Assembly: GCA_965205215.1 (NCBI GenBank) | Contig: OZ242041.1 | Span: forward strand, 384,001-448,000 | Length of the DNA: 64,000 nt | Source of the DNA: Nitrosopumilus sp. | Lineage (GTDB): Archaea > Thermoproteota > Nitrososphaeria > Nitrososphaerales > Nitrosopumilaceae | Reading direction: 5' to 3' | Shown here: positions 1 through 64,000 of the stretch, one piece after another | Layout of the letters: every line of letters starts with the position of its first letter | Numbering within the stretch: position 1 is the stretch's first letter | The notes under the pieces: model-generated | Databases searched by the model: none | Seen by the model: only the letters and a program-made list of their open reading frames with translations | What the model was told of the DNA's origin: nothing | Translations under genes and position numbers: made by a program

Positions 1-81
1 TACGAATACTCGAGGCTGTACGACAAAGAGTTCAGCCACGGGTACAGGAAGGCAAGCGTTCCGGACAAGGGGGACGGCTAG
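1..81 (+). CDS. 3' end of a CDS running in from outside the window (YEYSRLYDKEFSHGYRKASVPDKGDG*)
   Basis: Open frame 1 to TAG at 79-81; product not identifiable. Confidence 0.4.
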   Translation, partial: YEYSRLYDKEFSHGYRKASVPDKGDG

Positions 82-162
82 CCCGAGGGATACGGCGGCG
101 CCAGGTCGGGTACGGCGGCGCCAGAACATCTTGCCACCGCGCGCACGCGCAGCCCCATCCGG

Positions 163-966
163 TTACTGCAGCAGGAGCGGCCTGACCTTCCTGCGCACGC
201 GCAGCCTCTGCAGGTTGTCCTGCAGCGCGGCGTAATCGCCTGACGCGTATATCCTCAGGGAGTTCTTGCCGCGCGTCCCGTCCGGACACGCGCCAAGCAC
301 CTCCTTTGCCACGTTGTGCGCGGGGTTTACAAACTGCACGCCGGGATACTCCGACCCCAGAATACCGGCCAGAAACGGCAGGTGCGTGCTTGAGAGCGTG
401 ACCACGTCGATGCCATATCCCGATATCGCGGGATCCAGTATGCGGCGCGCGGCCGCCCTGCACGCCGCGGCGTCCCTCAGGAACAGGCCGGTCTCCACCA
501 TGCGGACAAGCTCCGAGCCATCGATCCGGAAGAACCTAGGGGCTCTGCGCGCGGCCACCCTGTATTCTCGTATCATCCGCGACAACCCCGCCCCTCGTAT
601 TCCGGACGCCGTCCCGAGTATCCCTATCCTTCCCGTATCGGACAGCCGGGCGGCCTCGGCAAGCGGCGGCCTCACCCCGGCCACCAGCATGCCGTCATCG
701 CGTCCGTCCCGTATGTCCAGCGCCAGACAGGGCGTGTTTGAGGCAATCACGACGGCATCGGGCGCAAACCGGCCGCGCAGGCCTGATATCGTCCTGCTTA
801 CGATGCGCCCCAGCTCCGCCCTAGGCTTTGAGCCGTACGGAAAGCTGGCCGTGTCCGCATAGTATATGATCTCGGCCGTCCCGCCCCCGCTTCTGGCAGC
901 CCTGCGGAGCTCCCTGACTATAGACAGTGAGCCCAGCCCCGAGTCGAACACCGCTATCCTAGGCAC
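163..966 (-). CDS. Glutamate racemase (MurI)/Asp-Glu racemase family protein
   Basis: IAVFDSGLGSLS, YYADTASFPYGSK, SNT and STH motifs; both catalytic Cys positions are Ser. Confidence 0.85.
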   Translation of the reverse strand: MPRIAVFDSGLGSLSIVRELRRAARSGGGTAEIIYYADTASFPYGSKPRAELGRIVSRTISGLRGRFAPDAVVIASNTPCLALDIRDGRDDGMLVAGVRPPLAEAARLSDTGRIGILGTASGIRGAGLSRMIREYRVAARRAPRFFRIDGSELVRMVETGLFLRDAAACRAAARRILDPAISGYGIDVVTLSSTHLPFLAGILGSEYPGVQFVNPAHNVAKEVLGACPDGTRGKNSLRIYASGDYAALQDNLQRLRVRRKVRPLLLQ

Positions 967-1070
967 GAACAGGCGGGGGCGGCACTACCTAAGTTTGTTA
1001 GTAAAATTTGGCACTTTGGTTGACAAAAATATACACCGTCCATTAAGTGGGAAGCGCAGCATGGGACGGC

Positions 1071-1739
1071 ATGGCAAACAACTTCGAGAACAACTGGTCT
1101 AGACCAGAGACGCGAAGTGTAACCGAGAAGATTCGTGATGCTGCAAAGCCTCAGGGGGCCCTCAAGCCCCGGATCCAGGCCGCAGTCAACGGACTGCAGG
1201 TCCAGATCTCAAAGATGGATGGCATGCTGGGCAAGCTGCGCGAGAGGGACCAAAGGCTCTTTCAGCGCGTGGTGGCGGCCATGCAGCAGCACGACATCAA
1301 CACCAGCAAGGTACTCGGCAGCGAACTGGCCGAGATACGCAAGGTTACAAAGATGCTAAGCAACATGAGGATGGCGCTCGAGCAGAGTCAGCTCAGGCTG
1401 ACAACCGTCCACGACCTCGGTGACGCAATGATTGCGCTCCAGCCTGCCATGAACACCATGAAGGGACTAAAGTCGTCGCTTGGGAAGTTCATGCCGGAGG
1501 CAGACTCCGAGCTGAACGCCATGACGCAGACCCTCAATGGGCTCATGATGGACTCGCTTGCCGGCGACTCCTTTGGCATGGAATCCGACGTGTCCAGCGA
1601 AGAGACGGAGAGAATCCTGCAGGAGGCCTCGGCGGTTGCAGAGCAACAGATCGGGCAGCAGTTCCCGTCCGTACCGTCCTCGACGGGGCTCTCGTCCCAG
1701 ACGGCGGCTGCGACCAGCACCACAAACTATACCCCGTAG
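1071..1739 (+). CDS. CdvB-like ESCRT-III (Snf7 family) protein
   Basis: Helical Snf7-type protein with LKPRI, ELAEIRK, RLTTVHDLGD and MPEA motifs; paralogous to 52459-53139. Confidence 0.9.
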   Translation: MANNFENNWSRPETRSVTEKIRDAAKPQGALKPRIQAAVNGLQVQISKMDGMLGKLRERDQRLFQRVVAAMQQHDINTSKVLGSELAEIRKVTKMLSNMRMALEQSQLRLTTVHDLGDAMIALQPAMNTMKGLKSSLGKFMPEADSELNAMTQTLNGLMMDSLAGDSFGMESDVSSEETERILQEASAVAEQQIGQQFPSVPSSTGLSSQTAAATSTTNYTP

Positions 1740-1819
1740 GAACGGGACCAACCCCTTCCTTTTTCTTTATTCTCTTCTTCATTTGCCCGCTCACTCATTC
1801 GCTCGTTCGCCCGCTCGCT

Positions 1820-2095
1820 AGTTCATCTGTTCCCGAGGTTCCCCTGCTCGTGGCCAGTCTCAAAGGGAAGCCTTCCCATCCCGGCGGATTGGCCAATGAC
1901 GCGTGCAGCAAAAATCCCAAGATCTGGGAATCGAACGACTCCAGCAGTTGCTGATTAGCCAAAATAAGGTCAAACCTCCCAGATCACCGGGCTTGTCGTG
2001 CAGCCGCAGGTCGCCGTCGGCCACATATGGCGCCCACGGGGCGTGACATGGAGCGAATCCGGCTGGTAACCCCACCTGATACGACTATCATAAGG
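1820..2095. ncRNA. Candidate structured non-coding RNA
   Basis: Intergenic gap with stems 1851-1860/1886-1895, 1921-1929/1977-1985 and hairpin 2077-2090; no convincing ORF. Confidence 0.35.
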
Positions 2096-2168
2096 AACTT
2101 GGCAGCTGCTCGTGCTCCGCGAGCCTGTCGGGTCGCGCCGATGGCGGCCGGCCAGCGGCTCCGCGCGG

Positions 2169-3350
2169 TCAGTCCCACAGGCCCTCTCGAAACGTGAGCT
2201 TTTTGTTGAGCACAAAGTTGCTAAAGGCGGCTGCCGCGATGGCCGCAAGCAGGGCAAGCGGGTACGACACACTGTGCGTGTCCACCAGCCAGTACACGGC
2301 CCCGAGCTGCACCGCGGCGCCAAGCGAGCTGAACGCTGCAAACCTGCCGTATTGCGACAGCGTCCGCTTCAATCCAAAGTCGCGGTCCTCAAACGTCCAC
2401 ACCTTGTTGAGCACAAAGTTGGTCGAGAGGGACGCAATGATCCCAAAGGCGTTTGCCTGCACGTACCAAAAGTCGGCCAGTCCGGATGCAAACAGCATGG
2501 AGACAAGATAGTTGACACCGAATCCGGACGCGCCTACCGTAAAGAACCTGGCGGCTTTTGAGAGAAACCTGACCGACCTGCGCTCCTTGGGGGCGGCCTC
2601 CTTGAGTTTCTTGCTCCTGTACAGCCTCCATACCGCGCGCAAATACTCGGTCACCGTCTGGTACAGGGAGGTGTCAAGCTTGCTTGTGCCCAGCCTGCGG
2701 TTCTCAAACGTGTACGGTATCTCGCGCACCGCTATGTTGTTGTTTGCCTTTACCAGCATCTCCAGCAGGAACTTGTAGCCCAGCGCGTCGAACGAAAGCC
2801 CGTTTATGATGTTCCGCTTGAACGCAAAGAACCCCGACATCGGATCCTTGATCTTTACGCGCAGCCCCAGCTTTGCAATTATGGCCGCGCCCTTGCTTAT
2901 CATCCTGCGCTTCAGCGTCCAGTTTCTGGTGCCGCCGCCCCGCACGTACCGCGATGCCACCACCAGGTCGCACTGGTACTGCCTGAGCGCCTCAAGCATC
3001 CTCGGTATGACCTGCGGCGGGTGTGAAAAGTCCGAGTCCATCACCACGATGGTCTCGGCCTTGGCGCTCTGGATCCCCCTCAGTATGGCAGACGCAAGCC
3101 CGCCCTGCCTTGCCTTGCGGTGTATCACGCTTACGGTATCCTCTGCAAGCCGCCTCAGCCCCTCCACATAGTCGTCGACCAAGCGGCCCGTGCCGTCCGG
3201 CGAGTCGTCGTCGACCACGATGGTCTCGGCCCACACGCCCTTGGGGATGTTCTCGCGTATTGACTTTAGGACTGATATGATGTTCTGCGACTCGTTGTAC
3301 GTGGGGATGATGATCGATACCTGCGGGCTGCTTGCAGGGCGTGTCGCCAT
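2169..3350 (-). CDS. GT2 dolichol-phosphate mannosyltransferase-like glycosyltransferase fused to a GtrA domain
   Basis: IIIPTYNE, VVDDDSPDGT, MDSDFSHPP, DPMSGFF; C-terminal GtrA-like transmembrane domain. Confidence 0.9.
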   Translation of the reverse strand: MATRPASSPQVSIIIPTYNESQNIISVLKSIRENIPKGVWAETIVVDDDSPDGTGRLVDDYVEGLRRLAEDTVSVIHRKARQGGLASAILRGIQSAKAETIVVMDSDFSHPPQVIPRMLEALRQYQCDLVVASRYVRGGGTRNWTLKRRMISKGAAIIAKLGLRVKIKDPMSGFFAFKRNIINGLSFDALGYKFLLEMLVKANNNIAVREIPYTFENRRLGTSKLDTSLYQTVTEYLRAVWRLYRSKKLKEAAPKERRSVRFLSKAARFFTVGASGFGVNYLVSMLFASGLADFWYVQANAFGIIASLSTNFVLNKVWTFEDRDFGLKRTLSQYGRFAAFSSLGAAVQLGAVYWLVDTHSVSYPLALLAAIAAAAFSNFVLNKKLTFREGLWD

Positions 3351-3417
3351 TATACGCCCTTTGAAATGTGTGAATATAAGGGTAGTAATGCGGCGGCGGG
3401 GGCGTCCCGATCGCACG

Positions 3418-4188
3418 TCACGCGCTCTTGCGGCGGCGGGATCGGCTGTGAACCGGCTGTGAACCGGCTGCCGCAGGGGCCCGTCCCCCAGATCTGCGGC
3501 GTCCCGCAGGCTTGGCGGGCGGCGGATCCGCGGCATGCACGTTATTCCTGTAAAAGAGGCACTCTGCGCGTATCTGGCACACCCCGCACATGGGCGAGAC
3601 CGGCTTGCAGATGTTCTGCCCGTACATCACAAACGTGTCGTTTATGCGCAGCCAGTGCCTCCTCGGAACCAGCTTCATCAGGGCCTGCTCCGTCTCCTCC
3701 GGGGTCTTCGTCTCCACGAGCCCCAGCCGGTTTGATATGCGGTGCACGTGTATGTCGACCGGTATCGCGGGCTTTTCAAACGCGTACACCAAAACGCAGT
3801 TGGCAGTCTTGCGCCCCACGCCGGGCATCCCGACCAGCTTGTCGATGTCCTCCGGCACGACGCCGCCGTACTCGGAATCCACTATCTTTGCGACCTCTAT
3901 TATCCTCCTGGCCTTGACGCGGTAAAAGCCGATGGGCCTGATTATGCGCTCCACGTCCCTGATTTTGGCGCCCGCAAGCTCCCGGGCGTCGCGGTATCTG
4001 GCAAAGAGGGCCCTGACCACCTTTGCGGTGTTCTCGTCCTTGGTCCTTGCAGACAGTATGGTGCCGATCAGTATGCTGAACGGCCCGCCCGTCTCGGCCT
4101 CGTGCAGCTCCCTGAGCGCGGTCATGCGGGGCGGCTTGACCGCGTTCATCGTGTTCATCATCCCGTCAAGAATCTTCTTCACGCGCAC
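3418..4188 (-). CDS. nth: Endonuclease III
   Basis: HhH motif MPGVGRKTANCVL, VDIHVHR, C-X6-C-X2-C-X5-C FeS motif. Confidence 0.93.
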   Translation of the reverse strand: MRVKKILDGMMNTMNAVKPPRMTALRELHEAETGGPFSILIGTILSARTKDENTAKVVRALFARYRDARELAGAKIRDVERIIRPIGFYRVKARRIIEVAKIVDSEYGGVVPEDIDKLVGMPGVGRKTANCVLVYAFEKPAIPVDIHVHRISNRLGLVETKTPEETEQALMKLVPRRHWLRINDTFVMYGQNICKPVSPMCGVCQIRAECLFYRNNVHAADPPPAKPAGRRRSGGRAPAAAGSQPVHSRSRRRKSA

Positions 4189-4233
4189 GGTGCGCTTATA
4201 GTATTATTATACCTGTCAGCGGCACATACGGCA

Positions 4234-5451
4234 ATGCACCTTGAAGAGTCCGAGGAGGCCGCGCTTGCGGGGGAGCGCGGCGAGATCATGCAGATGGCCT
4301 ACCGCATACTGGTCGCAACCGGGGAGGCCTCTGACGCCGAGCGCCTCATACCGATAAGGTGGGCGCACCTGTCAGGCGTGAACTACAACACGATAGGGGG
4401 CGCCGGCGAGGAGTTCCTCAGGAGCATAAGCTCGCGGGGCGCCAAGGTAAGGGTAAGAACCACGCTGAACCCCATGGGATTTGACGCGGACAGCGTGGAG
4501 AGGTACGGCCTCGGCGACGAGTTCGTCTCGGGGCAGGCCTCCATAGCTGACTCGTACGAGGCCATGGGGGTGACGCAGTCGTTCTCATGCATACCGTACG
4601 AGATATTCGAGATGCCCAGGGGCGAACAGATCGCGTTCGCGGAGAGCAACGCGGCGATATACGCAAACTCGTTTGCGGGAGCAAGGACGAACAAGGAGAG
4701 CGCCTTTAGCGCACTTGCGAGCGCCATTACGGGAAAGAGCCCCTACTCGGACCTGCGCAGGGAGGAGGAAGAAAAGGGAGCGGCGTCCAACGTGACCGTC
4801 CGGATGAGCGCCAAGGAGCCTGATGAGCTCACGTACGGAATGCTGGGCTACTTTGCGGGGAGGGAGGCGGGCGGCGCGTCCTCAGTCGACATATCCGGCG
4901 TGTCCGCGTCTGCAATGGACAGGAGACAGTGCAAGGCGATGTGCGGCGGGATGGGGACGTCTGGCACCTGCGCCAAGTTCCGGTTCGTAGAGGAGGGGAG
5001 TGACGGGGATACCCGCGGCGGCGGTAGTGGCGGTGACAGGCCGGAAACCGTAGAGTTTGATGATGATGCGGCGCGGAAGGTCCGCGACGAGCTTGACACG
5101 GCCGAGAACGGGGACGTCATAGCGCTCGGCAGCCCCCAGCTGGGCCTGTGGGAGATGTCCGACCTGCTGGAGCGGCTGCGGGGCCGCTCGTTCAAGAAGA
5201 GGTGCATGGTGTTCTGCCCCAGGGCGGTAAAGGAGCAGGCCCAGAAGCTGGACTACGTACGGGGCCTTGAGCGCGCCGGGTGCGAGATCCTGGCCGACTG
5301 CTGCACGTGCCTCTCGCCGCTGCTCGGCTCGGACAAGGTTGACGCCGTAACCACCAACAGCATAAAGGGCGCGTTTTACATGAACAACGCAAGCGGCGTC
5401 GGCGTGGACCTGAAGCCGCTCGCCAAGATACTGGAGGACGAGACGGAGTGA
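4234..5451 (+). CDS. Aconitase X catalytic subunit (phosphomevalonate dehydratase large subunit type)
   Basis: HLSGVNYNTIG, SCIPY, AESNA, TTNSIKGAFY; start at ATG 4234 after AT-rich promoter. Confidence 0.88.
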   Translation: MHLEESEEAALAGERGEIMQMAYRILVATGEASDAERLIPIRWAHLSGVNYNTIGGAGEEFLRSISSRGAKVRVRTTLNPMGFDADSVERYGLGDEFVSGQASIADSYEAMGVTQSFSCIPYEIFEMPRGEQIAFAESNAAIYANSFAGARTNKESAFSALASAITGKSPYSDLRREEEEKGAASNVTVRMSAKEPDELTYGMLGYFAGREAGGASSVDISGVSASAMDRRQCKAMCGGMGTSGTCAKFRFVEEGSDGDTRGGGSGGDRPETVEFDDDAARKVRDELDTAENGDVIALGSPQLGLWEMSDLLERLRGRSFKKRCMVFCPRAVKEQAQKLDYVRGLERAGCEILADCCTCLSPLLGSDKVDAVTTNSIKGAFYMNNASGVGVDLKPLAKILEDETE

Positions 5452-5810
5452 AGGTGTTGGTGGAGGGCAGGGCCCAAGGCACGGTGCTAAAGTCTGAGAT
5501 GCCGATCAACTTTCTCGGGGCGGTGGACAAAAAGAGCGGCGTGATAACCGACCGCAACCACGATCTGTACGGGAAGAGCGTCAAGGGCGCGATACTGGTC
5601 TTCCCGTCCGGGGCGGGAAGCAGCGTCGGGGCATATACGATATACGCGCTAAAGTCGGGCGGGGCCGCGCCGGCAGGCATGATATGCAGGGAGGCCGACC
5701 TGACGGTCGCCACCGGGTGCGCCGTAGCAGGCATCCCGCTCCACATCCTAGATCCGGACAAGTTTGCGTCCATCAAGACAGGCCAGCAACTCCTGCTTGG
5801 CGCAGACTGA
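5448..5810 (+). CDS. Aconitase X swivel (small) subunit, DUF126
   Basis: INFLGAVD, FPSGAGSSVG; overlaps the stop of the large subunit. Confidence 0.88.
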   Translation: MKVLVEGRAQGTVLKSEMPINFLGAVDKKSGVITDRNHDLYGKSVKGAILVFPSGAGSSVGAYTIYALKSGGAAPAGMICREADLTVATGCAVAGIPLHILDPDKFASIKTGQQLLLGAD

Positions 5811-6101
5811 GGCCGTCGCGGATCGCGAGACGCAGGGGAGGGGGCATCACGGCGCCAAGGAATCTTGGAGGCGACATGCGCAGGGGGTTCAAGATAAGGC
5901 ACCACATGACAAACGCCCAAAGGATAACACGCAGGCTCCCGGTCACGGGGGCCGGTACGTAATTTCCAAAACGGGCACTCATACGACAACCCCATCCATG
6001 TCCGGCGCGACATCGGACAAGTTGGCGAATTGGGCGCCGATCATCGGGGTTGCGGCGTGCGGTTGCGGCGTGACCTAGTGGCCGTTGCCGCACCACCGCC
6101 G

Positions 6102-6827
6102 TCACCGCCTCTTTGTCAGGTACAGCGCGCCCACAATAATGCCTATACCGGCCGCCACGTAGAACGGAAAGAGCGCAAAGGCGTTCTGCGACGGGTCGCC
6201 TGACAGGAACTCCACGAGCAGGTCGCCGGAGACGGTGGCAGGCGGGTCGGTCGACCCCTCCATGCCGTGCACGGAGTACGAGTCCGGCGCGAACAGCCCG
6301 ATGTCGAGGTTGGAGACCACGATCCGGGCGCCGTTGTTGACGGTCATCCCCGCCCTCTCGGTATATGATACTATGACCTTTGCCTGCGGGTACCATCCCC
6401 GCTCGCCGTCCCTGTGCACCACCACGTAGCCCTCCTTGGGGGTCTGGACTGCCACCCAGAACCTGTTGTCCGGGTTCGCCCCCATCCCGACCTCTACAAA
6501 CTCGTCCCTCGACTCCTGGTCGTACAGCCTGAGCACGGCGCTGCCCCCGGGGTGCGCGTACACCAGATCGTTGTCTATCGTGGCCTGCCAGCTTACGATG
6601 TGGGGCTGCTCCAGCATTACGATCGGCGCGTCCCGCAGCACGCGGTTGAACTCTGGCGAGTCGACCGTAACGGTTTCGATTACCAGCGACGGGTTCTTTA
6701 TGTCGTGTTGTTGCTGTTGCTGCTGCTGCGCATCCTGGTCCTGGGCCCACGCGTCCGCGCCATATAGGATCATCGCGGCCGCCACAACGGCCAAAAGCAC
6801 CGACGATGCAACGCCTGCCGCCCGCAT
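6102..6827 (-). CDS. Exported membrane-anchored hypothetical protein
   Basis: Signal peptide, poly-Q tract, C-terminal TM helix followed by KRR. Confidence 0.75.
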   Translation of the reverse strand: MRAAGVASSVLLAVVAAAMILYGADAWAQDQDAQQQQQQQHDIKNPSLVIETVTVDSPEFNRVLRDAPIVMLEQPHIVSWQATIDNDLVYAHPGGSAVLRLYDQESRDEFVEVGMGANPDNRFWVAVQTPKEGYVVVHRDGERGWYPQAKVIVSYTERAGMTVNNGARIVVSNLDIGLFAPDSYSVHGMEGSTDPPATVSGDLLVEFLSGDPSQNAFALFPFYVAAGIGIIVGALYLTKRR

Positions 6828-6920
6828 GTCACGTGCCGGCCTCCATCCCGAATAAATGAGCCGAGTCTGTCATGGTTGCCGCCGTTGTTGCCGCGTCAGC
6901 CTGCAAGGTACGCGCAAAAG

Positions 6921-8096
6921 TCATTCCTCTACAAACGGGTTGGGGTGGTTCAGTATTATATCGGATACCTCCGGCCTCAGAACGAACTTTGAGGGCGGCC
7001 TGTGCTCCTGTATCATCTGCCTAAGCTGGGTGCCGCTTATCTGCTCCCTGGCGCCCTCGCCGTGCGGGCAGCACTTTCCGTTGGTATACGTGATGCACTC
7101 GCCGCAGTAAAAGAATGCCGGAAAGAACACGGGTTGTATCTCCAGCTCGGGATACTCTGAGAATATCTCCTGGGCCGCAAACGGATGGTAAAAGGAGCCG
7201 ACCCCGGCGTGGTCCCTCCCTATGATGATGTGCGTGCAGCCGTAGTTCTGCCGCATTATGGCGTGGTGTATGGCCTCCCGCGGGCCCGCATACCTCATCT
7301 CGGTGTGGAGCGTGGCAAAGTGGCACCTGTTCTCCGGATAGTACAGCCGTATCATCTCCTTGTAGCATTTTATTATCACGTCGTCCACAAAGTCCCCCTT
7401 CTTCTTGCGGCCGACCAGCGGGTTGACAAAGACGCCGTCGCGGGTCGTAATCGACGTCTTTTGCAGCATCTCATGGGCTACGTGCGGCGGGTTTCTCGTC
7501 TGAAACGCGCATATGGTCTTCCACCCCGCCTCCTCAAAGGCCTTGCGCGTCTGTACAGGCGTCATCCGGTCCGAGCGCAGCAGCGTGTCCGCGGGCCTCT
7601 GCACATAGTCTATCACGCCGGAGACAAAGTTGTCGTGCAGCGACATCGTGTGGGCCACGCCCGGGTGCGACCTGTCAGTAGTCCCGTAGACGCCCTGGGC
7701 CAGCGCCTCCTTTGCGGGCCTGTACACCTCCTCCGCATGCAGTATGGCGATGCCCGTGCCCTGCGGATCCCTTAGCATGACGTCGCCTGCGTCTTTCACT
7801 GCAGACGCGGTCTCCTCCGTCACGTCAAGTACGATGGGTATGGTCCAGGCCGTGTCGTCCGCGAGCCTGCCCCTCTTGGCGACGCTCTCGACGTCCCCCT
7901 GTCCTAGAAACCCCTCAAGGGGGCTGAAGATCCCGTCCGCGATGTTCTCAACGTCGTTTGCCAGATCGGCCGATATCTGAAGCGAGAACATGTCGCCGTA
8001 CGCGGAGCCGTCGCTGCCGTCGTCGCGCGTGATCATGCGGTTTACAAGCCTGCCGCCGTGCGCCCCGATCGCCCCGCCGTTCTTGGACATGTACAT
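6921..8096 (-). CDS. sat: Sulfate adenylyltransferase
   Basis: [37 protein letters not shown]. Confidence 0.95.
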
Positions 8097-8134
8097 GCTC
8101 CCTTGGGGTTCTATATGAAACCACGCCCTACCTA

Positions 8135-9460
8135 CAGTCAACGCAAATGTGCCCCAAGAGAGGGGGCGCAAGGCTATAATGCGCGCATATGAAAAAGATC
8201 TATATGTGACGTCTTAAGGCGGCTGATTGCGAATTGAAGAAAAGCCGCCTAAGACGATCTGCGCGGGGTTACGCGATATATCAATCTATTTTGCGTAGCC
8301 TGCAGCTGGGGGACCTGTCAAGCGCGCTGCCATTCTCGAGCAGGTACAACGCACTCTACGGCAAGGAGGACATGGACTTTGTCATGTACGAGGCGTGCAT
8401 GAGGAATCGCAACGTGACCTCCATCGCGATGGACAGGAACGGCACCAACGTCGGGCAGCCCGGTGCGCGCGCCCTGCCGTGCGGCGAGCGAATGATGCAG
8501 TGGATGAGGGCCGTCGACGGCGTGAGCCTGCGCGAGCTGTTCATAAGGGACACGGGGATGTACGTGGACCGCATGAAGGCGATGGGACTGTTCAGCGGGC
8601 CCGTCGACATTGCAATCGACTTTCACTACAGGGAGAGATACGACAAGAGGGACGGCCCCGAACTGGTGCGCAAAAAGCCAAGGAACGGGACCGACAGGTT
8701 CGAGGGATATGCCACGGCTCAGTGCGTCGTCAACGGGGAAAAGCTCGTGCTCGGGGTGGTTCCGGTGCGCAAGCTCCAGTCCACCCCCGACTTCGTGCCT
8801 GAGTTAATTCACATATGCGGCCGCGTGGGGGTCGAGATCGGCCTCGTCATGATGGACCGCGAGTTCTTCAACACGGGGGTGATAAGGTACCTCAGCGAAA
8901 ACGGGATACGGTTCCTGATCCCGTGCAGGAACACCGACACCGTCGTGGACGCGCTGGGGCAGTACTCGAGAAGGGCCAGGCACCGCGTGTCGGAGCTGGA
9001 GATAAGCGAGGGCGGCGGGGGGCGCACGGCCACGTACTGGGCCGTAATAACGGAGAGGAGGCGCAGGAAAAAACACGCGCCGTACCCGGAGCCGCCGGAG
9101 GAAAGGTACATCGCGTTTGCCACCAACGTGCCGGACGCGGACCCCGACAGGTACGGGCGGCGGTGGAACATAGAGACCGGATACAGGCTGCTTGAACAGG
9201 GCAATGCAAAGACGCGGTGCAGGGCCCCGGCGGCCCGGATGTTCTGCTTCATGTACACGTGCCTCTTTTACGACGCGTGGATAATCGCCAGGGCCCTGAT
9301 GTCCCGGGCGTACCTCCTGATGGGAACCGCAAACGCCCCCGACCTCAAGTGGGGGGAGTTTGCAGGGGCCCTCCACAACCTTCTCACCGATCCGACCCTC
9401 GAGCCGAAGCCCCCGCCAGACCTGCCGGAGGGCTTGTTCGAGTCACATTTGCGTTGACTG
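8135..9460 (+). mobile_element. ISH3/IS4-like insertion sequence, 1326 bp
   Basis: Perfect 17-bp TIR CAGTCAACGCAAATGTG (8135-8151 / 9444-9460); 6-bp TSD TACCTA (8129-8134 / 9461-9466). Confidence 0.92.
8234..9457 (+). CDS. DDE transposase, ISH3/IS4 family
   Basis: IAIDFH, MDREFF, RWNIETGYR motifs; stop codon lies inside the right TIR. Confidence 0.88.
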   Translation: MKKSRLRRSARGYAIYQSILRSLQLGDLSSALPFSSRYNALYGKEDMDFVMYEACMRNRNVTSIAMDRNGTNVGQPGARALPCGERMMQWMRAVDGVSLRELFIRDTGMYVDRMKAMGLFSGPVDIAIDFHYRERYDKRDGPELVRKKPRNGTDRFEGYATAQCVVNGEKLVLGVVPVRKLQSTPDFVPELIHICGRVGVEIGLVMMDREFFNTGVIRYLSENGIRFLIPCRNTDTVVDALGQYSRRARHRVSELEISEGGGGRTATYWAVITERRRRKKHAPYPEPPEERYIAFATNVPDADPDRYGRRWNIETGYRLLEQGNAKTRCRAPAARMFCFMYTCLFYDAWIIARALMSRAYLLMGTANAPDLKWGEFAGALHNLLTDPTLEPKPPPDLPEGLFESHLR

Positions 9461-9468
9461 TACCTACA

Positions 9469-10185
9469 TCAGACGGGATCCACGTGTATCCCGCACTCCA
9501 AGTCGCTACCTGACTCCCACCACCACCTGCCGTCGCGCAGCGACTGGCCGGGCTTTACGGGACGCGTGCACGGCTCGCATCCTATGCTCAGGTAGCCTCG
9601 GTCAAGCAGCTCGTTGTATACGACATCGTGGGACTTGATGTAGTTCTGGACGTCCTCCCACGTCCAGTTTATGATGGGGTTTATCTTGACGATGCCGCCG
9701 TGCGCCGCGTCGAGTTGGAACATATTGGCGGCGTGGCGCAGCTTCGTCTGTTCGTGGCGCAGGCCCGTGATCCAGCCGTCAAGCGTGGCAAGCATGCGGT
9801 TTATGGGGTGCACCTTGCGCACCTTGCAGCAGAGCTTGCGATTCTCCACGCTCTCATAAAACAGGTTGACCCCCTTTGCGTTGACCATCTCCTCGACCTC
9901 GGCCGCGTCGGGAAACACCACCTCCACCGCCACGCCGTACTTTTTGCGGATCCTGTCGATGGTGTCGTAGGTCTCCCTTGGAAGCCTCCCCGTGTCCAGG
10001 GTGAAGAACCGGAACTCCGGGTTTATCTTCAGCATGATGTCGATCAGGACGGCATCCTCGGCCCCAAAGCTGGAGGCCTTTGCCACCCTCGGGTGCAGGT
10101 TCTTAGAGGCCCATCTGAGCGCGTCCTCGGCGGTGGTAATCGACGAGTTCAGCTCGTCCACATCCTTCTGGGTGAATCTTGGCAT
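9469..10185 (-). CDS. cysH: Phosphoadenylyl-sulfate/APS reductase
   Basis: SSFGAED, LDTGRL, CCKVRK, SIGCEPCT, ECGIH. Confidence 0.93.
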   Translation of the reverse strand: MPRFTQKDVDELNSSITTAEDALRWASKNLHPRVAKASSFGAEDAVLIDIMLKINPEFRFFTLDTGRLPRETYDTIDRIRKKYGVAVEVVFPDAAEVEEMVNAKGVNLFYESVENRKLCCKVRKVHPINRMLATLDGWITGLRHEQTKLRHAANMFQLDAAHGGIVKINPIINWTWEDVQNYIKSHDVVYNELLDRGYLSIGCEPCTRPVKPGQSLRDGRWWWESGSDLECGIHVDPV

Positions 10186-10443
10186 GCGCCAAGACCGCGC
10201 GTTTGTTATATATTGATTACATCAATCCGTGGAAAGCCTGAGGATCCGGTCCACGACCGTACCAAACGGTATCCTGGGGCCACTGCTGCAAACGATCTAC
10301 CGGCGCCGGCCCCAAGTACATGACCCCCCCAATCCCCAACATCACTTGGCCACGGAGAGCATGAACAAGCCTGCCGTTCTGACGCGACGGCCAATGAACA
10401 CGGGCCCGTGGGAGGTGGGCGCGTCCTTAACGCATATAACATA

Positions 10444-11139
10444 ATGCGCCGGCCTCGTCTTGTGGCCAGGCGGCAGGTAGAAAAGGTCTCGGCATCATTA
10501 TCGTCATCATCATCACCAGCATCATCATCATCATCTGCGACGCGCGCCACGCTGAGCGTGGTGATCCTCATATCCGGCAGGGGAAGCAACATGGAGGCGA
10601 TAATACGGGCCGTGCAGGCGGGCCGCATACCCAACGTCAGCGTAAGACGCGTCATATCAAACGTGGCCGATGCCCCCGGCATGGAGACGGCCCGGCGGCA
10701 TGGGATAGAATGCAGCGCCATATCCGACATGGGCGAACTGGCCACCAAGCTGCGGCAGCTAAAACCCGACATAGTCTGCATGGCCGGCTTTATGCGGATA
10801 GTGCCCCCCGAGATTGTCAGGGAGCACACCGTCCTGAACATACACCCGTCCCTGCTGCCGATGTATCCGGGGCTGCACGCGCAGAGGCAGGCGCTGGAGG
10901 ACGATGCAAAGTGGTCCGGATGCACCGTCCACTATGCAGACGAGGGGGTCGACACGGGCCCGATCATAGTGCAGTATGCGGTGCCGGTAAGGCCCGACGA
11001 TACCGAGGAATCCCTCTCAGGGAGGATACTCGAAAAGGAGCACGTGGCGTATCCCCACGCCGTAATGCTGGTCGCGGGGCGCATTGCAAGGGAGCGGGCG
11101 CAAGTGACTGGCGGGGGCGCCAGCACAAGGCAACGCTAG
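10444..11139 (+). CDS. purN: Phosphoribosylglycinamide formyltransferase
   Basis: LISGRGSNM, NIHPSLLP, GCTVH, VDTGPII; start uncertain (poly-Ser N-terminal extension). Confidence 0.92.
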   Translation: MRRPRLVARRQVEKVSASLSSSSSPASSSSSATRATLSVVILISGRGSNMEAIIRAVQAGRIPNVSVRRVISNVADAPGMETARRHGIECSAISDMGELATKLRQLKPDIVCMAGFMRIVPPEIVREHTVLNIHPSLLPMYPGLHAQRQALEDDAKWSGCTVHYADEGVDTGPIIVQYAVPVRPDDTEESLSGRILEKEHVAYPHAVMLVAGRIARERAQVTGGGASTRQR

Positions 11140-11170
11140 GTTAAAAACGCACACCGGCCTCAACACGGCG

Positions 11171-12343
11171 ATGGAAGAGGCCCCCTCGTACGTGCTGGTC
11201 TTTCCAACCGTATTTGCACGGAAGAGAATCCCGCAGCTGACTGCAAATATCAAGACAATCCTGAGAATACGCGGGCAGGAGTTCAGGTCGGTTGGCCGCG
11301 ACGGCGACATCATACTGGTGCACGCAAACGACCCGGTCTTTGCATCGTCTGCCATAGGGCTGCTGTTCGGGGTCAGGAAGGTGGCCATAGCAAGAAGGGC
11401 CGGCAACGGCCTCGACGAGCTGGTCTCCAAGATTGTGTCGGTGGGCGGCAACCTCCTGCTGAGGGGGGAACGGTTTCTGGTTACGGTGGAGGGCACCACG
11501 AAGGGGTTCATCGCAAAGGATGCCGAGGTGGCCGCCACGTCAAGAATCATAGAGAGAAAGGAGGAGTTGGGGGCGGTTCCCGGGACCGAGAGCAGGTTTG
11601 ACAGGGAGATCTACGCGTACGTGACGCCAAGGAACGCGTACGTCTGCATATTTTCGGACGGGGGCGCGGGGGGCGTGCCGACCCAGCGGGACGGCCGGAA
11701 GGATGCGGCGTGCGCCGTATATGACGAGCTGTCCGCCGCGTCGTGCCTTGAGTGCATGCGCCAAGGATACGACGTCTCGATAACCGTCTTTTACAAGAAC
11801 AGGGCGGGGCTGCTGAACCTGGCAAGGCTGCTGAACCGGCTGATTCCAAGGATGCTGAGGCAGGAGATCGAGCTGGAGTTTGTAAGGATGGGCGGCGGCG
11901 GTAGCCGGGGCCGCGGAGGCCGCGGCGTCGGTGGAAAGTACCAGGCCTTCGTCGGGGCCGTCACCGGCGCCATGCAGGCCATGCAGGGGCCGGGCTCCAG
12001 AATGGCGCTTGCCACACCCCCCGCCGCGTTTCCGGCCGACGTCGTGGACGCCCACGTGCTGTACGTAACCGAGCACGGCATGATGCCGCTCGTGCCCCTT
12101 GTAGGAACGGGCGAGGACGGCATCTACGGAATCGCGCGCGAACTGGTGCTGGGGGACGCCGGCGTCAAGAGGCTGGAAAAGGAGATCGCAATGGCGGCCA
12201 CGGCCGGAGGGACGGCCGACGCAGGGTGGCAGGACGGCACGGTCAGGGCGGAGCCGGCCCAAAAGGTCACCGTCCGGGTGGGCGCAAACAACACGCACGA
12301 CATTCTCGACTCGCTGTATCCGGAATCATCCGGATCGTCCTAG
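11171..12343 (+). CDS. THUMP-domain/ThiI-like protein
   Basis: N-terminal THUMP-like region (LLFGVRKVAIA...FLVTVEG), degenerate C-terminal domain. Confidence 0.65.
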   Translation: MEEAPSYVLVFPTVFARKRIPQLTANIKTILRIRGQEFRSVGRDGDIILVHANDPVFASSAIGLLFGVRKVAIARRAGNGLDELVSKIVSVGGNLLLRGERFLVTVEGTTKGFIAKDAEVAATSRIIERKEELGAVPGTESRFDREIYAYVTPRNAYVCIFSDGGAGGVPTQRDGRKDAACAVYDELSAASCLECMRQGYDVSITVFYKNRAGLLNLARLLNRLIPRMLRQEIELEFVRMGGGGSRGRGGRGVGGKYQAFVGAVTGAMQAMQGPGSRMALATPPAAFPADVVDAHVLYVTEHGMMPLVPLVGTGEDGIYGIARELVLGDAGVKRLEKEIAMAATAGGTADAGWQDGTVRAEPAQKVTVRVGANNTHDILDSLYPESSGSS

Positions 12344-12390
12344 GGCATCAGGCAGATCACAATTTAAACGGGCAGTGGTCTTGGCGCCTC

Positions 12391-13677
12391 ATGCGCAAGA
12401 TAGGACAGTTCATCTACCCGTGGGGGGGCGGCCACTATTCTAGAATGATGAGGTTTGACAGGGCGCTGGCGGACCGGATGGGCGGCGATGGGGCGGCGGA
12501 GGTGCATTACTCAAGCAAGGGCCGCATATACCAGAGGCTTCTTGAGCGCTTTGGGGCGGCGGAGGGCCAAACCGACAGAATACACGAGATCCTGATGCCG
12601 ACCCCCATAGACGGCGACATGGGCCCCAGCCTCTCAAGGTCGCTTGCAAACCTGCTGCTCCCGGTGGAGGGAAACCCGGCCCTCGTATCGCAGATCGCCA
12701 ACTACCTGCGCCAGGAGCGCAGGCTGTACGACACGCAAAAGTTTGATCTGGTGGTAAACGACGGCGACGTGGGCTCAAACATACTTGCAAGCAACAGGGA
12801 CATACCGTGCCTGTTCGTCACAAACCAGTTCAAGCCCAGACTGTACAGAACGCGGGCGTACCTGTACCCCGCGGTCGGATTCATAGCAAAGCAGATAGCA
12901 AAGGCCACCAAGATTCTGGTGGCCGACTCACCGCCGCCGCACACCATATGCGAGCACAACCTCAACTTTCCAGACGAGGTCGAGAGGGAAAAGGTCGTGT
13001 ACGTGGGCCACTTTACGGAGGACCGCGGCGGAGACGGAGGCGCAGGACCGACTGCAGCAGCAGAGAAACGGTCCGACACGAACCTGGCCAGGCTGCTTGG
13101 GCAGAACGGCACGGGGGGCTTTGGGTACTGGATGCGCACGGGCAACAAGTCCACCAACGACGGGACCGGCAGGAGGTACGAGGAGGCCTTTGCAAGGGAC
13201 GAGATGAGGGCAGAGCGCAGGATAATCTCGCATGCAAGAAACGACGGCAGCATCGACTCGGTGACTGATGCGGACGGCAGAAGGTACACCATAGCAGAGG
13301 CCGCCGACAGGGGGGTAGACTGGATCCAGATCGACGTGGGTTTTCTGGCCGAGGGCGACAAGGACACGGTGCTTGGCGCGTGCGACTATGCCGTGATCAA
13401 CGGCTCGCACACGGTAATGGGCGAGATAATGGGAGGCAAGGCAAAGCCCATCATAGGGGTCCCCATATACGACGAGCACACGAACAACATAAGATGGGCC
13501 CACGAGCGCGGACTTGGCGCCCTGGCAAACAACACGGGACAGATCATCGAGGCCATACGCGACATAAGGCGCAACAGATCCGAGTATGCAGACAGGCTGT
13601 CAGAGTTCTCCAGGAACTTTGACGGGGGCGGGGCCCAGAACGCGGCCAAGATCGCGGCTGACATCCTCGGGGAATAG
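12391..13677 (+). CDS. GT-B glycosyltransferase (family 28-like)
   Basis: GGGHYSR, NGSHTVMGE, GVPIYDEH. Confidence 0.8.
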   Translation: MRKIGQFIYPWGGGHYSRMMRFDRALADRMGGDGAAEVHYSSKGRIYQRLLERFGAAEGQTDRIHEILMPTPIDGDMGPSLSRSLANLLLPVEGNPALVSQIANYLRQERRLYDTQKFDLVVNDGDVGSNILASNRDIPCLFVTNQFKPRLYRTRAYLYPAVGFIAKQIAKATKILVADSPPPHTICEHNLNFPDEVEREKVVYVGHFTEDRGGDGGAGPTAAAEKRSDTNLARLLGQNGTGGFGYWMRTGNKSTNDGTGRRYEEAFARDEMRAERRIISHARNDGSIDSVTDADGRRYTIAEAADRGVDWIQIDVGFLAEGDKDTVLGACDYAVINGSHTVMGEIMGGKAKPIIGVPIYDEHTNNIRWAHERGLGALANNTGQIIEAIRDIRRNRSEYADRLSEFSRNFDGGGAQNAAKIAADILGE

Positions 13678-14124
13678 GGATAATAAGACGCGGCGCATGG
13701 CCGACGTAGGTCCGGCGCGCGGCAATGTTCGATGGGCGAACGGACCGAAAGGGATGACGAGATGAGCCGCGCGTTGGACTGTCCATTATTATTATTATTA
13801 TCATTATTGGAGATGGCCACAAATGCCTAATTTGCGCACGAATCCACGCGTTCCGCATCATTAGATGGGCTGCGCCGTTTTTGAAAGCTGTAAGAAGGGG
13901 GCAACGGCCATGCGCCGGTTACAGTCCTTAGGGAGCGCCGAGCAGATCCCAGACCGTCCAAAAATATGTGGACATAAAATTAGGGTGCGGCCAATACCGA
14001 CGGGCCGCGCCAAATTTTGATGCGGCCCTTCGGGCGCGTCCGATCTGGCAAGCCGCGAAACGGTACCCGCGTCCGAACCGCTATCGGTAAGGCTTTTTAA
14101 GGAAAAAATTTGGCGTCAAGATAC

Positions 14125-14433
14125 ATGCCCAACTGTCCAGAATGCGCGGCAAAGGAGAAGAGGAAGATACAGGAGCGGTACGAGGAGGAGACGCCCGAGG
14201 AGGACAGGGGCAGGGACGACCTGTACAAGCTGTTCGACCAGATCGAGATCCCCATGAAGCTCGACACGGCCACAAAGCACTTCATATGCAAGCGGTGCGG
14301 ACTGTACGCCACGAGGGAGCAGGTGTCGGACATCAGGTACAAGCTGAACCAGCGTGAGAAGACGCGCGAGGACAGGCAGGATGACTACCTGAACTGGTGG
14401 CAGAAGAGCAAAAAGGAAAAGCAGGAAGAGTAA
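14125..14433 (+). CDS. Small zinc-binding hypothetical protein
   Basis: CPEC and CKRC pairs; TATA-like box upstream. Confidence 0.75.
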   Translation: MPNCPECAAKEKRKIQERYEEETPEEDRGRDDLYKLFDQIEIPMKLDTATKHFICKRCGLYATREQVSDIRYKLNQREKTREDRQDDYLNWWQKSKKEKQEE

Positions 14434-14804
14434 TGCCAGACGAGCTTCCTGACTGGGTAGTCAGCGACATCGAGAATGCTGAGTTTACGGACGCCAGAAG
14501 GGTGGACGGGACGGGGGTCATACTGGAGCTGTATGACAAGGACAACAAGGCCGACGTGCAGCTGTACGAGCCGGTGGAGGACGGAAGGCACATCATTACG
14601 ATGGACGTGCCTGCCGGCACCGATACGAAGATCTTGGAGAAGGGCATGGTGTACTGCTTTGTATTTGAGCAGCACAAGGCCCCGCTTGGCAAAAAGACAG
14701 TCGAGTACCTGCTGAATGAAAAGGGCATAGAGATGGACGCAATCTACAGGTTCGGGCTGCAGTCGCTGGAGGCAGTCGACGCGGGCGGGGCGGCCGGCGA
14801 CTAG
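14433..14804 (+). CDS. Hypothetical protein
   Basis: Translationally coupled (TAATG) to upstream ORF; protein-like composition. Confidence 0.75.
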   Translation: MPDELPDWVVSDIENAEFTDARRVDGTGVILELYDKDNKADVQLYEPVEDGRHIITMDVPAGTDTKILEKGMVYCFVFEQHKAPLGKKTVEYLLNEKGIEMDAIYRFGLQSLEAVDAGGAAGD

Positions 14805-14853
14805 GCGGCCGGCGACGGACAGGGGGGAGACGCGACGGACAGGCGGCGCGCTG

Positions 14854-15657
14854 CTAGCGCATGTATTTTTTGAACGCCCTTCCAAGTATGGGGTTTATCA
14901 CGAACGGAAACGTGTGCTTGAGCCACACCGCGGCGCGGACGGGCGGCGGCACTATGATCTCGAGCCTTGGCGAGCCTGCGGCCTGCAGCACGGCCTTGGC
15001 GACGGTGCCGGGGCCCAGCGAGGCGGCCGGGCTGCGCGGCACATTCTCAAAGCACGGATGATCAAAGAACTCGGTCCTGACCATTATGGGGCTGACCACC
15101 GTTACGCCCACGCCGGTCCCCCTCAGCTCGTGCTTCAGCCCCTCGGAGAACCCCAGCATCGCAGACTTGGAGGCGCAGTACGGCGCGATGCCGGGCAGCC
15201 CAAAGCTCGCGGCAACCGACGCCACGTTGACTATGTGTCCCGAGCCCCTCTCGAGCATGCTGGGCAGCAGCCCCTTCGTGCAGTATACCATCCCAAGGTA
15301 GTTGGTCTGCATCTGCGACTCGATGTCCTCGACTGACAGCGCGGACACGGCCCCGCTGATCGCAAAGCCCGCGTTGTTCACCAGAACGTCGATATCCGAG
15401 AACTCGTCGAGCGCCAGGCGGGTCATGCGCGAGACCTGCTCCCTTTGCGACACGTCGCACTGGTACGCCTTGGCGCGGACGCCGTATCTGGATTCGAGCG
15501 AGGACGCGGCGGCATCAAGCACGTCCTTTCTCCTTGCCACCAGGGCCAGGTTGGCGCCCCCGCGCGCAAACTGTATCGCGGACTCCCTGCCTATCCCGGA
15601 TGAAGCGCCAGTGACAAGGACCGTCTTGCCGGTGAAATCCACAATGTCGTAATACAT
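14854..15657 (-). CDS. Short-chain dehydrogenase/reductase
   Basis: TGASSGIG, NNAG, YCASK. Confidence 0.92.
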   Translation of the reverse strand: MYYDIVDFTGKTVLVTGASSGIGRESAIQFARGGANLALVARRKDVLDAAASSLESRYGVRAKAYQCDVSQREQVSRMTRLALDEFSDIDVLVNNAGFAISGAVSALSVEDIESQMQTNYLGMVYCTKGLLPSMLERGSGHIVNVASVAASFGLPGIAPYCASKSAMLGFSEGLKHELRGTGVGVTVVSPIMVRTEFFDHPCFENVPRSPAASLGPGTVAKAVLQAAGSPRLEIIVPPPVRAAVWLKHTFPFVINPILGRAFKKYMR

Positions 15658-15755
15658 GGCGGGGATAAAGTGGTTTTGCCGGCGGTGCGCCTCTCACGCG
15701 GCGGCCCTTGCGGCGCCTCCTTGCACGTGACGCCGCGCCGCAGGGGAACGGCGGT

Positions 15756-16361
15756 TCACGCGCGGAGGCGCCCCAGTATGTAGTCGGATCTGAGCAGGTA
15801 CCGAATCTTCACGGACTCTTCTATCTCTTTTTGCTGCGCGTCGGATCCCCGGAACACCACGCACATCAGATGGTCGCACTCGTATCCCGCGTCGCGGATT
15901 ATATCTACCGCCCTGAGCGCCGAGCCGCCGCTTGTAACCACGTCCTCCACCACGACTGCAGGCGACTCTATCACGCCCTCTATCATCTTCTGCGTCCCGT
16001 GCCCCTTGCGGCCCTTCCTTACGAAAAAGGACGGCAGCGACGGCGACGACGGATCCCGCCTGTGGAGCTGCCCGCTCAGGTGCGATATGGCCGCGGCAAT
16101 AGAGATTGAGCCGGACTCTATGCCGCCCACCGACCGCGGCGCGCCCATCCGCACCATCATGTCATACAGGGCCGCGGACACGGCGCCTATGCCGTCCGGA
16201 TCGCCGCACAGCAGCCTGAGATCAAAATAGTGGTCTGACATCTCGCCCGATGCCAGCCTGAACTCCCTCCTGTCAGAGAGCCTCAGGGCCCCCGTCCTTT
16301 GCAGAATCGCGACGAGCTCGTCCCTCCCGCCGCCGGGATCGCTTGCTGGCGCGTCGGACAT
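15756..16361 (-). CDS. pyrE: Orotate phosphoribosyltransferase
   Basis: FRLASG..SDHYFD, VRK..KGHG, VVEDVVTSGGS. Confidence 0.88.
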   Translation of the reverse strand: MSDAPASDPGGGRDELVAILQRTGALRLSDRREFRLASGEMSDHYFDLRLLCGDPDGIGAVSAALYDMMVRMGAPRSVGGIESGSISIAAAISHLSGQLHRRDPSSPSLPSFFVRKGRKGHGTQKMIEGVIESPAVVVEDVVTSGGSALRAVDIIRDAGYECDHLMCVVFRGSDAQQKEIEESVKIRYLLRSDYILGRLRA

Positions 16362-16449
16362 CGCGTAACGGCGCGTCATTTTCAATTAAAGTATTCTCCG
16401 GCGGCGGCGCCGCAGGCCCGCCGCGCGGCAGGCAGAGGGGCACAGGGCC

Positions 16450-17496
16450 CTAGTCTCCGCCGGGGCCGCCCGCGGCCGCCTGCGGGTTGCGGGACACACG
16501 GCTGAGCGCCAGCTTGACTAGCAGCAGCCAGGTGATCACAATCGGCACGTAATACGTGGCGATGCGCCACCCGATGACCGCGTCCCATGCCAGGGTGTCC
16601 GTCCCGGCGCCCGCCTGCAGGTTGAACGGGTCCAGGTTGTACAGGTACGCCACTATCCCAAACTCTGCCAAGCCGGAGCCGCCCACCGTAATCGGCAGGT
16701 TTCCTATCGCGTTTGCCGCCATCACGGCCATTATCGACTCAAACGCCCCGATTACATAGCCGGGCCCCATCGATATTATCATGAAGGATATGCCGTAAAA
16801 CGACCACGACGCAAGCGAGATCAGGAACGACACTACAAACACCTTCTTTGCCTCCGGCGTCCTGAGGTGCTGCCTGCTCATGCTGCAGATCTCCTCCATC
16901 CAGGTGTTGGTCTCCTTGACGTACTTGGCCGCCTTCTCCTTGCCGAGCCTGACCGAGAACGACGCCAGGACGCGCGGCACCTGGAACGTGCGCTTGGATG
17001 AGAGCAGGAACAGCACCATCCACAGCGTGGTCACGAATATGCTGGTGCCAAGCACGATGGCCGCCACCAGGTACGCCCCGCTTGCGAGCGCTATGATGCC
17101 GGCCGCGATGGAGAGCAGCCCCCCCGCCAGCACCTCCGTTACTATATCCATGATGGCAATCCAGGTCGACTTTGAGGGCTTTACGCCCTTCTTGTGCAGG
17201 TAGTATATCACGATGAACTCGGCGCCCACGAACATCGGGGTGGTGAACTTTATGAACTCGGAGCCGACCCTGACGCCGGTCAGCCTCAGCACGGAGTCAA
17301 ACCCCGCAAGGTACCTGCGCGTGATGTACGCGAATTTTATCCCCTGCAGCCCGAGCTTTGCCATCATGGCCGCCACCGCCCCCACAAACGGCACTATCCC
17401 TATGGCGAGGACGTCGTCCAGCTCTATGTCGAACTGGACGGCTATGATGACTATGGGTATGAGCGTAACGGGCACCACTGCCAGCCTCCAGTTCAT
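16450..17496 (-). CDS. Flippase-like (lysylphosphatidylglycerol synthase TM / AglD2-type) membrane protein
   Basis: Multiple TM helices, TPMFVGAE, PITVGGSGLAE, WRIATYY. Confidence 0.8.
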   Translation of the reverse strand: MNWRLAVVPVTLIPIVIIAVQFDIELDDVLAIGIVPFVGAVAAMMAKLGLQGIKFAYITRRYLAGFDSVLRLTGVRVGSEFIKFTTPMFVGAEFIVIYYLHKKGVKPSKSTWIAIMDIVTEVLAGGLLSIAAGIIALASGAYLVAAIVLGTSIFVTTLWMVLFLLSSKRTFQVPRVLASFSVRLGKEKAAKYVKETNTWMEEICSMSRQHLRTPEAKKVFVVSFLISLASWSFYGISFMIISMGPGYVIGAFESIMAVMAANAIGNLPITVGGSGLAEFGIVAYLYNLDPFNLQAGAGTDTLAWDAVIGWRIATYYVPIVITWLLLVKLALSRVSRNPQAAAGGPGGD

Positions 17497-17599
17497 TGCA
17501 AAAAACCCTAGAAATGGAAAATATGAACTAAATTATTACGCAGGCACGGGCGGCGGCCCTGCAAGCTTTGAATAAAGGGCGGCAGGCACGGCAGTCCAG

Positions 17600-18358
17600 T
17601 TGAAGTCCGTCTTTATATCCGGGACCGCCGGAAGCGGCAAGTCCCTCCTCACCTCAAAGCTACACGAATACTATACGAGAAACGGCGCGTTTGCGGCCAT
17701 CCTGAACCTGGACGCGGGCGTCGAGAGCCTGCCTTACGCGTGCGACATAGACGTCAGGGACCACGTCGACCTAGTGTCCATAATGCGGCAGTACGACCTG
17801 GGGCCCAACGGCTCGCTGATAATGGCAAGCGATCTGATAGCCTCCAAGGTGGACGACATACGGGCGCAGGTCGACGACGTGAACCCGGACTATCTCATAG
17901 TGGACACGCCGGGCCAAGTCGAGCTGTTCGCGTACCGCTCAAGCGGGGGGTACGTGGTCGACAACATATCGGCGGGGGAGAAGACCAGCATCTTTCTGTT
18001 TGACGGCGCCCTGATCACCACGCCGGTCAACTTTGTGTCAATAGCCCTGCTCTCCACCTCCATAAGGCTACGGCTCGGGCTGCCCGCCATAAACGCGGTC
18101 ACCAAGACGGACCTGATAGGCCCAAAGATCAGGGAGATACTCAGGTGGTCCTCCAGCCTCAGCTCGCTTGAGGACGCGGTCGCGGCCGAGTCCGACGGCG
18201 AGACGTACACGCTTACCAGCAGCATACTGCGCGGGCTCAACATAGGCGGGTTTGCGCAGGGGCTTGTCCCGGTATCTAACGTGACCGGCGACGGGCTGGT
18301 AACCCTGGAGGGGGCGCTCAGCAGAATACTTAACAGAGGAGAGGAGGTGGAGGACTGA
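17600..18358 (+). CDS. GPN-loop GTPase
   Basis: GTAGSGKS, LGPNG, DTPGQVE, TKTD. Confidence 0.9.
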   Translation: MKSVFISGTAGSGKSLLTSKLHEYYTRNGAFAAILNLDAGVESLPYACDIDVRDHVDLVSIMRQYDLGPNGSLIMASDLIASKVDDIRAQVDDVNPDYLIVDTPGQVELFAYRSSGGYVVDNISAGEKTSIFLFDGALITTPVNFVSIALLSTSIRLRLGLPAINAVTKTDLIGPKIREILRWSSSLSSLEDAVAAESDGETYTLTSSILRGLNIGGFAQGLVPVSNVTGDGLVTLEGALSRILNRGEEVED

Positions 18359-18427
18359 CATGATAGCAGCAGCAAGGTCACGGCCTCCGGCACGCGGCGG
18401 GGCGGCGGCGGCGGCGGCGGCGGAGAG

Positions 18428-19447
18428 GTGAACGGCTTGGGCGCCACCACAAGGGCCCCGCGCGCCGCGAAGGGGACGCGGAAGAAGGCGAGGGCGTACT
18501 GCAGCTCGGCAAACCTAGGCCCCGGCTTTGACGCGTTCGGGCTTGCGCTCGACGCGTTTTACGACGAGGTCTCAGTATCCATAGCGGGACGGAACTCGGG
18601 GGCCGGCAGGATATCCATCACAAGCACGGGCTCCAGGAGGGGGGGTCCGGGCAGGACCGCGCCCCTGCCGCCTGCGGACCCCGACTCGAACACGGCGGGG
18701 TTGGTGGCAAGGCACATGCTCAAGGGGCGCGGCATAACTGACGACATCAAGATAGCAATCAGGAAGGGCGTCCCCACGGGGCTGGGGCTTGGAAGCAGCG
18801 CGGCGTCGGCCGCGGCCGCCGCGGTAGCGTGCGACAGCTTGTTCGGCCTGGGCTTGCCCCCGGCCGAGCTCGTGGCCGCGGCCGGCGAGGGCGAGAGGGC
18901 GAGCGCGGGCACCGTACACTACGACAACGTGGCGGCCTCGGTCATGGGCGGGTTCGTGGTGGTCAGGCCCGGCAGCCCCATGGCACTGGCCGGATTCAGG
19001 CCGTCCCCGAGGCTGCGGTTTTGTGTGGCAATCCCTACAATAAAGGTCCCAGACAAAAAGACGGCCGTCTCAAGGGGAGTGCTCCCCAGAAAGGTGCCGC
19101 TCGGGGACAGCGCAACCAACACGGCAAACGCGGCGCTGCTTGCAGCGGCCTTGGCGACGGGGGACAACAGCATGCTTGGCTCCGGGATCACAACGGACGC
19201 GATAGCAGAGCCCGCAAGAAAGCACATGATACCGGGCTTTGATCGCGTCAAGGAGGCCGCGCTCGGGGCGGGCGCAAAAGAGGTGATGATAAGCGGGGCG
19301 GGCCCCTCCGTCATATCAATAACGACCGGCGCGCCCAGAACGCAGCAGAAGATAACGGCCGCGATGTCGGCCGGGTTCAGGTCCGCGGGTGTCCCGTGCA
19401 GGACCGTTGTCTGCAGGCCCGCAGGGGGGGCAAGGATAGTATCCTAG
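18428..19447 (+). CDS. thrB: Homoserine kinase
   Basis: SSANLGPGFD, GLGSSAA, HYDNVA, ISGAGPS. Confidence 0.93.
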   Translation: MNGLGATTRAPRAAKGTRKKARAYCSSANLGPGFDAFGLALDAFYDEVSVSIAGRNSGAGRISITSTGSRRGGPGRTAPLPPADPDSNTAGLVARHMLKGRGITDDIKIAIRKGVPTGLGLGSSAASAAAAAVACDSLFGLGLPPAELVAAAGEGERASAGTVHYDNVAASVMGGFVVVRPGSPMALAGFRPSPRLRFCVAIPTIKVPDKKTAVSRGVLPRKVPLGDSATNTANAALLAAALATGDNSMLGSGITTDAIAEPARKHMIPGFDRVKEAALGAGAKEVMISGAGPSVISITTGAPRTQQKITAAMSAGFRSAGVPCRTVVCRPAGGARIVS

Positions 19448-20218
19448 ATGGTGATGGCGGCGGCGGCAATGCGCGTGAAGACTAGGGGGAGAGGCACAGG
19501 GAGCCGGAAGAAGGGGGGCGGCACAGGGAACCGCACGCCAAGAAGGGCGGTCGTGGTGTTCAGCGGCGGGATGGACTCGACGTGCGTGGCCTCGATGCAG
19601 GCGGCAGAGTATGATGAGGTGTACGGCATAACGTTCTCGTACGGCCAGAGGGCGGGCCCCGAGCTGGACGCGGCCAGGAGGCTGGCAAGGAGGCTGCGAC
19701 TGAAGCGGCACAGGATAGTTGACATCGGCTTTATGAGGGGGCTGTACGGCGACTCGAACGTCCTGACAAGCTCAAAGAACGAATTGCCGGGCTCCTTCGA
19801 GTACTCTATTGTGGTGCCGATCAGAAACGCAGTCTTTCTCTCGATCGCGTCCGCATGGGCGTTCTCGATCGGGGCGACGCGCGTCGCGTACGGGGCCCAT
19901 ACCGGCGACGCGCACTATCCGGACTGCAGGCCCGCGTTTGCCAGAAGACTCCAGGCCGCGTTCAACGCCGGCGAGTCGGACGGGATAAGGCTGGGCGTGC
20001 GGCGCGAGATAGAGATATGGTCCCCGTACTCGGCGGGGATTGGAAAGAGGGAGCTGGTAAGGCTGGGGGCCGACGCGCTCGGGGACCGCATATATGAGAC
20101 GTGGAGCTGCTATGCGGGCAGAAGGCGGCAGTGCGGCAGGTGCGAGTCCTGCATGAACCGCAGGCGCGCCTTTGCGGACGCCGGCATCGCGGACAAGACG
20201 GCGTACCAGAACAGCTGA
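19448..20218 (+). CDS. queC: 7-cyano-7-deazaguanine synthase
   Basis: FSGGMDS, YGQR, VPIRN, YPDCRP, TWSCY..CGRCESC. Confidence 0.93.
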   Translation: MVMAAAAMRVKTRGRGTGSRKKGGGTGNRTPRRAVVVFSGGMDSTCVASMQAAEYDEVYGITFSYGQRAGPELDAARRLARRLRLKRHRIVDIGFMRGLYGDSNVLTSSKNELPGSFEYSIVVPIRNAVFLSIASAWAFSIGATRVAYGAHTGDAHYPDCRPAFARRLQAAFNAGESDGIRLGVRREIEIWSPYSAGIGKRELVRLGADALGDRIYETWSCYAGRRRQCGRCESCMNRRRAFADAGIADKTAYQNS

Positions 20219-20249
20219 CTCAGATGCGGAAGGGGCGTGCGGCGCGCCT

Positions 20250-20501
20250 CTAGTAGGTGTTCCGCAGGATCTTCTTTCGGAGCACGAGCCCCCTTATCCC
20301 GATATACCAGGCCAAGAATATCAGGCCCACTATCCCCATGAAGAGGTAGTTCTGCACGTCGGGCGCCAGCTCCTCGACGGAGTTGGTGATCTCGCGGGAC
20401 ACCAGCATGGAGGCCGCCAGCACTATGCCAAACTCAATCGCGTACCATATCCAGTTCGGCCACGACTCGCGGGGTACGTGTGCATAGGGAGGCAGGGTCA
20501 T
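20250..20501 (-). CDS. Small two-TM hypothetical protein
   Basis: Two hydrophobic helices; AT-rich promoter upstream. Confidence 0.7.
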   Translation of the reverse strand: MTLPPYAHVPRESWPNWIWYAIEFGIVLAASMLVSREITNSVEELAPDVQNYLFMGIVGLIFLAWYIGIRGLVLRKKILRNTY

Positions 20502-20641
20502 GGGGGTGCTCTCTGGCCTGATTATTTAATGATTAAGTTTCAGATGTGGGGGACACGCCAGTAGGCAACGGCCCGTGGAGCGGCGGCGAAGAGAGTACAT
20601 TAAGGCCCGGGCCGACAAGATGATGGCCGGAGATAGTTGAC

Positions 20642-21607
20642 ATGCCAGGTGACAGACAGCGGACGACAGCAACAGCAGGGAGGAAGGGCAAGGGGCGCCC
20701 GCCAAGAAAGACCGCGATGAGGGGCTTTGGCGGAACGGAGAGGGTAAACCACGACTCTGGGGAGTTTTACGCAAGGAGGATGTTCTCAGGCGGGGGTGGC
20801 AGTGCTGGCGATGGCGGCAACGGCGGCGCCCAGGCGGTGCGTGAGAACGACATCGGCGCGTGCAGGGACACGGTCATGTGCGGCGACAGCACCAGCCTAT
20901 CAAAAATTCCGGACTCGAGCGTGCACCTCATGGTGACGTCCCCGCCCTACAACGTGGGCAAGGACTATGATGCCGACATGGACATGGACCAGTACCTCGG
21001 GATGCTTGACCGCGTGTTTGCCGAGACGTACAGGGTGCTGGTGCCGGGCGGAAGGGCGTGCGTCAACATTGCAAACGTGGGGCGCAGGCCGTACGTCCCG
21101 CTCCACTCGCACATCATAACGCTGATGCTAAAAAGCCAGTTTCTCATGCGCGGCGAGGTCATCTGGGACAAGGGCAGGGGGGCCGGGACGTCCACCGCAT
21201 GGGGCAGCTGGATGTCGGCAAGCAATCCGACCCTACGTGACACGCACGAGTACATACTGATATTCTCCAAGGGAAGGTTTGACAGGCGCAGGGACGGCAA
21301 GAGAAAAAGCACGATAACGAGGGACGAGTTTCTGGAATATACGAAGAGCGTGTGGAGCTTTGGCCCCGAGAGAGCAAAGAAGGTGAACCATCCGGCGCCG
21401 TTCCCGGTGGAGCTGCCGCGCCGGTGCATACAGCTCTACACCTTCGAGGGGGACGTCGTGCTCGACCCGTTCGGCGGATCCGGGACGGCGGCAGTGGCCG
21501 CCATACGGACAAACAGGCACTTTGTGTCAGTTGACATCAACAGTGAGTACGCGGCGGCGGCCGAAAAGAGAGTAGAGTCCGAGCTTGCGCGGGCCGAACC
21601 GGCCTAG
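20642..21607 (+). CDS. Orphan beta-class DNA amino-methyltransferase (probably m4C)
   Basis: TSPPY, HPAPFP, VLDPFGGSGT in beta order; no adjacent endonuclease. Confidence 0.9.
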   Translation: MPGDRQRTTATAGRKGKGRPPRKTAMRGFGGTERVNHDSGEFYARRMFSGGGGSAGDGGNGGAQAVRENDIGACRDTVMCGDSTSLSKIPDSSVHLMVTSPPYNVGKDYDADMDMDQYLGMLDRVFAETYRVLVPGGRACVNIANVGRRPYVPLHSHIITLMLKSQFLMRGEVIWDKGRGAGTSTAWGSWMSASNPTLRDTHEYILIFSKGRFDRRRDGKRKSTITRDEFLEYTKSVWSFGPERAKKVNHPAPFPVELPRRCIQLYTFEGDVVLDPFGGSGTAAVAAIRTNRHFVSVDINSEYAAAAEKRVESELARAEPA

Positions 21608-21712
21608 CTTCTTCGGCCCGGCGGCCTTGTGGCACAAGTCACACATGTAGGTCTTGCAGGGCGATACGCAGTCGTCTGCCCTCGCCACCAGGGCGCCGTA
21701 GCCGCAGCGAGC

Positions 21713-22273
21713 TCAGATCTGGTACTGCTCTGGCGCCTTCCTGCGTAGGAGGGTTATTACCCCCTCCCTCTCGCCCTTTGCCGCGTATATGCCGCGGAAC
21801 GCGGACGACGTCAGCAGCGCGTCGTTCCGGACGCCGCGCATCTTCATGCACAGGTGCTCCGCGTCGGCCACGACGGCGACGCCGCGGACACCCTGGGAGT
21901 ACAGCTCGTCGGCGATGTCCTTGGTCAGGCGCTCCTGTATCTGGAGCCTCCTGGAGTACTTCTCGACGAGCCTGACGAGCTTTGATATGCCAAAGACCCT
22001 GCCGTTTGGGGAGTAGGCTATGTGTATCTTGCCGTAGAACGGAAGCATGTGGTGCTCGCACATGGAATAGAACTGTATGCCGCAGGCCACCACCGTGTCG
22101 GAGTCCTCTGAGAACTGCACGGAGAGCTCCGAGTCCGACTCGTACCCGCCGAATATCTCCCCGTACATGCTGGCTATCCTTGCCGGCGTCTCGCGCAGGC
22201 CCTCCCGTGTGGGATCCTCGCCGAGTTCTATGATGATCTCCCTGATCAGCCTTCTTACGCGCTCCTCGTCCAT
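21713..22273 (-). CDS. folE: GTP cyclohydrolase I
   Basis: REGLRETPAR, CEHHMLPF, RLQIQERL, HLCMKMRG. Confidence 0.95.
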   Translation of the reverse strand: MDEERVRRLIREIIIELGEDPTREGLRETPARIASMYGEIFGGYESDSELSVQFSEDSDTVVACGIQFYSMCEHHMLPFYGKIHIAYSPNGRVFGISKLVRLVEKYSRRLQIQERLTKDIADELYSQGVRGVAVVADAEHLCMKMRGVRNDALLTSSAFRGIYAAKGEREGVITLLRRKAPEQYQI

Positions 22274-22333
22274 TCCCTGCAGCCTGATCTGGAACGGATG
22301 CGGGTGTATATGTACTTAGTTTGCAGCCTGCTG

Positions 22334-23984
22334 GTATAGACTCAGGTCGCCACGTCTCATGATTCGAGCATATGTGAAGGACCGTCTCAGCATGTGGCGG
22401 CGACAGAGGGCACCGCCGTTGTAGCCTGTACCAGCCGTTCGACGCGCTCCGGGCAGTCGGGCGGTTTGAATATGCGCCAGTCAGGATCCTCGATCATGCG
22501 CTCCACCGCCATACGCGGGAACACACCCATCTTCTGGCACGTGCGCGCGACGGACACCAGCACGGAGAACACGTGGCGCCCGTCGGGTTCTGACAGCTGG
22601 TGGCGCACGTTGCGGTGCAGCACGACGGTATCGCGTATTTCCAGCTCGGCGGCGTTGTTATGGGGCGGCATGCCCGGACATCTGAGGAACGTGAACAGGT
22701 GCGGGGCGGCGTTCTCCAGCGTCTCGCGGAACCCGTGACCCTTTTTGTAGCCCGACGCTATGCGCAGCACGGCCCTCTCCAGGTTTAGGCACTCGGCGCC
22801 GTCCGCCGACTCGCGGCTTTTGATCCTCCGGTACATGGAGAGCAGCCTGCGGTAGCACGACAGGTCGTCCCCGCCGTTTCTCACGGCGTATTTCTCGGCC
22901 TCGCGCAGTATGTGGGCCCAGCAGCGCTGCCTGACCGGGAGCATGCCGTACGCGACATATCCGTCCGTGACGGCCGGCATGCCCAGCAGGCCGCCAAAGT
23001 GCAGCTCCAGTACGGCCGCGGCCCTGCTCGGGGCCGCCACGATATACGTGGCGTCCCCTGTAGTCGCCAGCCATACGTACCCCCTCTTGCCGTTCATCCT
23101 GATAACCGACTCGTCGAACTGGACGAACGCGGCGCGCGAGATCCTCTCTAGGATGCCGTCGTACGCGGCCCCGAGCAGGTTCCTTATCGCCCTGCGCGCG
23201 TTCCAGACCGCGTTTGCGGACACCGAAAAGCCGTAGAGCGCCCGGAAATAGTACGATATGGTCGAGTCAGTCGACCTCTTGGCGTAGTATTCGAGTATGA
23301 ACCCTAGGGCCCTCGGGCCGAACGACGTGCCGGGCGGCAGGGGAGCCGGGGCGGTGCTGACCGCGCTGCACCTCCTGCAGAATCCGCGCTCGAGCACGTA
23401 CGCGACCGTCTCGATGCACCTGCTGCTTTCATCCGGAAAGTCGTTTACGATTCTCGTGACGGGGGCCGCGTACGCGAGGTGGCCACGCCCACAGTTCCGG
23501 CACCGGTACAGGCGCATGCGCTCCCTCCTCGAGGGCCTGTTACCGTGGGACGCGCCCTCGTGCCCCTCCGGAGGCCCGCTGCGCCTGCCCGCCGCGCTTT
23601 CTTTCGGTTCAGGTCCGCCCCCGTCCCCCTCCTCTTCTGCCAGCCTCTTCCGGAACGCGTCGCGCTCCGCGTTGTATATGGAACCCGTGGAGGACGGCGC
23701 GTTCGGGCTCTCGTATTTGGCCAGCCTCCTGTCCTGCTCTGCAATAGTCTCCATAAGCAGGTCTATCTGCTCCTCAAGGCCGGCCCTTATCCTGTCACGC
23801 TCGGCCTCCACCCGGGCGACTGCATCCTGCAGCCTCTTGATCTCCGCCATCATCTTGGCCATCTCCCGACGCAGCAGTGCCGTCTCGGAATCGCCCATGG
23901 ACAATTTGCAGAATATATGATCTATAAGCTTGTCGGCCTGCCAGAGTTGCCAACAGGGTCACAGGCATGGACGTGAGTCCATAC
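22334..23984 (-). mobile_element. Single-ORF IS66-family element, 1651 bp
   Basis: Imperfect TIR GTATAGACTCAGGTC / GTATGGACTCACGTC; 8-bp TSD GCCTGCTG (22326-22333 / 23985-23992). Confidence 0.9.
22387..23904 (-). CDS. IS66 family transposase
   Basis: N-terminal coiled coil, zinc ribbon, FDES, TDGY..Y, QRCWAH, NNAAE. Confidence 0.92.
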   Translation of the reverse strand: MSMGDSETALLRREMAKMMAEIKRLQDAVARVEAERDRIRAGLEEQIDLLMETIAEQDRRLAKYESPNAPSSTGSIYNAERDAFRKRLAEEEGDGGGPEPKESAAGRRSGPPEGHEGASHGNRPSRRERMRLYRCRNCGRGHLAYAAPVTRIVNDFPDESSRCIETVAYVLERGFCRRCSAVSTAPAPLPPGTSFGPRALGFILEYYAKRSTDSTISYYFRALYGFSVSANAVWNARRAIRNLLGAAYDGILERISRAAFVQFDESVIRMNGKRGYVWLATTGDATYIVAAPSRAAAVLELHFGGLLGMPAVTDGYVAYGMLPVRQRCWAHILREAEKYAVRNGGDDLSCYRRLLSMYRRIKSRESADGAECLNLERAVLRIASGYKKGHGFRETLENAAPHLFTFLRCPGMPPHNNAAELEIRDTVVLHRNVRHQLSEPDGRHVFSVLVSVARTCQKMGVFPRMAVERMIEDPDWRIFKPPDCPERVERLVQATTAVPSVAATC

Positions 23985-23997
23985 GCCTGCTGCCGCC

Positions 23998-24756
23998 TCA
24001 GGGGGCCCCGATCAGCTTGTGAAGCTGTGGAACCACGCGGACGTCGGGGTGGATGGGGCGCACAGCGTCATACATCGACAGCAGGAGGCCAAGCGGCGGC
24101 TCGTCCCTGCCGTGTGTAGGCTGTATTACGAACCCCGACATGGCGCCGTCACGGTCGTCCTCCCGCCGCCCCGACGACTCCCGGCCCCTCTGCAGGACGT
24201 CACGTATGGCGGACGCCAGGTCCCGTATCTCCTGCACGGCGGTCCTTGAACTGACCACGATCTTGACGTACGTGGTCTTGCGGGCGGAGACTGCACGCTC
24301 AAGGCACAGGAGGGCCTGCCCCGTCATCCTGTCATGGTGCCCGGCGTCGACAAACTCAGAGTCGCTCGTCTTGAACTCGACCTTTGCAACGTCGATGTGC
24401 GGCAGCACGTGCGCAAAGCGTTCCGCGTCAAAGCACGACGACTCCAGATACGTCAGCACCCCGCGCGCGTGAGCATGCACGTGTCCCGCAAGCAGCGCGA
24501 CGGCCTCGTGCTGCATGAGCGGGTCGCCCCCAGTAAAGTTGACCTTGTACGTGTGGTCCTGCAGCGAGTCGTCGATCAGCCCGGCGGCCTCCTCAACGGA
24601 ATACTCGGTTCCGGAGTCAAGCGGGAGGGACTCGGGCGTGTCGCAGTAAAAGCACGTAAACGGGCACCCGGCCAGCCGCACGAAGAGGGTCTTGGTGCCG
24701 TACAGGATGCCCTCGCCCTCGACTGACGTAAATACCTCAGATAGTCTGACCCTCAA
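23998..24756 (-). CDS. queE: 7-carboxy-7-deazaguanine synthase (radical SAM)
   Basis: SVEGEG, RLAGCPFTCFYCDT, TGGDP, PQLHK. Confidence 0.92.
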   Translation of the reverse strand: MRVRLSEVFTSVEGEGILYGTKTLFVRLAGCPFTCFYCDTPESLPLDSGTEYSVEEAAGLIDDSLQDHTYKVNFTGGDPLMQHEAVALLAGHVHAHARGVLTYLESSCFDAERFAHVLPHIDVAKVEFKTSDSEFVDAGHHDRMTGQALLCLERAVSARKTTYVKIVVSSRTAVQEIRDLASAIRDVLQRGRESSGRREDDRDGAMSGFVIQPTHGRDEPPLGLLLSMYDAVRPIHPDVRVVPQLHKLIGAP

Positions 24757-24791
24757 GCAACGGTGTTAGTACTGCTGATTATTTATGTCAG

Positions 24792-24989
24792 TCAGTGCAT
24801 GACGGGTTCCTTTGTGTAGAAGAGTCCAGCGATGAAAAAGGCGATTCCGAGTATTCCTATGGTGCTGCCCACCAGCTCGATCTGCGGCTGGTAGCTGTCC
24901 GTCTCGAACGGCGCCCACAGAAAGGCCATGAGCGCACCCACCACAATCATGGGGATACCCACGCCCACCGTAATCTCCCTTGACGCCAT
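24792..24989 (-). CDS. Small two-TM hypothetical protein
   Basis: MASREITVGVG..., two hydrophobic helices. Confidence 0.7.
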   Translation of the reverse strand: MASREITVGVGIPMIVVGALMAFLWAPFETDSYQPQIELVGSTIGILGIAFFIAGLFYTKEPVMH

Positions 24990-25212
24990 GCCCCGCGCTG
25001 GCCTCGGATTGTATATGAACTTTCTTGCCCGGAGCGCGGGCGTCCCGTACAGGAGACGCCTTCCCTCTTCCTTGTCTCCCCGTCTTCTCTCCCTCCTCCC
25101 TACCCCCCCCCCCAAGCATCACGCGGCACGGAGCGTTGCCGTGCGGCAGATGCGGCATGCAAAAGGCTGCGCGCAATGAAAGGGTTATTTGATTAGTAAT
25201 CGGTGGTATGTC

Positions 25213-26616
25213 ATGCCAGAGGGGCTCTTGCACGGCTGCACGGGACGAGGGCGGTGTCGACAAGAGCGCGGCAGCCGCCCCAAGGCGGCGGCCCCGTTCC
25301 TCGCCGCGGCGGCCCTGCTTCTTTTGCTGGCGCCGTCCCTGCCCTTCGAACCGCCCGGCGCTGACCGGAACGCGGGGCAGTACCTGCAGGCCCCGGCCTG
25401 GCCGGGCGTCATGGCCGGGCACGGCCATGATGATGATGCCTACGTGCAGTCCGCCTCCGCGGCCACCCACGACGGCGAGTATGGCGGCTTTGTCTCGTTT
25501 GGAAAAAAGGTGTTCAGCTGGACCGACACGGTTCACATAACCATAGTGGCGCCCGACCACAACTTTGACTCGAGGGCCGTGGACACCATAGGCGATACCG
25601 AGCACGACCCGATAAAGATCTCCACCAGGGAGGGCACGCTTGAAAGGTACAAGCTGGTCGAGACGGGTCCGAACACTGGCATATTCACCGGAGAGGTCAC
25701 GCTGATCGGATTTGACCACGACGCGGACGGCGACTCGCGGACGGGCGCGGACGGGCGCGGATTTGACAACCCGCAGCGGGAGACCGGCGGCAACGGGCCA
25801 ACCAGCGGCCACATCAAGGCCGGAAGCGACGACGCAATTACGGTCTCCTTCGAGTATACCGACGGCCACACCATAGTGGGCACCGCCCCGATAAGTTGGA
25901 ACATGGGGCAGATAGAGTGGTCCGAGCGGTCATACCCGGCGTCCGGAACCGGGACGGTCAGGGTGATTGATCCCGACATGAACCTGAATCCGAATGCAGT
26001 CAACAGCTTTGAGGTCGACGTGTGGTCGGACTCCGATGCAGGGGGCATCTCGCTTGTCGTAACCGAAAAGTCCGAGTCGTCCGGGATCTTTGAGGGCGCC
26101 GTAACGTTTACCGCTGACGACCGGTCCTCCGGGCACCGGCTGAAGGTGGCAGAGGGCGACATTGTAACTGCAAGCTACAAGGACAACACGCTGCCGAACC
26201 CGTACAGCGAGGCAGACGAGCAGTCGGTCACGGCCGCGTCGCAGATAGGGGCCTTGGTGGCGCCGCTAGACAGGGTAAGGACGTCCGAGCTGAGGATTAC
26301 GGACGGGTTCAACGTCGACATGGGCAGCTCCATATCGGAGGGCCAGCAGGTGCAGGTATCGACAAAGCTGACAAACCAGCAGGAGAGAAAGCAGCAGTTC
26401 GTGTACATCATAGTGGTCAAGGACGCCGAGAGCGGCGCGGTCTCCTCCCTGTCATGGGTGACGGGGCACATGGATGCCGGACAGTCCCTGAGCGTCTCCA
26501 CATCATGGATGCCGGAGGCGGCAGGCCTGTACGACGTCACGGCGTTCGTGTGGGAGTCGCTTGTAAGGCCCAGCGCGCTGTCGCCGCCGTCCCAGATCAT
26601 GGTGACTGTAAACTAG
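25213..26616 (+). CDS. Secreted S-layer-like/Ig-repeat surface protein
   Basis: Hydrophobic signal region; repeated ETGPNTGIF / ESSGIF modules, VIDPDMN; start uncertain. Confidence 0.7.
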   Translation: MPEGLLHGCTGRGRCRQERGSRPKAAAPFLAAAALLLLLAPSLPFEPPGADRNAGQYLQAPAWPGVMAGHGHDDDAYVQSASAATHDGEYGGFVSFGKKVFSWTDTVHITIVAPDHNFDSRAVDTIGDTEHDPIKISTREGTLERYKLVETGPNTGIFTGEVTLIGFDHDADGDSRTGADGRGFDNPQRETGGNGPTSGHIKAGSDDAITVSFEYTDGHTIVGTAPISWNMGQIEWSERSYPASGTGTVRVIDPDMNLNPNAVNSFEVDVWSDSDAGGISLVVTEKSESSGIFEGAVTFTADDRSSGHRLKVAEGDIVTASYKDNTLPNPYSEADEQSVTAASQIGALVAPLDRVRTSELRITDGFNVDMGSSISEGQQVQVSTKLTNQQERKQQFVYIIVVKDAESGAVSSLSWVTGHMDAGQSLSVSTSWMPEAAGLYDVTAFVWESLVRPSALSPPSQIMVTVN

Positions 26617-26733
26617 TGGCGCCGTTCGTGCCGTACCGAGGGGGCGGCGTCACGGCGTCCCAGTTCTCCTCTCCCCCCCCCCCCCAAACACGACCAGCGC
26701 TGTTTTTAAATTGGGACGCGTGCGCGTTGCCGC

Positions 26734-28080
26734 ATGGCGGGCAAGTCCAGAAACCGGGACTCATACAACATGATATTTGCAAGGCTGAGGGAGCACCACA
26801 AGTGGTTTGCCGAGTCGATTCCGCTCATAGCGAGCGAGAACATTCCGAGTCCGGCCGTCCGGGAGGCGATCGCAACCGACTTTGGAAACCGCTATGCGGA
26901 GGGCTGGCCCGGCGAGCGGGTCTATGCCGGATGCACCAAGATAGACGAGGTCGAGGTGCAGTGCATGGGCCTTGCAAAGAGGCTGTTCAGGGCCAAGTTT
27001 GCAGACGTGCGCCCCATATCGGGCGTGGTCGCGAACCTGGCCGTGTACTCTGCATTCTCGGATCCCGGAGACACCATGCTTGCGCCCTCGATACCGGCCG
27101 GCGGGCACATCTCGCACGGCAAGAGGGACCACTCCGGCACGGCGGGACTGGTGCACGGGCTTGAGATCGAGTTCTACCCGTTTGACGCGCAGGAGATGAC
27201 GATAGACGTGGACGAGACCAAGAGGCGCGTCAGGAAGCTCGCCTCGAAGAGGGCCGCGAAGGGCAGCGGCAGGCCCAAGATAGCAATGTTTGGCGGTTCG
27301 CTCTTTCTGTTTCCACACCCCGTAAAGGAGCTGGCGGACTTTCTAAAGGGGTACGGCATGCACATAAACTACGACGCGGCCCACGTGGCCGGGCTCATCG
27401 CCGGCTCCAAGTTCCAGGACCCCCTCAGGGAGGGGGCGGACACCATGACGATGAGCACGCACAAGACCCTGTTCGGCCCCCAGGGCGGCCTCGTACTGGG
27501 CGCCGCGGAGCACGAGGAGGCAATAAAAAAGGCGGTGTTCCCGGGCCTGACAAGCAGCCACCACATCAACAACATGGCAGGCAAGGCCGTGGCGTTTGCC
27601 GAGGCCCTGGAGTTCGGCAAAAAGTACGCCGCCCAGGTGATAAGGAACGCAAAGGTCCTGGCAGAGGCCCTGAGCGCCGAGGGGTTCAGGGTGCTGGGCG
27701 AGTCGAGGGGCTTTACCAAGTCGCACCAGATCGCGCTCGACGTCCTAAAGTACTCGGACGGCGGGCGGGTCGAGGCCGACCTGGAGAGGGCCAACATCAT
27801 AGTGAACCGGCAGCTCATACCCGGAGACATCAAGGCAAAGCGCAACTACTTCCGTCCGGGGGGCATAAGGCTGGGCGTCTCAGAGGTGACGAGGCTCGGC
27901 ATGAAGGAGGCCGAGATGGCCGAGATTGCGTCCCTGATACGGCAGGTGGTAATCAACGGGAAGGATCCCAAGAGCATACTCAGAAAGGCAAGGGCGCTCA
28001 GAAAGGGCTACCAGACCGTAAAGTTCTGCTTTCCTGACGGGGCGCGGCGCGGGGCCTACGAGTACGTCAGGCTCAGGTGA
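26734..28080 (+). CDS. glyA: Serine hydroxymethyltransferase
   Basis: LIASEN, YAEG, GGHISHG, DAAHVAGL, STHKTL. Confidence 0.96.
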   Translation: MAGKSRNRDSYNMIFARLREHHKWFAESIPLIASENIPSPAVREAIATDFGNRYAEGWPGERVYAGCTKIDEVEVQCMGLAKRLFRAKFADVRPISGVVANLAVYSAFSDPGDTMLAPSIPAGGHISHGKRDHSGTAGLVHGLEIEFYPFDAQEMTIDVDETKRRVRKLASKRAAKGSGRPKIAMFGGSLFLFPHPVKELADFLKGYGMHINYDAAHVAGLIAGSKFQDPLREGADTMTMSTHKTLFGPQGGLVLGAAEHEEAIKKAVFPGLTSSHHINNMAGKAVAFAEALEFGKKYAAQVIRNAKVLAEALSAEGFRVLGESRGFTKSHQIALDVLKYSDGGRVEADLERANIIVNRQLIPGDIKAKRNYFRPGGIRLGVSEVTRLGMKEAEMAEIASLIRQVVINGKDPKSILRKARALRKGYQTVKFCFPDGARRGAYEYVRLR

Positions 28081-28125
28081 CTGCCGTTCGCACGTGCAGC
28101 TTGCAGGCTGCCGCGTGACCGTATC

Positions 28126-31100
28126 TCACATGTAGTCGCTGAGCATGAGCTGGTCCCCCTTGCTCTTGCCGAAGACCATCGAGATCTCGTCGGCAAGCAG
28201 GGCTATCCTTCCGCGGTTGTAGCTCCCGATGTCGTACCTTTTGGCCAGGCTCTTTGCAAGCATCAGGTACTTTTCCACGCCCGGCCTCGTTATGTTGGGC
28301 GTCAGCCTTACCCCGCACTGGGCGCACTTGCGCGTCAGCGGGATGCGCCTGAACCGCGTGCCGCATTCGGTGCAGCGGAACTCCTGCCTTGCGTACGCCC
28401 TCAGGTTGCCGGCCATGTCCGGCAGCAGGTGGGTCGTTATGACGTTCAGGGCGGTCTCGTCCGGGCTGACTGCCCTGATCATCTCCGCGTTCTTCAGCTG
28501 CAGGTCAAGCTTGTTGAGCATGGAGCCCAGCACGGAGTACGCGCTGCGCGACCTTGACGTGGTCAGGGTGGACGTCTCGTGGGTGAAGAGGTAGTCGTAA
28601 AACTGCCTCTCCGTGTCCAGCCTCGACTTTATGATCTCAACGGAGTCGACGCTGCCGGCCTTTTCCCTGCGTGCGGCCGACTCGAAGAACTCGAGCGGAA
28701 AGGACCGCGCGACCTCCAGGTTGTGCGCCTGCGGCTGCGACTCGTGGGGCAGTACGAGGGGCTGGACCAGGAGCGGCGCGTCCATCAGTCCGCCTATCCT
28801 CCCCGACAGGAACGCCTTTGAGAAGTTCAGCAGGCAGTCCATCAGCAGCATGATGGAGTCCGCGTCGCCGTCGGCGTCCCGCCGCTTGGCAGAGTGCCAG
28901 TTGGGGGTTGCAAAGCACACGTGCGTCTCGGCAAACCCGATGATTCTGCCCACTATGCCGACTGACGTGTGCGGCGCGAGTCCTATGACCAGATGCCCCG
29001 CCATGTCCTCCACGGCCCTGGCTTTGTAGTACGGCTCTGCGCCGTGAAACTTTGAGAGCAGCGCGTCGACATACTTGGCCGCGGCCAGGAGGTAGCGGCC
29101 GCTCTCGTACGGTATGATTACGTCCTGCATGCGCATCTCTACCAGCTGGTCCGGGTCGGTGAGCGGCCTGCCGTCCATGTCGTGCGTGTAGCCGAGTTCG
29201 CGCAGCCTCTGGACGGGGGTGCCTATCCAGGAGGGCTTGAAGTGGGTAAGCGGGGAGTTCGTCGCGTCAAAGCGCACCGTCCCGTCCTTGAAGACGGTCA
29301 GCCCGAACCCCTGGCGCAGCAGCCCCTTCTCGATGGGCTCGGCCAGCTTGTCCGTCCCTGCAAGCCCCTTGACCCCCTTGAGCGGCTCCTGCGCCCGCAG
29401 TTCCATGCGCTCCTGGGCCTTGAGCAGCTGGGCCCGCAGGGGAAACTCCAGGTTTGCATACAGGACGGTCCTGCGCCCGCACTGGTCGCACTCCTCCAAG
29501 TCAGTCGACGTGCCGCAGCGCGCGCAGCGCCTAGTCTCCACCGACCTTGCGCCGCAGTCGGGGCACGCCAAGCCCAGCGTGACGGCGCCGCAGTCGGGGC
29601 AGCGCCTGTTGCACAGGTCGGCGTAGAAGCGGTCAGAGGCCCTGGACGCCTTTATGATGTCCCTGGTGGAACCGCCCCCCTCGCCCACCGGGAACAGCAG
29701 GTGGGTCGGGGGGGACATCGCCCGGGCGGCGGCCTTTTCGGGCCTGCCTATACGTATGCCGATACACGCCGACGACTTTTTCCTGACGGCAATGCCCGAA
29801 CCTGAGAGTATGTCGAGGACGGTGGCACCGGCGTCGGCATCAATCCGGGGCGGCCTCTTGAGCAGGAGGTTGTAGAGGATCTTGGCCTCGGCGCCCCTCA
29901 GCAGTATGGTGCCGAGTGCGGGCGGGGGCCTTGGGGCCGGGACGAACTCAAAGTCTCCGTTTTTGGCTGCGGGTAAGGCGTCGCTGCCGTTGTCGCCGGG
30001 GCCGTCCTTTTCATGGCGATCTGCGGCGGCCCCGGTGCCGACGCCCCCTTGCCCGGCATGTCCGCCGCCGCCGCCGCCGCCGTCGTCGTCGGCAACAAAC
30101 TCGTGCGGCACGCCCGCCTTTTCAAGCGCCTTCTTCACAATACCGTCGCTGTAGGCGTTGCCGTAGGCAATCTCGGACTCGGATGCCGCGTCGGGTTCCA
30201 AGAGCGCCCCGAGCTCCGCGGGCCGGAGCTCGTCCCAGAAGTGCAGGTACTTGGGGTGCAGGGCCAGTCCAAACTCGAGTGACAGCGAGATGGCCTCGTC
30301 AACCGTAGGGTCTCTGAGCAGAAACTCCTCGAGGCGCCGTATCTTCCCGGAGACGGGCCCGTCAGGCGTCTGCCCACGTTCCTGCTCCCGCTGCAGCAGC
30401 CTCCTCAGCTCCTCGGTCCAGATCTCCCCCACGTAGCCGGATGGCTCCAGCTTGGCGTTGTTCTCTATAAAGTCGCCAAACGAGATCAAGACGTCGCCTA
30501 GGTGCAGAATCTCGGCGATCTGCCCCTTTACCATGATCCCGTGCTCCGTGTCCCTAATCTTGACCACGCTGCCGTCCGCGAGCCGGACCGTGGGCGTCTC
30601 TATCGAGTCTACGAACGCGACCGACGCCCCCTTGCCCGGCATGTCCGTCTTGACCTGGGTGCCGACTGCTATGGTATGGTCCAGAATCTCCGCAATCACC
30701 GGGTGAAACCCGACTGCCGCAAAGCCCGTGTTGCACGCACGCCCGTACCGCAGCCTGAATCCGCCTGGCCTGCCCGGCATGGAGAGCACAGAGCGCCCGG
30801 TGAGCACCTCCCGCATCCTCTTTGCGCCGGCGTCCTCCTTGTCGTCATAGGCGTTGTCGCTGTCGCTGCCGCCCGCGCTCCCGTCCCCCGACTGTACGGC
30901 TCCCTTGAGTTCGGCCAGCCACTCCCAGCCGTCGAGCTTGTAGAGCTCTATGCGCTTGAGAAGCTTCTTGGACCTGCCGATCAGGCCGTCGTTGAGCACG
31001 CGCAGGGCCCCTCCGCGGACCTTCTCGGTCTTGATCCTAGTCATGTTACGGTGGTTTACCACCTCAAAGTCGTCCGTGTCCACCCCGTCCAGCTCGACTG

Positions 31101-31815
31101 GCAGGTTCCGTATCGTGTGCTCTATGTCCTCGTCGTGGACGTGGTACTGAAATCCCAGCCCGTCCCTCTCATAGACCCTGAGCTCCTCTACGAACCTGCC
31201 CGGCTCGTCGTCGTACGACTCGGCCTGGTACCTGTCAAGCCCGACTGCCTTGCGCACGTGGTCCGCAATAAGCATGGTAACGGCCGACTCGGTACCGCCC
31301 GCTGCGCGCATGGGCCCCGCTATGGAGACTGAGAGGTAGCTCGTGCCGTCGCGGTTCTTCTTTATGGATACGGCGCTAATGCCCTCAAGCGGGGCCATGG
31401 TGACCCCCTCCGTAACCACGGCAAGCCCCACCCGGACTGCCAGGTCGATCCTCTCCTCGAGGGGGGCGCCCTCCCTGTGATACTTGCCCAGCGCTATATC
31501 CCTTGAGAGCAAGAGCGCGGAGAGTTCCTTGCCGTTGCCTGCAAGCAGTTCCCGCAGCGGCTCGGCGATCTCAATCTCGTGCATCTTTGAGACGCGATCC
31601 GCCAGATCAAAGGCGATCTTGGGCCCTATCACGTCGTCGGAGTCCGCCCTGCTGCCCTTCTTGGCGGCCGAGGCCCACTCGAGGACCCTCGCAGTCTCCT
31701 TTGAGAGCCGCGTATAGTAGTCTTGGTATGCCTCTGGCATCTCTATGCCCTGCAGCCTGTAGCCGACGTCGTCCAGGGTCATCATTGCGGGGGTCTCAGG
31801 AGGGTCTGCGGCCAA
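28126..31815 (-). CDS. polC: DNA polymerase II (PolD) large subunit DP2
   Basis: AGPMRAAGGT, GGFRLRYGR, FKDGTVRFD, LAPHTS, KRRDADGDAD; Gly/Asp-rich insert near 29900-30095. Confidence 0.96.
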   Translation of the reverse strand: MAADPPETPAMMTLDDVGYRLQGIEMPEAYQDYYTRLSKETARVLEWASAAKKGSRADSDDVIGPKIAFDLADRVSKMHEIEIAEPLRELLAGNGKELSALLLSRDIALGKYHREGAPLEERIDLAVRVGLAVVTEGVTMAPLEGISAVSIKKNRDGTSYLSVSIAGPMRAAGGTESAVTMLIADHVRKAVGLDRYQAESYDDEPGRFVEELRVYERDGLGFQYHVHDEDIEHTIRNLPVELDGVDTDDFEVVNHRNMTRIKTEKVRGGALRVLNDGLIGRSKKLLKRIELYKLDGWEWLAELKGAVQSGDGSAGGSDSDNAYDDKEDAGAKRMREVLTGRSVLSMPGRPGGFRLRYGRACNTGFAAVGFHPVIAEILDHTIAVGTQVKTDMPGKGASVAFVDSIETPTVRLADGSVVKIRDTEHGIMVKGQIAEILHLGDVLISFGDFIENNAKLEPSGYVGEIWTEELRRLLQREQERGQTPDGPVSGKIRRLEEFLLRDPTVDEAISLSLEFGLALHPKYLHFWDELRPAELGALLEPDAASESEIAYGNAYSDGIVKKALEKAGVPHEFVADDDGGGGGGGHAGQGGVGTGAAADRHEKDGPGDNGSDALPAAKNGDFEFVPAPRPPPALGTILLRGAEAKILYNLLLKRPPRIDADAGATVLDILSGSGIAVRKKSSACIGIRIGRPEKAAARAMSPPTHLLFPVGEGGGSTRDIIKASRASDRFYADLCNRRCPDCGAVTLGLACPDCGARSVETRRCARCGTSTDLEECDQCGRRTVLYANLEFPLRAQLLKAQERMELRAQEPLKGVKGLAGTDKLAEPIEKGLLRQGFGLTVFKDGTVRFDATNSPLTHFKPSWIGTPVQRLRELGYTHDMDGRPLTDPDQLVEMRMQDVIIPYESGRYLLAAAKYVDALLSKFHGAEPYYKARAVEDMAGHLVIGLAPHTSVGIVGRIIGFAETHVCFATPNWHSAKRRDADGDADSIMLLMDCLLNFSKAFLSGRIGGLMDAPLLVQPLVLPHESQPQAHNLEVARSFPLEFFESAARREKAGSVDSVEIIKSRLDTERQFYDYLFTHETSTLTTSRSRSAYSVLGSMLNKLDLQLKNAEMIRAVSPDETALNVITTHLLPDMAGNLRAYARQEFRCTECGTRFRRIPLTRKCAQCGVRLTPNITRPGVEKYLMLAKSLAKRYDIGSYNRGRIALLADEISMVFGKSKGDQLMLSDYM

Positions 31816-32637
31816 TCACGGGCCACCCGTTCCGTCGCTGCGGCTGCCGTTGCGGCTGCCTCCAATCGCGCCGGTAATCTCCCCGAGCCTCCGCTCGCCC
31901 TCCGCCGAGTCGCCACCCTCGACTAGGGTTCCCACCACGAGTGCGTCTGCCCCCGCATCCGCCAGCGCGGCCGCCGTTGCGGCGTCCCTGATGCCGCCGC
32001 CGACAATCAGAAAGCCGCCAAAGGCCTTGCGCACCGTCCTGACCATCTCAGGCGACACGCTGGTCTTTGCGCCGGAGCCCGCCTCCAAGTATACAAACCG
32101 CATGCCCAGAAACTGTGCGGCCAGTGAGTAGGCCGCCGCTATCTTGGGCTTGTCGTGTGGTATGCCCCGCGCGCCCCCAACAAACCAAGCCGTGGTTCCC
32201 TCCCCTATGACCAGGTATGCGGTGGGCAGGGGCTCGAGCCCGAACTTTGCCACCGAGGGGGCCCCCAGTGCCTGGGCCTGCGTCACAAAGTACGGATTCT
32301 CCGAGTTTAAGAGCGAGCTGAACAGTATGGCGTCGGCGCTGGGCACGACTCCCGTCACGTTTCCGGGAAACAGGATGACCGGTATCCGCTGCGTGCTCTT
32401 TTTAATCTCGCCGGTCACGACGGACAGCTCCATCTGATCCGTCGCGGAGGAGCCGCCCACCAGTATCGCAGAGGCGCCTGCCGACTCGGCCGCGCGGACC
32501 AGGCGTGCCGACTCGTCGGTGTCCGACACCTCGGAGTCTATCAAGACAAAGAGCAGCGTCCCCCTGTTCCTCAGCTCCGACTGTAGATAGCCCTCTACCT
32601 GGCCCCTGCCTATCTTCTCTTCCGTGTCTGCGGCCAC
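31816..32637 (-). CDS. Geranylgeranylglyceryl phosphate synthase
   Basis: VGGS, ILFPG, YLEAGSGA, VGGGIR. Confidence 0.92.
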   Translation of the reverse strand: MAADTEEKIGRGQVEGYLQSELRNRGTLLFVLIDSEVSDTDESARLVRAAESAGASAILVGGSSATDQMELSVVTGEIKKSTQRIPVILFPGNVTGVVPSADAILFSSLLNSENPYFVTQAQALGAPSVAKFGLEPLPTAYLVIGEGTTAWFVGGARGIPHDKPKIAAAYSLAAQFLGMRFVYLEAGSGAKTSVSPEMVRTVRKAFGGFLIVGGGIRDAATAAALADAGADALVVGTLVEGGDSAEGERRLGEITGAIGGSRNGSRSDGTGGP

Positions 32638-32700
32638 GCATTGCGTGGCAGCCCCTTTACTTTAAAGTTTAATTTACGTCGTATACAAGTTTGTATAGCT

Positions 32701-33063
32701 ATGAGCGAATCCAAAAGACAGATTTTCAACAAAGTTATACAGGAAATGATTGAAAAATCACTGTTTACAGAGAGACAAATTGAAATTATTTTAAACCAGC
32801 GGGAACTCCTGGAGGCTAGGTTTCCCATAAGCCGGGGGGCATACTACAGGCAGGTAGGCCAATCGAGGGACAAGCTGGTCGCTCTCTTCTATACGGTGGT
32901 CGTTCTAAGGGGGTTGGGGATACTCCTGCCTGACGATGTGGACGTGATGATGGACCTTGCAGAGAGGATTAACGTGATAAATAGTGGTGATATACCGCCT
33001 GAAAGTGCTGAACAGATGATTGACGTGATTGAAAAGTACATACGACAGGCATGCAGTATGTGA
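32701..33063 (+). CDS. Hypothetical protein, possible HTH regulator
   Basis: SLFTERQ...ISRGAYYR; AT-rich promoter. Confidence 0.7.
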   Translation: MSESKRQIFNKVIQEMIEKSLFTERQIEIILNQRELLEARFPISRGAYYRQVGQSRDKLVALFYTVVVLRGLGILLPDDVDVMMDLAERINVINSGDIPPESAEQMIDVIEKYIRQACSM

Positions 33064-33183
33064 TGTACAGTGACGAATGGTTTGGTCTTGGCAGTCCAAA
33101 CTGTTGCGGATGGGTGATTTTTTAACATGCGGTGTGAAAAAATACTGACCGAATATGATATATCACAGTACATATGATATACC

Positions 33184-33846
33184 GTGATGGCAGAGGAGGT
33201 TTTTGATCCGTGGGTGGCGATTAGCATTGCGGTTGCATTTTTGGCGGGGCTGCTGGCCCTTTTTGCATACTTTTGGCTGCGCACCGTGGCCAGAGAGTCC
33301 GGTCTTGGGAGCAAGAGTGGCGAGATCACCGGCTCGGAGCGCCTCGAATACTATGAGAGGCAGCTCATAGACCTAAAGATACGCCTAGATGCAGTGGAGA
33401 TGGTGCGTGGGGAGGCTACCAAGGCGGGAGATGGCAGTAGGGACGAGGCCGTATCCAGGCTGGCGGCGGCCCTGAGCGAACTGGTGTCCAAGGAGCCGGC
33501 CGCCACCGCGGCGGCGGCAGAGGAAGAGGGCTCGGTGGCAGAAGAGATGCATGCGGAAGGACGGGAGGAGGATCTCGCGGGCGGCGACGGAGAAACCGTG
33601 CCCAAGACGGAGTTCCGTGCCTATCCTAACCCCGTTGACTACGTATTGCATTTAATCACGAATGATATCATAACATCACGTGATATACAAGTCACGATGG
33701 GGAAGAGCAGGGAGCATACATCACGACTCTTGAAAAAGATGTACGAGGACGGATATCTCCAGCGTGACGAGGACACTAGGCCGTACAGTTACAGCGTAAC
33801 CCAGAAGGGCCTGGAAAGACTTCGACAGGGCGGGGCCGGTGGCTGA
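33184..33846 (+). CDS. Membrane-anchored winged-helix protein
   Basis: N-terminal TM; C-terminal SREHTSRLLKKM..GYL.R wHTH. Confidence 0.78.
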   Translation: MMAEEVFDPWVAISIAVAFLAGLLALFAYFWLRTVARESGLGSKSGEITGSERLEYYERQLIDLKIRLDAVEMVRGEATKAGDGSRDEAVSRLAAALSELVSKEPAATAAAAEEEGSVAEEMHAEGREEDLAGGDGETVPKTEFRAYPNPVDYVLHLITNDIITSRDIQVTMGKSREHTSRLLKKMYEDGYLQRDEDTRPYSYSVTQKGLERLRQGGAGG

Positions 33847-34093
33847 TCTTTTCATGTCACCTGCGCCAGGGGGCTCCGTCTTGCACCAGGTCTCGGAGAC
33901 TGCCGCGGGGAGAGCCGGGTGCACTGGGTTCTGGAACCGCCGGGTGCGTCTTGCCCGGGCGCAGCCGGTTGCGCGGCAGGATTGCTTCAGATATTATGTT
34001 TACAATGAATATGGAAATTCATTATTTCTTCTATTATAGAATATTTAGTATAAATTAAGAAAATTATATATTATAATATGTAGTGAAACACCC

Positions 34094-34249
34094 ATGCAGG
34101 AGAACGAGGCGCTGGTAAAGATCACCTCGGCGGGGGCGATATCCATACCAAGGCAGTTTAGAAGATACATGGACATGCAGAAGGGGGAATACGTCAAGAT
34201 AACATATCAGAACAACGAGTTGGTTGTACGCAAGGCAGTCATATCATGA
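34094..34249 (+). CDS. AbrB/MazE/SpoVT-family DNA-binding protein (51 aa, not in ORF track)
   Basis: MQENEALVKITSAGAISIPRQFRRYMDMQKGEYVKI...; very AT-rich upstream region. Confidence 0.85.
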   Translation: MQENEALVKITSAGAISIPRQFRRYMDMQKGEYVKITYQNNELVVRKAVIS

Positions 34250-34651
34250 TTAGTGCTGCTGGGCGATCTTGTTGGTCTGATAGGTCCATTCCCTGCCTGT
34301 CCGGACCCTGTCAAGCCTGCCCCTTGCAGAGAACCTTGACAGGTATGTCGATATCACGCTCAGTTTGATCGGCTCGTTGAACTCGTCCTCGTACTTTTCA
34401 AGCACGTCAGTCGACGTGAACTTGCCCAGTGAGAAATACTTGTCTACGGCGTGCCAGATCTTGGCTCCGGTAGAGTCCATGTTGGGTGGTTCTGGGTGGT
34501 TCTGGGTGCCGCTCCCTGCCTCTATGTCCGCCATGTTCATGGCCTCAAAGACCATCCGGATCTTCTCAAGGGTGATGTTGCCCTCCAGTTTGATGTCATA
34601 TTTGGCGCCGTCGGCGTCCTCAACGTCTATCCTGATGCGTTTCTTAACCAA
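34250..34651 (-). CDS. Hypothetical winged-helix protein next to the origin
   Basis: FTSTDV..Y..EF..PIKLSVISTYLSR...REWTY. Confidence 0.75.
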   Translation of the reverse strand: MVKKRIRIDVEDADGAKYDIKLEGNITLEKIRMVFEAMNMADIEAGSGTQNHPEPPNMDSTGAKIWHAVDKYFSLGKFTSTDVLEKYEDEFNEPIKLSVISTYLSRFSARGRLDRVRTGREWTYQTNKIAQQH

Positions 34652-34789
34652 TGCAAAGCATTGCTCACAATATCAGTATATTAGCATGCGCATGCAGTGT
34701 ATGTTAAGTAACGTGCGTGTTAAGCTGGCACGCCTAGCCCGTGCCTAGCCAGAAGGGCGGATCCTAACATTTTGGGGCCGGGGTGTGGG

Positions 34790-35140
34790 CCGGGATGGGT
34801 CGATTCCATGACTGGAGTGGAAATGAAGGGGTCGATTCCAGTATGTTGACAGTGTTAAGGTGGATCTTGACGCTTGGAGTGGAAATGAAGGGGTCGATTT
34901 CGACCACTTTTGGCAGTACCTTAACAGCATGCTAACAGTTGTGAACGGGCAGGCAGAAACCGCCACTGGACCCCCAGCCAGTTCCACTGCCAGCCGGCAG
35001 ACCCACACACCTTCGTTTCCACTCCACACCTTCTAAAATTTTTCAAAAAAGAGCTTACATACTACATCACACAACACAACACGACACACTACACCGAATC
35101 GTATACGGTATGTTATATGCTGGAGTGGAAATCATGGTGT
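34790..35140. promoter_or_regulatory. Replication origin (oriC) with ORB elements
   Basis: TGGAGTGGAAATGAAGGGGTCGATT at 34813 and 34875, inverted copy at 35010-35026, partial copy at 35121; AT tract 35031-35060; directly upstream of cdc6. Confidence 0.88.
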
Positions 35141-35153
35141 GTGAGTGGAACAT

Positions 35154-36377
35154 ATGGCAAGTGATCCGGTCGACAGCCTCCTTGATGCAGTTGCAGGTGG
35201 CAGATCCATAATCGTGGACAGGGTCGTGCTACATTCCGCGCACATGCCGGATCTGGTGTTGCACAGGGACGAGGAGCAGAAGGCCGTGGCCCAAGTGCTG
35301 ATCCCGATACTAAAGGGTTCGAGGCCCTCCAACCTGCTTGTGTACGGCAAGCCGGGGACGGGCAAGACACTCGTGGTCCGCAAGGTAATATCCCAGATCC
35401 AGACACGTGCGGCAGACTCCGAGTTCCCAATACGCCTCGTCTACTCCAACGCAAAGGATGAGACGACGCTGGGCGGGCTGCTTGTGAGCTTGGGCAAGCA
35501 GCTCGGGATGGACCAGAAGAGGCTGCCCGTCACGGGACTGGCCATAGGGGAGGTATTCAAGCGCATACTTGAAGAGGTGGACGGGAGCGGGCTGAACGTC
35601 GTGTTCGTGATAGACGAGATCGACCACTTGGCGCAGCTTGTGGGCAGGACGGGCAAGGACATCCTGTACCAGCTGACCAGCGCCAACATGAGGCTGGACC
35701 GTGGCACCCTTACCATAGTGGGCATATCAAACAACCTCTCGTTCAAGGAGAACCTTGATCCGCGCGTGATAAGTAGGCTGGCCGACGAGGAGGCAGTCTT
35801 TACCACCTATACCACGGAGCAGATCAAAAAGATACTGGAGGAGAGGGTCGCGGTGGCCTTTGCCCCCGGCACGGTGGAGGAACCGGCGCTGAACCTGTGC
35901 GCGGCCCTGTCGGGCTCGGAGCACGGCGACGCAAGGCGGGCGATAGACCTGTTGCGGATCGCAGGCGAGATTGCCGAGAGGGCGGCAGGCGGCAGCGGCA
36001 CCGACAGCCAGACCGTAACGGTCGAGCACGTAAGGGAGGCCTCAAAGAAGATGGAGGAGGACAAGGAGATGACCGTGCTGCAGTCGTACCCACTCCACGA
36101 GAAACTGCTGATACTCGCGATAATGAGGAGCGAGGCCAGCTCCACCGGCGAGGTCTACTCGCACTACAAGTCCCTGTGCAGGGACGTGGCGGCAGGCCCG
36201 CTCACGCAGCGCCGCGTGACGCAGATGCTGAGCGAGATAGAGCTGTCGGGCATCGTGTCCGGCAGGGTGGCAAGCCGGGGCGTGCACGGCAGGACCAAGA
36301 AGCACAGGCTGACGGTCTCGCCCCAGACCGTGAAAAAGGCGTTTGCCGAGGATCTGGCCCTGCAGGGGCTGCTCTGA
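35154..36377 (+). CDS. cdc6: Orc1/Cdc6 replication initiator
   Basis: YGKPGTGKT, VIDEID, LDPRVISRL, GDARRAIDLL, C-terminal wHTH. Confidence 0.95.
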   Translation: MASDPVDSLLDAVAGGRSIIVDRVVLHSAHMPDLVLHRDEEQKAVAQVLIPILKGSRPSNLLVYGKPGTGKTLVVRKVISQIQTRAADSEFPIRLVYSNAKDETTLGGLLVSLGKQLGMDQKRLPVTGLAIGEVFKRILEEVDGSGLNVVFVIDEIDHLAQLVGRTGKDILYQLTSANMRLDRGTLTIVGISNNLSFKENLDPRVISRLADEEAVFTTYTTEQIKKILEERVAVAFAPGTVEEPALNLCAALSGSEHGDARRAIDLLRIAGEIAERAAGGSGTDSQTVTVEHVREASKKMEEDKEMTVLQSYPLHEKLLILAIMRSEASSTGEVYSHYKSLCRDVAAGPLTQRRVTQMLSEIELSGIVSGRVASRGVHGRTKKHRLTVSPQTVKKAFAEDLALQGLL

Positions 36378-36381
36378 TCCG

Positions 36382-37809
36382 CTATCCGTTGTAGTTCTGG
36401 CTCTTGAGCTCGTACGTTTTGAGGTTGACCAGTGCGGCAATCCCCGGGTTGGGCACTATGCCGACGCTGGCCTGGAACGGCGTCTGGCGTTGCCAGGCCC
36501 CCGAGTTGACGAGCAGGGTGCCCCTGTACTTGCTGACTGCCCACCTGTGCACGTGCCCCGCGTGGAATATGTCGATGTCGTCCCCTATGACCATCCAGTC
36601 CTCAAGCTCGGGGGCAATTGGTGTCCTCTCCCCGTATATGGGGCTCAGGTGCCGCGCCCTCAGCAGGAGCTCCATTACCGCGATGGGCTCGTCGTAACTG
36701 AGGCCCGGCGTGACCCTGACTATGTCGTCGATCGACTGCCCGTGGAACATCAGGACCCTGACACCGTTGAGCGAGACCACGGCGGGGTTTCCGACCATGG
36801 TTATGTTCTCGCGGCGCCACAGCCCCGGGCAGTACCTTTCTGGTATTGCCGGCTGGGGCAGGGCCCTTCTTCCGGGATCGTGGTTCCCGGGGGAGATTAT
36901 GATCTTGATGCGCTCCGGTATCTCGGCAAGCATCTCCTCGAGGCGCCCCAACTGCTCCTCGACAGTGTCCATCTCCAGCTCCTTATCCTGGTCCTTGTAG
37001 ATTCCCACCCCGTCGACCACGTCGCCACATATCAGGACGAACCGCACGTTCCTTGCGACCGCGTCCGCCTCCGAGAGCCAGCCCACAAACCCCCTGAACT
37101 CCTCCTCCATGAAGTATTTCGAGCCGACGTGAAGGTCGGAGATCAGGGCCGCCCAGGCGCCCGTCTCAGACCTGTTGGGCACGTGGGCCGGGGTGTCGGG
37201 CAGGATGATCTCCTTGGCAAAGACGCCCCTCTTGCCCCTTCCCAGCCTCAGCATTGCCATCTGGTCCCGCATCAGGGAGCCGGCCTCCTTCTGCAGCTCC
37301 TCGTTGTACACGGGTATGGACAGCACTCCCGAGGGATCCTCCAAGAGGATCTCGGCCCTACTGTCCCTGACCTCCCTGTCGTTGATCAGTCCGGCCACGT
37401 AGGCGTCCTCGTCGTCCTTTGCGCCGCCCGATCTCCTGACGGACTCCACGGACTTGACCTTTTTGGACTCGGGCCTGGCTGCGATTATGGACTTTAACTT
37501 TTCATACCTGCTGGCGAAGAGTGCGCCGTACCCGTCGACCCCCTCGGCCGTGGTGGTGTGCCCCGTGGGATCCGACAGCACCCTGAGGTCCGCGTCCACC
37601 TCGGCGTCCACCCTGAGGCCCAGGTGCTCCTCAAGGTCGTCTGCCGTCATCTGGGTCCTAGACTCCCTTTTGGCCGCGTGCACCATTGCCTTGACCACGC
37701 CCTCAAGCGAGTCCGACGGGACGCTCCTTAGGATCTCAAAGGCGCGGGGGCTTATCTGGACGCCCCTGCTCAGCGCGTATCCCAGCGCGTCCTTGCGATC
37801 CCACCCCAT
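36382..37809 (-). CDS. polB: DNA polymerase II (PolD) small subunit DP1
   Basis: ISDLHVGS, GDVVDG, PGNHD, FHG, AGHVH phosphoesterase motifs. Confidence 0.95.
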   Translation of the reverse strand: MGWDRKDALGYALSRGVQISPRAFEILRSVPSDSLEGVVKAMVHAAKRESRTQMTADDLEEHLGLRVDAEVDADLRVLSDPTGHTTTAEGVDGYGALFASRYEKLKSIIAARPESKKVKSVESVRRSGGAKDDEDAYVAGLINDREVRDSRAEILLEDPSGVLSIPVYNEELQKEAGSLMRDQMAMLRLGRGKRGVFAKEIILPDTPAHVPNRSETGAWAALISDLHVGSKYFMEEEFRGFVGWLSEADAVARNVRFVLICGDVVDGVGIYKDQDKELEMDTVEEQLGRLEEMLAEIPERIKIIISPGNHDPGRRALPQPAIPERYCPGLWRRENITMVGNPAVVSLNGVRVLMFHGQSIDDIVRVTPGLSYDEPIAVMELLLRARHLSPIYGERTPIAPELEDWMVIGDDIDIFHAGHVHRWAVSKYRGTLLVNSGAWQRQTPFQASVGIVPNPGIAALVNLKTYELKSQNYNG

Positions 37810-37926
37810 TGCAGGATAACTGCCGGCGCCGATAATTAATCTGTCCCCGCCGGAGCGGCGCGCCGCTGTGCCGCCGCCTCCGGCCGTTTTGCCAAACAAC
37901 AAATAGAAAGCTCTCCGGGCCGAACC

Positions 37927-38457
37927 ATGGAGGGGTTCCCAACCAGGATTGCGGCGTTCCTTGTCCTGCTTGCCGCCTTTACCGCCGTGTTCGTGCTGGG
38001 CACCACGTCTGACGTCTCCGACGCCGAGGCCGAGATACTGCTGTCCGAGTTCGAGGCATTGGTGGAGGATATAGACGCGTTTGGGATATTTCTGCACAAT
38101 ACCATGATCGCGCTGCTCATGTTTGTTCCGGGCGCCGGGCTGGCGTGGGGGTTCCTGTCCGCCTGGTCCACCGGGCTGGTGTTTGCGGCCTTGGAGACCA
38201 GCATGCCGGAGCTTGAGGGGGTGTCGCCCTTGGCCGTGCTGTTCCTCACCCCGTTCGGGCTGATGGAGATCTGCGCGTACTCGCTGGCAATGTCGAGGAG
38301 CGCACTGATGGCGATTACGATTGTAAGGAGGGCCGCCCTGTCGGAGCACCTCCGCCCGCTGCTCTTGGAGGCGGGCATCGTGGTGGCGCTCCTGCTGGCA
38401 GGCGGCTACGTAGAGTTCTTCATGATAGAGGAGTCTCTGGATGTGGGGTTCCGCTAG
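37927..38457 (+). CDS. SpoIIM-like membrane protein
   Basis: IFLHN, PFGLME, multiple TM helices. Confidence 0.75.
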   Translation: MEGFPTRIAAFLVLLAAFTAVFVLGTTSDVSDAEAEILLSEFEALVEDIDAFGIFLHNTMIALLMFVPGAGLAWGFLSAWSTGLVFAALETSMPELEGVSPLAVLFLTPFGLMEICAYSLAMSRSALMAITIVRRAALSEHLRPLLLEAGIVVALLLAGGYVEFFMIEESLDVGFR

Positions 38458-38542
38458 CCGCCGCAGCCGCAGCCGGCCGCACCACTGTAGCAGCAGGCCC
38501 CGTCACGCGTCCCCCTGTACCCCGGGGACGCCCCGCCCGCCC

Positions 38543-39310
38543 TCATCGCTGCTGCCCGGCGCAGCCGTCGTCCCACTGCCACCTGTAGTTCATGTAAGAG
38601 TCCGGCTCTGACTGGTTGAACACCACCACGCACAGGTCGGAGAACTCCCTGCCCTCAAGCTCGCTTACGGTTCCGTCAAACCTGGCCTGCTGCTCGGTGG
38701 TAAGGGACTCAAAGACGCTTACGCGCATGGCGCCTGTGTCAAAGCCGTGCTCTCTGAGGTGCGCCGCCACTTCCGACGGCATGAAGTGCTTGTCCGGCCT
38801 CTTGGGCCAGGGCCGCGGGATGAGAACCACGCTCAGCCCCGACGCCAGCGCTTGGCGCATCTCCTCCTTTTTGCCCTCTATGGGAGACGTCACGTGCATG
38901 GTAATGACCCTTGACTTGTCAAGCGGCACCCCCGCCATGGCGGCCGCCACCTGCACCGAGCTGATTCCGGGTATTATCTGCACGCCGCCAAATATCTCGG
39001 CGAGCCTGTCGACCACCTCCGATTCTGAAAAGCTTGCGTCGCCGGTAAACGGGACCACCACCGTCTTTTCCTCCGCGCCCGCCCTGAGTTCGGCGGCGAC
39101 TGACTGCAGCACCCCCTCCTGGCTTGACATCGTGACCGTGTGGACCGTTTTGCCGGGCCCCAGAAGGTGCCGTATGGTCCTGAGCGTGTATTCGTATCCC
39201 ACCACGATGTCGCACCCCCTGATGATCTCCTCCGCTATGGCGGTCAGGTACCTTGGTGATCCCGGCCCCACGCCCACCGCATAAACGCGTCCCTCTGCCA
39301 CGGCGACCAC
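38543..39310 (-). CDS. cbiE: Precorrin-6Y/cobalt-precorrin-7 C5-methyltransferase
   Basis: VGVGPGSP, TGDA, IPGISS.Q, ESLT. Confidence 0.82.
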   Translation of the reverse strand: MVAVAEGRVYAVGVGPGSPRYLTAIAEEIIRGCDIVVGYEYTLRTIRHLLGPGKTVHTVTMSSQEGVLQSVAAELRAGAEEKTVVVPFTGDASFSESEVVDRLAEIFGGVQIIPGISSVQVAAAMAGVPLDKSRVITMHVTSPIEGKKEEMRQALASGLSVVLIPRPWPKRPDKHFMPSEVAAHLREHGFDTGAMRVSVFESLTTEQQARFDGTVSELEGREFSDLCVVVFNQSEPDSYMNYRWQWDDGCAGQQR

Positions 39311-39316
39311 ACCCCC

Positions 39317-39811
39317 CTACGTCGCCAGCTGCCGCCGCCTCTTGTTTACAAACTCCACAAACGGCTCCCAGTCTACCTTCATGTACTTGGTGGGCTCCTT
39401 TGCGGGGTACTTGACCCAGTCCTGCGCGACGGAGTACTGGTGCTTCTCCCTTTTGTCGCCAGCGCGGTACTCTAGGTGCAGGACGCTGCCCCACGCCTTC
39501 TCCCCGCTGCTGATCCCCACGACATCCTCGTACGGAACCTCCACGTTCCTGTCGTCGGCCAGGTCGTCGGCCAGGTCATCCTCGCCGTAGCCGTCGTGTC
39601 GGATCATGGTGTTTTTCGACCTGATGAACTTTACAACCTGCCTCTGCGTTATCGCCTTCCACCAGTTCATGCTGGCCCCCGTCTTGTGTACAAATGCAAT
39701 GTGCCTGTCGGTAAGAAAGAGCATCCCCTCCTTGCCCCCCAGCGCGAAGAGCCCCTGCGACTCCCTCCATATCGAGACCAGGTGCGCATGAATCTTCTCG
39801 TCGGGACCCAT
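39317..39811 (-). CDS. Hypothetical PH-fold-like protein
   Basis: EGMLFLTDRHIAF beta pattern; TATA-like box upstream. Confidence 0.7.
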   Translation of the reverse strand: MGPDEKIHAHLVSIWRESQGLFALGGKEGMLFLTDRHIAFVHKTGASMNWWKAITQRQVVKFIRSKNTMIRHDGYGEDDLADDLADDRNVEVPYEDVVGISSGEKAWGSVLHLEYRAGDKREKHQYSVAQDWVKYPAKEPTKYMKVDWEPFVEFVNKRRRQLAT

Positions 39812-39927
39812 GCTTTGGCAGGAACTCTGGCTTTTTATAAATAGAGTGCGGCGCCTGCCGTGGCTTTTGCCGTAGCCGCCGCCAGACAACGGCTTTTATG
39901 GAGGCGGGTGTCGATCCGTTGTTGTAC

Positions 39928-41607
39928 ATGAAAAATACTGGAATTTTACGGGCGCCTGTCGCGTGCGCCGCCCTGGCCGCCGTCTGCTGCCTGGCGCTGC
40001 TGCATGCGCCGTTGGCACTGCCTTTTGCAGAGGCCACTGCGGAGGCCTACGCCCAGGTTGCGGAGGCCGACGGCAGGGTGGCGGTACTGGAGACGCAGAT
40101 GGGCACGATCATAATAGAGTTCTTTCCGGCAGCGGCCCCCAACCACGTGTCCAACTTTGTCACCCTGGCAGAGTCCGGCTTTTATGACGGCACGCTGTTT
40201 CACAGGATCATACCCGGGTTTATGATACAGGGCGGGGATCCCAACACGGTCGATGGCGACCCCCGCACTTGGGGGATCGGAGGCCCCCCGCACTCCGTGG
40301 ACGCCGAGTTCAACGACATACCGCACGACCGCGGCATAGTCTCGATGGCAAGGAGCCAGGACCCTAACAGCGCCGGGTCGCAGTTCTTCATAGTCCACCA
40401 GAACTCTAACTTTCTTGATGGGCAGTACACCGTGTTTGGGAGGATTGTAACGGAGCAGAGCTTCGAGACGCTCGACGCCATCGCGGCAGCGGAGACGGGA
40501 GCCCAAGACAGGCCCGTCGACCCCGAGTCCGTGAGAATCCAGAGCATACGCATGGTGGACCGCTCCGCCATCGCGTCGCTGCCCGACGAGCCGGCTCCGG
40601 CGGCGGCGCAGCAGCCGGCGCAGGACCCGCTTGCCCCCGCCGACTCCGGCGAGCAGATCTATGACAGCTCCCGCCTTGGCATCACGTTTGTAGCTCCCGC
40701 CGGCTGGCTCTTGCAGGAGCCGGGGCGTTCGGATCCCGACGTGCCCGACGTCGTTGCGGTGGGGCCGCGGGCCGCCGGGGGAACCCCGCAGATCTACGTG
40801 TTTGTGAACGACGCGGGCCTGTCCACGCTGGAGCAGCTAGTCAGTGACCGAACGGCGGAGATCCGCGAGGTGCTGAGCGCCGAGGACTTTGCGACGTTTG
40901 AGCAGGAGCCGACCGTAGTGGCGGGCCTGCCGGCCCACGCCATGCGGGTGACCGAGACCATAACACTGAACAACGTGACCGCCAAGGTCTCGCTCATTGA
41001 GACCATCGTGTACGGGGACGGGCAGTACTATAGGCTGTCATACGCCAACATCCCCGAAAGGTTTGATGACATGATACCGCATTATCAGAGGATGCTGGAT
41101 ACGTTTGCGGTAAAGGAGGAAGCGCCACCTACTACCGACATGACCGACACAACCCCGGCCGATTCGTCACCACCACCACCACCGCAGGAACAGTCCGACG
41201 CTGCCCCGACCGACCCTGAGGGCGGGGGGTGCCTTATCGCGACTGCGGCGTTTGGCTCCGAACTTGAGCCCCAGATACAGTCCATGCGCGAACTGAGGGA
41301 CGGCACCGTCATGTCCACCAGCTCCGGCGCGGCGTTCATGTCGGGATTCAATGCCGTATACTATTCATTCTCGCCCGCCGTGGCGGACCTCGAGCGCGAA
41401 CATCCCGCGTTTAGGGATGCGGTAAGGGCGTTCATCACGCCCATGATATCCTCGCTCTCCATACTGGACGCGGCGGAGGCGGGCTCGGATCTGGACGTAA
41501 TCGTGTACGGCTCTGCTGTCATCTTGCTCAACGCCGGACTGTACGTCGCGGCGCCCTCCGCGGCGGTCATTGTAACCGTGAGGAGGCTGCGCCGCATGGC
41601 GCCGTAG
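39928..41607 (+). CDS. Exported cyclophilin-type PPIase with PsbP-like and CFI-box-CTERM domains
   Basis: FHRIIPGFMIQGGD, SAGSQFFI, C-terminal GGGCLIATAAFGS. Confidence 0.9.
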   Translation: MKNTGILRAPVACAALAAVCCLALLHAPLALPFAEATAEAYAQVAEADGRVAVLETQMGTIIIEFFPAAAPNHVSNFVTLAESGFYDGTLFHRIIPGFMIQGGDPNTVDGDPRTWGIGGPPHSVDAEFNDIPHDRGIVSMARSQDPNSAGSQFFIVHQNSNFLDGQYTVFGRIVTEQSFETLDAIAAAETGAQDRPVDPESVRIQSIRMVDRSAIASLPDEPAPAAAQQPAQDPLAPADSGEQIYDSSRLGITFVAPAGWLLQEPGRSDPDVPDVVAVGPRAAGGTPQIYVFVNDAGLSTLEQLVSDRTAEIREVLSAEDFATFEQEPTVVAGLPAHAMRVTETITLNNVTAKVSLIETIVYGDGQYYRLSYANIPERFDDMIPHYQRMLDTFAVKEEAPPTTDMTDTTPADSSPPPPPQEQSDAAPTDPEGGGCLIATAAFGSELEPQIQSMRELRDGTVMSTSSGAAFMSGFNAVYYSFSPAVADLEREHPAFRDAVRAFITPMISSLSILDAAEAGSDLDVIVYGSAVILLNAGLYVAAPSAAVIVTVRRLRRMAP

Positions 41608-41639
41608 TGCGGCCGCCCCTTGTAACGCGCGCGGCCCCG

Positions 41640-43106
41640 TCACCACATGTCGTCCACCTCGTCCAGCACCCTGTAATCCTTCTCGGCCCCGCGCCTTGCC
41701 AGCTTTAGCCTGGATATGTCCCTGCTAAAGAAGAGGTCGATCACCCAGTCAAGCAGCACCCTGCTCTTCTTCTCCCCCGACGAGATCTTTGATAGGTAGA
41801 CGCCCCTCCATATGAGCCAGGCCCAGAACCCGGACATATTCACGCCAAACACGGACGCGATCGCGGACCTCTTGCCTATGACGGCCATCTGGCCTCTGGG
41901 CTTGAATTCAAATCTCTCCTTTTCGCGGTTTCTTATCAGCGCAACCAGGTTCTTGGCGGCCGTCTTACCCTGAGCCTCTGCCAGCTGCGCGGTGGGCGGG
42001 ACGGGCCTGCCCGTGTCCGGTTCTACGAACAGCGCGCAGTCCCCGACTGCAAAGACCCCCGGAAACTCGGGCACCTCCAGGTAGTCATCCACTATGACCT
42101 TTCCCCTCTGCGTCTTTAGCATGGCTCTCTTGATCATGTCGACGGGCGTGACGCCCGCCGTCCAGATCAGGGTTTTTGACATTATCACCTCATCGTCATC
42201 ATCGCTACCGTTACCGTTCTCCTCCCCCCTGGGCCCTCCGCCACCGTTGCCACCGTTTCCGTCCCCCGCCAGCCTCTTCACCGTTATCTCCTCCCCGTCA
42301 AACGCCCTTACGGCTGACTGCAGCCTGAACTCTATCCCCCTCTCCTCCATCCGTCTCTTTGCAAATGCGGCCAGATCCTTGTTGAACCCGGGAAGTATCT
42401 CCTGCAGCGCCTCTAGTATCACGACCCTTACGTCGTCCTTCCCTACGGAGCGATAATGCTTGTGCGCGTCGTGCAGCAGGTCCATAAGCTCCCCCGCGGT
42501 CTCGATGCCTGCAAAGCCCGCCCCAACCACCACGAAGTTCAGCAGGCGCCTGCGCAGCGCGGGATCCGCCTCGTTCTCGGCCCTCTCAAGCATGTCAATC
42601 ACCCTGTTTCTGAGCTCGGCCGCGTCGTTGAGCGTCTTCATCGTAAAGGCGTTCCTCTCGACGTCGGGCATCCCAAAGAAGTTGGCCTCGCTTCCGAGCG
42701 CCACCACCGCAAAGTCGTAATGCATGGTCAGGCGCCCGGCATCGCCCCCTCCCCACACGGTTATGGTCTTCGCGTACGGGTCTATGCCCCTTACCCTGCC
42801 CTCAAAGAAGCGCGTCCTCTTGCAGATGGTCCGTATGGGCGTAACGATGTGCCTGGTCTCGATCATACCCGACACGACCTGGGGCAGCATGGGCGTAAAG
42901 AGCAGAAAGTTGTCCTCGTTTATCATAACCAGATCGACGTCGGGATCGTCGCCGAGCTCGGATTCTAGCTGGCGCGCGCACGCGACGCCGGCAAAGCCGC
43001 CGCCGGCAATCACTATTCTTTTTCTGGGTTTGGCGGCCCCGCGCCCGTTGTCTCCGATGCTGCCGCCGCTGTCAGACACCAAGCAGCGCCCCGCGTCCGC
43101 GGTCAC
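41640..43106 (-). CDS. Type II NADH dehydrogenase-like FAD-dependent oxidoreductase
   Basis: GGGFAG, FTPMLP, GAGFAGIE, WTAGV, AVGDCA, PPTAQ. Confidence 0.9.
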   Translation of the reverse strand: MTADAGRCLVSDSGGSIGDNGRGAAKPRKRIVIAGGGFAGVACARQLESELGDDPDVDLVMINEDNFLLFTPMLPQVVSGMIETRHIVTPIRTICKRTRFFEGRVRGIDPYAKTITVWGGGDAGRLTMHYDFAVVALGSEANFFGMPDVERNAFTMKTLNDAAELRNRVIDMLERAENEADPALRRRLLNFVVVGAGFAGIETAGELMDLLHDAHKHYRSVGKDDVRVVILEALQEILPGFNKDLAAFAKRRMEERGIEFRLQSAVRAFDGEEITVKRLAGDGNGGNGGGGPRGEENGNGSDDDDEVIMSKTLIWTAGVTPVDMIKRAMLKTQRGKVIVDDYLEVPEFPGVFAVGDCALFVEPDTGRPVPPTAQLAEAQGKTAAKNLVALIRNREKERFEFKPRGQMAVIGKRSAIASVFGVNMSGFWAWLIWRGVYLSKISSGEKKSRVLLDWVIDLFFSRDISRLKLARRGAEKDYRVLDEVDDMW

Positions 43107-43124
43107 AATATATGCTGTGTGAAT

Positions 43125-43856
43125 CTATATCCTCGCCCGGGACGCGCCGGCGCGCAGGACCTCGTACGCGCGCGCTGCATCCTTCTCCCTCAGTACGACC
43201 GTGATGCCGTCCTGGCCGAAATACGCGTTGACAATCTCTATTCCCGCCGCGTGCAGTATCTCGGCCACATGGGACACAATGTCAGACGGGCCGTCTCGGG
43301 CACGCGCGGCGGAGGGCAGCACGATCCTGATCTTGGCCAAACCCGTACTGAACATCCTCTCCTCCTCCTCGTAGTCTCCACGGCCCCCAGCCGTTGACTC
43401 CTTCCTGAGCATGCCCCTGAACATCTCCCTTACGTCCTCCATATCCTCGGCAAGGAACCTAAACGAGTCCGACAGCCTGAAAAACTCGTAGTTGCCGCCC
43501 ATCTTTGCAAACTTTGCAAGCATCTCTGGCGCCCCACCCAGCCTGTCAAACTCCTCTGCTGAAAACCTGATGTCCATCATCCCGTCAGTCAGCACCACCC
43601 TTGCGTTCTTCAGCACGGACTCTTCCCCCTTGGCTGCGTCCTCCCTGACCGAGAGCCGGTCCGCGTACCTCTTGATGGCCACCACGATCGTGTTCAGGTT
43701 GACGGAGCCGCCGAGCATGCGCTCCACCTCGGGCTGGATCCTCACCGCCAGCGCCGTATAGTTGATCAGGTCCATCCTCATGCAGTCGTATACGGAGCGG
43801 TTTCTTGTTATGATCTCCCTTATGGCGTCCGGAACGGAGACTCCGACTGTCCGCAT
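43125..43856 (-). CDS. ACT-domain-containing regulatory protein
   Basis: DLINYTALA...AIKRY N-terminus; C-terminal ACT-like domain. Confidence 0.78.
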   Translation of the reverse strand: MRTVGVSVPDAIREIITRNRSVYDCMRMDLINYTALAVRIQPEVERMLGGSVNLNTIVVAIKRYADRLSVREDAAKGEESVLKNARVVLTDGMMDIRFSAEEFDRLGGAPEMLAKFAKMGGNYEFFRLSDSFRFLAEDMEDVREMFRGMLRKESTAGGRGDYEEEERMFSTGLAKIRIVLPSAARARDGPSDIVSHVAEILHAAGIEIVNAYFGQDGITVVLREKDAARAYEVLRAGASRARI

Positions 43857-43925
43857 GCCATATTACAGCCTGTAAACTATAATAGTCTTTTGTAATATCA
43901 CACCCTAATTAGAATAATATTTATA

Positions 43926-43947
43926 TTATGTAATATACATTACATAA
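43926..43947. promoter_or_regulatory. Inverted-repeat operator candidate upstream of hsp20
   Basis: TTATGTAAT-N4-ATTACATAA, perfect 9-bp inverted repeat. Confidence 0.5.
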
Positions 43948-43962
43948 ACAGGTGAATATGAC

Positions 43963-44517
43963 ATGTTCTTCGAGAACGAGGCGGACAGGCTCCTGAAGAG
44001 GCTCTTCTCCGATCCATTCTTTGGGATGGGGGGAGGCTCCTGCGAGGGGGGCTCGTGCCGCACAGACCACGAAGAGAGTGCCGACTGGCTCCAGAGCCCA
44101 GGCGTGCGGTCCTATGGCTTTGTAATGACTACAGGGCCGGACGGCCGTCCCGTCGTACGCGAGTACGGAAACGCCGGGATCGTGGGGCGCCGACCCGCCC
44201 ACCTGCCCGGCGCAGGGGGCGCAGTCGAGACTAGGGAGCCCCTGGTGGACACCATAGTCGACGAGAAGGAGAAGGTTGTCAAGATGATAACCGAGATGCC
44301 CGGCGTAGAGAAGCGCGACATCAGGATCGCAGTAGAGGGAAAACACGTGTCAGTCTCCGCGGAAGGCGGGGGCGGCAAGAAGTACCAGGTGCGGATCCCG
44401 CTTGAGCGCAAGGTCAACACCAACTCTGCCAAGGCATCCTACCGCAACGGCATTCTCCAGATCACCTTCGGCTTGGCCGAAGGCGCAAACCGCGGAAAGA
44501 CGGTCAAGGTAGACTGA
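43963..44517 (+). CDS. Small heat-shock protein Hsp20
   Basis: REPLVD, EMPGVEK, ASYRNGIL. Confidence 0.92.
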   Translation: MFFENEADRLLKRLFSDPFFGMGGGSCEGGSCRTDHEESADWLQSPGVRSYGFVMTTGPDGRPVVREYGNAGIVGRRPAHLPGAGGAVETREPLVDTIVDEKEKVVKMITEMPGVEKRDIRIAVEGKHVSVSAEGGGGKKYQVRIPLERKVNTNSAKASYRNGILQITFGLAEGANRGKTVKVD

Positions 44518-44782
44518 GTCCTCCGCACCCCCCTTCTTTTTCTTTATCTGCTTGGCCGACTCGTATGGTATTGGGCAGCAAACCGACTTTTTACATACTG
44601 CGCCCTGCTCGCATGCTCTCGTCCACGCTGGACGGCAGCATTAAGGTGACAATAGGGGAGGCAAACATGGCCGTTGTTTTTGCGGTACGGCGTCTGGACA
44701 ACTCTGCCGTCACCATAACTGCAAGCGGCGCTTTTTATGGCGGCATCGGCCGTGTCGTCCCCACCCGCCCGTCGTGCCCTGC

Positions 44783-45448
44783 CTAGCAGTACCGCCTGCA
44801 CGCTATCGGCATCTCTAGCTTGTTATACTGCTTTCTTAATTTAGTGCCGACGGTCAATCTCGCCTGATTGAATATTGCCGAGACCTCCGCGTTGGACCGG
44901 CCAAGGCTCAGGTTGGAGCCTGATATCGTGGCTGCATCGAGGATGATGCCGCCCAGGTGGGCCGATGCGTCGTGCAGGCTTCCTTGGCACTCGGGTGCCG
45001 CGTCCTGGGCCAGCTGCATGTGTGCGGTGCGCACCACATACAGCGCAGGCAGCAACATGCGGGGCATCTGGCGCGCCGTGACAGGCGTCACCGTTCTCTG
45101 GCGCGCGCGGATCAGCGCCTCAAGCATGACGGACATCACGTGCTCTTGGCCCATCGACTTGGTGTGCACCTCGTTGCTGGGGTCATACTTGTGGGCCAGC
45201 CTCCTGTTGCGCTCGCGTATGTCGCGCACCTGCCCCCTTATGGACGCAATCGCGGAGTCAAGCGCGTCCGTTGCAAGTTCCAGCCTCGTAAGTATGCCAG
45301 AGGCGGTAATGGCAGCGCTGGCGACAGCGGGGTTCAGCCAGTACAGGTCGCCCATGTCATGTCCCGCGTGCCCCGTGATGGCGCCGCTCGCGGCGCCCCC
45401 GCGTCCCTCCACGTCCGCCTGCAAGTCCGGCGTCAGCATAGCGGCCAT
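44783..45448 (-). CDS. Hypothetical helical protein, probable divergent CdvB/ESCRT-III paralogue
   Basis: C-terminal half aligns by eye with the CdvB paralogues in this window. Confidence 0.55.
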   Translation of the reverse strand: MAAMLTPDLQADVEGRGGAASGAITGHAGHDMGDLYWLNPAVASAAITASGILTRLELATDALDSAIASIRGQVRDIRERNRRLAHKYDPSNEVHTKSMGQEHVMSVMLEALIRARQRTVTPVTARQMPRMLLPALYVVRTAHMQLAQDAAPECQGSLHDASAHLGGIILDAATISGSNLSLGRSNAEVSAIFNQARLTVGTKLRKQYNKLEMPIACRRYC

Positions 45449-45837
45449 ACATACCCTTACGCCCTGCGTTATATAAGGAGATATATCCAAATCTGGAGTG
45501 CCTTTTTGCCTGCAAGATCTGGCCCGTGACCTGCAAGGCGGGCCTGCACCCGTACGAACGGCATTGGCGCAAGGAATCGACCTGCAGTTGAAAAGTCGGC
45601 GTTGGTCCATACGGCAACTATTCTAAAGACTGGCAGGCGCCGAGAGTTTTACTGTTCGCGTATGGCCAATGGATGCCTCGCAGGACTTTTTGTAGTACCA
45701 TGCCTGCTTGCCCTAGGCCTTCGCCCCGGTCTCCGCATGCGAGCCCGCGCTCTTGCCAAGGAGCGGTCGTGGTGGGGTACTGGCGGCGCGGCAACCCAAG
45801 ACATGAATATGCTGCCGTCGTACCGGAATCGCCTGCC

Positions 45838-46338
45838 ATGAACGCGGATCCGTATGACATACTTGGAGCCTCGCCGCTGGACCCACCCGAGACGATCAAG
45901 GCCAAGTACCGCAGCTGCATACTGAGGTACCACCCCGACAGGCCCTCTGGCGATATAGAGATGTACAAGATGGTGTTGTGGGCGTACAACAGCATAGCGG
46001 ATCACCACAGCGCGGGGCCGGACATGCCGCGCAAGAGCGGCCACATCAGGAAGCAGTCGGCCAAGTATACGCGCAAGGACCCGTCCAAGAAGGGCAGGGC
46101 CGCCCGCCAGAAGACGCGCCGCCGCAGCAGATCCCAGGGCCGCCCGCCGGCGCGGTGCACCTCGTGCGGCGGGGACGGGTATCACGAGCGCAAGACGGGC
46201 ATGCTGTTCCGCAAGACGCGCAGGTACGCATGCACCTCGTGCGGCGGCACCGGCAAGGTGGATAATGCCGCTGCAGGCCGGGGACGGGGAAGCGGGAATG
46301 GGGACGGGGTGCAGGACGCGCAAAGGCCATCCCCCTAG
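45838..46338 (+). CDS. J-domain protein with two CxxCxGxG zinc repeats
   Basis: DPYDILG...YHPD; CTSCGGDG and CTSCGGTG. Confidence 0.8.
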   Translation: MNADPYDILGASPLDPPETIKAKYRSCILRYHPDRPSGDIEMYKMVLWAYNSIADHHSAGPDMPRKSGHIRKQSAKYTRKDPSKKGRAARQKTRRRSRSQGRPPARCTSCGGDGYHERKTGMLFRKTRRYACTSCGGTGKVDNAAAGRGRGSGNGDGVQDAQRPSP

Positions 46339-46372
46339 CCCGGGAGAAGCCGGATGACGGGCGAGGAACGTA

Positions 46373-46564
46373 CTAGCGCCTTATGGAGTCCAGCGTGTGC
46401 CCGCGGTTGGTCACCATCTGGATCACGGCCTCGGTGGTATAGTCTATCCCGTGCTCCTCCTCGAAATGATGCCTCAGTTTTTGAATGGTATCCGCGGTCG
46501 CCTTGGCGTTAAGGGTAAAACTGCACTCAAAGCCATAGTCTGCGCACCTCAGGTTGAGAACCAT
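46373..46564 (-). CDS. Small metal-binding protein (DUF1059-like)
   Basis: CADYGFEC...HFEEEHG. Confidence 0.8.
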   Translation of the reverse strand: MVLNLRCADYGFECSFTLNAKATADTIQKLRHHFEEEHGIDYTTEAVIQMVTNRGHTLDSIRR

Positions 46565-46648
46565 TGTCAGGGCGGAAAATTCAAACCTATAAAATTGTAA
46601 TTAAGGGACGCCGCGCCTTTTATACGGCCTCTGCGCCGCGGTCATGCG

Positions 46649-46978
46649 TTGCTGGATCTAGACAGGAGGGTGTTCGGGCGCATAGTGGCAAGGGAGATCA
46701 TCGGAGCCCGGCCGCCCGCCGTTCCGGACACCAGGGACATGCTTGCCTCCGAGCTTGAGGTGTTGCTGGCGGGACTTGCGGGCGCCGACGCGGAGGAGCT
46801 CCGGCGGCTGCTTGCAGAACAGATGGATGCAGACTCCGCCGTCAACGGCAGGCCTGGCGCCATGGCGCTGGCCCAGGATAAGATACGCCTCTTCAACGAG
46901 TACAGCCGGAGGTATACGGAGGCCATACGCGCAAGGTGCGACGGCGGGGAGCCGGCGCCGGACGGTGCCAACAAGTGA
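46649..46978 (+). CDS. Hypothetical protein
   Basis: TATA-like box about 25 bp upstream; helical protein-like composition. Confidence 0.65.
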   Translation: MLDLDRRVFGRIVAREIIGARPPAVPDTRDMLASELEVLLAGLAGADAEELRRLLAEQMDADSAVNGRPGAMALAQDKIRLFNEYSRRYTEAIRARCDGGEPAPDGANK

Positions 46979-46995
46979 CGGCCGCGCCCGGCCTG

Positions 46996-48051
46996 TTACC
47001 CTTTGCGCCCCCCGTCCCCGCCGAACCTTCGCTTTAGCAGGATTGAGATGACCGCGCCCGCGGGGATCCCCGCTATCGTGCCTATGCTCACGTAGGGCGC
47101 GATGAAGATATTTCCCAGCCATATGCCACCCTCGGCGGTAAGCTCCATGAACATCCTGGGCCGCAGCACGGTCGACACGGTCTGCGCGTCGGACTGCTCC
47201 TCCCCCACGTCGTCCACGTACTGGACCGTGATCTCAAACGGCAGCTTGTACTCCGTGGGTACCTCCTCTGCCGGCGTGACTATTCTCGAGGTTATGCTGA
47301 CGGGCACCCCCCTCTCTATCTTTGAGAACGCGTGCAGCGTCTCGCCCCGGAACTCGATGTCCGACGGCGGGATTATCCTGATCCGCGCGTCCCTGAGATC
47401 AATGTCGTTTGATAAAACCTCGACCGTAATTGGGAACTCGGCGTTGCCGAATATCGACTCTGGCATCTGCGTGCGGATGCTGACGCTCGCGTCTCCCTTT
47501 ATCTTGATCGGGACCGCTATGTCGTAAAAGAACGGCGCCTGGGGCTCTTCGTTGTTTGCAACCAGGACGTGAGTGTAACGCAGGTTCAGATAGTGCGTGC
47601 CGGGGCCCGCGTCGTCGGCCGCGGATATGGCGATGCTCTCGCCGTACGAGCCGCCCTCGGCCAGCCGCCCTATGGCCAGGGCGTCCGGGGGGTCGGCGCC
47701 GACTGTCCCGTCGTCGGACAGCGATATCTCAAAGGAGATGTCCTGCTTGTCCTCCCAGCCGTTGTTCTTGACGAGGATGGAGACGGTCCCCTCCCTTCCC
47801 GCGACTAGGCCGTCAGGATATGTTATCTCTATGTTTATTCCGCCCTCCACGGAGTGCGCATCCACGAGGGATCCCACCTCTGCGTGCGCCGCGTGCGGCA
47901 CGGATGCTCCTGCATATGCGACGGCCACTGTCATTACCACGAGTGCCAGCACTGGAGGCGACGGCAATGACGGTGGTGACCGTGGTGGTGGCGGCCGCGG
48001 CGCCCCTTGTGCACCGGCGTTCCCGCACCGCGACGGCAACCGATCCCTCAT
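46996..48051 (-). CDS. Exported Ig-like (COG1361-type) membrane-anchored protein
   Basis: Signal region, beta-rich domains, C-terminal TM helix plus KRR; start uncertain. Confidence 0.72.
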   Translation of the reverse strand: MRDRLPSRCGNAGAQGAPRPPPPRSPPSLPSPPVLALVVMTVAVAYAGASVPHAAHAEVGSLVDAHSVEGGINIEITYPDGLVAGREGTVSILVKNNGWEDKQDISFEISLSDDGTVGADPPDALAIGRLAEGGSYGESIAISAADDAGPGTHYLNLRYTHVLVANNEEPQAPFFYDIAVPIKIKGDASVSIRTQMPESIFGNAEFPITVEVLSNDIDLRDARIRIIPPSDIEFRGETLHAFSKIERGVPVSITSRIVTPAEEVPTEYKLPFEITVQYVDDVGEEQSDAQTVSTVLRPRMFMELTAEGGIWLGNIFIAPYVSIGTIAGIPAGAVISILLKRRFGGDGGRKG

Positions 48052-48209
48052 GCCTCCTTATAGGGGCGGTTTGATAATAATACACTGCCTGCAGATCCAC
48101 GCCCGTGGCTGCGGACGCACGGGCGCCTTGGCATGTGCGTGCCTACAGCGCCCGTTGTGCCCCGAATGAGTTCATGATTAATAAAGACCACTTTTTGAGG
48201 TTAATAGCC

Positions 48210-49112
48210 ATGGTAAGTGTATCAAAAGATCTGTGTAACAGGTGCAGGGGCGTCATGGTCACCGACAACGAGTCTGGAGAGATGTTCTGCTCCGCCTGCG
48301 GCTACGTGGTATCTGAAAAGCTGCAGGAGTCGGGACCTGAGTGGCGCTCGTTTGCCCAGGACGAGCACGGCGATCGTGCAAGGGCCGGGGCCCCGACCTC
48401 GCTGACAATGCATGACATGGGGCTTGCGACCATCATCAATCCTCTGAACAAGGATGCCTCCGGGCGCCCGCTTGCCGCGACCATGAAGAGCACCATAGAG
48501 CGGCTCCGTACGTGGGACAGCCGCAGCCAGGTGCACGAGCCGGTTGATCGCAACTTCAGGCAGGCGTTCAGCGAGCTTAACCGCCTAAAGGACAAGATGG
48601 CAATCTCGGATCCCGTGATCGAGAAGGCCGCCTACATATACAGAAAGGCGCTCGACAAGGGGCTTGTACGGGGCCGTTCCATATCGGCCCTGATGGCATC
48701 CGCCCTGTACGCGGCGTGCAGGGAGACCGCCACGCCGCGGAACCTCAAGGACGTGGAGCAGGCCGCCAACATCAAGCGCAAGGACATCGCGAGATGCTAC
48801 CGGCTGCTTGTCAAGGAGCTCGACCTGAGGATGCCCGTCACGGACTCGATCCAGTGCATTGCAAGGATCGCAAGCAGGATTGGGATAGAGGAGAAGACGA
48901 AGAGGTACGCAATAAAGGTCCTCAAAAAGGCGCAGGAGAACGAGGTCTCCGCCGGAAAGGATCCGATGGGGCTTGCGGCCGCGGCGCTGTACCTGTCGTG
49001 CGTCAAGAACGGGGAGGACAAGACCCAGCGCGACATAGCAGAGTCGGCAAACGTGACAGAGGTTACCATACGGAACAGGTACAAGGGGCTCAAGGACTCG
49101 CTCGACCTCTGA
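48210..49112 (+). CDS. tfb: Transcription initiation factor IIB
   Basis: Zinc ribbon, GPEWRSF, HDMGL, GKDPMGLAAAALY, VTEVTIRNRY. Confidence 0.96.
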   Translation: MVSVSKDLCNRCRGVMVTDNESGEMFCSACGYVVSEKLQESGPEWRSFAQDEHGDRARAGAPTSLTMHDMGLATIINPLNKDASGRPLAATMKSTIERLRTWDSRSQVHEPVDRNFRQAFSELNRLKDKMAISDPVIEKAAYIYRKALDKGLVRGRSISALMASALYAACRETATPRNLKDVEQAANIKRKDIARCYRLLVKELDLRMPVTDSIQCIARIASRIGIEEKTKRYAIKVLKKAQENEVSAGKDPMGLAAAALYLSCVKNGEDKTQRDIAESANVTEVTIRNRYKGLKDSLDL

Positions 49113-49206
49113 CTCCGTTATCCGAGTTTTTCTTTACCGCCTTGACGCGCGCGGCGCGGCATAGGTGCCGCCGCCCGATCATTATTAAGCCCCGCCTGCG
49201 CCCCGC

Positions 49207-49761
49207 GTGACGTTGAGCGCGACGGAGGAGCTGCGGCGTGACCACATACAGGTGCGCAGGTTCGACAGCATAGTCACAAAGTGCTACACCGCGCTATACG
49301 ACGGCAGGAGCGTCCCGTTCGGCGACGTTGAAAAGATTGCGCGCGTAATGGAGGAGTTTCTTGACGCCGTGCACTACTCCCGGGAGGAGGACTCGTACTT
49401 TCCGTGCGTCGCAAGCTACGACCACCTGAGGCGCGAGATCCACGTGCTGCTGGTAGAGCACGAGTTCTCCAGGCGCGTCGCGGTGCAGCTGCGGCGGTAC
49501 ATGCGGCGCTGGAAAGAGGAGGGGAGCGACCTGAACGCGCGCGAGCCCATCGCCCGGTACATGAGGGCGTACTCAGTATACATATCCGACCACCTCTCAA
49601 AGGAGGAGGACTTTTTTGACAGGGCCGAGGCAGAGATACTCTCAAAGGAGGAAGAGTTCGAGATGTACGAGCAGTTCCGCTCCGTAGTGGCCACGTCCAA
49701 GAAGCTTGACGATCTGATGGGCGACATAGACCATCTCGAGTCGCAGCCCTGGGCGGCCTGA
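49207..49761 (+). CDS. Hemerythrin-domain protein
   Basis: DH, HYSREE, EHE, HLSKEE motifs. Confidence 0.85.
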   Translation: MTLSATEELRRDHIQVRRFDSIVTKCYTALYDGRSVPFGDVEKIARVMEEFLDAVHYSREEDSYFPCVASYDHLRREIHVLLVEHEFSRRVAVQLRRYMRRWKEEGSDLNAREPIARYMRAYSVYISDHLSKEEDFFDRAEAEILSKEEEFEMYEQFRSVVATSKKLDDLMGDIDHLESQPWAA

Positions 49762-49839
49762 CACCCGCCGCTGTCCCAGCTGCGCGCGGCCCTGCCGGTC
49801 ACGGCAAGCTCTTTAAGGCCGGCCCTGTGCCAGTGCGTC

Positions 49840-50358
49840 ATGGCAAGGCCGTTCGTACTGTGGATGACGGGACTGCCGTGCTCCGGCAAGACCACCATAG
49901 TGAAGGATCTCCAAAGGGACATTCCAAACTTGGCGATGCTCGACGGCGACGAGCTGAGGGAGTGGCTGTCCCCCAAGGACTTTTCAAAGGAGGGGCGCGA
50001 CGAGCACAACAAAAAGGTCGCGCACCTTGCCAAGATGCTGCTAAGGCACGGGGTTCCCAGCGTGGTATCGCTGGTCTCCCCTTACGCGGAGAACAGGGAG
50101 AACGCCCGGAGCATAGTGGACTCTGGCGACCAGTTTGCCGAGTGCTACGTCAAGTGCTCCCTTGCAAAGTGCGAGGAGCGAGACGTCAAGGGCATGTACG
50201 CCAAGGCCCGCAGGGGCGAGATCAAGGGGTTTACGGGGATAGACGACCCGTACGAGGCTCCCGAGAACGCGGATCTCATAGTCGACACGGAGGACGAGCC
50301 GCTGGAGGACAGCGCGCAAAAGGTAAAGTCATTTCTCCGCGGCCGCGGCCTGATCTGA
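49840..50358 (+). CDS. cysC: Adenylyl-sulfate kinase
   Basis: TGLPCSGKTT, LDGD, RDVKGMY, FTGIDDPYE. Confidence 0.95.
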   Translation: MARPFVLWMTGLPCSGKTTIVKDLQRDIPNLAMLDGDELREWLSPKDFSKEGRDEHNKKVAHLAKMLLRHGVPSVVSLVSPYAENRENARSIVDSGDQFAECYVKCSLAKCEERDVKGMYAKARRGEIKGFTGIDDPYEAPENADLIVDTEDEPLEDSAQKVKSFLRGRGLI

Positions 50359-51204
50359 TGACAGCGCAAACTCGCTGACTATGCGCCCGTGCACGGCGCC
50401 GTTTGTGGCCAAGATACCATGCCTGTGGTGGACGTCCTCGTTGTTGTACGTGAGGTCGCGCCCGCGCACGTCGGTCATCGTTCCACCGGCCTCCGTTATG
50501 ATGCAGTACGACGCGGCCGTGTCCCACTCCTTTATCCTGTCGGTGGTCGTAATGTACGCCTCGGCCTGGCCGGAGCTTATCATCCCGACCTTGAGGGAGC
50601 TTCCTATACTCACAAACTCCTTTACCCCGAGCCCGGCTATGAACCCCCTTTCCTGGTCCGTGAGGTGGTGCCTTGAGCCGACCATCCTGCACTCGGACAG
50701 CGCGGACGTGTCCGTCACCGCGATCCTCCTCCAGCCCTCCGCGTCATGGCAGAACGCGCCCCGGCCTTTCTGCGCGACAAATATGGTGTTGTCGGTGGGC
50801 CGCAGTATGACACCCAGCACGGGCCTCTTTTCTTTTATGAGCGCCACCATTATGGTAAACTCGCCGGTCCTGTCTATAAAGTCGGACGTGCCGTCGAGCG
50901 GGTCCACTATCCACACCGTCTCTGATCCCGTTCTGTCCGCGCGCAGGATCCACCGGTCCGCGTCTTCCTCGGACAGTATCGCGTGCCCCGTCTTTGACAG
51001 CAGCTCTGTCAGTATTCTGTGGCTTGCAAGATCGGCCTCCGTGACAGGCGAGCCGTCCTCCTTCTTCTCGGAGCCGCCGGCGTTCTTGCGGTATATGTCG
51101 AGGACCACGGCGCCCGCACTGGTTACTGCCTCGAGCGCGGCGCCGAGCTCCGGGGCCGCATCTTTTATCGGCGGCGGATCCGGCGCCAGCACAGGCCGGC
51201 TCAT
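50329..51204 (-). CDS. cysQ: 3'(2'),5'-bisphosphate nucleotidase
   Basis: SPVTEAD, LSEE, VDPLDGT, GSSLK, EWDTAA. Confidence 0.92.
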   Translation of the reverse strand: MSRPVLAPDPPPIKDAAPELGAALEAVTSAGAVVLDIYRKNAGGSEKKEDGSPVTEADLASHRILTELLSKTGHAILSEEDADRWILRADRTGSETVWIVDPLDGTSDFIDRTGEFTIMVALIKEKRPVLGVILRPTDNTIFVAQKGRGAFCHDAEGWRRIAVTDTSALSECRMVGSRHHLTDQERGFIAGLGVKEFVSIGSSLKVGMISSGQAEAYITTTDRIKEWDTAASYCIITEAGGTMTDVRGRDLTYNNEDVHHRHGILATNGAVHGRIVSEFALSSDQAAAAEK

Positions 51205-51419
51205 GTCGTCAGCTCCGGCTTTAGCGTCCAGACCACGCCCAGGACGACGAACGGTATCGACATGACGCCCACGATGCCAAGTATGGTATTGAACTGTGAC
51301 TCGGAGACCTCCGGGTTGTTTACGATCCAGGGCAGCGGCAGGGTTATGATTACCCATATGATTCCCAAGAGTATGATCAGCTTGGCCTTTGCCTTTCTGT
51401 TCATCATGCGACTTGGCAT
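51201..51419 (-). CDS. Small two-TM hypothetical protein
   Basis: Two hydrophobic helices; overlaps cysQ start. Confidence 0.7.
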   Translation of the reverse strand: MPSRMMNRKAKAKLIILLGIIWVIITLPLPWIVNNPEVSESQFNTILGIVGVMSIPFVVLGVVWTLKPELTT

Positions 51420-51726
51420 GGCCCTGCCGTAATAAATGTCGGAGTGCGGGGACCTCGCAGGCCCGGGGCGGCCGTTCCACACCCCTTTCAGGCCGGCCGC
51501 CCAGATCCGTCTTGGCGGGCATCGGAGTTCCGGAATTCGCGCGTGGCGCGCCAAGGGGTGAACGGCCTCATTCAGGTCCCTGCGATCTGTCCCTGTCACT
51601 GCGTCCTCCGTTCCTGCCGGCGTGATGGTATGCCTGCAAAAATGATGCAATTTTTTCTAAAAACAACCCTAAAAAATATGAGATGGTGGAAAAAATGTTA
51701 AATACCCAGATTTACTAGTTAGATTG

Positions 51727-51855
51727 ATGCCGATGGATGCAAGTTCTATCGACTGACGGCGCGTAACCCCGCAGAACGAAATGGCCAAGGGACTTGGTTT
51801 CCCGAACGGAGAGGAAATCTCTCATTGTTCTGTAGCAGAGGGGTTGCGCCACCCC
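51727..51855 (+). ncRNA. Candidate structured non-coding RNA (about 130 nt)
   Basis: TTAAATA box at 51698; hairpin 51731-51751; closing stem 51758-51770/51840-51850 enclosing a multibranch junction. Confidence 0.55.
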
Positions 51856-51860
51856 TTATC

Positions 51861-52400
51861 TTAATTCTCATACAGGTATACGGACACAGAGCCCAGCGTG
51901 TCGCCGTGGGGATCTATCGTAATGGAGACCGTGCCGCCGTCCTGTATGACTATGTGCTTTTGTCCCAAATACTCCCACGTATAGTACTCTCCAAGAAGCG
52001 CCTCGTGCTTGGTTCCCTCCAGCACAAAGTCCTCGCGGTACTCTGGATCACCGCCGCCTTCCAGCGTAATGGAGAGGATCTCGGGACTGCTCCCGTTTGG
52101 CACAAAGTCAAACGCGTACTGGCCTCCGGGCGCCTCAAACGAGTCGGTGTACACGCCGCCCGAGTACATGCCGGGCTCTGCCAACCTGACGTGAAAGACC
52201 TCGCCCCCGCCGTCCCGGGGCGCGCCGATGCCGGGCTCCGTTTCCTCTTCTGGTACGAGCGTCCCCACAATCAGGCCTGCCGCCAGCAGTACCACTATCA
52301 CGACAAGTGCAGTCTTTGCGCGGCTCAAGGCTGCGCGGTATCCGGCGCCCGGAGGTAAAAGCCTGCCGATTGGCCTTGACGAATTCTGCACCGCCGGCAC
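51861..52400 (-). CDS. Membrane-anchored hypothetical protein
   Basis: N-terminal TM helix, beta-rich domain; start uncertain. Confidence 0.7.
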   Translation of the reverse strand: MPAVQNSSRPIGRLLPPGAGYRAALSRAKTALVVIVVLLAAGLIVGTLVPEEETEPGIGAPRDGGGEVFHVRLAEPGMYSGGVYTDSFEAPGGQYAFDFVPNGSSPEILSITLEGGGDPEYREDFVLEGTKHEALLGEYYTWEYLGQKHIVIQDGGTVSITIDPHGDTLGSVSVYLYEN

Positions 52401-52458
52401 GGCCCTGCACCGGCCGTCGTCCGCACGGGGTTAAATACTAACTTTGAGACAGGGGTCA

Positions 52459-53139
52459 ATGGCAAACTTCCAGAAGACCTGGTCGAGGCAGGAGACGCCA
52501 ACCATATCCGAAAGGATAGGGTCCGTCGTCAGGCCGAAGGGCCCGCTCAAGCCCCGCATACGGGACGCGACAAAGATGCTAAAGCCGCAGATCAGGAAAC
52601 TGGACTCTATGCTTGGAAGCTTGCAGAAGCGGGATGCCGCGCTGTTCCAGAGGGTCGTTGACGCCGTACAGAAGAACGATCAGCAGACCAGCAAGATCCT
52701 CGGCAACGAACTGGCCGAGATACGCAAGGTTACAAAGGTGCTGGGTGGGGCCAGGACCGCACTGGAGCGTATCGAGCTGCGCCTTACCACGTGCAGCGAC
52801 CTCGGGGACACGGTAGTCACTATAATGCCGACGGTAGCCCTGATGAAGAACATAAAGTCGTCTCTGGGCAAGGTCATGCCGGGGGCAGAGCAGGAGCTGA
52901 CGCAGATGGCCGAGATGCTCGACGGGTTAATGACGGAGAGCTTTGCGGGAGACGCTGCGTTTGGAACGGACTCGGTGACCAGTGCGGAGACAGACGAGAT
53001 ACTAAAGGAGGCCGCAGCCATAGCGGGGACCTCGACAGGACAGATGTTCCCCTCGGTGCCGACCCAGACGCAGGGTGTGTCCACTGCGGCAGCAGCGTCA
53101 TCGCCTGCAGCAGCTCCCAACCGGCACTTTAACCCGTAG
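52459..53139 (+). CDS. CdvB-like ESCRT-III (Snf7 family) protein
   Basis: LKPRI, ELAEIRKV, RLTTCSDLGD, MPGAE; paralogue of 1071-1739. Confidence 0.9.
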   Translation: MANFQKTWSRQETPTISERIGSVVRPKGPLKPRIRDATKMLKPQIRKLDSMLGSLQKRDAALFQRVVDAVQKNDQQTSKILGNELAEIRKVTKVLGGARTALERIELRLTTCSDLGDTVVTIMPTVALMKNIKSSLGKVMPGAEQELTQMAEMLDGLMTESFAGDAAFGTDSVTSAETDEILKEAAAIAGTSTGQMFPSVPTQTQGVSTAAAASSPAAAPNRHFNP

Positions 53140-53234
53140 CCGACGAGCGCATACGGGCTACTCTCTCACACACGCACACGGTGGGCCGACGCCGTGCGGC
53201 ACCCATGTTCGGAGTGGCGACGGCTGCCCTGATG

Positions 53235-53741
53235 CTAGTCTGTAAATTCAGAGGCTGCCCCCGCCGAGGCCTCCTTTGTTCCCTTTATCTTCCTGACCCT
53301 GTCGCCCTCTTCTTCTATGACCTGGTCGATTCCGGCAAGCTTGTTTCTGAGGTTGTTGATTATGGCGCCCACCTCGTCGGCCTCCTCCTCGACCTCCCTC
53401 CTCTTGAGGGCCAGCTTTGTGATCCCGGCGCTCTCGTCCTCTATGTACTCGTTGACCTTTTGGAGCTTTTCCTTGAGGTTCTTGATGTCGACTGACTCGT
53501 CCTCTATGTCCTTTTCAAGCAGGGTGCGCTTGTCCTTGAGGTTCTTTATCATGACCCCGACATAGTCGATGGCCTCCTCGAGCCTTGCACGTTTGTCCAT
53601 CAGGTCCCCGATTCCTATGCGCCCGCCCGGGGCAGTCGGCGCCTCTACGACCGTCCCCTCGCTTGGCGGCCCGGCACTGTTCTCTTCTACTGCTGCCATC
53701 TCCACTTCTCCCTTCCCTTCCCTTCTGAATCTATTAAACAT
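53235..53741 (-). CDS. Coiled-coil hypothetical protein
   Basis: Long heptad pattern; start codon lies 10 bp from the transposon end. Confidence 0.78.
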   Translation of the reverse strand: MFNRFRREGKGEVEMAAVEENSAGPPSEGTVVEAPTAPGGRIGIGDLMDKRARLEEAIDYVGVMIKNLKDKRTLLEKDIEDESVDIKNLKEKLQKVNEYIEDESAGITKLALKRREVEEEADEVGAIINNLRNKLAGIDQVIEEEGDRVRKIKGTKEASAGAASEFTD

Positions 53742-53795
53742 TACAATCAGCGGTTCTAGTGCAAATTCGGGAGCTGGGCACGGCGTGATCTTCTT

Positions 53796-53981
53796 TCAAA
53801 CCTGCCGACCTGCTTCCTGCTTCAAGTATTCCCTGACCCATCGCTCCGCCTCGGCCTTGGGCGGATTGCCCTCCCGCGATATGCAGTATATGGCAAAATC
53901 GGCAAGTTGGTCGCCGTCAAGTCCTAATTTCCTTCCGCGCTCCACGAATGCCCTTACCGTACTCTTTTGACCACGGTTCAT
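53796..53981 (-). CDS. Small hypothetical cargo protein (61 aa)
   Basis: MNRGQKSTVRAFVERG...; TATA-like ATTAAGTA about 25 bp upstream. Confidence 0.55.
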   Translation of the reverse strand: MNRGQKSTVRAFVERGRKLGLDGDQLADFAIYCISREGNPPKAEAERWVREYLKQEAGRQV

Positions 53982-54021
53982 GCAGTGATACAAGGCGGCC
54001 GCTACTTAATCGTATCATGTG

Positions 54022-54108
54022 CGCGGGGGGCGGGACTTGAACCCGCGGTTCACGGGGTGTGAAATGTGTTTCGTAGACACACGCTCTACCAAGCTGAGCG
54101 ACCCCCGC
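54022..54108 (-). tRNA. Atypical tRNA with anticodon ACG (Arg) and long variable arm
   Basis: Cloverleaf GCGGGGG-TC-GCTC/AGCTTGGTA/GAGC-G-TGTGT/CTACGAA/ACACA-18-nt V arm-GCGGG/TTCAAGT/CCCGC-CCCCCGC-G; all four stems fully Watson-Crick. Confidence 0.85.
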
Positions 54109-54195
54109 AAAACTTTTTATCACTATGTGGCGTATGAATGATACGGTTGCCGCTGTAGACACGAATACGGGGTGTGGGCGGTATCCGTATCACAT

Positions 54196-55125
54196 TCAAA
54201 CCCGCTGATCGGTGGCAATCAGGTATAGACTGCTGTTCTGAATGATGGTCTTCCACTTGTTGCGGCCCTCGGTGTGTATGCCTGCCGCCTCTGCCGGGGT
54301 CTTGCAGATTGAGTCATGCTTGCGCACGTGGTTATAGTGAACCTTCATGCCGTCAAACACCGGGGTGTGCGGACTCCGCAGGCCCCGAAACGTCTTCTCC
54401 CTATCACGAATAGTACCGTTCAGGCGCTCCATCTTGTTGTTGGACGGGTGGAAGTTGGCCCCGCTTGTCTTGCCGCTTGGGCCTATGCGCTTGCTCCTGA
54501 TTCCGGCATCACACTTGTGGTATGTCTTGTTGCCAAAGATTTTGCGGGCCGCCTTCTGGTACGCGGGCAGCTTGTCGGTGATCAGCACCGTAGGGTTCTT
54601 GCCACCTGCCGCCTTTTTGGTCATGCGAAATATGTTGTCCGCATCGTGCTTGTCCTTTGAATCCGCAAGCTCGCCCGCCAGCCAGTATCTGGTATCATCA
54701 TCCATCGTGGCAAACAGGTAGTGCTTCCTGCCGTCCACCTTGACCCACACCTCGTCCCCGCGATACCACTTGCCCACGTCGGGGGTGAGGCTGTCAGTGT
54801 ACAAAGAGGCAATCTTGGAGTATCGGTCAACCCACCTTCGTATGGTCGAATCATCAACGTCAATGCCGCGTGCCTCGAACAGGTCGGCGACCGCGTAAGA
54901 GCTCATCCCTGAATAGTAGAGATGGATTGCCTCGCTTACGATTGCCGGATCAAACTGCCTGTACCGGAATCCAAAGTTTGCAGTAAACGCCTTGCCGCAC
55001 GCGTTGCATTTGTACCTCTGAACCGAGCCGTTCTTGTTCTTGCGGACGCCGCGCCTCTTGATTTTATCGGAGCGGCAGAACTTGCAGAATGTAATGACAT
55101 CATGGGAGTCAATGTGAGTGCTCAT
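54196..55125 (-). CDS. DDE transposase, IS6-like with N-terminal zinc ribbon
   Basis: CKFC..QRYKCNAC, HTH STIRRWV, GDEVWV / LITDK / NNKMER triad, KTPAEAAG. Confidence 0.9.
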   Translation of the reverse strand: MSTHIDSHDVITFCKFCRSDKIKRRGVRKNKNGSVQRYKCNACGKAFTANFGFRYRQFDPAIVSEAIHLYYSGMSSYAVADLFEARGIDVDDSTIRRWVDRYSKIASLYTDSLTPDVGKWYRGDEVWVKVDGRKHYLFATMDDDTRYWLAGELADSKDKHDADNIFRMTKKAAGGKNPTVLITDKLPAYQKAARKIFGNKTYHKCDAGIRSKRIGPSGKTSGANFHPSNNKMERLNGTIRDREKTFRGLRSPHTPVFDGMKVHYNHVRKHDSICKTPAEAAGIHTEGRNKWKTIIQNSSLYLIATDQRV

Positions 55126-55354
55126 ACTGCACGCCTCCCACGAATTATAAGAGAGAAAATGAAGGAGTGCTCAGAGTAACAGGCTCTCGTCATTGGCCCT
55201 GTCCGGCCTTTGACTCCTTTTTTCATCATCGCACTTGACTTCATTATACTACCTATGGATATAACAGAATATAAGTGTTGGGTGTATTGGGTAGTATAAC
55301 TATTAGTGGCAAAAAGTAGTATAATGTTATATAGGGTGTCTGAGATGTTATGGT

Positions 55355-55585
55355 ATGGGATCACGTAATCTGAAGACCATCAAGGGCAAGCCGTATCTTT
55401 ACTATGTCATATCCAAGGATGGAAAAAAGAAGGCGATCTACTGCGGGCTGGCATCAAATCACGAATCCGAGAAAAAGGCGCTTGTGCTGGAGCTTGAGGA
55501 AACATCATCGCGTATAAAGTCACTTGAGCTAAAGGCCGTTGAGATAAAATCCAAGCTGGAGGCCTTGCCGGAGGTGCAATCGTGA
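55355..55585 (+). CDS. Small basic putative DNA-binding protein with coiled-coil tail
   Basis: KTIKGKPYLYY..KDGKKKAIYCG beta-hairpin pattern typical of mobile-element proteins; AT-rich promoter. Confidence 0.65.
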   Translation: MGSRNLKTIKGKPYLYYVISKDGKKKAIYCGLASNHESEKKALVLELEETSSRIKSLELKAVEIKSKLEALPEVQS

Positions 55586-55681
55586 TACCGCCAAGCACAC
55601 CTACCGCCAAGCACACCTACCGCCAAGCACACCTACCGCCAAGCACACCTACCGCCAAGCACACCTACCGCCAAGCACACC
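55586..55681 (+). repeat. Perfect tandem repeat, 6 x 16 bp TACCGCCAAGCACACC
   Basis: Units start at 55586, 55602, 55618, 55634, 55650 and 55666; no spacers. Confidence 0.97.
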
Positions 55682-55789
55682 ATAGTTAGCGGGGGGCGAC
55701 CACCATGTCACATATCCAGCAATAGGGGCGCTATAAGTCCACCGGGGGCGGCCTGACTGCCGCCCAAGCCTAACTGGGCCAACCGTACC

Positions 55790-57013
55790 ATGTGGACTGG
55801 TGACAATCTGGACATTATGCGCGGCATGAACTCCGACTCGGTAGATCTCATTTACTTGGATCCTCCCTTTAACAGCAACAAGACATACGAGGCCCCAGTC
55901 GGCTCGGAAGCGGCGGGCGCGGCCTTCAAGGACACGTGGACATTGAGTGATCTTGACATTGCATGGCACGGCTATCTGGCAGACAAGGAGCCCGCCCTGT
56001 ATTCGACAATAGGTACGGCCCGCAGTACGCACGGCAAGTCTATGATGTCATACCTGATCATGATGGGCGTCCGACTTATTGAAATGCGACGCTTGTTAAA
56101 ATCTACGGGTTCAATCTATCTGCACTGCGATCCGACCGCATCACATTATCTCAAGATAGTTATGGATTCGATATTTGGTCATAAGAATTTTAGGAACGAA
56201 ATAGTGTGGTGTTATACTGGGCCCGGCTCTCCAAAAATGCGTCAATTTAACCGTAAACATGACACCTTGTTTTGGTATGTAAAAGGTGAAACGTGGACTT
56301 TTAACACCGATGCAGTGCGCATCAAACATCATGGAAAGACCAAAGAAAATTTTAAGGATGGATTGCGCGGTTCAGGATTCGTAGAAGGAAAATATGGTTT
56401 AGCAGAAGGCAAAGTACCTGAATCTTGGTGGGTTCAAGAGAAAGGCAACGGCTTTGCCATTGCTGCACGACAAAAACATCAATATGTCGGTTACCCTACC
56501 CAAAAACCACTGGCTCTACTAGAGCGAATAATCAAGGCGTCCAGCAATGAGGGTGACGTGATACTCGACCCCTTCTGCGGGTGCGCAACCGCCTGCGTGG
56601 TCGCGGAGCGCCTAAACAGGCAGTGGGTCGGCATCGACCTGTCATCAATGGCGCTTAAACTTGTCAGAAAGAGAATCAAGGAGAGTATCGGCATGTTCGC
56701 ATACGACATAGCAGAACGCGACGACATTCCCAAACGGACGGATCAGGGCAAGATCCCGAATTACCGCACGCACAAGCACGAGCTGTATGGCAGGCAGGAG
56801 GGCATGTGCGTGTGTGGCCAACATTTTCCGTTCAGGAATTTTACCGTAGACCACATCGTCCCGCAGAGCAAGGGCGGCACGGATCACGCAGACAACCTCC
56901 AACTACTATGCGGTGCCTGCAACAGCCTCAAGGGCAACAGGGAGCAGGCATACCTCATTGCCAAACTCAAGGAGAATGGGATCGATGCACTCATGCCCCC
57001 GATACGGGCCTGA
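55790..57013 (+). CDS. Beta-class adenine DNA methyltransferase fused to a C-terminal HNH endonuclease
   Basis: YLDPPF, YPTQKP, LDPFCGC; C-terminal CVC...VDHIVP.SKGG...NLQLLC..CN..KG. Confidence 0.9.
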   Translation: MWTGDNLDIMRGMNSDSVDLIYLDPPFNSNKTYEAPVGSEAAGAAFKDTWTLSDLDIAWHGYLADKEPALYSTIGTARSTHGKSMMSYLIMMGVRLIEMRRLLKSTGSIYLHCDPTASHYLKIVMDSIFGHKNFRNEIVWCYTGPGSPKMRQFNRKHDTLFWYVKGETWTFNTDAVRIKHHGKTKENFKDGLRGSGFVEGKYGLAEGKVPESWWVQEKGNGFAIAARQKHQYVGYPTQKPLALLERIIKASSNEGDVILDPFCGCATACVVAERLNRQWVGIDLSSMALKLVRKRIKESIGMFAYDIAERDDIPKRTDQGKIPNYRTHKHELYGRQEGMCVCGQHFPFRNFTVDHIVPQSKGGTDHADNLQLLCGACNSLKGNREQAYLIAKLKENGIDALMPPIRA

Positions 57014-57094
57014 TTTTTTTGTGCCTATATCACGAATCTGCAATAGTATTCTTTCTTGCCCGTTTATATTGCATCTACGCCCACGTATGACGTG

Positions 57095-57457
57095 ATGTTC
57101 GAAAGCAAAATCTCCGACGACTATGACGACAGACCCATCCCGGACAGCGTACCGATAGGCACGTTGGCGTACAGGTGGTGCCAGCATAGTGGCAATAGAG
57201 AGGCCATACACTACTCGTTCAAGCGATGGTCATTTCCGGGGGACTATGACGAGGATGAACTGAACAGGGCCATAGACGAGTCCCTTGCAAAGTATCCGGA
57301 GGCCCTAAGGGCATTCCTCGAACGCAAGAAAGACGTCGAGGATGATGGGAATCTCATGTGCAGCTATCCGGCAGAGGATCCCACGCGCACGGACGATTCA
57401 GATAGCAGTGCCTCGCAACCGAATTCTCAACAGTACCGTCCCTTGAACACTTATTAA
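57095..57457 (+). CDS. Acidic hypothetical cargo protein
   Basis: TTTATAT box about 26 bp before ATG; open frame to TAA. Confidence 0.6.
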   Translation: MFESKISDDYDDRPIPDSVPIGTLAYRWCQHSGNREAIHYSFKRWSFPGDYDEDELNRAIDESLAKYPEALRAFLERKKDVEDDGNLMCSYPAEDPTRTDDSDSSASQPNSQQYRPLNTY

Positions 57458-57941
57458 CTGACATGCAGGCAAAAGAACGGGGGCGCGATTATCTCTACCC
57501 ATTCTAGAGACGTCGCATTGTCACGGCTTATCGGCCCCCAATTTTCATAATGCGTCTTCATGTTCTGACGCCGTGCCTAGCTCCCGAATTTGCACTAGAA
57601 CCCAATCAGCCCCGGCCGCTTGGCATAAAAAGATAGGCCCCGGCACCGCCCCCGCGCGGGCATCGCGCACCTGCATAACGGTCGGAAACTAGATTGTCCG
57701 GTGCAGTCCAGAACCACCGTCCGGCCCGAGAAAATGCCCGTCCCTCTCATGCCCCTAAAGCATGGCGGTGCACATATTTTCAATTACTGGGTCGTATGGA
57801 CCAAGCCCGGCGCATCTCACGACCCGGGCGTATGTGAAGGGCCGTCTCGGCGTGTGGCGGCGGCCGCAGCAGCAGCGTGTCGGTAGGAGCACGCCGCCGC
57901 CGATCTCAAGATATAAAAAGTGGATTTCCAAGTCGGCAGGC

Positions 57942-59654
57942 ATGGCAATACAGGCGACGTCAAAGGGCAACATGCCCGTCGTACTCCTAAAGGAGGGCGG
58001 CACCGAGACCAAGGGCAGGGACGCGCAAAAGAACAACATTGCAGCGTCAAAGATAATCTCGGAGATAGTGCACTCCAGCCTCGGCCCGCGCGGCATGGAC
58101 AAGATGCTGGTAGACTCGCTTGGAGACGTTACGATAACAAACGACGGGGCGACCATCCTAAAGGAGATCGACGTACAGCACCCGGCGGCCAAGATGCTTG
58201 TAGAGATATCCAAGACCACCGACAACGAGGTAGGCGACGGCACCACCTCCGCGGTCGTTCTTGCCGGCGCCCTGCTTGAGAACGCCGAGTCGCTCTTGGA
58301 TCAGAACGTCCACCCCACGATCATAGTGGACGGATACCGCAGGGCGGGCAAGCAGGCCGAGGAGTTCCTCAGGGAGATTGCCGAGCCGGTCACGCCCGAC
58401 GACAGGGACGTCCTGACGAAGATTGCAAAGACGTCCATGCAGACAAAGCTCGTGCGCAAGGACTCGGATCAGATTGCCGGGATAATAGTGGACGCGGTAC
58501 TCACGGTCTCCGAGAAGAACGGCGACGATTACGACGTCGACATCGATGACATAAAGGTCGAGAAGAAGGCGGGCGGCTCAATAAAGGACTCGTCGATAGT
58601 CCGGGGGATTGTCCTTGACAAGGAGATTGTACACGGCGGAATGCCAAAGGACGTCTCGGACGCGAAGATCGCGCTCCTCAACACGGCGCTCGAGATCAGC
58701 AAGACCGAGACGGACGCCAAGATCAACATATCCGATCCGCAGCAGCTAAAGTCCTTCCTTGACGAGGAGAACAACATGCTCAAGTCGATGGTCGACAAGG
58801 TGACCGGCACCGGGGCCAACGTGGTTTTGTGCCAGAAGGGAATAGACGAGATGGCGCAGCACTATCTGGCAAAGGCCGGGATAATTGCGGTCAGGCGCAT
58901 AAAGGAGAGCGACCTTACAAAGCTCTCGAGGGCCACCGGCGGCAGGGTGGTTACGAACCTTGACGATCTGTCAGCAGACGACCTGGGCGCGGCCTCGCTG
59001 GTGGAGGAGAGGAAGATAGAAGAGGACAAGTGGGTCTTTGTGGAGGGATGCAAGAACCCAAAATCCGTTACACTGCTCCTGCGCGGAGGCTCGCAGAGGG
59101 TCGTCGACGAGGCGGAGCGCTCCGTCCACGACGCGCTGATGGTAGTCAGGGACGTCATACTGAACCCGTCCGTGGTGGCAGGCGGAGGCTCGCCTGAGAC
59201 CTTTGCGGCCACAAAGCTCCGGAGCTGGGCAAAGTCCCTGGAGGGCAGGGAGCAGCTTGCCGCAGAAAAGTTTGCCGACTCCCTCGAGTCGCTTCCGCTT
59301 ACCCTTGCAGAGAACGCCGGGATGGACCCGATAGACACGCTGACGCTCCTGCGCTCAAAGCAGCAGCGCGGCGAGAGCTGGACGGGCATCGACGTGATGG
59401 AGGCGAGGATCGCAAGCATGAAGAACAGCGAGATAATCGAGCCCCTCTCAGTAAAGCTGCAGGTCACGTCGTCGGCGACGGAGGCCGCCTGCATGATTCT
59501 CAGGATTGATGACGTCATCGCCACGCAAAAGTCCGCCGGGGGACCCCCGGGAGGCGGGGAAGGCGGCATGCCCGGAATGGGTGGCATGGGCGGCATGCCC
59601 GGAGGAATGCCCGGAATGGGCGGCGGCATGCCCGACATGGGCGGAATGATGTAG
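57942..59654 (+). CDS. Thermosome (group II chaperonin) subunit
   Basis: SLGPRGMDKM, TNDGATIL, GDGTTS, GGM tail. Confidence 0.97.
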   Translation: MAIQATSKGNMPVVLLKEGGTETKGRDAQKNNIAASKIISEIVHSSLGPRGMDKMLVDSLGDVTITNDGATILKEIDVQHPAAKMLVEISKTTDNEVGDGTTSAVVLAGALLENAESLLDQNVHPTIIVDGYRRAGKQAEEFLREIAEPVTPDDRDVLTKIAKTSMQTKLVRKDSDQIAGIIVDAVLTVSEKNGDDYDVDIDDIKVEKKAGGSIKDSSIVRGIVLDKEIVHGGMPKDVSDAKIALLNTALEISKTETDAKINISDPQQLKSFLDEENNMLKSMVDKVTGTGANVVLCQKGIDEMAQHYLAKAGIIAVRRIKESDLTKLSRATGGRVVTNLDDLSADDLGAASLVEERKIEEDKWVFVEGCKNPKSVTLLLRGGSQRVVDEAERSVHDALMVVRDVILNPSVVAGGGSPETFAATKLRSWAKSLEGREQLAAEKFADSLESLPLTLAENAGMDPIDTLTLLRSKQQRGESWTGIDVMEARIASMKNSEIIEPLSVKLQVTSSATEAACMILRIDDVIATQKSAGGPPGGGEGGMPGMGGMGGMPGGMPGMGGGMPDMGGMM

Positions 59655-59713
59655 TAGCGCCGCGGCGCTTGGCGGCTCAAGGTTTATTTGATTAGCCCAA
59701 GACCGGCCTGACG

Positions 59714-60001
59714 ATGGCACTTGAGAAGGGCACCCTCCTGATGGGCGGCTTCAAGTATGTATACATTATAGTCTTCTTCATGTTCCTTGCCGGCTTCTTC
59801 CACCCGCTGATAACCAACACCAGTTTTGACATCGTGGTGATCGGGGTGCTGGTCCTCCTGCTGGGCCTCGCCGGCGGCATACTGCTGTACAGGTCGGCCA
59901 CCGACAGCGGCAGCGGAAAGAGGGGCGCGATTCTCGGGGCCGGCTTTGGCCTGATGGCCGTATCCGCGCTGGCAATCTACTACATGACCGGCAGGGTCTG
60001 A
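59714..60001 (+). CDS. Small three-TM hypothetical protein
   Basis: Three hydrophobic helices; AT-rich promoter. Confidence 0.72.
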   Translation: MALEKGTLLMGGFKYVYIIVFFMFLAGFFHPLITNTSFDIVVIGVLVLLLGLAGGILLYRSATDSGSGKRGAILGAGFGLMAVSALAIYYMTGRV

Positions 60002-60019
60002 CGGGCGCACGCCGCGCAG

Positions 60020-61480
60020 CTAGACGTCAAAGTACAGGTAAAACTCGTGCGGGTGCGGCCTGATCGATATCTCGCGCTGGTCCCTCCTCTCCAGCTCTAT
60101 CACCTTGTCTATCACGTCGTCCGTGTATATGGACAGCAGGAACTTTCTGTCGCTCTCAAGCTCGTTGAGCGCGTCGCCCAGGCTCTTTGGCAGCACGTCG
60201 ATTCCGCGCTTTGCCCTGTCTGAGCGCGTCATCTTGAATATGTCGTCGTGTATCTGGTCGCCGGGCTCCATCTTCTTCTTGACGCCGTCCATGCCGGCCG
60301 CCGTTATGGCGGCGAACACCAGGTACGGGTTTGAGGACGGGTCGGGCGCCCTGAACTCCAAGCGCTTTAGGTGGGCGTACTGCTTGCCCGTCAGGTGCCT
60401 CGGGACCCTGACTATTGCCGAACGGTTCCCCGAACTCCACGCGATATATGCGGGCGCCTCGTAGCCGGGCACGAGCCTGTGGTACGAGTTCGTGGTGGGG
60501 TTGCAGATGGCGGAGAGCGCCTTTGCGTGCTCTATGACGCCGCCGCAAAAGTAGCGCGCCGTCTGGCTCAGCTCGTCCTCGCTGCCCGAGTCGTAGAACA
60601 TGTTCCGGTCCTTCTTCCAGAGACTGACGTTGACGTGCATTCCGCTGCCCGAGTCCATCGCAATGGGCTTGGGCATCATGGTGGCCACCTTGCCGTACTT
60701 TTGCGCTATGTTCCTGATTACGTACTTGTATGACTGCGCTGCGTCGGCCGCGTTGGTCAGGTGGTCATACCTGATGTCGATCTCGCACTGGCCCGCCGTC
60801 GCGACCTCGTGGTGGTGGTTGTCGCACAGTATCCCGAAGTTGTTCTGCAGTATGTTTACGCACTCGTTCCGGTATGGCGTAAGCGTGTCAGACGGGGTGC
60901 TCGGATAGTACCCCTCTTGGAGCCCCATCGGATACCCGTCGCCCTCCTGGCTCCACGGGGCCTCCTTGGACTCTATGGAGTATGACTGGCCCTTGTATGG
61001 CGTGAGCACGTCCCAGTGCACCTTGTCAAAGACAAAGAACTCTACCTCGGGGCCCCACGTTGAGTAGTCAAAGCCCTGGGACTTGATGTACTCCTCGGCC
61101 TTTTGCGCGATCCCCCTGGGGTCACGCGAGAGCCTGCCGCGGTCGCCCCCCCAGTATACGTCGCACAGCAGGCGCGCCGTCTTGTTCTCCGTCATCCACG
61201 GGATTATGGCAAACGTGTTGGGGTCCGGCTTTAGCAGCAGGTCCGAGTCGTCGATGCTGGTGAACCCTATTATCGACGAGCCGTCGAGCTTTGGCAGGCC
61301 GTCCCTCATCTGCTCCGGCGTGAAGGTGGCGGCCGATATGGTGGTATGGTGGAAGTGCCCGGTCAGTCCCGTAAACTGCAGGTCGATAAACTGGATGTTC
61401 TCGTGCTGTATCCTTGAGAAGACCTCGTCGGGTGAAAACTGAACCTGTATCGCCTTACCGTGACTGACTCTGTATGGCAT
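60020..61480 (-). CDS. glnA: Glutamine synthetase type I
   Basis: DGSSI, GPEVEFF, HHEVA, MPKP, GSGMH, RLVPGYEAP, EFRAPD. Confidence 0.97.
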   Translation of the reverse strand: MPYRVSHGKAIQVQFSPDEVFSRIQHENIQFIDLQFTGLTGHFHHTTISAATFTPEQMRDGLPKLDGSSIIGFTSIDDSDLLLKPDPNTFAIIPWMTENKTARLLCDVYWGGDRGRLSRDPRGIAQKAEEYIKSQGFDYSTWGPEVEFFVFDKVHWDVLTPYKGQSYSIESKEAPWSQEGDGYPMGLQEGYYPSTPSDTLTPYRNECVNILQNNFGILCDNHHHEVATAGQCEIDIRYDHLTNAADAAQSYKYVIRNIAQKYGKVATMMPKPIAMDSGSGMHVNVSLWKKDRNMFYDSGSEDELSQTARYFCGGVIEHAKALSAICNPTTNSYHRLVPGYEAPAYIAWSSGNRSAIVRVPRHLTGKQYAHLKRLEFRAPDPSSNPYLVFAAITAAGMDGVKKKMEPGDQIHDDIFKMTRSDRAKRGIDVLPKSLGDALNELESDRKFLLSIYTDDVIDKVIELERRDQREISIRPHPHEFYLYFDV

Positions 61481-61544
61481 ATCTCTGCGCTTCAACCAAA
61501 CACAAATAGAACCATCATTTAAGGTTTGGTAAGTAGTAACTGCA

Positions 61545-62177
61545 ATGTCCGGCTCCCCCTCCGACCCCTCCGCCCCCTCCGACCCCGCGCCCTTGGACAT
61601 GGACGCACAGACCCGGCTTGGCAAGCTGTATCACATGGTGCTGCGCGAGGTGGAGGACGAGTCGGCCCTCACCGAGATTGACTCGGGGCTGTACAGGGAG
61701 ATGTCCGAGTTCATAGGAAACCTGTCGCGGCAGGAGTATGCCGGGGTGGAGGACGAGGTCAAGGACCAGGCCATAGCAGTCTCATCCGGGCTGGTCTCCA
61801 TGCTGCTGAGGACGAGACTTGAGAAGGCCTCCAAGCTCAGGGCCGCGTCCGGCGCCGAGGAGGCCTCGCATGTGATGCAACGTCTGCTTGACGAGGAAAA
61901 GTACATCCTGGACTCCGAGGAGGAGCGCGACGAGCGCCGGGAGATCATACTGTCTGCGACCAAGAGCGGCAGGTCCAAGCTCCTCGAGTCGATATCCGAG
62001 AGGCACAAGGCAGACAGGATCGTAGTCCGTTTCCTCAAGGACGCGGAGCAGATGGTGGGGGCGGACATGAGCATGTACGGGCCGTTCAGGGCAGAGGACA
62101 TCGCGACCATTCCGCACGAGAACGCGCAGGCCCTGATATCCGAGAGGTCGGCCGCGCGGGTGCGCTGGGAGGACTAG
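61545..62177 (+). CDS. GINS complex subunit (Gins51-like)
   Basis: Helical A domain (RLEK); C-terminal B domain VRFLKD..MVGADM..YGPF..EDIATIP..NA.ALI. Confidence 0.8.
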   Translation: MSGSPSDPSAPSDPAPLDMDAQTRLGKLYHMVLREVEDESALTEIDSGLYREMSEFIGNLSRQEYAGVEDEVKDQAIAVSSGLVSMLLRTRLEKASKLRAASGAEEASHVMQRLLDEEKYILDSEEERDERREIILSATKSGRSKLLESISERHKADRIVVRFLKDAEQMVGADMSMYGPFRAEDIATIPHENAQALISERSAARVRWED

Positions 62178-62219
62178 CCGCCACATAGGTAGAAATTACA
62201 AGCGCGCCCAGCGTACTGC

Positions 62220-62504
62220 ATGTCGCACACGGGAGTCGACGTGATAGATTTTCTGTTTTACACGATATATCCGGTGATCGGGCTCCTTGCCATAGAGGGG
62301 CTGGCCAGGCTCGTGCGCGCCCCGAAGTGGTCCAAGCTCTGGGCGCAGGCGGCCCTCTCAATCGGCTTTGGCGTGTACTACTGGTTCGTGCTGCCGGCGC
62401 CCCAGAACTTTCCGATGACCGCGCTCGTCCTGTTTGCGCTAGCCGCGGCCCTCATCTACCAGGGAAAGCGCGCAAGGATATCGCCTGACAAGAGCCCGTA
62501 CTAG
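62220..62504 (+). CDS. Small membrane hypothetical protein
   Basis: Three TM helices. Confidence 0.72.
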   Translation: MSHTGVDVIDFLFYTIYPVIGLLAIEGLARLVRAPKWSKLWAQAALSIGFGVYYWFVLPAPQNFPMTALVLFALAAALIYQGKRARISPDKSPY

Positions 62505-62574
62505 TTGTTAGCGGGCCTCTTCGGCGTCTGTTCGCGGTTCCCCGCCCGTTCGTCCGCCATGCCTGCGGCCGCCG

Positions 62575-62796
62575 TCAGAACCGCCCGAATATGCGCCTGA
62601 ACACGCTTGGCTTGCCGCGGCCGCCGTCCCGTATCACGCCCTTCTCCCCGAACCTCCTTGCCCTTATCTGGCTGAGCTTTACGCAGCGGTGCTCCTCGGG
62701 TAGCCTGTGCTCGGCGCAGAACGGATCCTTGCAGTAGTTGCACTGGAACGGCATGTCAGTCAAGTCCCCGCAGTAGGCGCAGTTCTCCGCGTTCAT
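62575..62796 (-). CDS. AN1-type zinc finger protein
   Basis: CAYC...PFQCNYC...FC.EHRLPE.H.C. Confidence 0.88.
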   Translation of the reverse strand: MNAENCAYCGDLTDMPFQCNYCKDPFCAEHRLPEEHRCVKLSQIRARRFGEKGVIRDGGRGKPSVFRRIFGRF

Positions 62797-63000
62797 GACA
62801 CCTGTGTGACGCTGCGGCTGTTAATCAAGTTTTAGTAGCGCGGAGTCGCGGACGCGTCGCGCGCCAATGTTGTTGGCGGCGGTGACGACGACATGTTGCA
62901 ACACGGTGACTAGCGCGGTGACTGCAACACGGTGACTGTAACGGCGCACGACGGCGACACTCCTAAAGATTTTTAGCCGCCCGCGGCCCGCCGGCCCCGT

Positions 63001-63741
63001 ATGATAAAGGACAAGGTCGCCATCGTAACGGGCGCCAGCAGCGGGATCGGGCTTGCCACCGCGCTTGCCCTCTCAAGGGCGGGCGCCAAGGTGGCCATCG
63101 GGGCCCGCCGGACCGACAAGCTGGCCGACCTTGCGGGCGTGATAGAGAAGGGGGGTGGCAGCGTCATGTACCGGAGACTTGACGTGACGCAGCGGTCCGA
63201 GTGCGAGGGGTTTGCCGCGGCCGTCCTTGAAAAATGGGGCTCCATTGACATCCTGGTGAACAACGCGGGGCTGATGCCGCTGAGCTTCTTTCAGAGCCTG
63301 AAGATAGACGAGTGGGACAGGATGGTCGACGTCAACCTCAAGGGCGTGCTGTACTGCACGGCGGCGGTCATATCCCACATGAAGGAGAAAAAGTCCGGGC
63401 ACATAATCAACATCTCGTCCGTGGCCGGCAGGACCGTGTTCCCGTCCGGCAGCGTGTACTGCGCCACCAAGCACGCGGTGACGGCGCTAAGCGAGGGCCT
63501 CAGGCAGGAGTTCAGCACGCGCTCGAACGTACGCGTCACGTGCATCGAGCCGGGCGTGGTGGACACGGAACTGAACTCCACCATAACCGACGAGTCGCTT
63601 GCCGGCTTTGTGAAAAAGGCAAAGGAGATGGAGTCGCTCAGGGCCGAGGACATTGCAGACGCAATAGTCTACGCAGCCGGGGCCCCGCCGCACGCCAACA
63701 TAAACGAGATTCTCATCAGGCCCACCACGCAGGAGCGCTGA
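63001..63741 (+). CDS. Short-chain dehydrogenase/reductase (YdfG-like)
   Basis: TGASSGIG, NNAG, YCATK, NINEILIRP. Confidence 0.92.
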   Translation: MIKDKVAIVTGASSGIGLATALALSRAGAKVAIGARRTDKLADLAGVIEKGGGSVMYRRLDVTQRSECEGFAAAVLEKWGSIDILVNNAGLMPLSFFQSLKIDEWDRMVDVNLKGVLYCTAAVISHMKEKKSGHIINISSVAGRTVFPSGSVYCATKHAVTALSEGLRQEFSTRSNVRVTCIEPGVVDTELNSTITDESLAGFVKKAKEMESLRAEDIADAIVYAAGAPPHANINEILIRPTTQER

Positions 63742-63854
63742 CAGGGCCCTGTTTTCGAACCCGCACGCCGGCCGGCGTCCGGGCCGCAGGGATGAGCGCA
63801 GTCTTCTACTACGGTACTCCTTCCCCGGCGCCTCGGCGCGCAAGGGGCCGCGCG

Positions 63855-64000
63855 TCACTTCTCTTCGGATTCGGCCTTCTCCCTTGCAAGGTGCTCCAGA
63901 ATGGCCTTTATCTCGACACCGAGTTCGCCGGGGTTTTTTGCCATGTCGAGCTTTTCTGGTATGGACTCCTTTAGGCCCTCGTCCTCCATCTCTATCCTTC
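63855..64000 (-). CDS. 3' end of a CDS running in from beyond the window (...ESIPEKLDMAKNPGELGVEIKAILEHLAREKAESEEK*)
   Basis: Open frame to TGA at 63855-63857; product unidentified. Confidence 0.5.
   Translation of the reverse strand, partial: RIEMEDEGLKESIPEKLDMAKNPGELGVEIKAILEHLAREKAESEEK

Follow-up and report, generated by a model that had tools for sequence, protein, structure and literature searches.

Members of the IS6 family are described as about 0.8 kb long, with passenger genes lying between two IS copies, and in the sections of the family review drawn on here the only passenger-carrying member named is ISDsp3 (PMC7986276). Among serine-type tRNAs with unusual anticodons, the allo-tRNAs or "irregular tRNAs" of soil bacteria are the closest described, and in E. 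coli some of them place serine at other codons (Mukai et al. 2017, PMC5389517). The 64,000-nucleotide stretch of Nitrosopumilus sp. DNA analysed here (the window) very probably holds, at 53752–57602, an intact, single-copy, recently inserted, IS6-like DNA transposon, with passengers on both sides of its IS6/IS240-type transposase. The features of the locus are as follows.

53235–53741, minus strand: host gene at the target, 168-aa coiled-coil protein (ORF list)
53744–53751: left target-site duplication, octamer CAATCAGC (sequence and empty-site joint)
53752–53786, plus strand: terminal inverted repeat (TIR) on the transposase 3'-end side, 35 nt, beginning GGTTCTAGTGCAAATTCGGG... (repeat search)
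53796–53993, minus strand: small ORF, 65 aa with a TTG start, 61 aa if counted from the first ATG (ORF list)
54021–54108, minus strand: class-II tRNA, 88 nt, anticodon ACG (Arg, reads CGU) (ARAGORN, Rfam)
54196–55125, minus strand: transposase, 309 aa (PF13610 DDE_Tnp_IS240, E=1.7e-11)
55145–55150, minus strand: TTATAA box, conserved, 19 nt ahead of the transposase start codon (ATG)
55166–55235, minus strand: C/D-box sRNA-like gene (layout, covariation, Rfam matches below gathering)
55355–55585, plus strand: 76-aa protein, divergent from the transposase (homologues at 7 loci)
55586–55681: tandem array, 16 bp x 6.0, unit TACCGCCAAGCACACC, 100% identical (repeat search)
55790–57013, plus strand: methyltransferase-HNH fusion, 407 aa (PF01555 and PF01844)
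57056–57457, plus strand: acidic ORF, 133 aa (120 aa from ATG 57095) (ORF list)
57568–57602, minus strand: TIR on the cargo side, 35 nt (repeat search, genome count)
57603–57610: right target-site duplication, octamer CAATCAGC (sequence and empty-site joint)
57625–57631, minus strand: TTTTTAT box, putative TATA box of the 168-aa gene (sequence)

A repeat search of the window delimits 3,851 bp, ends included, by inverted repeats whose arms are complementary at 34 of 35 positions (97%), as the initial annotation had read them, and the 8-bp target-site duplication that it reported is exact. The first 24 nt of the repeat occur exactly twice in the window (none expected from 100 shuffles), and exactly twice across the entire 2,098,239-bp genome. 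Contigs from two public sequencing runs of different studies (two from X3, one from X5) carry the empty site that the annotation had proposed looking for: the joint runs from 53743 to 57603, skips 3,859 letters, shares exactly 8 and retains one octamer. Therefore, the 3,851 bp moved as one unit, and recently, as had been suggested. The shorter side of the joint has 23 letters, and the tool cautions below 30; a chance joint is nevertheless unlikely, since its position agrees exactly with the tips of the TIRs and 8 letters are shared. The element is single-copy in this genome, which holds one full transposase copy and short relics elsewhere, and its GC content (0.43–0.57) is below that of the host (about 0.60). 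Its activity in this genome is read from one insertion event, with no second copy there.

The transposase, which the initial annotation correctly described as single and internal with cargo on both sides (every component it listed was located), has an N-terminal CxxC...CxxC zinc finger followed by an IS6/IS240-type DDE domain. It scores 44.9 bits against PF13610 (Pfam cut-off 27) and 106.5 bits against the NCBIfam IS6 equivalog NF033587, under the cut-off of 125; the nearest of its 806 homologues is 89% identical. The TATAATT columns are invariant in an alignment of eight relatives, and the TTATAA box is probably the promoter of a leaderless transposase transcript. The enzyme would recognise the two 35-nt TIRs and insert all 3,851 bp as one unit through a staggered cut of 8 bp, and movement would follow the transposase chemistry of the family, for which the IS6 route is replicative cointegrate formation and subsequent resolution, and cut-and-paste is the alternative.

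The element is a member of a large TIR-bounded family of 1.1–6.9 kb in Nitrosopumilaceae-type archaea. Of 76 sequences that encode a transposase homologue, a TIR pair of the G[GA]T[TA]CT type is present in 43, and 27 of these 43, measuring 1,098–6,893 bp, have identical 8-bp flanks; 26 of the 27 duplication-flanked elements exceed 1.8 kb. Among 26 metagenome loci, nine more belong to this kind, one being a cargo-less form of 1,135 bp, and two of the nine duplicate genome loci. The search that had been advised for further TIR-bounded copies with variable cargo succeeded among relatives (27 of the 76 sequences) but not in this genome. The cargo is most often a DNA methylase or a restriction module (15 of the 27 duplication-flanked elements); methylases are found in 14 of 26 duplication-flanked relatives, where the nucleases HNH, GmrSD, CfrBI and ResIII are also seen. 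The initial annotation did not recognise the combination as a described system. It is not a one-off, given this family, but no published description of such an element family was found in the literature, and these cargo carriers are apparently uncatalogued. Overall, the initial observation is confirmed, while its interpretation is supported and can be widened.

As for the protein cargo, the methyltransferase-HNH fusion joins PF01555 (E=1.6e-46, residues 18–291) to PF01844 (E=1.2e-13, residues 341–384). Its methyltransferase is a beta-class amino-DNA type with a DPPF motif, called as a Type II MTase by PADLOC and related to MboIIA, RsrI and CcrM in the PDB, and the same fusion is widespread at 60–74% identity. 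It would most likely act as a one-polypeptide modification/restriction module, protecting and stabilising the element. The 76-aa protein has homologues with 34–50% identity in the same divergent position at the seven loci and only a weak DUF7922 match in Pfam, and its slot is occupied in relative L043 by a MazE/AbrB-like ORF; it may be a small DNA-binding regulator of the element, most likely controlling the divergent promoters. The ORF between the tRNA and the element end has no family in Pfam, NCBIfam or PADLOC and one homologue, in the same position in L029 (40% over 53 aa). The acidic ORF likewise has no family in these three collections, and a short piece of its DNA is matched at 78% by another site of the genome (C1:665665-665733). 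The 16-bp array, which follows the 76-aa ORF and precedes the methylase gene, is not conserved: among the 43 TIR-bounded candidates, only L045 and L046 have an array, a different one of 24 bp, and nothing suggests that the 16-bp array is a conserved functional part.

The tRNA named in the initial annotation is present and is called Arg(ACG) by ARAGORN (Rfam tRNA 56.3 bits, gathering score 29), but the body of this "tRNA-Arg" is of the serine type. It has a 7-bp acceptor stem, a 5-bp variable-arm hairpin and a discriminator G (G73), and at minimum free energy it folds into a perfect class-II cloverleaf. Its identity to the host tRNA-Ser(GCU) is 73%, and its best matches in other genomes of the family are tRNA-Ser(GCU) in all nine checked. 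Judged by its sequence, it is a serine-type body carrying the arginine anticodon ACG. Class-II tRNAs of 84–88 nt are present in 7 of the 27 duplication-flanked elements, with anticodons that are mostly neither serine nor leucine, and the element tRNAs show compensatory changes at 21 of 27 consensus pairs, the anticodon stem included.

Upstream of the transposase, the element has a C/D-box guide-RNA-like gene, ordered as a 5' stem, a C box (AUGAUGA), an internal hairpin, a C' box (AUGACGA), a guide, a D box (CUGA) and a 3' stem. This gene was missed in the first reading of the sequence. Its Rfam matches, sR14 (E=0.0074) and SNORD109A (E=0.23), are both below gathering. In 8 of the 76 sequences, which are the closest relatives, the same layout recurs 104–122 nt upstream of the transposase, compared with none of the reverse-strand controls and 5 of 760 random windows, and the stems covary. 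The 12-nt guide, GAGCCUGUUACU, lies between the C' box and the D box and pairs with the genome's own 23S rRNA at 2536–2545 over 10 contiguous positions, which 5 of 500 shuffles reach; under a looser score that allows mismatches, the match is equalled by 7 of 60 shuffles. The host encodes fibrillarin and Nop5. A C/D-box guide RNA of this kind would target the 23S peptidyl-transferase centre, and the tRNA and the guide RNA would most likely be expressed passengers acting on host translation.

It is possible, though somewhat doubtful, that the tRNA and the C/D-like RNA are instead structured modules serving the element rather than translation factors, for example as processing signals by which the transposase mRNA is released, transcription insulators, decoys for nucleases that attack tRNAs, or a protein-binding k-turn that controls the transposase promoter. 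In keeping with this, the tRNA does not keep one place relative to the transposase among relatives: in L044, L053, L056, L060 and L073 it lies upstream and on the transposase strand, and the window element, L049 and L078 have it downstream. A good rRNA match was not found for three of the eight guides (L026, L028, L031), although for L028 and L031 the hosts have an identical 23S site. However, covariation spans the whole cloverleaf, the anticodon stem included. Conserved boxes combined with variable guides and a constant spacing of 12 nt are what marks functioning C/D guides, and 9–10 contiguous rRNA pairs are reached by five of the eight guides, compared with 46 of 1000 12-mers drawn at random from these loci.

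It is unlikely that the tRNA serves the element as a working decoder in the manner of phage tRNAs, charged by ArgRS via C35/G36 and supplying the rare CGU codon, with its serine-like body accidental. Host genes do use CGU rarely (4.0 per 1000 codons, counted over 905 long ORFs), and it is about twice as frequent in the element ORFs (9.2 per 1000), but the latter value comes from nine codons, and the host tRNA-Arg(GCG) already reads CGU by wobble. U33 and a purine at 37 are retained, read by eye, in the window tRNA and in seven of eight other distinct element-linked tRNAs (the exception being L040, with an unclear fold), yet in its body the tRNA is like tRNA-Ser rather than like the Arg tRNAs of the host. 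What seryl-tRNA synthetases recognise is the long arm together with G73 and not the anticodon, and therefore charging with serine is at least as likely.

Only 2 nt separate the left duplication from the start codon (ATG) of the 168-aa gene, which has only weak coiled-coil/SMC-like matches in profile searches, and the insertion therefore severs this gene from a TATA-like box. In the empty site, the TTTTTAT box lies about 28 nt upstream of that ATG, and it is probably the TATA box of the gene, now split from it by the element, which landed between box and start codon, pointing the same way as the gene. In one RNA run of a related strain, contigs cover 53323–53690 within the 168-aa gene, and none covers any part of the element. 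Across the family, 14 of 26 elements have an A/T run of at least 6 that ends 2–8 nt ahead of the duplication; random intergenic positions give 3.1 +/- 1.6, and none of 1000 random draws reaches the observed count. In the window the box stands 14 nt away from the duplication, so that this element counts among the 12 misses. The family thus appears to prefer insertion just downstream of TATA-like boxes.

It is very improbable that the segment is a compound or one-ended structure, in which a short IS stands beside host DNA ending in a solo repeat, so that the cargo is host sequence. This would fit the described IS6 design of short members with passengers between two copies (PMC7986276, in the sections drawn on here) and the short transposase relics elsewhere in the genome, but the empty site, which lacks the entire 3,851 bp and keeps one octamer, largely refutes it. 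Moreover, no further TIR copy is found inside the element at up to 3 mismatches, no transposase remnant adjoins the right repeat, the GC content differs from that of the host, and relatives of 1.9–6.9 kb repeat the design of one transposase, two TIRs and an 8-bp duplication. In run X1, one contig covers 52900–55615 and another 55652–58500, each with 0 differences, and therefore both element junctions are bridged, at a depth equal to that of the flanks; the sole assembly break falls in the 16-bp array, and a unitig of 44 nt there reaches a depth of 267 versus 65, the ratio expected of six array copies. An assembly artefact, which the breaking of short-read contigs in the array might suggest and which the initial annotation had named as what would overturn it, is refuted by these contigs as far as the data go, and an integrated plasmid or virus remnant with coincidental inverted repeats can be set aside just as firmly, since no integrase, replication or capsid family was found with Pfam, NCBIfam or PADLOC and the combination of TIRs and an 8-bp duplication is the hallmark of DDE transposition.

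Compared with known systems, the methylase (PF01555, DPPF) with HNH as its likely cleaving partner resembles Type II restriction-modification on mobile elements. Relatives carry other arrangements (split methylase and HNH in L056, EcoRI-type methylase and GmrSD_N-HNH in L032 and L051, methylase and CfrBI in L069), whereas here both are fused in one 407-aa chain. The guide-like RNA shares C, C' and D boxes, a terminal stem, a 12-nt guide upstream of D, rRNA complementarity clustered in functional centres and a host with fibrillarin and Nop5 with archaeal C/D-box sRNAs, which guide 2'-O-methylation (PMC6009581), but its D' box is degenerate, with an internal hairpin. It is also a fixed part of a DDE transposon beside the transposase promoter, while the paper on the Pyrobaculum families describes MITE-like copies only (PMC6009581). 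Its predicted target is the A2451 equivalent, the 2'-OH of which is described as essential to catalysis in the portion of PMC5829716 used here. The element tRNAs resemble allo-tRNAs in their serine type, long variable arm and non-serine anticodons, UAU being frequent in both, and in their proximity to transposon-related or toxin-antitoxin genes (PMC5389517). Allo-tRNAs, however, are bacterial and have 8/4 or 9/3 acceptor/T-stems (PMC5389517), whereas the element tRNAs are archaeal, have the canonical 7/5 arrangement and lie inside defined TIR-bounded transposons.

The IS6-like assignment of the initial annotation holds for the ends (GG tip, CT.GT, CAAA; in relative L031, GGTTCTGTTGCAAATTCG, with CTGT / CAAA), for the 8-bp duplication and for the IS240-type DDE domain, which are shared with IS26, IS257 and IS240, and a zinc-finger N-terminal extension is known from the longer clade h (PMC7986276, sections drawn on here). 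It does not hold for size and passengers: the element measures 3.85 kb rather than about 0.8 kb and has five or six passengers within a single pair of ends instead of between two IS copies. Its transposase also falls short of the NCBIfam IS6 cut-off, its family favours TATA-like boxes at insertion, cointegrate formation is putative here, and the Nitrosopumilaceae-type host clade goes unmentioned for IS6 in those sections of the review (PMC7986276). A close counterpart is the transporter IS (tIS) ISDsp3 of Dehalococcoides, which likewise has one transposase and passenger gene(s) inside its ends; according to the same sections, ISDsp3 carries one hypothetical gene (PMC7986276), while the element and its relatives carry restriction-modification genes, tRNAs and a guide RNA. 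Unlike ISDsp3 within IS6, where cargo is the exception, the family described here has cargo as the rule.

Positions 53752-57602 of the window (3,851 bp) hold an element that is enclosed by one pair of terminal inverted repeats (TIRs) of 35 nt, and within it every part listed by the initial annotation was found at its place. The repeat search of the window gave arms that are complementary at 34 of 35 positions, and the octamer CAATCAGC abuts both of them, so that the proposed 35-bp repeats with one mismatch and the exact 8-bp target-site duplication (TSD) are borne out. The TIR reads GGTTCTAGTGCAAATTCG; its first 24 nt have two exact copies in the window (none in 100 shuffles) and exactly two across the 2,098,239-bp genome. 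The GC content of the element is 0.43-0.57 versus about 0.60 in the host. The element and its target site comprise the following features.

53235-53741, minus strand: host gene at the target site, 168-aa coiled-coil protein
53744-53751: CAATCAGC, left copy of the TSD
53752-53786: left TIR arm
55166-55235, minus strand: putative C/D-box guide RNA gene
57568-57602: right TIR arm
57603-57610: CAATCAGC, right copy of the TSD
57625-57631, minus strand: TTTTTAT box, putative TATA box of the 168-aa gene

Public sequencing runs provide the insertion both filled and empty. Runs X1 and X2 contain nearly all words of window 52900-58500, while the other runs have about the share expected from the flanks alone. 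Two contigs of X1 (52900-55615 and 55652-58500, 0 differences each) bridge both junctions and thereby rule against a mis-assembly, which the initial annotation had named as a possible artefact. The sole break between them falls within the 16-bp array, at a 44-nt unitig with a depth of 267 versus 65, and this ratio is the one expected for six array copies. Runs X3 (two contigs) and X5 (one contig), from different studies, contain a joint 53743->57603 at which 3859 bases are skipped and 8 letters fit either side, the shorter side being 23 letters only, where sides below 30 carry a reliability warning. In X5, an adjoining contig ends at 53750 and shares a 30-letter overlap with the joint contig, and the break falls precisely at the tips of the repeats. 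Here the two flanks meet at one CAATCAGC with the element absent, an empty site of the kind that the initial annotation had asked to look for; no such joint was seen in X1. The element moved as one unit, recently, and the runs have caught an insertion polymorphism in natural populations. Moreover, a single transposase with its passengers lies within one TIR pair and everything from TIR to TIR is missing at the empty site, which agrees with the transporter-type element that had been proposed.

Related species could not be used for the empty site, since none of the 30 relatives exceeds 76% identity and the flanks are about 30 kb apart in 7 of them. In these seven (G002, G003, G006, G009, G014, G017 and G018), window 52444-53741 and window 57762-59654 are separated by about 28-39 kb in opposite relative orientation; the right-hand member of the separated pair is the thermosome gene and the left-hand member comprises the genes left of the element. 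Since both flanks are adjacent in the empty-site contigs of the own species, the flank rearrangement is older than and independent of the insertion.

A whole-genome search for further copies of the element in the own genome found none: only the element's own two TIR arms and a single complete transposase gene turned up. The further TIR-bounded copies with variable cargo that the initial annotation had suggested looking for were found in relatives instead, where the family is well represented. Three short 3'-end relics of a related transposase gene (68% amino acid identity, 76-83% nucleotide identity) lie on contig C1 of the own genome, showing earlier activity of the transposon family there.

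C1:973180-973320: transposase 3'-end relic
C1:652738-652870: transposase 3'-end relic
C1:916595-916641: transposase 3'-end relic

In addition, the own genome has another methylase region of PF01555 type at C1:1163140-1163841, which resembles parts of the methylase of the element (74% at the nucleotide level).

Transposase homologues were matched in 22 of 61 related genomes, with up to 38 matches per genome, and the closest public relatives (70-84% identity) belong to metagenome-assembled genomes labelled Nitrosopumilaceae or Thaumarchaeota. A script scan covered 76 sequences with a transposase homologue, namely the window and 75 loci (L-numbers), and required inverted ends that begin with G[GA]T[TA]CT and have at least 16/20 matches. 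A TIR pair was found in 43 of the 76, and identical 8-bp flanks in 27 of these; the 27 TSD-flanked elements range from 1,098 to 6,893 bp, all but one (26/27) exceeding 1.8 kb. Among metagenome contigs, TIRs with a duplication are present at 9 of 26 loci, of which two repeat genome loci, and this set includes a 1,135-bp form without cargo. The 28 loci from JGI metagenome contigs with the transposase are all at or below 51% identity, and so no close copies come from the JGI metagenomes. Many of the nearest transposase homologues (80-89% identity) come from ENA contigs roughly 3.5-3.9 kb long, including one with 3,848 nt, and repeated elements of this size would be expected to assemble separately in this way. 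The combination of genes had been unfamiliar to the initial annotation, and no description of it was found in the literature searched; it is not a one-off, however, but a member of a TIR-bounded family.

The cargo of this family is non-random, being dominated by restriction-modification genes, and two kinds of translation-linked RNA genes recur in it. A Pfam run on the 109 non-transposase ORFs of the 26 TSD-flanked relatives found DNA methylases in 14 of them (PF01555 in 11, EcoRI-type in 2, PF02384 in 1), and hence a methylase is carried by 15 of the 27 elements when the window is included. Methylase-HNH fusions are present in L029 and L031, split methylase and HNH genes in L056, and GmrSD_N-HNH in L032 and L051, while further relatives carry GmrSD, a CfrBI nuclease, a ResIII helicase and NurA; foreign insertion sequences are nested in L078 and L084. 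Two loci have long inverted ends, which measure 468 bp (466/468) in L071:1646-8538 and 1,424 bp (1420/1424) in L073:284-8117. In both, whole terminal segments are present twice in inverted orientation, and in L071 these include methylase sequence.

The window's own methylase domain is PF01555 (E=1.6e-46; PADLOC MTase_II, E=6.7e-55), fused to an HNH domain, a predicted nuclease, and only methylase models were matched by PADLOC on the window. Its PDB relatives are beta-class adenine/cytosine-N methylases. The methylase-HNH family is very large, with at least 8000 candidates, all at E <= 0.001; among the 120 matches listed, 118 have both domains at 55-74% identity (the window's own protein aside), and several are named from bacteria. 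This wide spread marks the fusion as an ordinary, widely exchanged gene. The 76-aa protein, homologues of which take up the same divergent place in seven loci, is probably the small regulator of the element. The 16-bp array is 100% perfect in the window and was rejected as a conserved feature, because TRF finds nothing comparable in relatives except an unrelated 24-bp array in L045 and L046. These are two copies of one element on the same contig, with 3.0 array copies at L045:5632-5703 versus 4.0 at L046:3211-3306; this array is upstream of the transposase, and besides it and the window's array no perfect array was found within any family member.

As for target choice, the elements were oriented by their transposase and compared with random intergenic positions of the same loci. 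The cargo-side flank has an A/T-rich box at -12 to -7 before the TSD (mean A/T 0.83 versus 0.57 +/- 0.04 at random), and an A/T run of at least 6 ending 2-8 nt before the TSD occurs in 14 of 26 elements versus 3.1 +/- 1.6 at random; for both measures the observed value was reached by 0 of 1000 draws. Beyond the other TSD, an ORF of at least 60 codons starts within 40 nt in the transposase direction in 10 of 27 elements. At the empty site, the TTTTTAT box lies 14 nt from the octamer and the ATG of the 168-aa gene (53741) 2 nt past it. Box and ATG are on opposite sides of the octamer, and hence the 168-aa gene is now cut off by the element from the box presumed to be its TATA box. In general the window agrees with the TATA-box trend of the family, though at a different exact spacing (14 nt, not 2-8). 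Landing just downstream of TATA-like boxes suggests target choice via the archaeal transcription initiation complex.

The tRNA is the first of the two recurring kinds of RNA cargo. ARAGORN calls it an 88-nt tRNA-Arg(ACG), and the Rfam tRNA model matches with 56.3 bits and a 14-nt insertion at the variable loop. The fold of the sequence by itself is a full class-II cloverleaf, in which the variable arm forms a hairpin of 5 bp and a G comes after the acceptor stem; a bulge-helix-bulge intron at the variable arm was rejected by eye, this arm being a simple hairpin with covariation throughout the family. The host arginine tRNAs (UCU, UCG, CCG and GCG) look quite unlike it, while the nearest host tRNA is tRNA-Ser(GCU), with 73% identity and the same architecture. 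A search of 400 further family genomes gave best matches with 71-74% identity over 85-89 nt and no closer copy; the match tally of 88/401 genomes includes six unpublished ones (G313, G153, G263, G137, G312 and G285). All nine best matches checked are tRNA-Ser(GCU), none of them from the six unpublished genomes. As the nearest relatives checked are all tRNA-Ser(GCU), the gene combines a serine-type body with an arginine anticodon. Archaeal serine identity lies in the long variable arm and the discriminator G73, and seryl-tRNA synthetases are known to recognise these two while ignoring the anticodon. The element tRNA has both features, and carries ACG in the place of a serine anticodon (NGA or GCU). 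The codon CGU is rare in the host (4.0 per 1000 codons) and about twice as frequent in the element ORFs (9.2, n=9).

Class-II tRNAs of 84-88 nt are present in 7 of the 27 TSD-flanked elements, and further ones lie in TIR pairs lacking a TSD or beside a transposase gene.

Anticodons of element-linked tRNAs
TSD-flanked elements: window, ACG; L049, UAA; L053, L056 and L084, UAU; L060, CAG; L078, AUC
Inside TIR pairs without TSD: L044, CAG; L073, GAA
Adjoining the transposase gene, no TIR pair found: L034, UUC; L040, UAA

A normal tRNA-Leu with A73 (L080) and two tRNA-Ser copies of L041, outside the element, were left out. The consensus fold of the 11 tRNAs has 27 pairs, 21 of them with compensatory changes, including the variable-arm stem, and the discriminator is G in 10 of 11. 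The two L041 copies, both outside that locus's 1,855-bp element, are a normal tRNA-Ser(GCU) at 3242-3328 and, 9 kb off, a near-identical copy at 12395-12481 with the anticodon ACU and T-arm mismatches. The own genome also has a second class-II-like tRNA (C1:1241890-1241978; L127:3891-3979, minus strand), of 89 nt with anticodon GAU and G73, in a low-GC island, as well as a normal 77-nt tRNA-Ile(GAU). Near the class-II-like GAU tRNA are an SF1 helicase, a 745-aa PF01555 methylase and a free-standing SWIM zinc-finger ORF that resembles the N-terminus of related transposases (E=3e-8). The two odd tRNAs (ACG and GAU) share a loose similarity about 40 nt upstream.

The second kind is the C/D-like gene, which has weak Rfam C/D-box matches below the gathering threshold (22.2 bits versus 38). 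It is located directly upstream of the transposase promoter and is kept in the 8 closest relatives. When the window and seven close relatives are aligned ahead of their transposase starts, boxes C (AUGAUGA), C' (AUGACGA) and D (CUGA) are invariant while the guide varies, and a conserved TTATAA box lies 19 nt ahead of the transposase ATG. A pattern for this layout was matched by 8 of 76 sequences, each time at a distance of 104-122 nt upstream from the transposase; no match fell on the opposite strands of these windows, and random windows gave 5 in 760. In all eight, the C, C' and D boxes are present with a 12-nt D guide between C' and D, and D' is degenerate; pairing of the terminal stem and an internal hairpin is kept through two-sided changes. 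The host encodes fibrillarin and Nop5. Guides were compared with the host's own rRNAs by the longest contiguous Watson-Crick run against 500 shuffles.

Guide complementarity to host rRNA (run length; site; shuffles reaching the run)
Window: 10; 23S 2536-2545; 5/500
L027: 10; 23S 2536-2545, the window's site; 3/500
L037: 10; 23S 847; 4/500
L029: 9; 23S 2644; 10/500
L032: 9; 16S 906; 28/500
L026, L028 and L031: 6-7; no significant target; not significant

Five of the eight guides thus have 9-10 contiguous rRNA pairs, while 46 of 1000 random 12-mers from the same loci have at least 9, and the window guide can be regarded as rRNA-complementary, with a target predicted by sequence. Under a looser score with mismatches allowed, 7 of 60 shuffles equal the window guide. 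C/D RNAs are known to direct methylation to the target nucleotide that pairs with the guide's fifth position, counted upstream from box D. By this rule, the window and L027 guides would point to 23S 2538, the second A of GGGAUAACAGGC. In the annotated E. coli 23S gene GGGAUAACAGGC starts at annotated 2444; the annotation is one base shorter than the canonical 2904, so its second A is A2451, and the predicted target would be the A2451 equivalent in the peptidyl-transferase centre. The ribose 2'-OH of A2451 has been reported to be essential for peptide-bond formation (PMC5829716). No guide-target covariation was found for CGAAUUGCAC-type guides, the 23S site being identical in the L028/L031 and L029 hosts, and two further genomes yielded no 23S match in this comparison. 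The tRNA-Met matches the window guide at 11/12 pairs with a central mismatch, but with 6 contiguous pairs. Contigs of the RNA run X22 cover both host genes beside the element and no part of the element itself; this has no bearing on element expression.

Taken together, the transposase most likely binds both ends and inserts the whole unit with an 8-bp stagger, by a chemistry presumed from the family, and targets tend statistically to lie near TATA-like boxes. The methylase-HNH protein probably stabilises or protects the element. The tRNA and the guide RNA, whose structure and conservation are observed, are probably expressed passengers that would act on translation. It is a speculative and rather improbable reading that the family consists of promoter-seeking archaeal transposons spreading translation-acting RNA genes, with a serine-charged tRNA(ACG) that reads the rare arginine codon CGU. 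If true, a mobile element would tune or damage decoding and peptide-bond formation of its carrier cell. The recurring RNA cargo, serine-type tRNAs with 'wrong' anticodons and a predicted rRNA-directed methylation guide, would, if the RNAs work, allow code reading and ribosome modification to be altered by mobile DNA in abundant ammonia oxidisers of the sea and of sponges, and natural mistranslating tRNAs in archaea would become a directly testable question.

Among known systems, allo-tRNAs have 8/4 or 9/3 acceptor/T-stem geometry, whereas the element-linked tRNAs fold by consensus (n=11) with an acceptor stem of 7 bp and a T stem of 5 bp. A type II restriction-modification system consists of a DNA methyltransferase and a nuclease of matching specificity; the element has a clear methylase domain and an HNH domain, a candidate nuclease. 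Yeast retroelements are known for promoter-targeted integration, to which target choice via the initiation complex would correspond in prokaryotes. In Pyrobaculum, MITE-like repeats that carry C/D genes are on record (PMC6009581), and no report of a C/D gene within a DDE transposon was found in the literature searched. According to a thaumarchaeal mobile-element survey, IS-like transposons have 'typically 1 or 2 genes' (PMC6563490).

The transposase matches Pfam PF13610 (IS240-type DDE; 44.9 bits, cut-off 27), and its best NCBIfam match is the IS6 equivalog NF033587, at 106.5 bits below the cut-off of 125; the motifs DE..., TD..Y and NN.ME......R were identified by eye, and NCBI names the homologues only 'DDE-type integrase/transposase/recombinase'. 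IS6 elements are textbook minimal insertion sequences, which move other genes only by pairs. Their marks are a GG tip, cTGTt / caaa motifs in the terminal repeats and an 8-bp duplication (PMC7986276). The GG tip and CTGT/CAAA motifs are found in the window and in relatives, whose TIRs read GGTTCTGTTGCAAATTCG (L031) and GGTACTGGTGCAAATTCG (L028, L029), and the duplication is likewise 8 bp in the window and the other TSD-flanked sequences. The text of that review has zero counts for the terms tRNA and Thaumarchaeota, and it gives ISDsp3 as the single passenger-carrying IS6 member, with one passenger gene (PMC7986276). A passenger-bearing DDE transposon is a known kind, and the element fits the transporter IS (tIS), in which non-transposition passengers lie between one pair of IS ends with a single transposase. 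The IS6-like design, the cargo spectrum and the target habit were not found described in the literature searched, to which the supplementary tables on IS families in each thaumarchaeal genome (PMC6563490) and those of PMC7986276, which may list IS6-type elements, do not belong. The IS6 family is compact (about 0.7-0.9 kb, at most about 1.7 kb in long clades) and has the transposase as sole gene, whereas the present element is 3,851 bp long and has four further ORFs and two RNA genes. IS6 elements transpose via cointegrates resolved by recombination; the present element has one copy in the genome, and the sequencing runs showed no joints of cointegrate type, which speaks neither for nor against this route. 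Domain, ends and duplication fit, but the sub-cut-off score, size and cargo are outside the description; the element is therefore filed as IS6-like and not as a regular IS6 member, in a distant archaeal IS6-like branch that moves kilobases of cargo within a single pair of ends.

Follow-up and report, generated by a model that had tools for sequence, protein, structure and literature searches.

A Ser-like tRNA with the Arg anticodon ACG as cargo of an IS6-type transposon in Nitrosopumilus

Natural tRNAs with a mismatch between body and anticodon are rare; known cases are bacterial allo-tRNAs, nematode nev-tRNAs and the CUG-Ser tRNA of yeasts. Such mismatched tRNAs are raw material for genetic-code change and for deliberate mistranslation. 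The nev-tRNAs of nematodes and other eukaryotic V-arm tRNAs described by Hamashima et al. reportedly have a 7/5 architecture and combine a class-II arm with class-I anticodons (Gly, Ile UAU). Charging of nev-tRNAs is said to follow the body and not the anticodon; they are reportedly eukaryotic and chromosomal, with Leu identity and no link to transposons. Phages and plasmids also carry tRNA genes, often for codons used differently from the host; in these tRNAs, the body matches the anticodon and the cognate amino acid is supplied. For the bacterial allo-tRNAs, the sections of Mukai et al. 2017 (Nucleic Acids Res; PMC5389517) drawn on here report that sense codons are read as Ser by some of them in E. 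coli. Allo-tRNA(UAU) is described in sections of PMC5389517 and PMC7609411 as inactive in E. coli translation and as linked to toxin-antitoxin genes and a transposon-related ORF.

We analyzed a stretch of 64,000 nucleotides from Nitrosopumilus sp. (contig OZ242041.1, positions 384,001 to 448,000), the whole of which is called the window. A sequence-only reading of it had proposed a chimeric tRNA carried by a transposon, and the gene, its carrier, its host and related loci were analyzed computationally.

Structure and identity of the tRNA

54022..54108, minus strand: class-II (long variable arm) tRNA gene, 87 nt (ARAGORN, Rfam RF00005, minimum-free-energy cloverleaf)

The single tRNA called by ARAGORN in the 64-kb window was tRNA-Arg(acg), with bounds 54021-54108 on the minus strand. 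The same gene gave the sole RF00005 match of the window at gathering level (54022-54108, minus strand; 56.3 bits, E 1.8e-9; gathering cut-off 29 bits), in which model positions 1-71 were fully covered and the extra bases formed an insertion in the variable region. Its stems comprise 7 bp (acceptor), 4 bp (D), 5 bp (anticodon) and 5 bp (T). The D loop of 9 nt (AGCUUGGUA) gives U20, the anticodon loop CUACGAA contains the anticodon ACG, the discriminator is G73, and no CCA is encoded. The variable region of 17-18 nt forms a 5-bp stem (UUCAC/GUGAA) with a 5-nt loop and with this is of class II, for which a variable region of more than 10 nt with its own stem-loop is characteristic. The 7/4/5/5 cloverleaf, the CTACGAA loop, the 18-nt arm with TTCAC/GTGAA, G73 and U20 had all been noted correctly before, the gene being on the minus strand. 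Folding without constraints gives exactly this cloverleaf with five arms as the minimum-energy structure (−38.6 kcal/mol, z −2.84), a stability reached by 1 of 200 shuffled sequences. Each of the 26 stem pairs is formed, the positions of the tertiary pairs carry canonical bases, and the features for decoding are kept (7-nt loop, U33, purine 37, T loop, G18G19, U8/A14, G15:C48).

Among the tRNAs of the host, the closest to the ACG tRNA is tRNA-Ser(GCU) (C1:21681-21765) with 63 of 87 identical bases, followed by a second odd tRNA (58), Ser(CGA) (57) and Ser(UGA) (56). The ACG tRNA has acceptor positions 1-6 (six of seven acceptor pairs), the D-loop format, G73 and the variable-arm connectors in common with tRNA-Ser(GCU), the connectors being of the Ser type, with a single unpaired base 5′ of the variable stem and two 3′ of it. 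A 9-nt D loop is present in the ACG tRNA and the three ordinary host Ser tRNAs compared, whereas it measures 11 nt in the three Leu tRNAs of the host that were compared; also, N73 is G in the ACG tRNA and in Ser but A in Leu. The two tRNAs differ in the whole anticodon arm (GCU versus ACG) and in the variable arm, which has 4 bp with a 4-nt loop in tRNA-Ser(GCU) and 5 bp with a 5-nt loop in the ACG tRNA. Furthermore, tRNA-Ser(GCU) is chromosomal with a clear TATA box, whereas the ACG tRNA is transposon-borne with a weak TATA-like stretch (TCATTCATA, about −32 to −24), unlike most host tRNA genes, which have clear TTTAAT/TTATAA boxes at that position. In G73, long arm, Ser-type D loop and acceptor stem the molecule agrees with archaeal tRNA-Ser, while a Ser anticodon (NGA or GCU) is missing.

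Of the marks of tRNA-Arg, C35 and G36 are present, but A20 and a short variable loop are not, being replaced by U20 and a long arm of 18 nt. The four host Arg tRNAs called by ARAGORN (UCU, UCG, CCG, GCG) have short loops and GGAUA with A20, where the ACG tRNA has GGUA, and their D loop and T arm differ as well. G73 cannot separate Ser from Arg identity, because it is also common to the host Arg tRNAs. The proposed chimera, a Ser-like body with an Arg anticodon and with U20 in contrast to the A20 of the four ARAGORN-called host Arg tRNAs, was confirmed by these comparisons. The missing A20 and the deviating D loop and T arm also argue against a working Arg or dual-charged tRNA, which ArgRS would recognize via C35/G36 despite the long arm and which would serve the element or the host as a Watson-Crick reader of CGU, as phage and plasmid tRNAs do. 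For such a function speak the G73 shared with host Arg tRNAs and the CUACGAA loop, which ordinary Arg(ACG) tRNAs in metagenomic tRNA arrays also have; against it, the host already has a set of Arg tRNAs (GCG, UCG, CCG, UCU, plus CCU). Altogether, we consider a working Arg tRNA unlikely.

A short ordinary tRNA-Arg(ACG) could also result if the extra arm were a non-canonical archaeal intron. Many non-canonical introns in Thaumarchaeota are described in sections of PMC8450103, and the host tRNA-Val(CAC) has a 16-nt BHB intron in its variable loop. A BHB scan demanding a 4-bp central helix with strict 3-nt bulges on both sides detected no motif spanning the extra arm of the ACG tRNA and none whose removal leaves a variable loop of 3-6 nt, although the same scan, with Val(CAC) as positive control, recovered its 16-17-nt BHB intron both in the host and in L115. 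Weak candidates in a scan of the ACG tRNA and 63 other class-II-length tRNAs were no more frequent in odd than in ordinary Ser/Leu tRNAs and were therefore regarded as noise. Moreover, the arm forms a simple hairpin of 5 bp whose connectors are of the Ser type, equivalent hairpins covary in related tRNAs, and the rest of the molecule is Ser-like, not Arg-like. On a scan for strict 3-nt bulges, an intron in the extra arm, the objection which the sequence-only reading had itself raised, was thus rejected and appears hardly credible, with a small probability left for relaxed forms of the motif. The L126 tRNA is ambiguous and a possible true intron case.

In the host genome (95% complete), no TadA-type deaminase was found, the best TadA-model score being 19.4 bits against a cut-off of 150, and the only deaminase-fold gene is ComEB-like. 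The absence of a TadA/ADAT deaminase for A34-to-inosine editing, which had been taken as normal for archaea, was therefore borne out for this host. Because TadA is missing, A34 would stay unedited, and the tRNA would therefore pair best with CGU.

The carrier transposon and its codon usage

The tRNA gene is located within a 3851-bp IS6-type element that ends in inverted repeats of 35 nt and is flanked by a perfect target duplication of 8 bp.

53744..53751, unstranded: left copy of the 8-bp target-site duplication CAATCAGC, read from the sequence, same as 57603-57610
53752..53786, unstranded: terminal inverted repeat at the tRNA-proximal end, starting with GGTTCTAGTGCAAATTCG, 35 nt, 97% complementary to 57568-57602 (repeat search)
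53796..53981, minus strand: small ORF, 61 aa from ATG, downstream of the tRNA, conserved in a tRNA-less related element
53982..54234, unstranded: 253-nt segment with the tRNA and its upstream region (read joint 53981->54235, in a single X4 contig and a single X6 contig)
54139..54192, unstranded: imperfect hairpin between transposase stop and tRNA, 15-nt arms, 87% complementary, ATACGG/CCGTAT repeats (repeat search, I4 and I11)
54196..55125, minus strand: intact IS6/IS240-type DDE transposase, 309 aa (Pfam DDE_Tnp_IS240, PF13610, 44.9 bits, cut-off 27)
55586..55697, unstranded: tandem repeat with a 16-nt unit in about 6 copies, separating the 76-aa ORF at 55355-55585 from the methylase gene
55790..57013, plus strand: N6/N4 DNA methyltransferase-HNH nuclease fusion, cargo (Pfam N6_N4_Mtase 159.5 bits, HNH 51.4 bits)
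57056..57457, plus strand: ORF of 133 aa inside the element, no family match
57568..57602, unstranded: terminal inverted repeat at the other end (repeat search, I1, and sequence)
57603..57610, unstranded: right copy of the target-site duplication CAATCAGC, read from the sequence

The inverted repeats agree at 34/35 positions, and repeats of the same type are found at the ends of related elements. Together with the target duplication, the length of which (8 bp) we take to be typical of IS6, they enclose the tRNA gene, so that the claim of carriage by a transposon stands. Assignment of the carrier to the IS6 family agrees with these termini and with the Pfam match of the transposase; the best NCBIfam model is likewise that of the IS6 family, at 106.5 bits and thus under its cut-off of 125. 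The 19-nt repeat I6 and transposase remnants of the host genome proved misleading as guides to the end of the IS, the inverted repeats lying further out. For the ORFs of 61 and 133 aa, searches with Pfam, NCBIfam and Atlas revealed no family. Methylase-homologous DNA adjoins the transposase also in L020, L022 and L029. The GC content is about 50% in the element versus 61% outside, and in the thermosome loci of 11 relatives neither the element nor the left-flank gene is present within about 1.1-1.9 kb. Judged by its sequence, the transposon is a recent and live-looking insertion (34/35 matching inverted repeats, perfect duplication, intact transposase).

In other samples, a tRNA-less form of the element and other insertion sites were detected. 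This element (X4, X6) is about 90-94% identical, has 74 other letters in place of the 253-nt tRNA segment, and shows 13 differences in the region of the 61-aa ORF (53757-53981). Since the nearest related elements are without the tRNA, the transposon does not need it. Its absence there, the weak promoter and the lack of any close homologue would suit a functionless recent passenger, that is, a tRNA-Ser-like duplicate with a swapped anticodon arm which has so far not decayed. However, the stem pairs are intact and the tertiary positions canonical, a whole anticodon arm with a canonical loop does not look like a product of random decay, and related odd tRNAs covary and are conserved far above their flanks, which makes a mere passenger decidedly unlikely.

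The ACG tRNA follows the transposase gene, encoded by the same strand, at a distance of 87 nt. With this position and the weak promoter, co-transcription followed by tRNA-type cleavage is plausible, and the RNA could be tRNA-shaped without decoding anything: an RNase P/Z signal cutting the transposase transcript, a regulatory RNA, or a decoy for tRNA-targeting enzymes or nucleases. The surroundings of odd tRNAs, with their restriction-modification, toxin-antitoxin and defence genes, are in line with such a role, as is the case of allo-tRNA(UAU), which is inactive in E. coli translation and tied to toxin-antitoxin genes and a transposon-related ORF according to the sections of PMC5389517 and PMC7609411 used. 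It is opposed by the retention of all decoding features in the ACG tRNA, by canonical loops over at least 10 anticodons among related tRNAs, which would be needless for a mere processing signal, and by the many related odd tRNAs having their own TATA-like box and T-run. We regard a non-decoding RNA as unlikely, though still to be taken seriously.

The sequence-only reading had also considered that the tRNA might aid the expression of foreign genes. This was not supported, as the three main genes of the element contain only 4 CGU in 852 codons. Supply of the codon was rejected as an explanation on these counts together with those for the host, in which CGU makes up 5.3% of the Arg codons (515 long ORFs); the element's share, 4/58 Arg codons, also speaks against the working Arg tRNA discussed above. 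A missense tRNA at CGU would be comparatively tolerable because CGU is rare in the host. The sole CGU codon of the window transposase encodes an invariant Arg located 7 residues C-terminal of the catalytic Glu. In the counts of cognate codons, seven other tRNA-bearing transposases did not differ from tRNA-less ones; a general coupling of the anticodon to a key transposase codon was therefore discarded and holds, as a lead, for the window element only.

Odd long-arm tRNAs in related archaea

The ACG tRNA belongs to a wider set: long-arm tRNAs of the Ser type whose anticodons are not those of Ser occur in or beside mobile DNA of Nitrosopumilaceae-type archaea, a set without earlier description in the literature searched. 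At 11 of 73 related-transposase loci an odd long-arm tRNA was found, and in L047 perfect inverted repeats of 28 nt enclose the tRNA along with a methylase, an HNH nuclease and the transposase. In a census of five related genomes, 24 of 55 class-II-length tRNAs were odd, with anticodons for Arg, Ile, Leu, Phe or Asp. An IS6-type transposase was present within 3 kb of 16/24 odd versus 1/31 ordinary class-II-length tRNAs in these genomes, which were picked for already having transposase-linked odd tRNAs; after removal of the 10 selecting loci, an IS6-like match remained near 6 of the other 14 odd tRNAs.

Covariation among homologues and variation of the anticodon beside related transposases had been proposed as checks, and both were observed. 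In an alignment of 12 tRNAs, 97.7% of the cells are paired and 21/26 pairs show compensatory changes, and none of 500 shuffles reached any of the five measures. Within subfamilies, the tRNAs are 90-99% identical, while most flanks reach about 60-77%. Most odd tRNAs are preceded by a TATA-like box at about −35 to −25 and followed by a T-run, and nearly all related ones have canonical anticodon loops, across at least 10 anticodons. Neighbouring genes include those for restriction-modification, toxin-antitoxin and defence. A small divergent ORF beside the group-B tRNAs had no Pfam match; its first match in the Atlas was an 'AbrB/MazE/SpoVT' cluster (0.80), which we note as a lead only.

The anticodons of the odd tRNAs are concentrated in Arg (ACG, CCU, UCU), Ile (UAU, GAU) and Leu (CAG, UAA). 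As classic rare-codon families, these lend some support to cognate reading and thereby to the working Arg tRNA, whereas odd tRNAs with Leu anticodons bear G73 in contrast to the A73 of the Leu tRNAs compared. By the identity rules, G73 on tRNAs with Leu anticodons points to Ser and not to cognate charging. Arg, Ile and Leu are also the codon families shifting most with GC, an observation that would also agree with cognate codon supply instead of Ser insertion.

The ACG tRNA itself has no close copy in 60 relatives, and the 22-mer searched from it has no exact match in genome_contigs or viral_contigs. A 20-mer searched in metagenomes matched two genes and no others; both are ordinary Arg(ACG) tRNAs of 76 nt from tRNA arrays of low GC and were rejected as homologues, having only the D stem and the anticodon arm in common with the window tRNA. 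As the exact tRNA is a singleton, selection on the ACG gene itself is not demonstrated.

Possible function and comparison with known tRNAs

The explanation we favour, at somewhat less than an even chance, is that of an intact class-II tRNA, derived from or modelled on a Ser tRNA, which bears the Arg anticodon ACG, travels as cargo of a 3.85-kb IS6-family transposon and acts as a SerRS-charged missense tRNA. The data show the structure, the Ser-like marks, the lack of an intron motif and of TadA, the carriage by the transposon and the covarying related set. Transcription, charging with Ser and decoding are the steps that we infer, and as to function it is probably a missense tRNA charged by SerRS for the rare CGU codon. 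It would be transcribed either by means of its own promoter, a weak one, or as read-through of the upstream transposase gene, processed by RNase P and RNase Z and then completed by CCA addition. A single SerRS gene (C1:165790 onward), which includes the N-terminal arm domain, is present in the host; this enzyme would ignore the anticodon and recognize the discriminator G73 together with the acceptor stem and the long variable arm. With A34 unedited, the tRNA would insert Ser, best at CGU, in competition with the host tRNA-Arg(GCG), which reads this codon by wobble; partial charging by ArgRS via C35/G36 may also occur.

A far-reaching extension, to which we assign a low probability, would be that mobile elements of ammonia-oxidising archaea spread seryl-type class-II tRNAs redirecting sense codons (Arg CGU/AGR, Ile AUA/AUY, Leu CUG/UUR, Phe, Asp, Glu) to Ser and thereby form a transposon-borne, repressor-controlled mistranslation or addiction module. 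The window tRNA would then read the only CGU of its own transposase, and rising dosage would lead to inactive transposase and less transposition.

If these tRNAs are charged with Ser, thaumarchaeal transposons would move codon-reassigning agents between genomes, which bears on the evolution of the genetic code and on the control of, or burden on, hosts by mobile elements. The set hints that, in related archaea, mobile DNA distributes tRNAs which can misread the genetic code. For annotation it is relevant that such genes are now labelled tRNA-Arg, tRNA-Ile etc. from the anticodon alone.

In the literature searched, no archaeal case of a tRNA with mismatched body and anticodon was found, and none as cargo within IS repeats and a target duplication. 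Compared with the tRNAs of phages and plasmids, the ACG tRNA is likewise mobile but differs in that its body does not match its anticodon and its codon is hardly used by the element. The nev-tRNAs are of Leu identity, chromosomal and eukaryotic, whereas the ACG tRNA is Ser-like, transposon-borne and archaeal. With the allo-tRNAs, as far as described in the sections of PMC5389517 used, the archaeal odd tRNAs have in common the long arm, Ser marks, non-Ser anticodons with UAU as the commonest, and toxin-antitoxin and transposon-related genes nearby. The allo-tRNAs of that source are bacterial and have a 12-bp branch of 8/4 or 9/3 bp in acceptor and T stem, whereas the window tRNA and its relatives are archaeal and have 7 + 5 bp; the ACG tRNA thus combines Ser marks, a non-Ser anticodon and a long arm without the allo-tRNA branch. 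Unlike the allo-tRNAs in the sections considered, it is cargo within IS6-type inverted repeats and a target duplication, and represents an archaeal phenomenon, similar to allo- and nev-tRNAs, for which the literature searched gave no precedent.

Structure and identity of the ACG tRNA gene

ARAGORN called a single tRNA in the 64-kb window, tRNA-Arg(acg) at 54021-54108 on the minus strand (ACG tRNA), and the sole gathering-level match to the Rfam tRNA model lies at 54022-54108(-) (56.3 bits, E 1.8e-9; gathering cut-off 29 bits). The model is matched in full, the extra bases forming an insertion within the variable region. On the minus strand the gene reads as follows:

Acceptor stem: 7 bp, then U8 and C9
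D arm: 4-bp stem, 9-nt loop AGCUUGGUA, U at position 20
Anticodon arm: 5-bp stem, loop CUACGAA
Variable arm: unpaired U, 5-bp stem UUCAC/GUGAA, 5-nt loop, two unpaired C
T arm: 5-bp stem, loop UUCAAGU
3′ end: discriminator G; CCA not encoded

Unconstrained folding gave the same five-arm cloverleaf (-38.6 kcal/mol, z -2.84), the stability of which was equalled by 1 of 200 shuffles. Minus-strand reading and fold thereby bear out every element of the sequence-only description (cloverleaf, CUACGAA loop, long arm, G73, U20), and the ACG tRNA has an intact, decoding-competent structure with Ser-type identity marks.

In the host genome (2.10 Mb, single contig, 95% complete) the tRNA set is archaeal, BHB introns included, and the Leu(GAG) tRNA is letter-identical to that of three Nitrosopumilus genomes; the window's genes include one for a thermosome and one with a weak Snf7-type match below the threshold. 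Since ordinary Arg tRNAs with GCG, UCG, CCG and UCU (ARAGORN) and CCU (Rfam scan, genome position C1:494600) are present, the ACG tRNA is surplus. For TadA, the model reached 19.4 bits in this 95% complete genome against a cut-off of 150, and the sole deaminase-fold gene is ComEB-like. Editing of A34 to inosine is therefore not expected, as had been proposed from general knowledge of archaea.

Compared with 42 ARAGORN-called host tRNA genes, a few of them doubtful, the ACG tRNA is closest to Ser(GCU) (63/87 identical), followed by a second odd tRNA (58), Ser(CGA) (57) and Ser(UGA) (56); full-length matches in 60 relatives were Ser(GCU) genes only (70-71%). Acceptor pairs 1-6 are those of host Ser(GCU), the D loop is 9 nt long as in Ser (11 nt in three host Leu tRNAs compared), N73 is G where Leu has A, and the variable arm has 1+2 unpaired connectors as in Ser. 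Four ARAGORN-called host Arg tRNAs carry A20 in a GGAUA D loop, compared with GGUA in the ACG tRNA. G73 is common to host Arg tRNAs, so it does not discriminate between Ser and Arg identity. Taken together, Ser(GCU) likeness, D loop, N73, connectors and missing A20 show a Ser-like body joined to an Arg anticodon arm, in agreement with the chimera first suspected.

Could the extra arm be an intron? Non-canonical introns are described as numerous in Thaumarchaeota (PMC8450103). A BHB scan demanding 3-nt bulges, with very relaxed motifs outside its reach, gave zero candidates in the ACG tRNA that would leave a 3-6-nt variable loop upon removal. The same scan did pick up a 16-nt insertion in the variable loop of host Val(CAC) (C1:1259788-1259878, minus strand; central helix UGCG/CGCA, bulges UAA and AAG, 2 outer and 3 inner pairs) and the homologous intron in L115. 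Weak BHB candidates are no commoner in odd tRNAs than in true Ser and Leu tRNAs and therefore represent background. With the arm being a plain hairpin with Ser-type connectors, an intron, the counter-reading named at the outset, is disfavoured and very improbable.

Separately, the Val(CAC) variable-loop intron (16-17 nt) is conserved in a Nitrosopumilus genome (L115) as well as in the host; run without its intron mode, ARAGORN depicts it as a long arm lacking base pairs.

The carrier transposon

The gene lies in a 3851-bp element with these features:

53752-53786 and 57568-57602: terminal inverted repeats, 35 nt, 97% complementary
54196-55125, minus strand: IS6/IS240-type transposase, intact, 309 aa, directly upstream of the ACG tRNA
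55586-55697: 16-nt tandem repeat, unit TACCGCCAAGCACACC, about 6 copies, between the 76-aa ORF and the methylase-HNH gene

The gene order is 61-aa ORF, ACG tRNA, transposase, 76-aa ORF, tandem repeat, methylase-HNH fusion and 133-aa ORF. The transposase matches Pfam PF13610 (44.9 bits, cut-off 27); its top NCBIfam match is an IS6 model, yet under the cut-off of that model. Inverted repeats of the type GGTTCT...GCAAATTCG are common to this element and the ends of related elements. As the inverted repeats and a perfect 8-bp direct repeat (CAATCAGC) on both sides enclose the gene, carriage by a transposon, claimed from the sequence alone, holds. GC content is ~50-55% in the element vs ~61% outside.

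Pieces of the element 90-94% identical occur on contigs of two sequencing runs, X4 and X6 (another organism, another study); in X6, an inverted-repeat end adjoins different sequence. One contig per run joins 53981 to 54235, with 74 other letters in place of the tRNA-bearing 253 nt, and in the close relatives L017 and L019 the element stops about 50 bp past the transposase stop codon and has no tRNA. The ACG tRNA therefore belongs to the accessory part of the element, as a cassette, and not to its core. DNA homologous to the methylase-HNH gene adjoins the transposase, about 700-1800 bp upstream, at three related loci (L020, L022, L029), so that the methylase-transposase pairing is older than the tRNA insertion. 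Short remnants of related IS6-type transposase 3′ ends (76-83% DNA identity) at C1:973195-973323, 652738-652870 and 916595-916641 show that this IS group has been active in the host genome before.

Related odd tRNAs beside mobile DNA

An odd long-arm tRNA was found within 2.5 kb at 11 of 73 related-transposase loci in public genomes, with anticodons UUC, UAA, CAG, UAU, GAA and AUC; the long-arm tRNA at L071 is an ordinary Leu(CAG) outside the repeat. At L047, tRNA(UAU), methylase, HNH nuclease and transposase lie within perfect 28-nt inverted repeats (88-3419), and at L031, L040 and L069 the tRNA is flanked by the transposase on one side and, downstream, by a match to the 8-base inverted-repeat motif. 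In an alignment of 12 transposase-locus tRNAs, 97.7% of cells are paired (slid controls 41-53%), compensatory changes occur at 21/26 pairs including all five variable-stem pairs, and none of 500 shuffles reached any of five covariation measures. Related tRNAs beside related transposases thus vary in anticodon and covary in their stems, the two points set out for checking at the outset.

A covariance model from this alignment was run on five genomes already bearing such loci. Among the 150 matches listed (48 further matches exist), 55 measure 81-92 nt; 31 of these are ordinary (Ser GCU, UGA, CGA; Leu UAG, CAG, GAG; one intron-bearing Val) and 24 odd (UAU 5, CAG 5, UAA 4, CCU 3, UCU 2, GAU 2, GAA 1, AUC 1, 6-nt-loop 1). 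Direct reading gave G73 in 23 of these 24, the ARAGORN N73 column differing wherever an 8-bp acceptor stem was called. Of these matches, 16/24 odd vs 1/31 ordinary tRNAs have an IS6-like transposase within 3 kb; for the odd ones the figure is 6/14 when the 10 loci by which the genomes were picked are set aside. Pfam searches found other mobile or defence genes at 11/15 odd loci (IS66, rve, IS1595, IS110 and DDE_Tnp_4 transposases, methylase-HNH, AbiE, Eco57I-like) and none at 4/15. Within subfamilies the tRNAs are 90-99% identical, most flanks dropping to about 60-77%. Most odd tRNA genes are preceded by a TATA-like box (about -35 to -25) and followed by a T-run.

The second odd Ser-like class-II tRNA of the host (C1:1241893-1241977, minus strand = L090:6894-6978; ARAGORN call Ile gat) has G73, a long arm and loop CCGAUGA with C at position 33. 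Other products encoded in its low-GC island (40-56% GC) are a TIR protein, a DNA methylase with ResIII-type helicase and an SF1 helicase, along with a SWIM-finger ORF.

Several further arrangements were seen. In one subgroup (L091, L092, L100, L101, L118, L116, L093, L127, L105, L123), a divergent small ORF starting MTRWKK lies about 95-120 nt upstream of the tRNA, e.g. L047:1861-2031 (-), with repeated or palindromic motifs between it and the TATA-like box. Pfam gave no match for this ORF; its first Atlas match, an AbrB/MazE/SpoVT-named cluster at 0.80, is a lead only, and the ORF might serve specifically to regulate the adjoining tRNA. At L102:2900-3120, a tRNA(UAU) with a body close to tRNA-Ser(UGA) lies between two outward-facing IS6-type ends, one abutting its TATA-like box and the other beginning 9 nt past the gene, a layout reminiscent of cargo in a compound transposon or translocatable unit. 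Metagenome contigs L148:1-9552 and L149:1-6253 (35-39% GC) carry 16 and 11 tRNA genes in dense arrays, several of these genes being 81-91 nt long; their ordinary Arg(ACG) tRNA has the D stem and entire anticodon arm in common with the ACG tRNA.

Possible decoding role and known counterparts

The favoured reading, held tentatively and at somewhat less than even confidence, is missense decoding of CGU as Ser. The ACG tRNA would be transcribed and matured, and the host's one SerRS would charge it with Ser, SerRS not reading anticodons. Unedited A34 would pair best with CGU, where Ser would compete with Arg from the wobble-reading tRNA-Arg(GCG). Since CGU is rare in the host (in 515 long ORFs, 5.3% of Arg codons and 3.4 per 1000 codons), misreading would cost little.

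The sole CGU of the window's transposase, predicted to be the codon best read by the adjoining ACG tRNA, is codon 240 (54406-54408, minus strand). Arg240 lies within the invariant ERLNG(T/E)IRDRE motif, seven residues past its glutamate, which is taken to be the catalytic one. In 66 copies including this one, the motif Arg is encoded by AGA (31), AGG (14), CGA (11), CGC (6), CGU (3) and CGG (1), and among the 12 ERLNGTIRDR-form copies listed first only the window's has CGU. A lone CGU would fall here by chance about once in 26, and no comparable anticodon-codon match turned up where other elements carry a tRNA; a tie between this codon and the ACG tRNA is a lead.

Against missense decoding, the upstream TATA-like stretch is weak relative to host tRNA genes, the exact ACG tRNA was a singleton in the searches made, and the nearest related elements are without it. 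An RNA with a non-decoding role is an unlikely but serious alternative, and an inert passenger is distinctly improbable. The skew of odd anticodons to Arg, Ile and Leu is also compatible with cognate supply for rare codons, a further point against missense decoding and one for charging with Arg, alone or together with Ser. That alternative is rather unlikely; partial ArgRS charging through C35/G36 may accompany charging by SerRS.

A full-text literature search returned no report of archaeal tRNAs of this odd kind, or of such tRNAs carried by an IS6 element, a result covering article text, while supplementary tables might hold relevant lists; passages of a thaumarchaeal mobile-element survey (PMC6563490) and of a 2024 mistranslation review likewise yielded none. 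The nearest described counterpart is the bacterial allo-tRNAs, which combine Ser identity with anticodons for other amino acids, most often UAU, and have toxin-antitoxin systems and a transposon-related ORF in their neighbourhood (PMC5389517 and PMC7609411). As characterized there, they resemble the ACG tRNA in Ser-type identity marks and a non-Ser anticodon, but are defined by an 8/4 or 9/3 geometry that the archaeal ACG tRNA does not have. Nematode nev-tRNAs share its 7/5 plan with a long arm, but are Leu-type and chromosomal.
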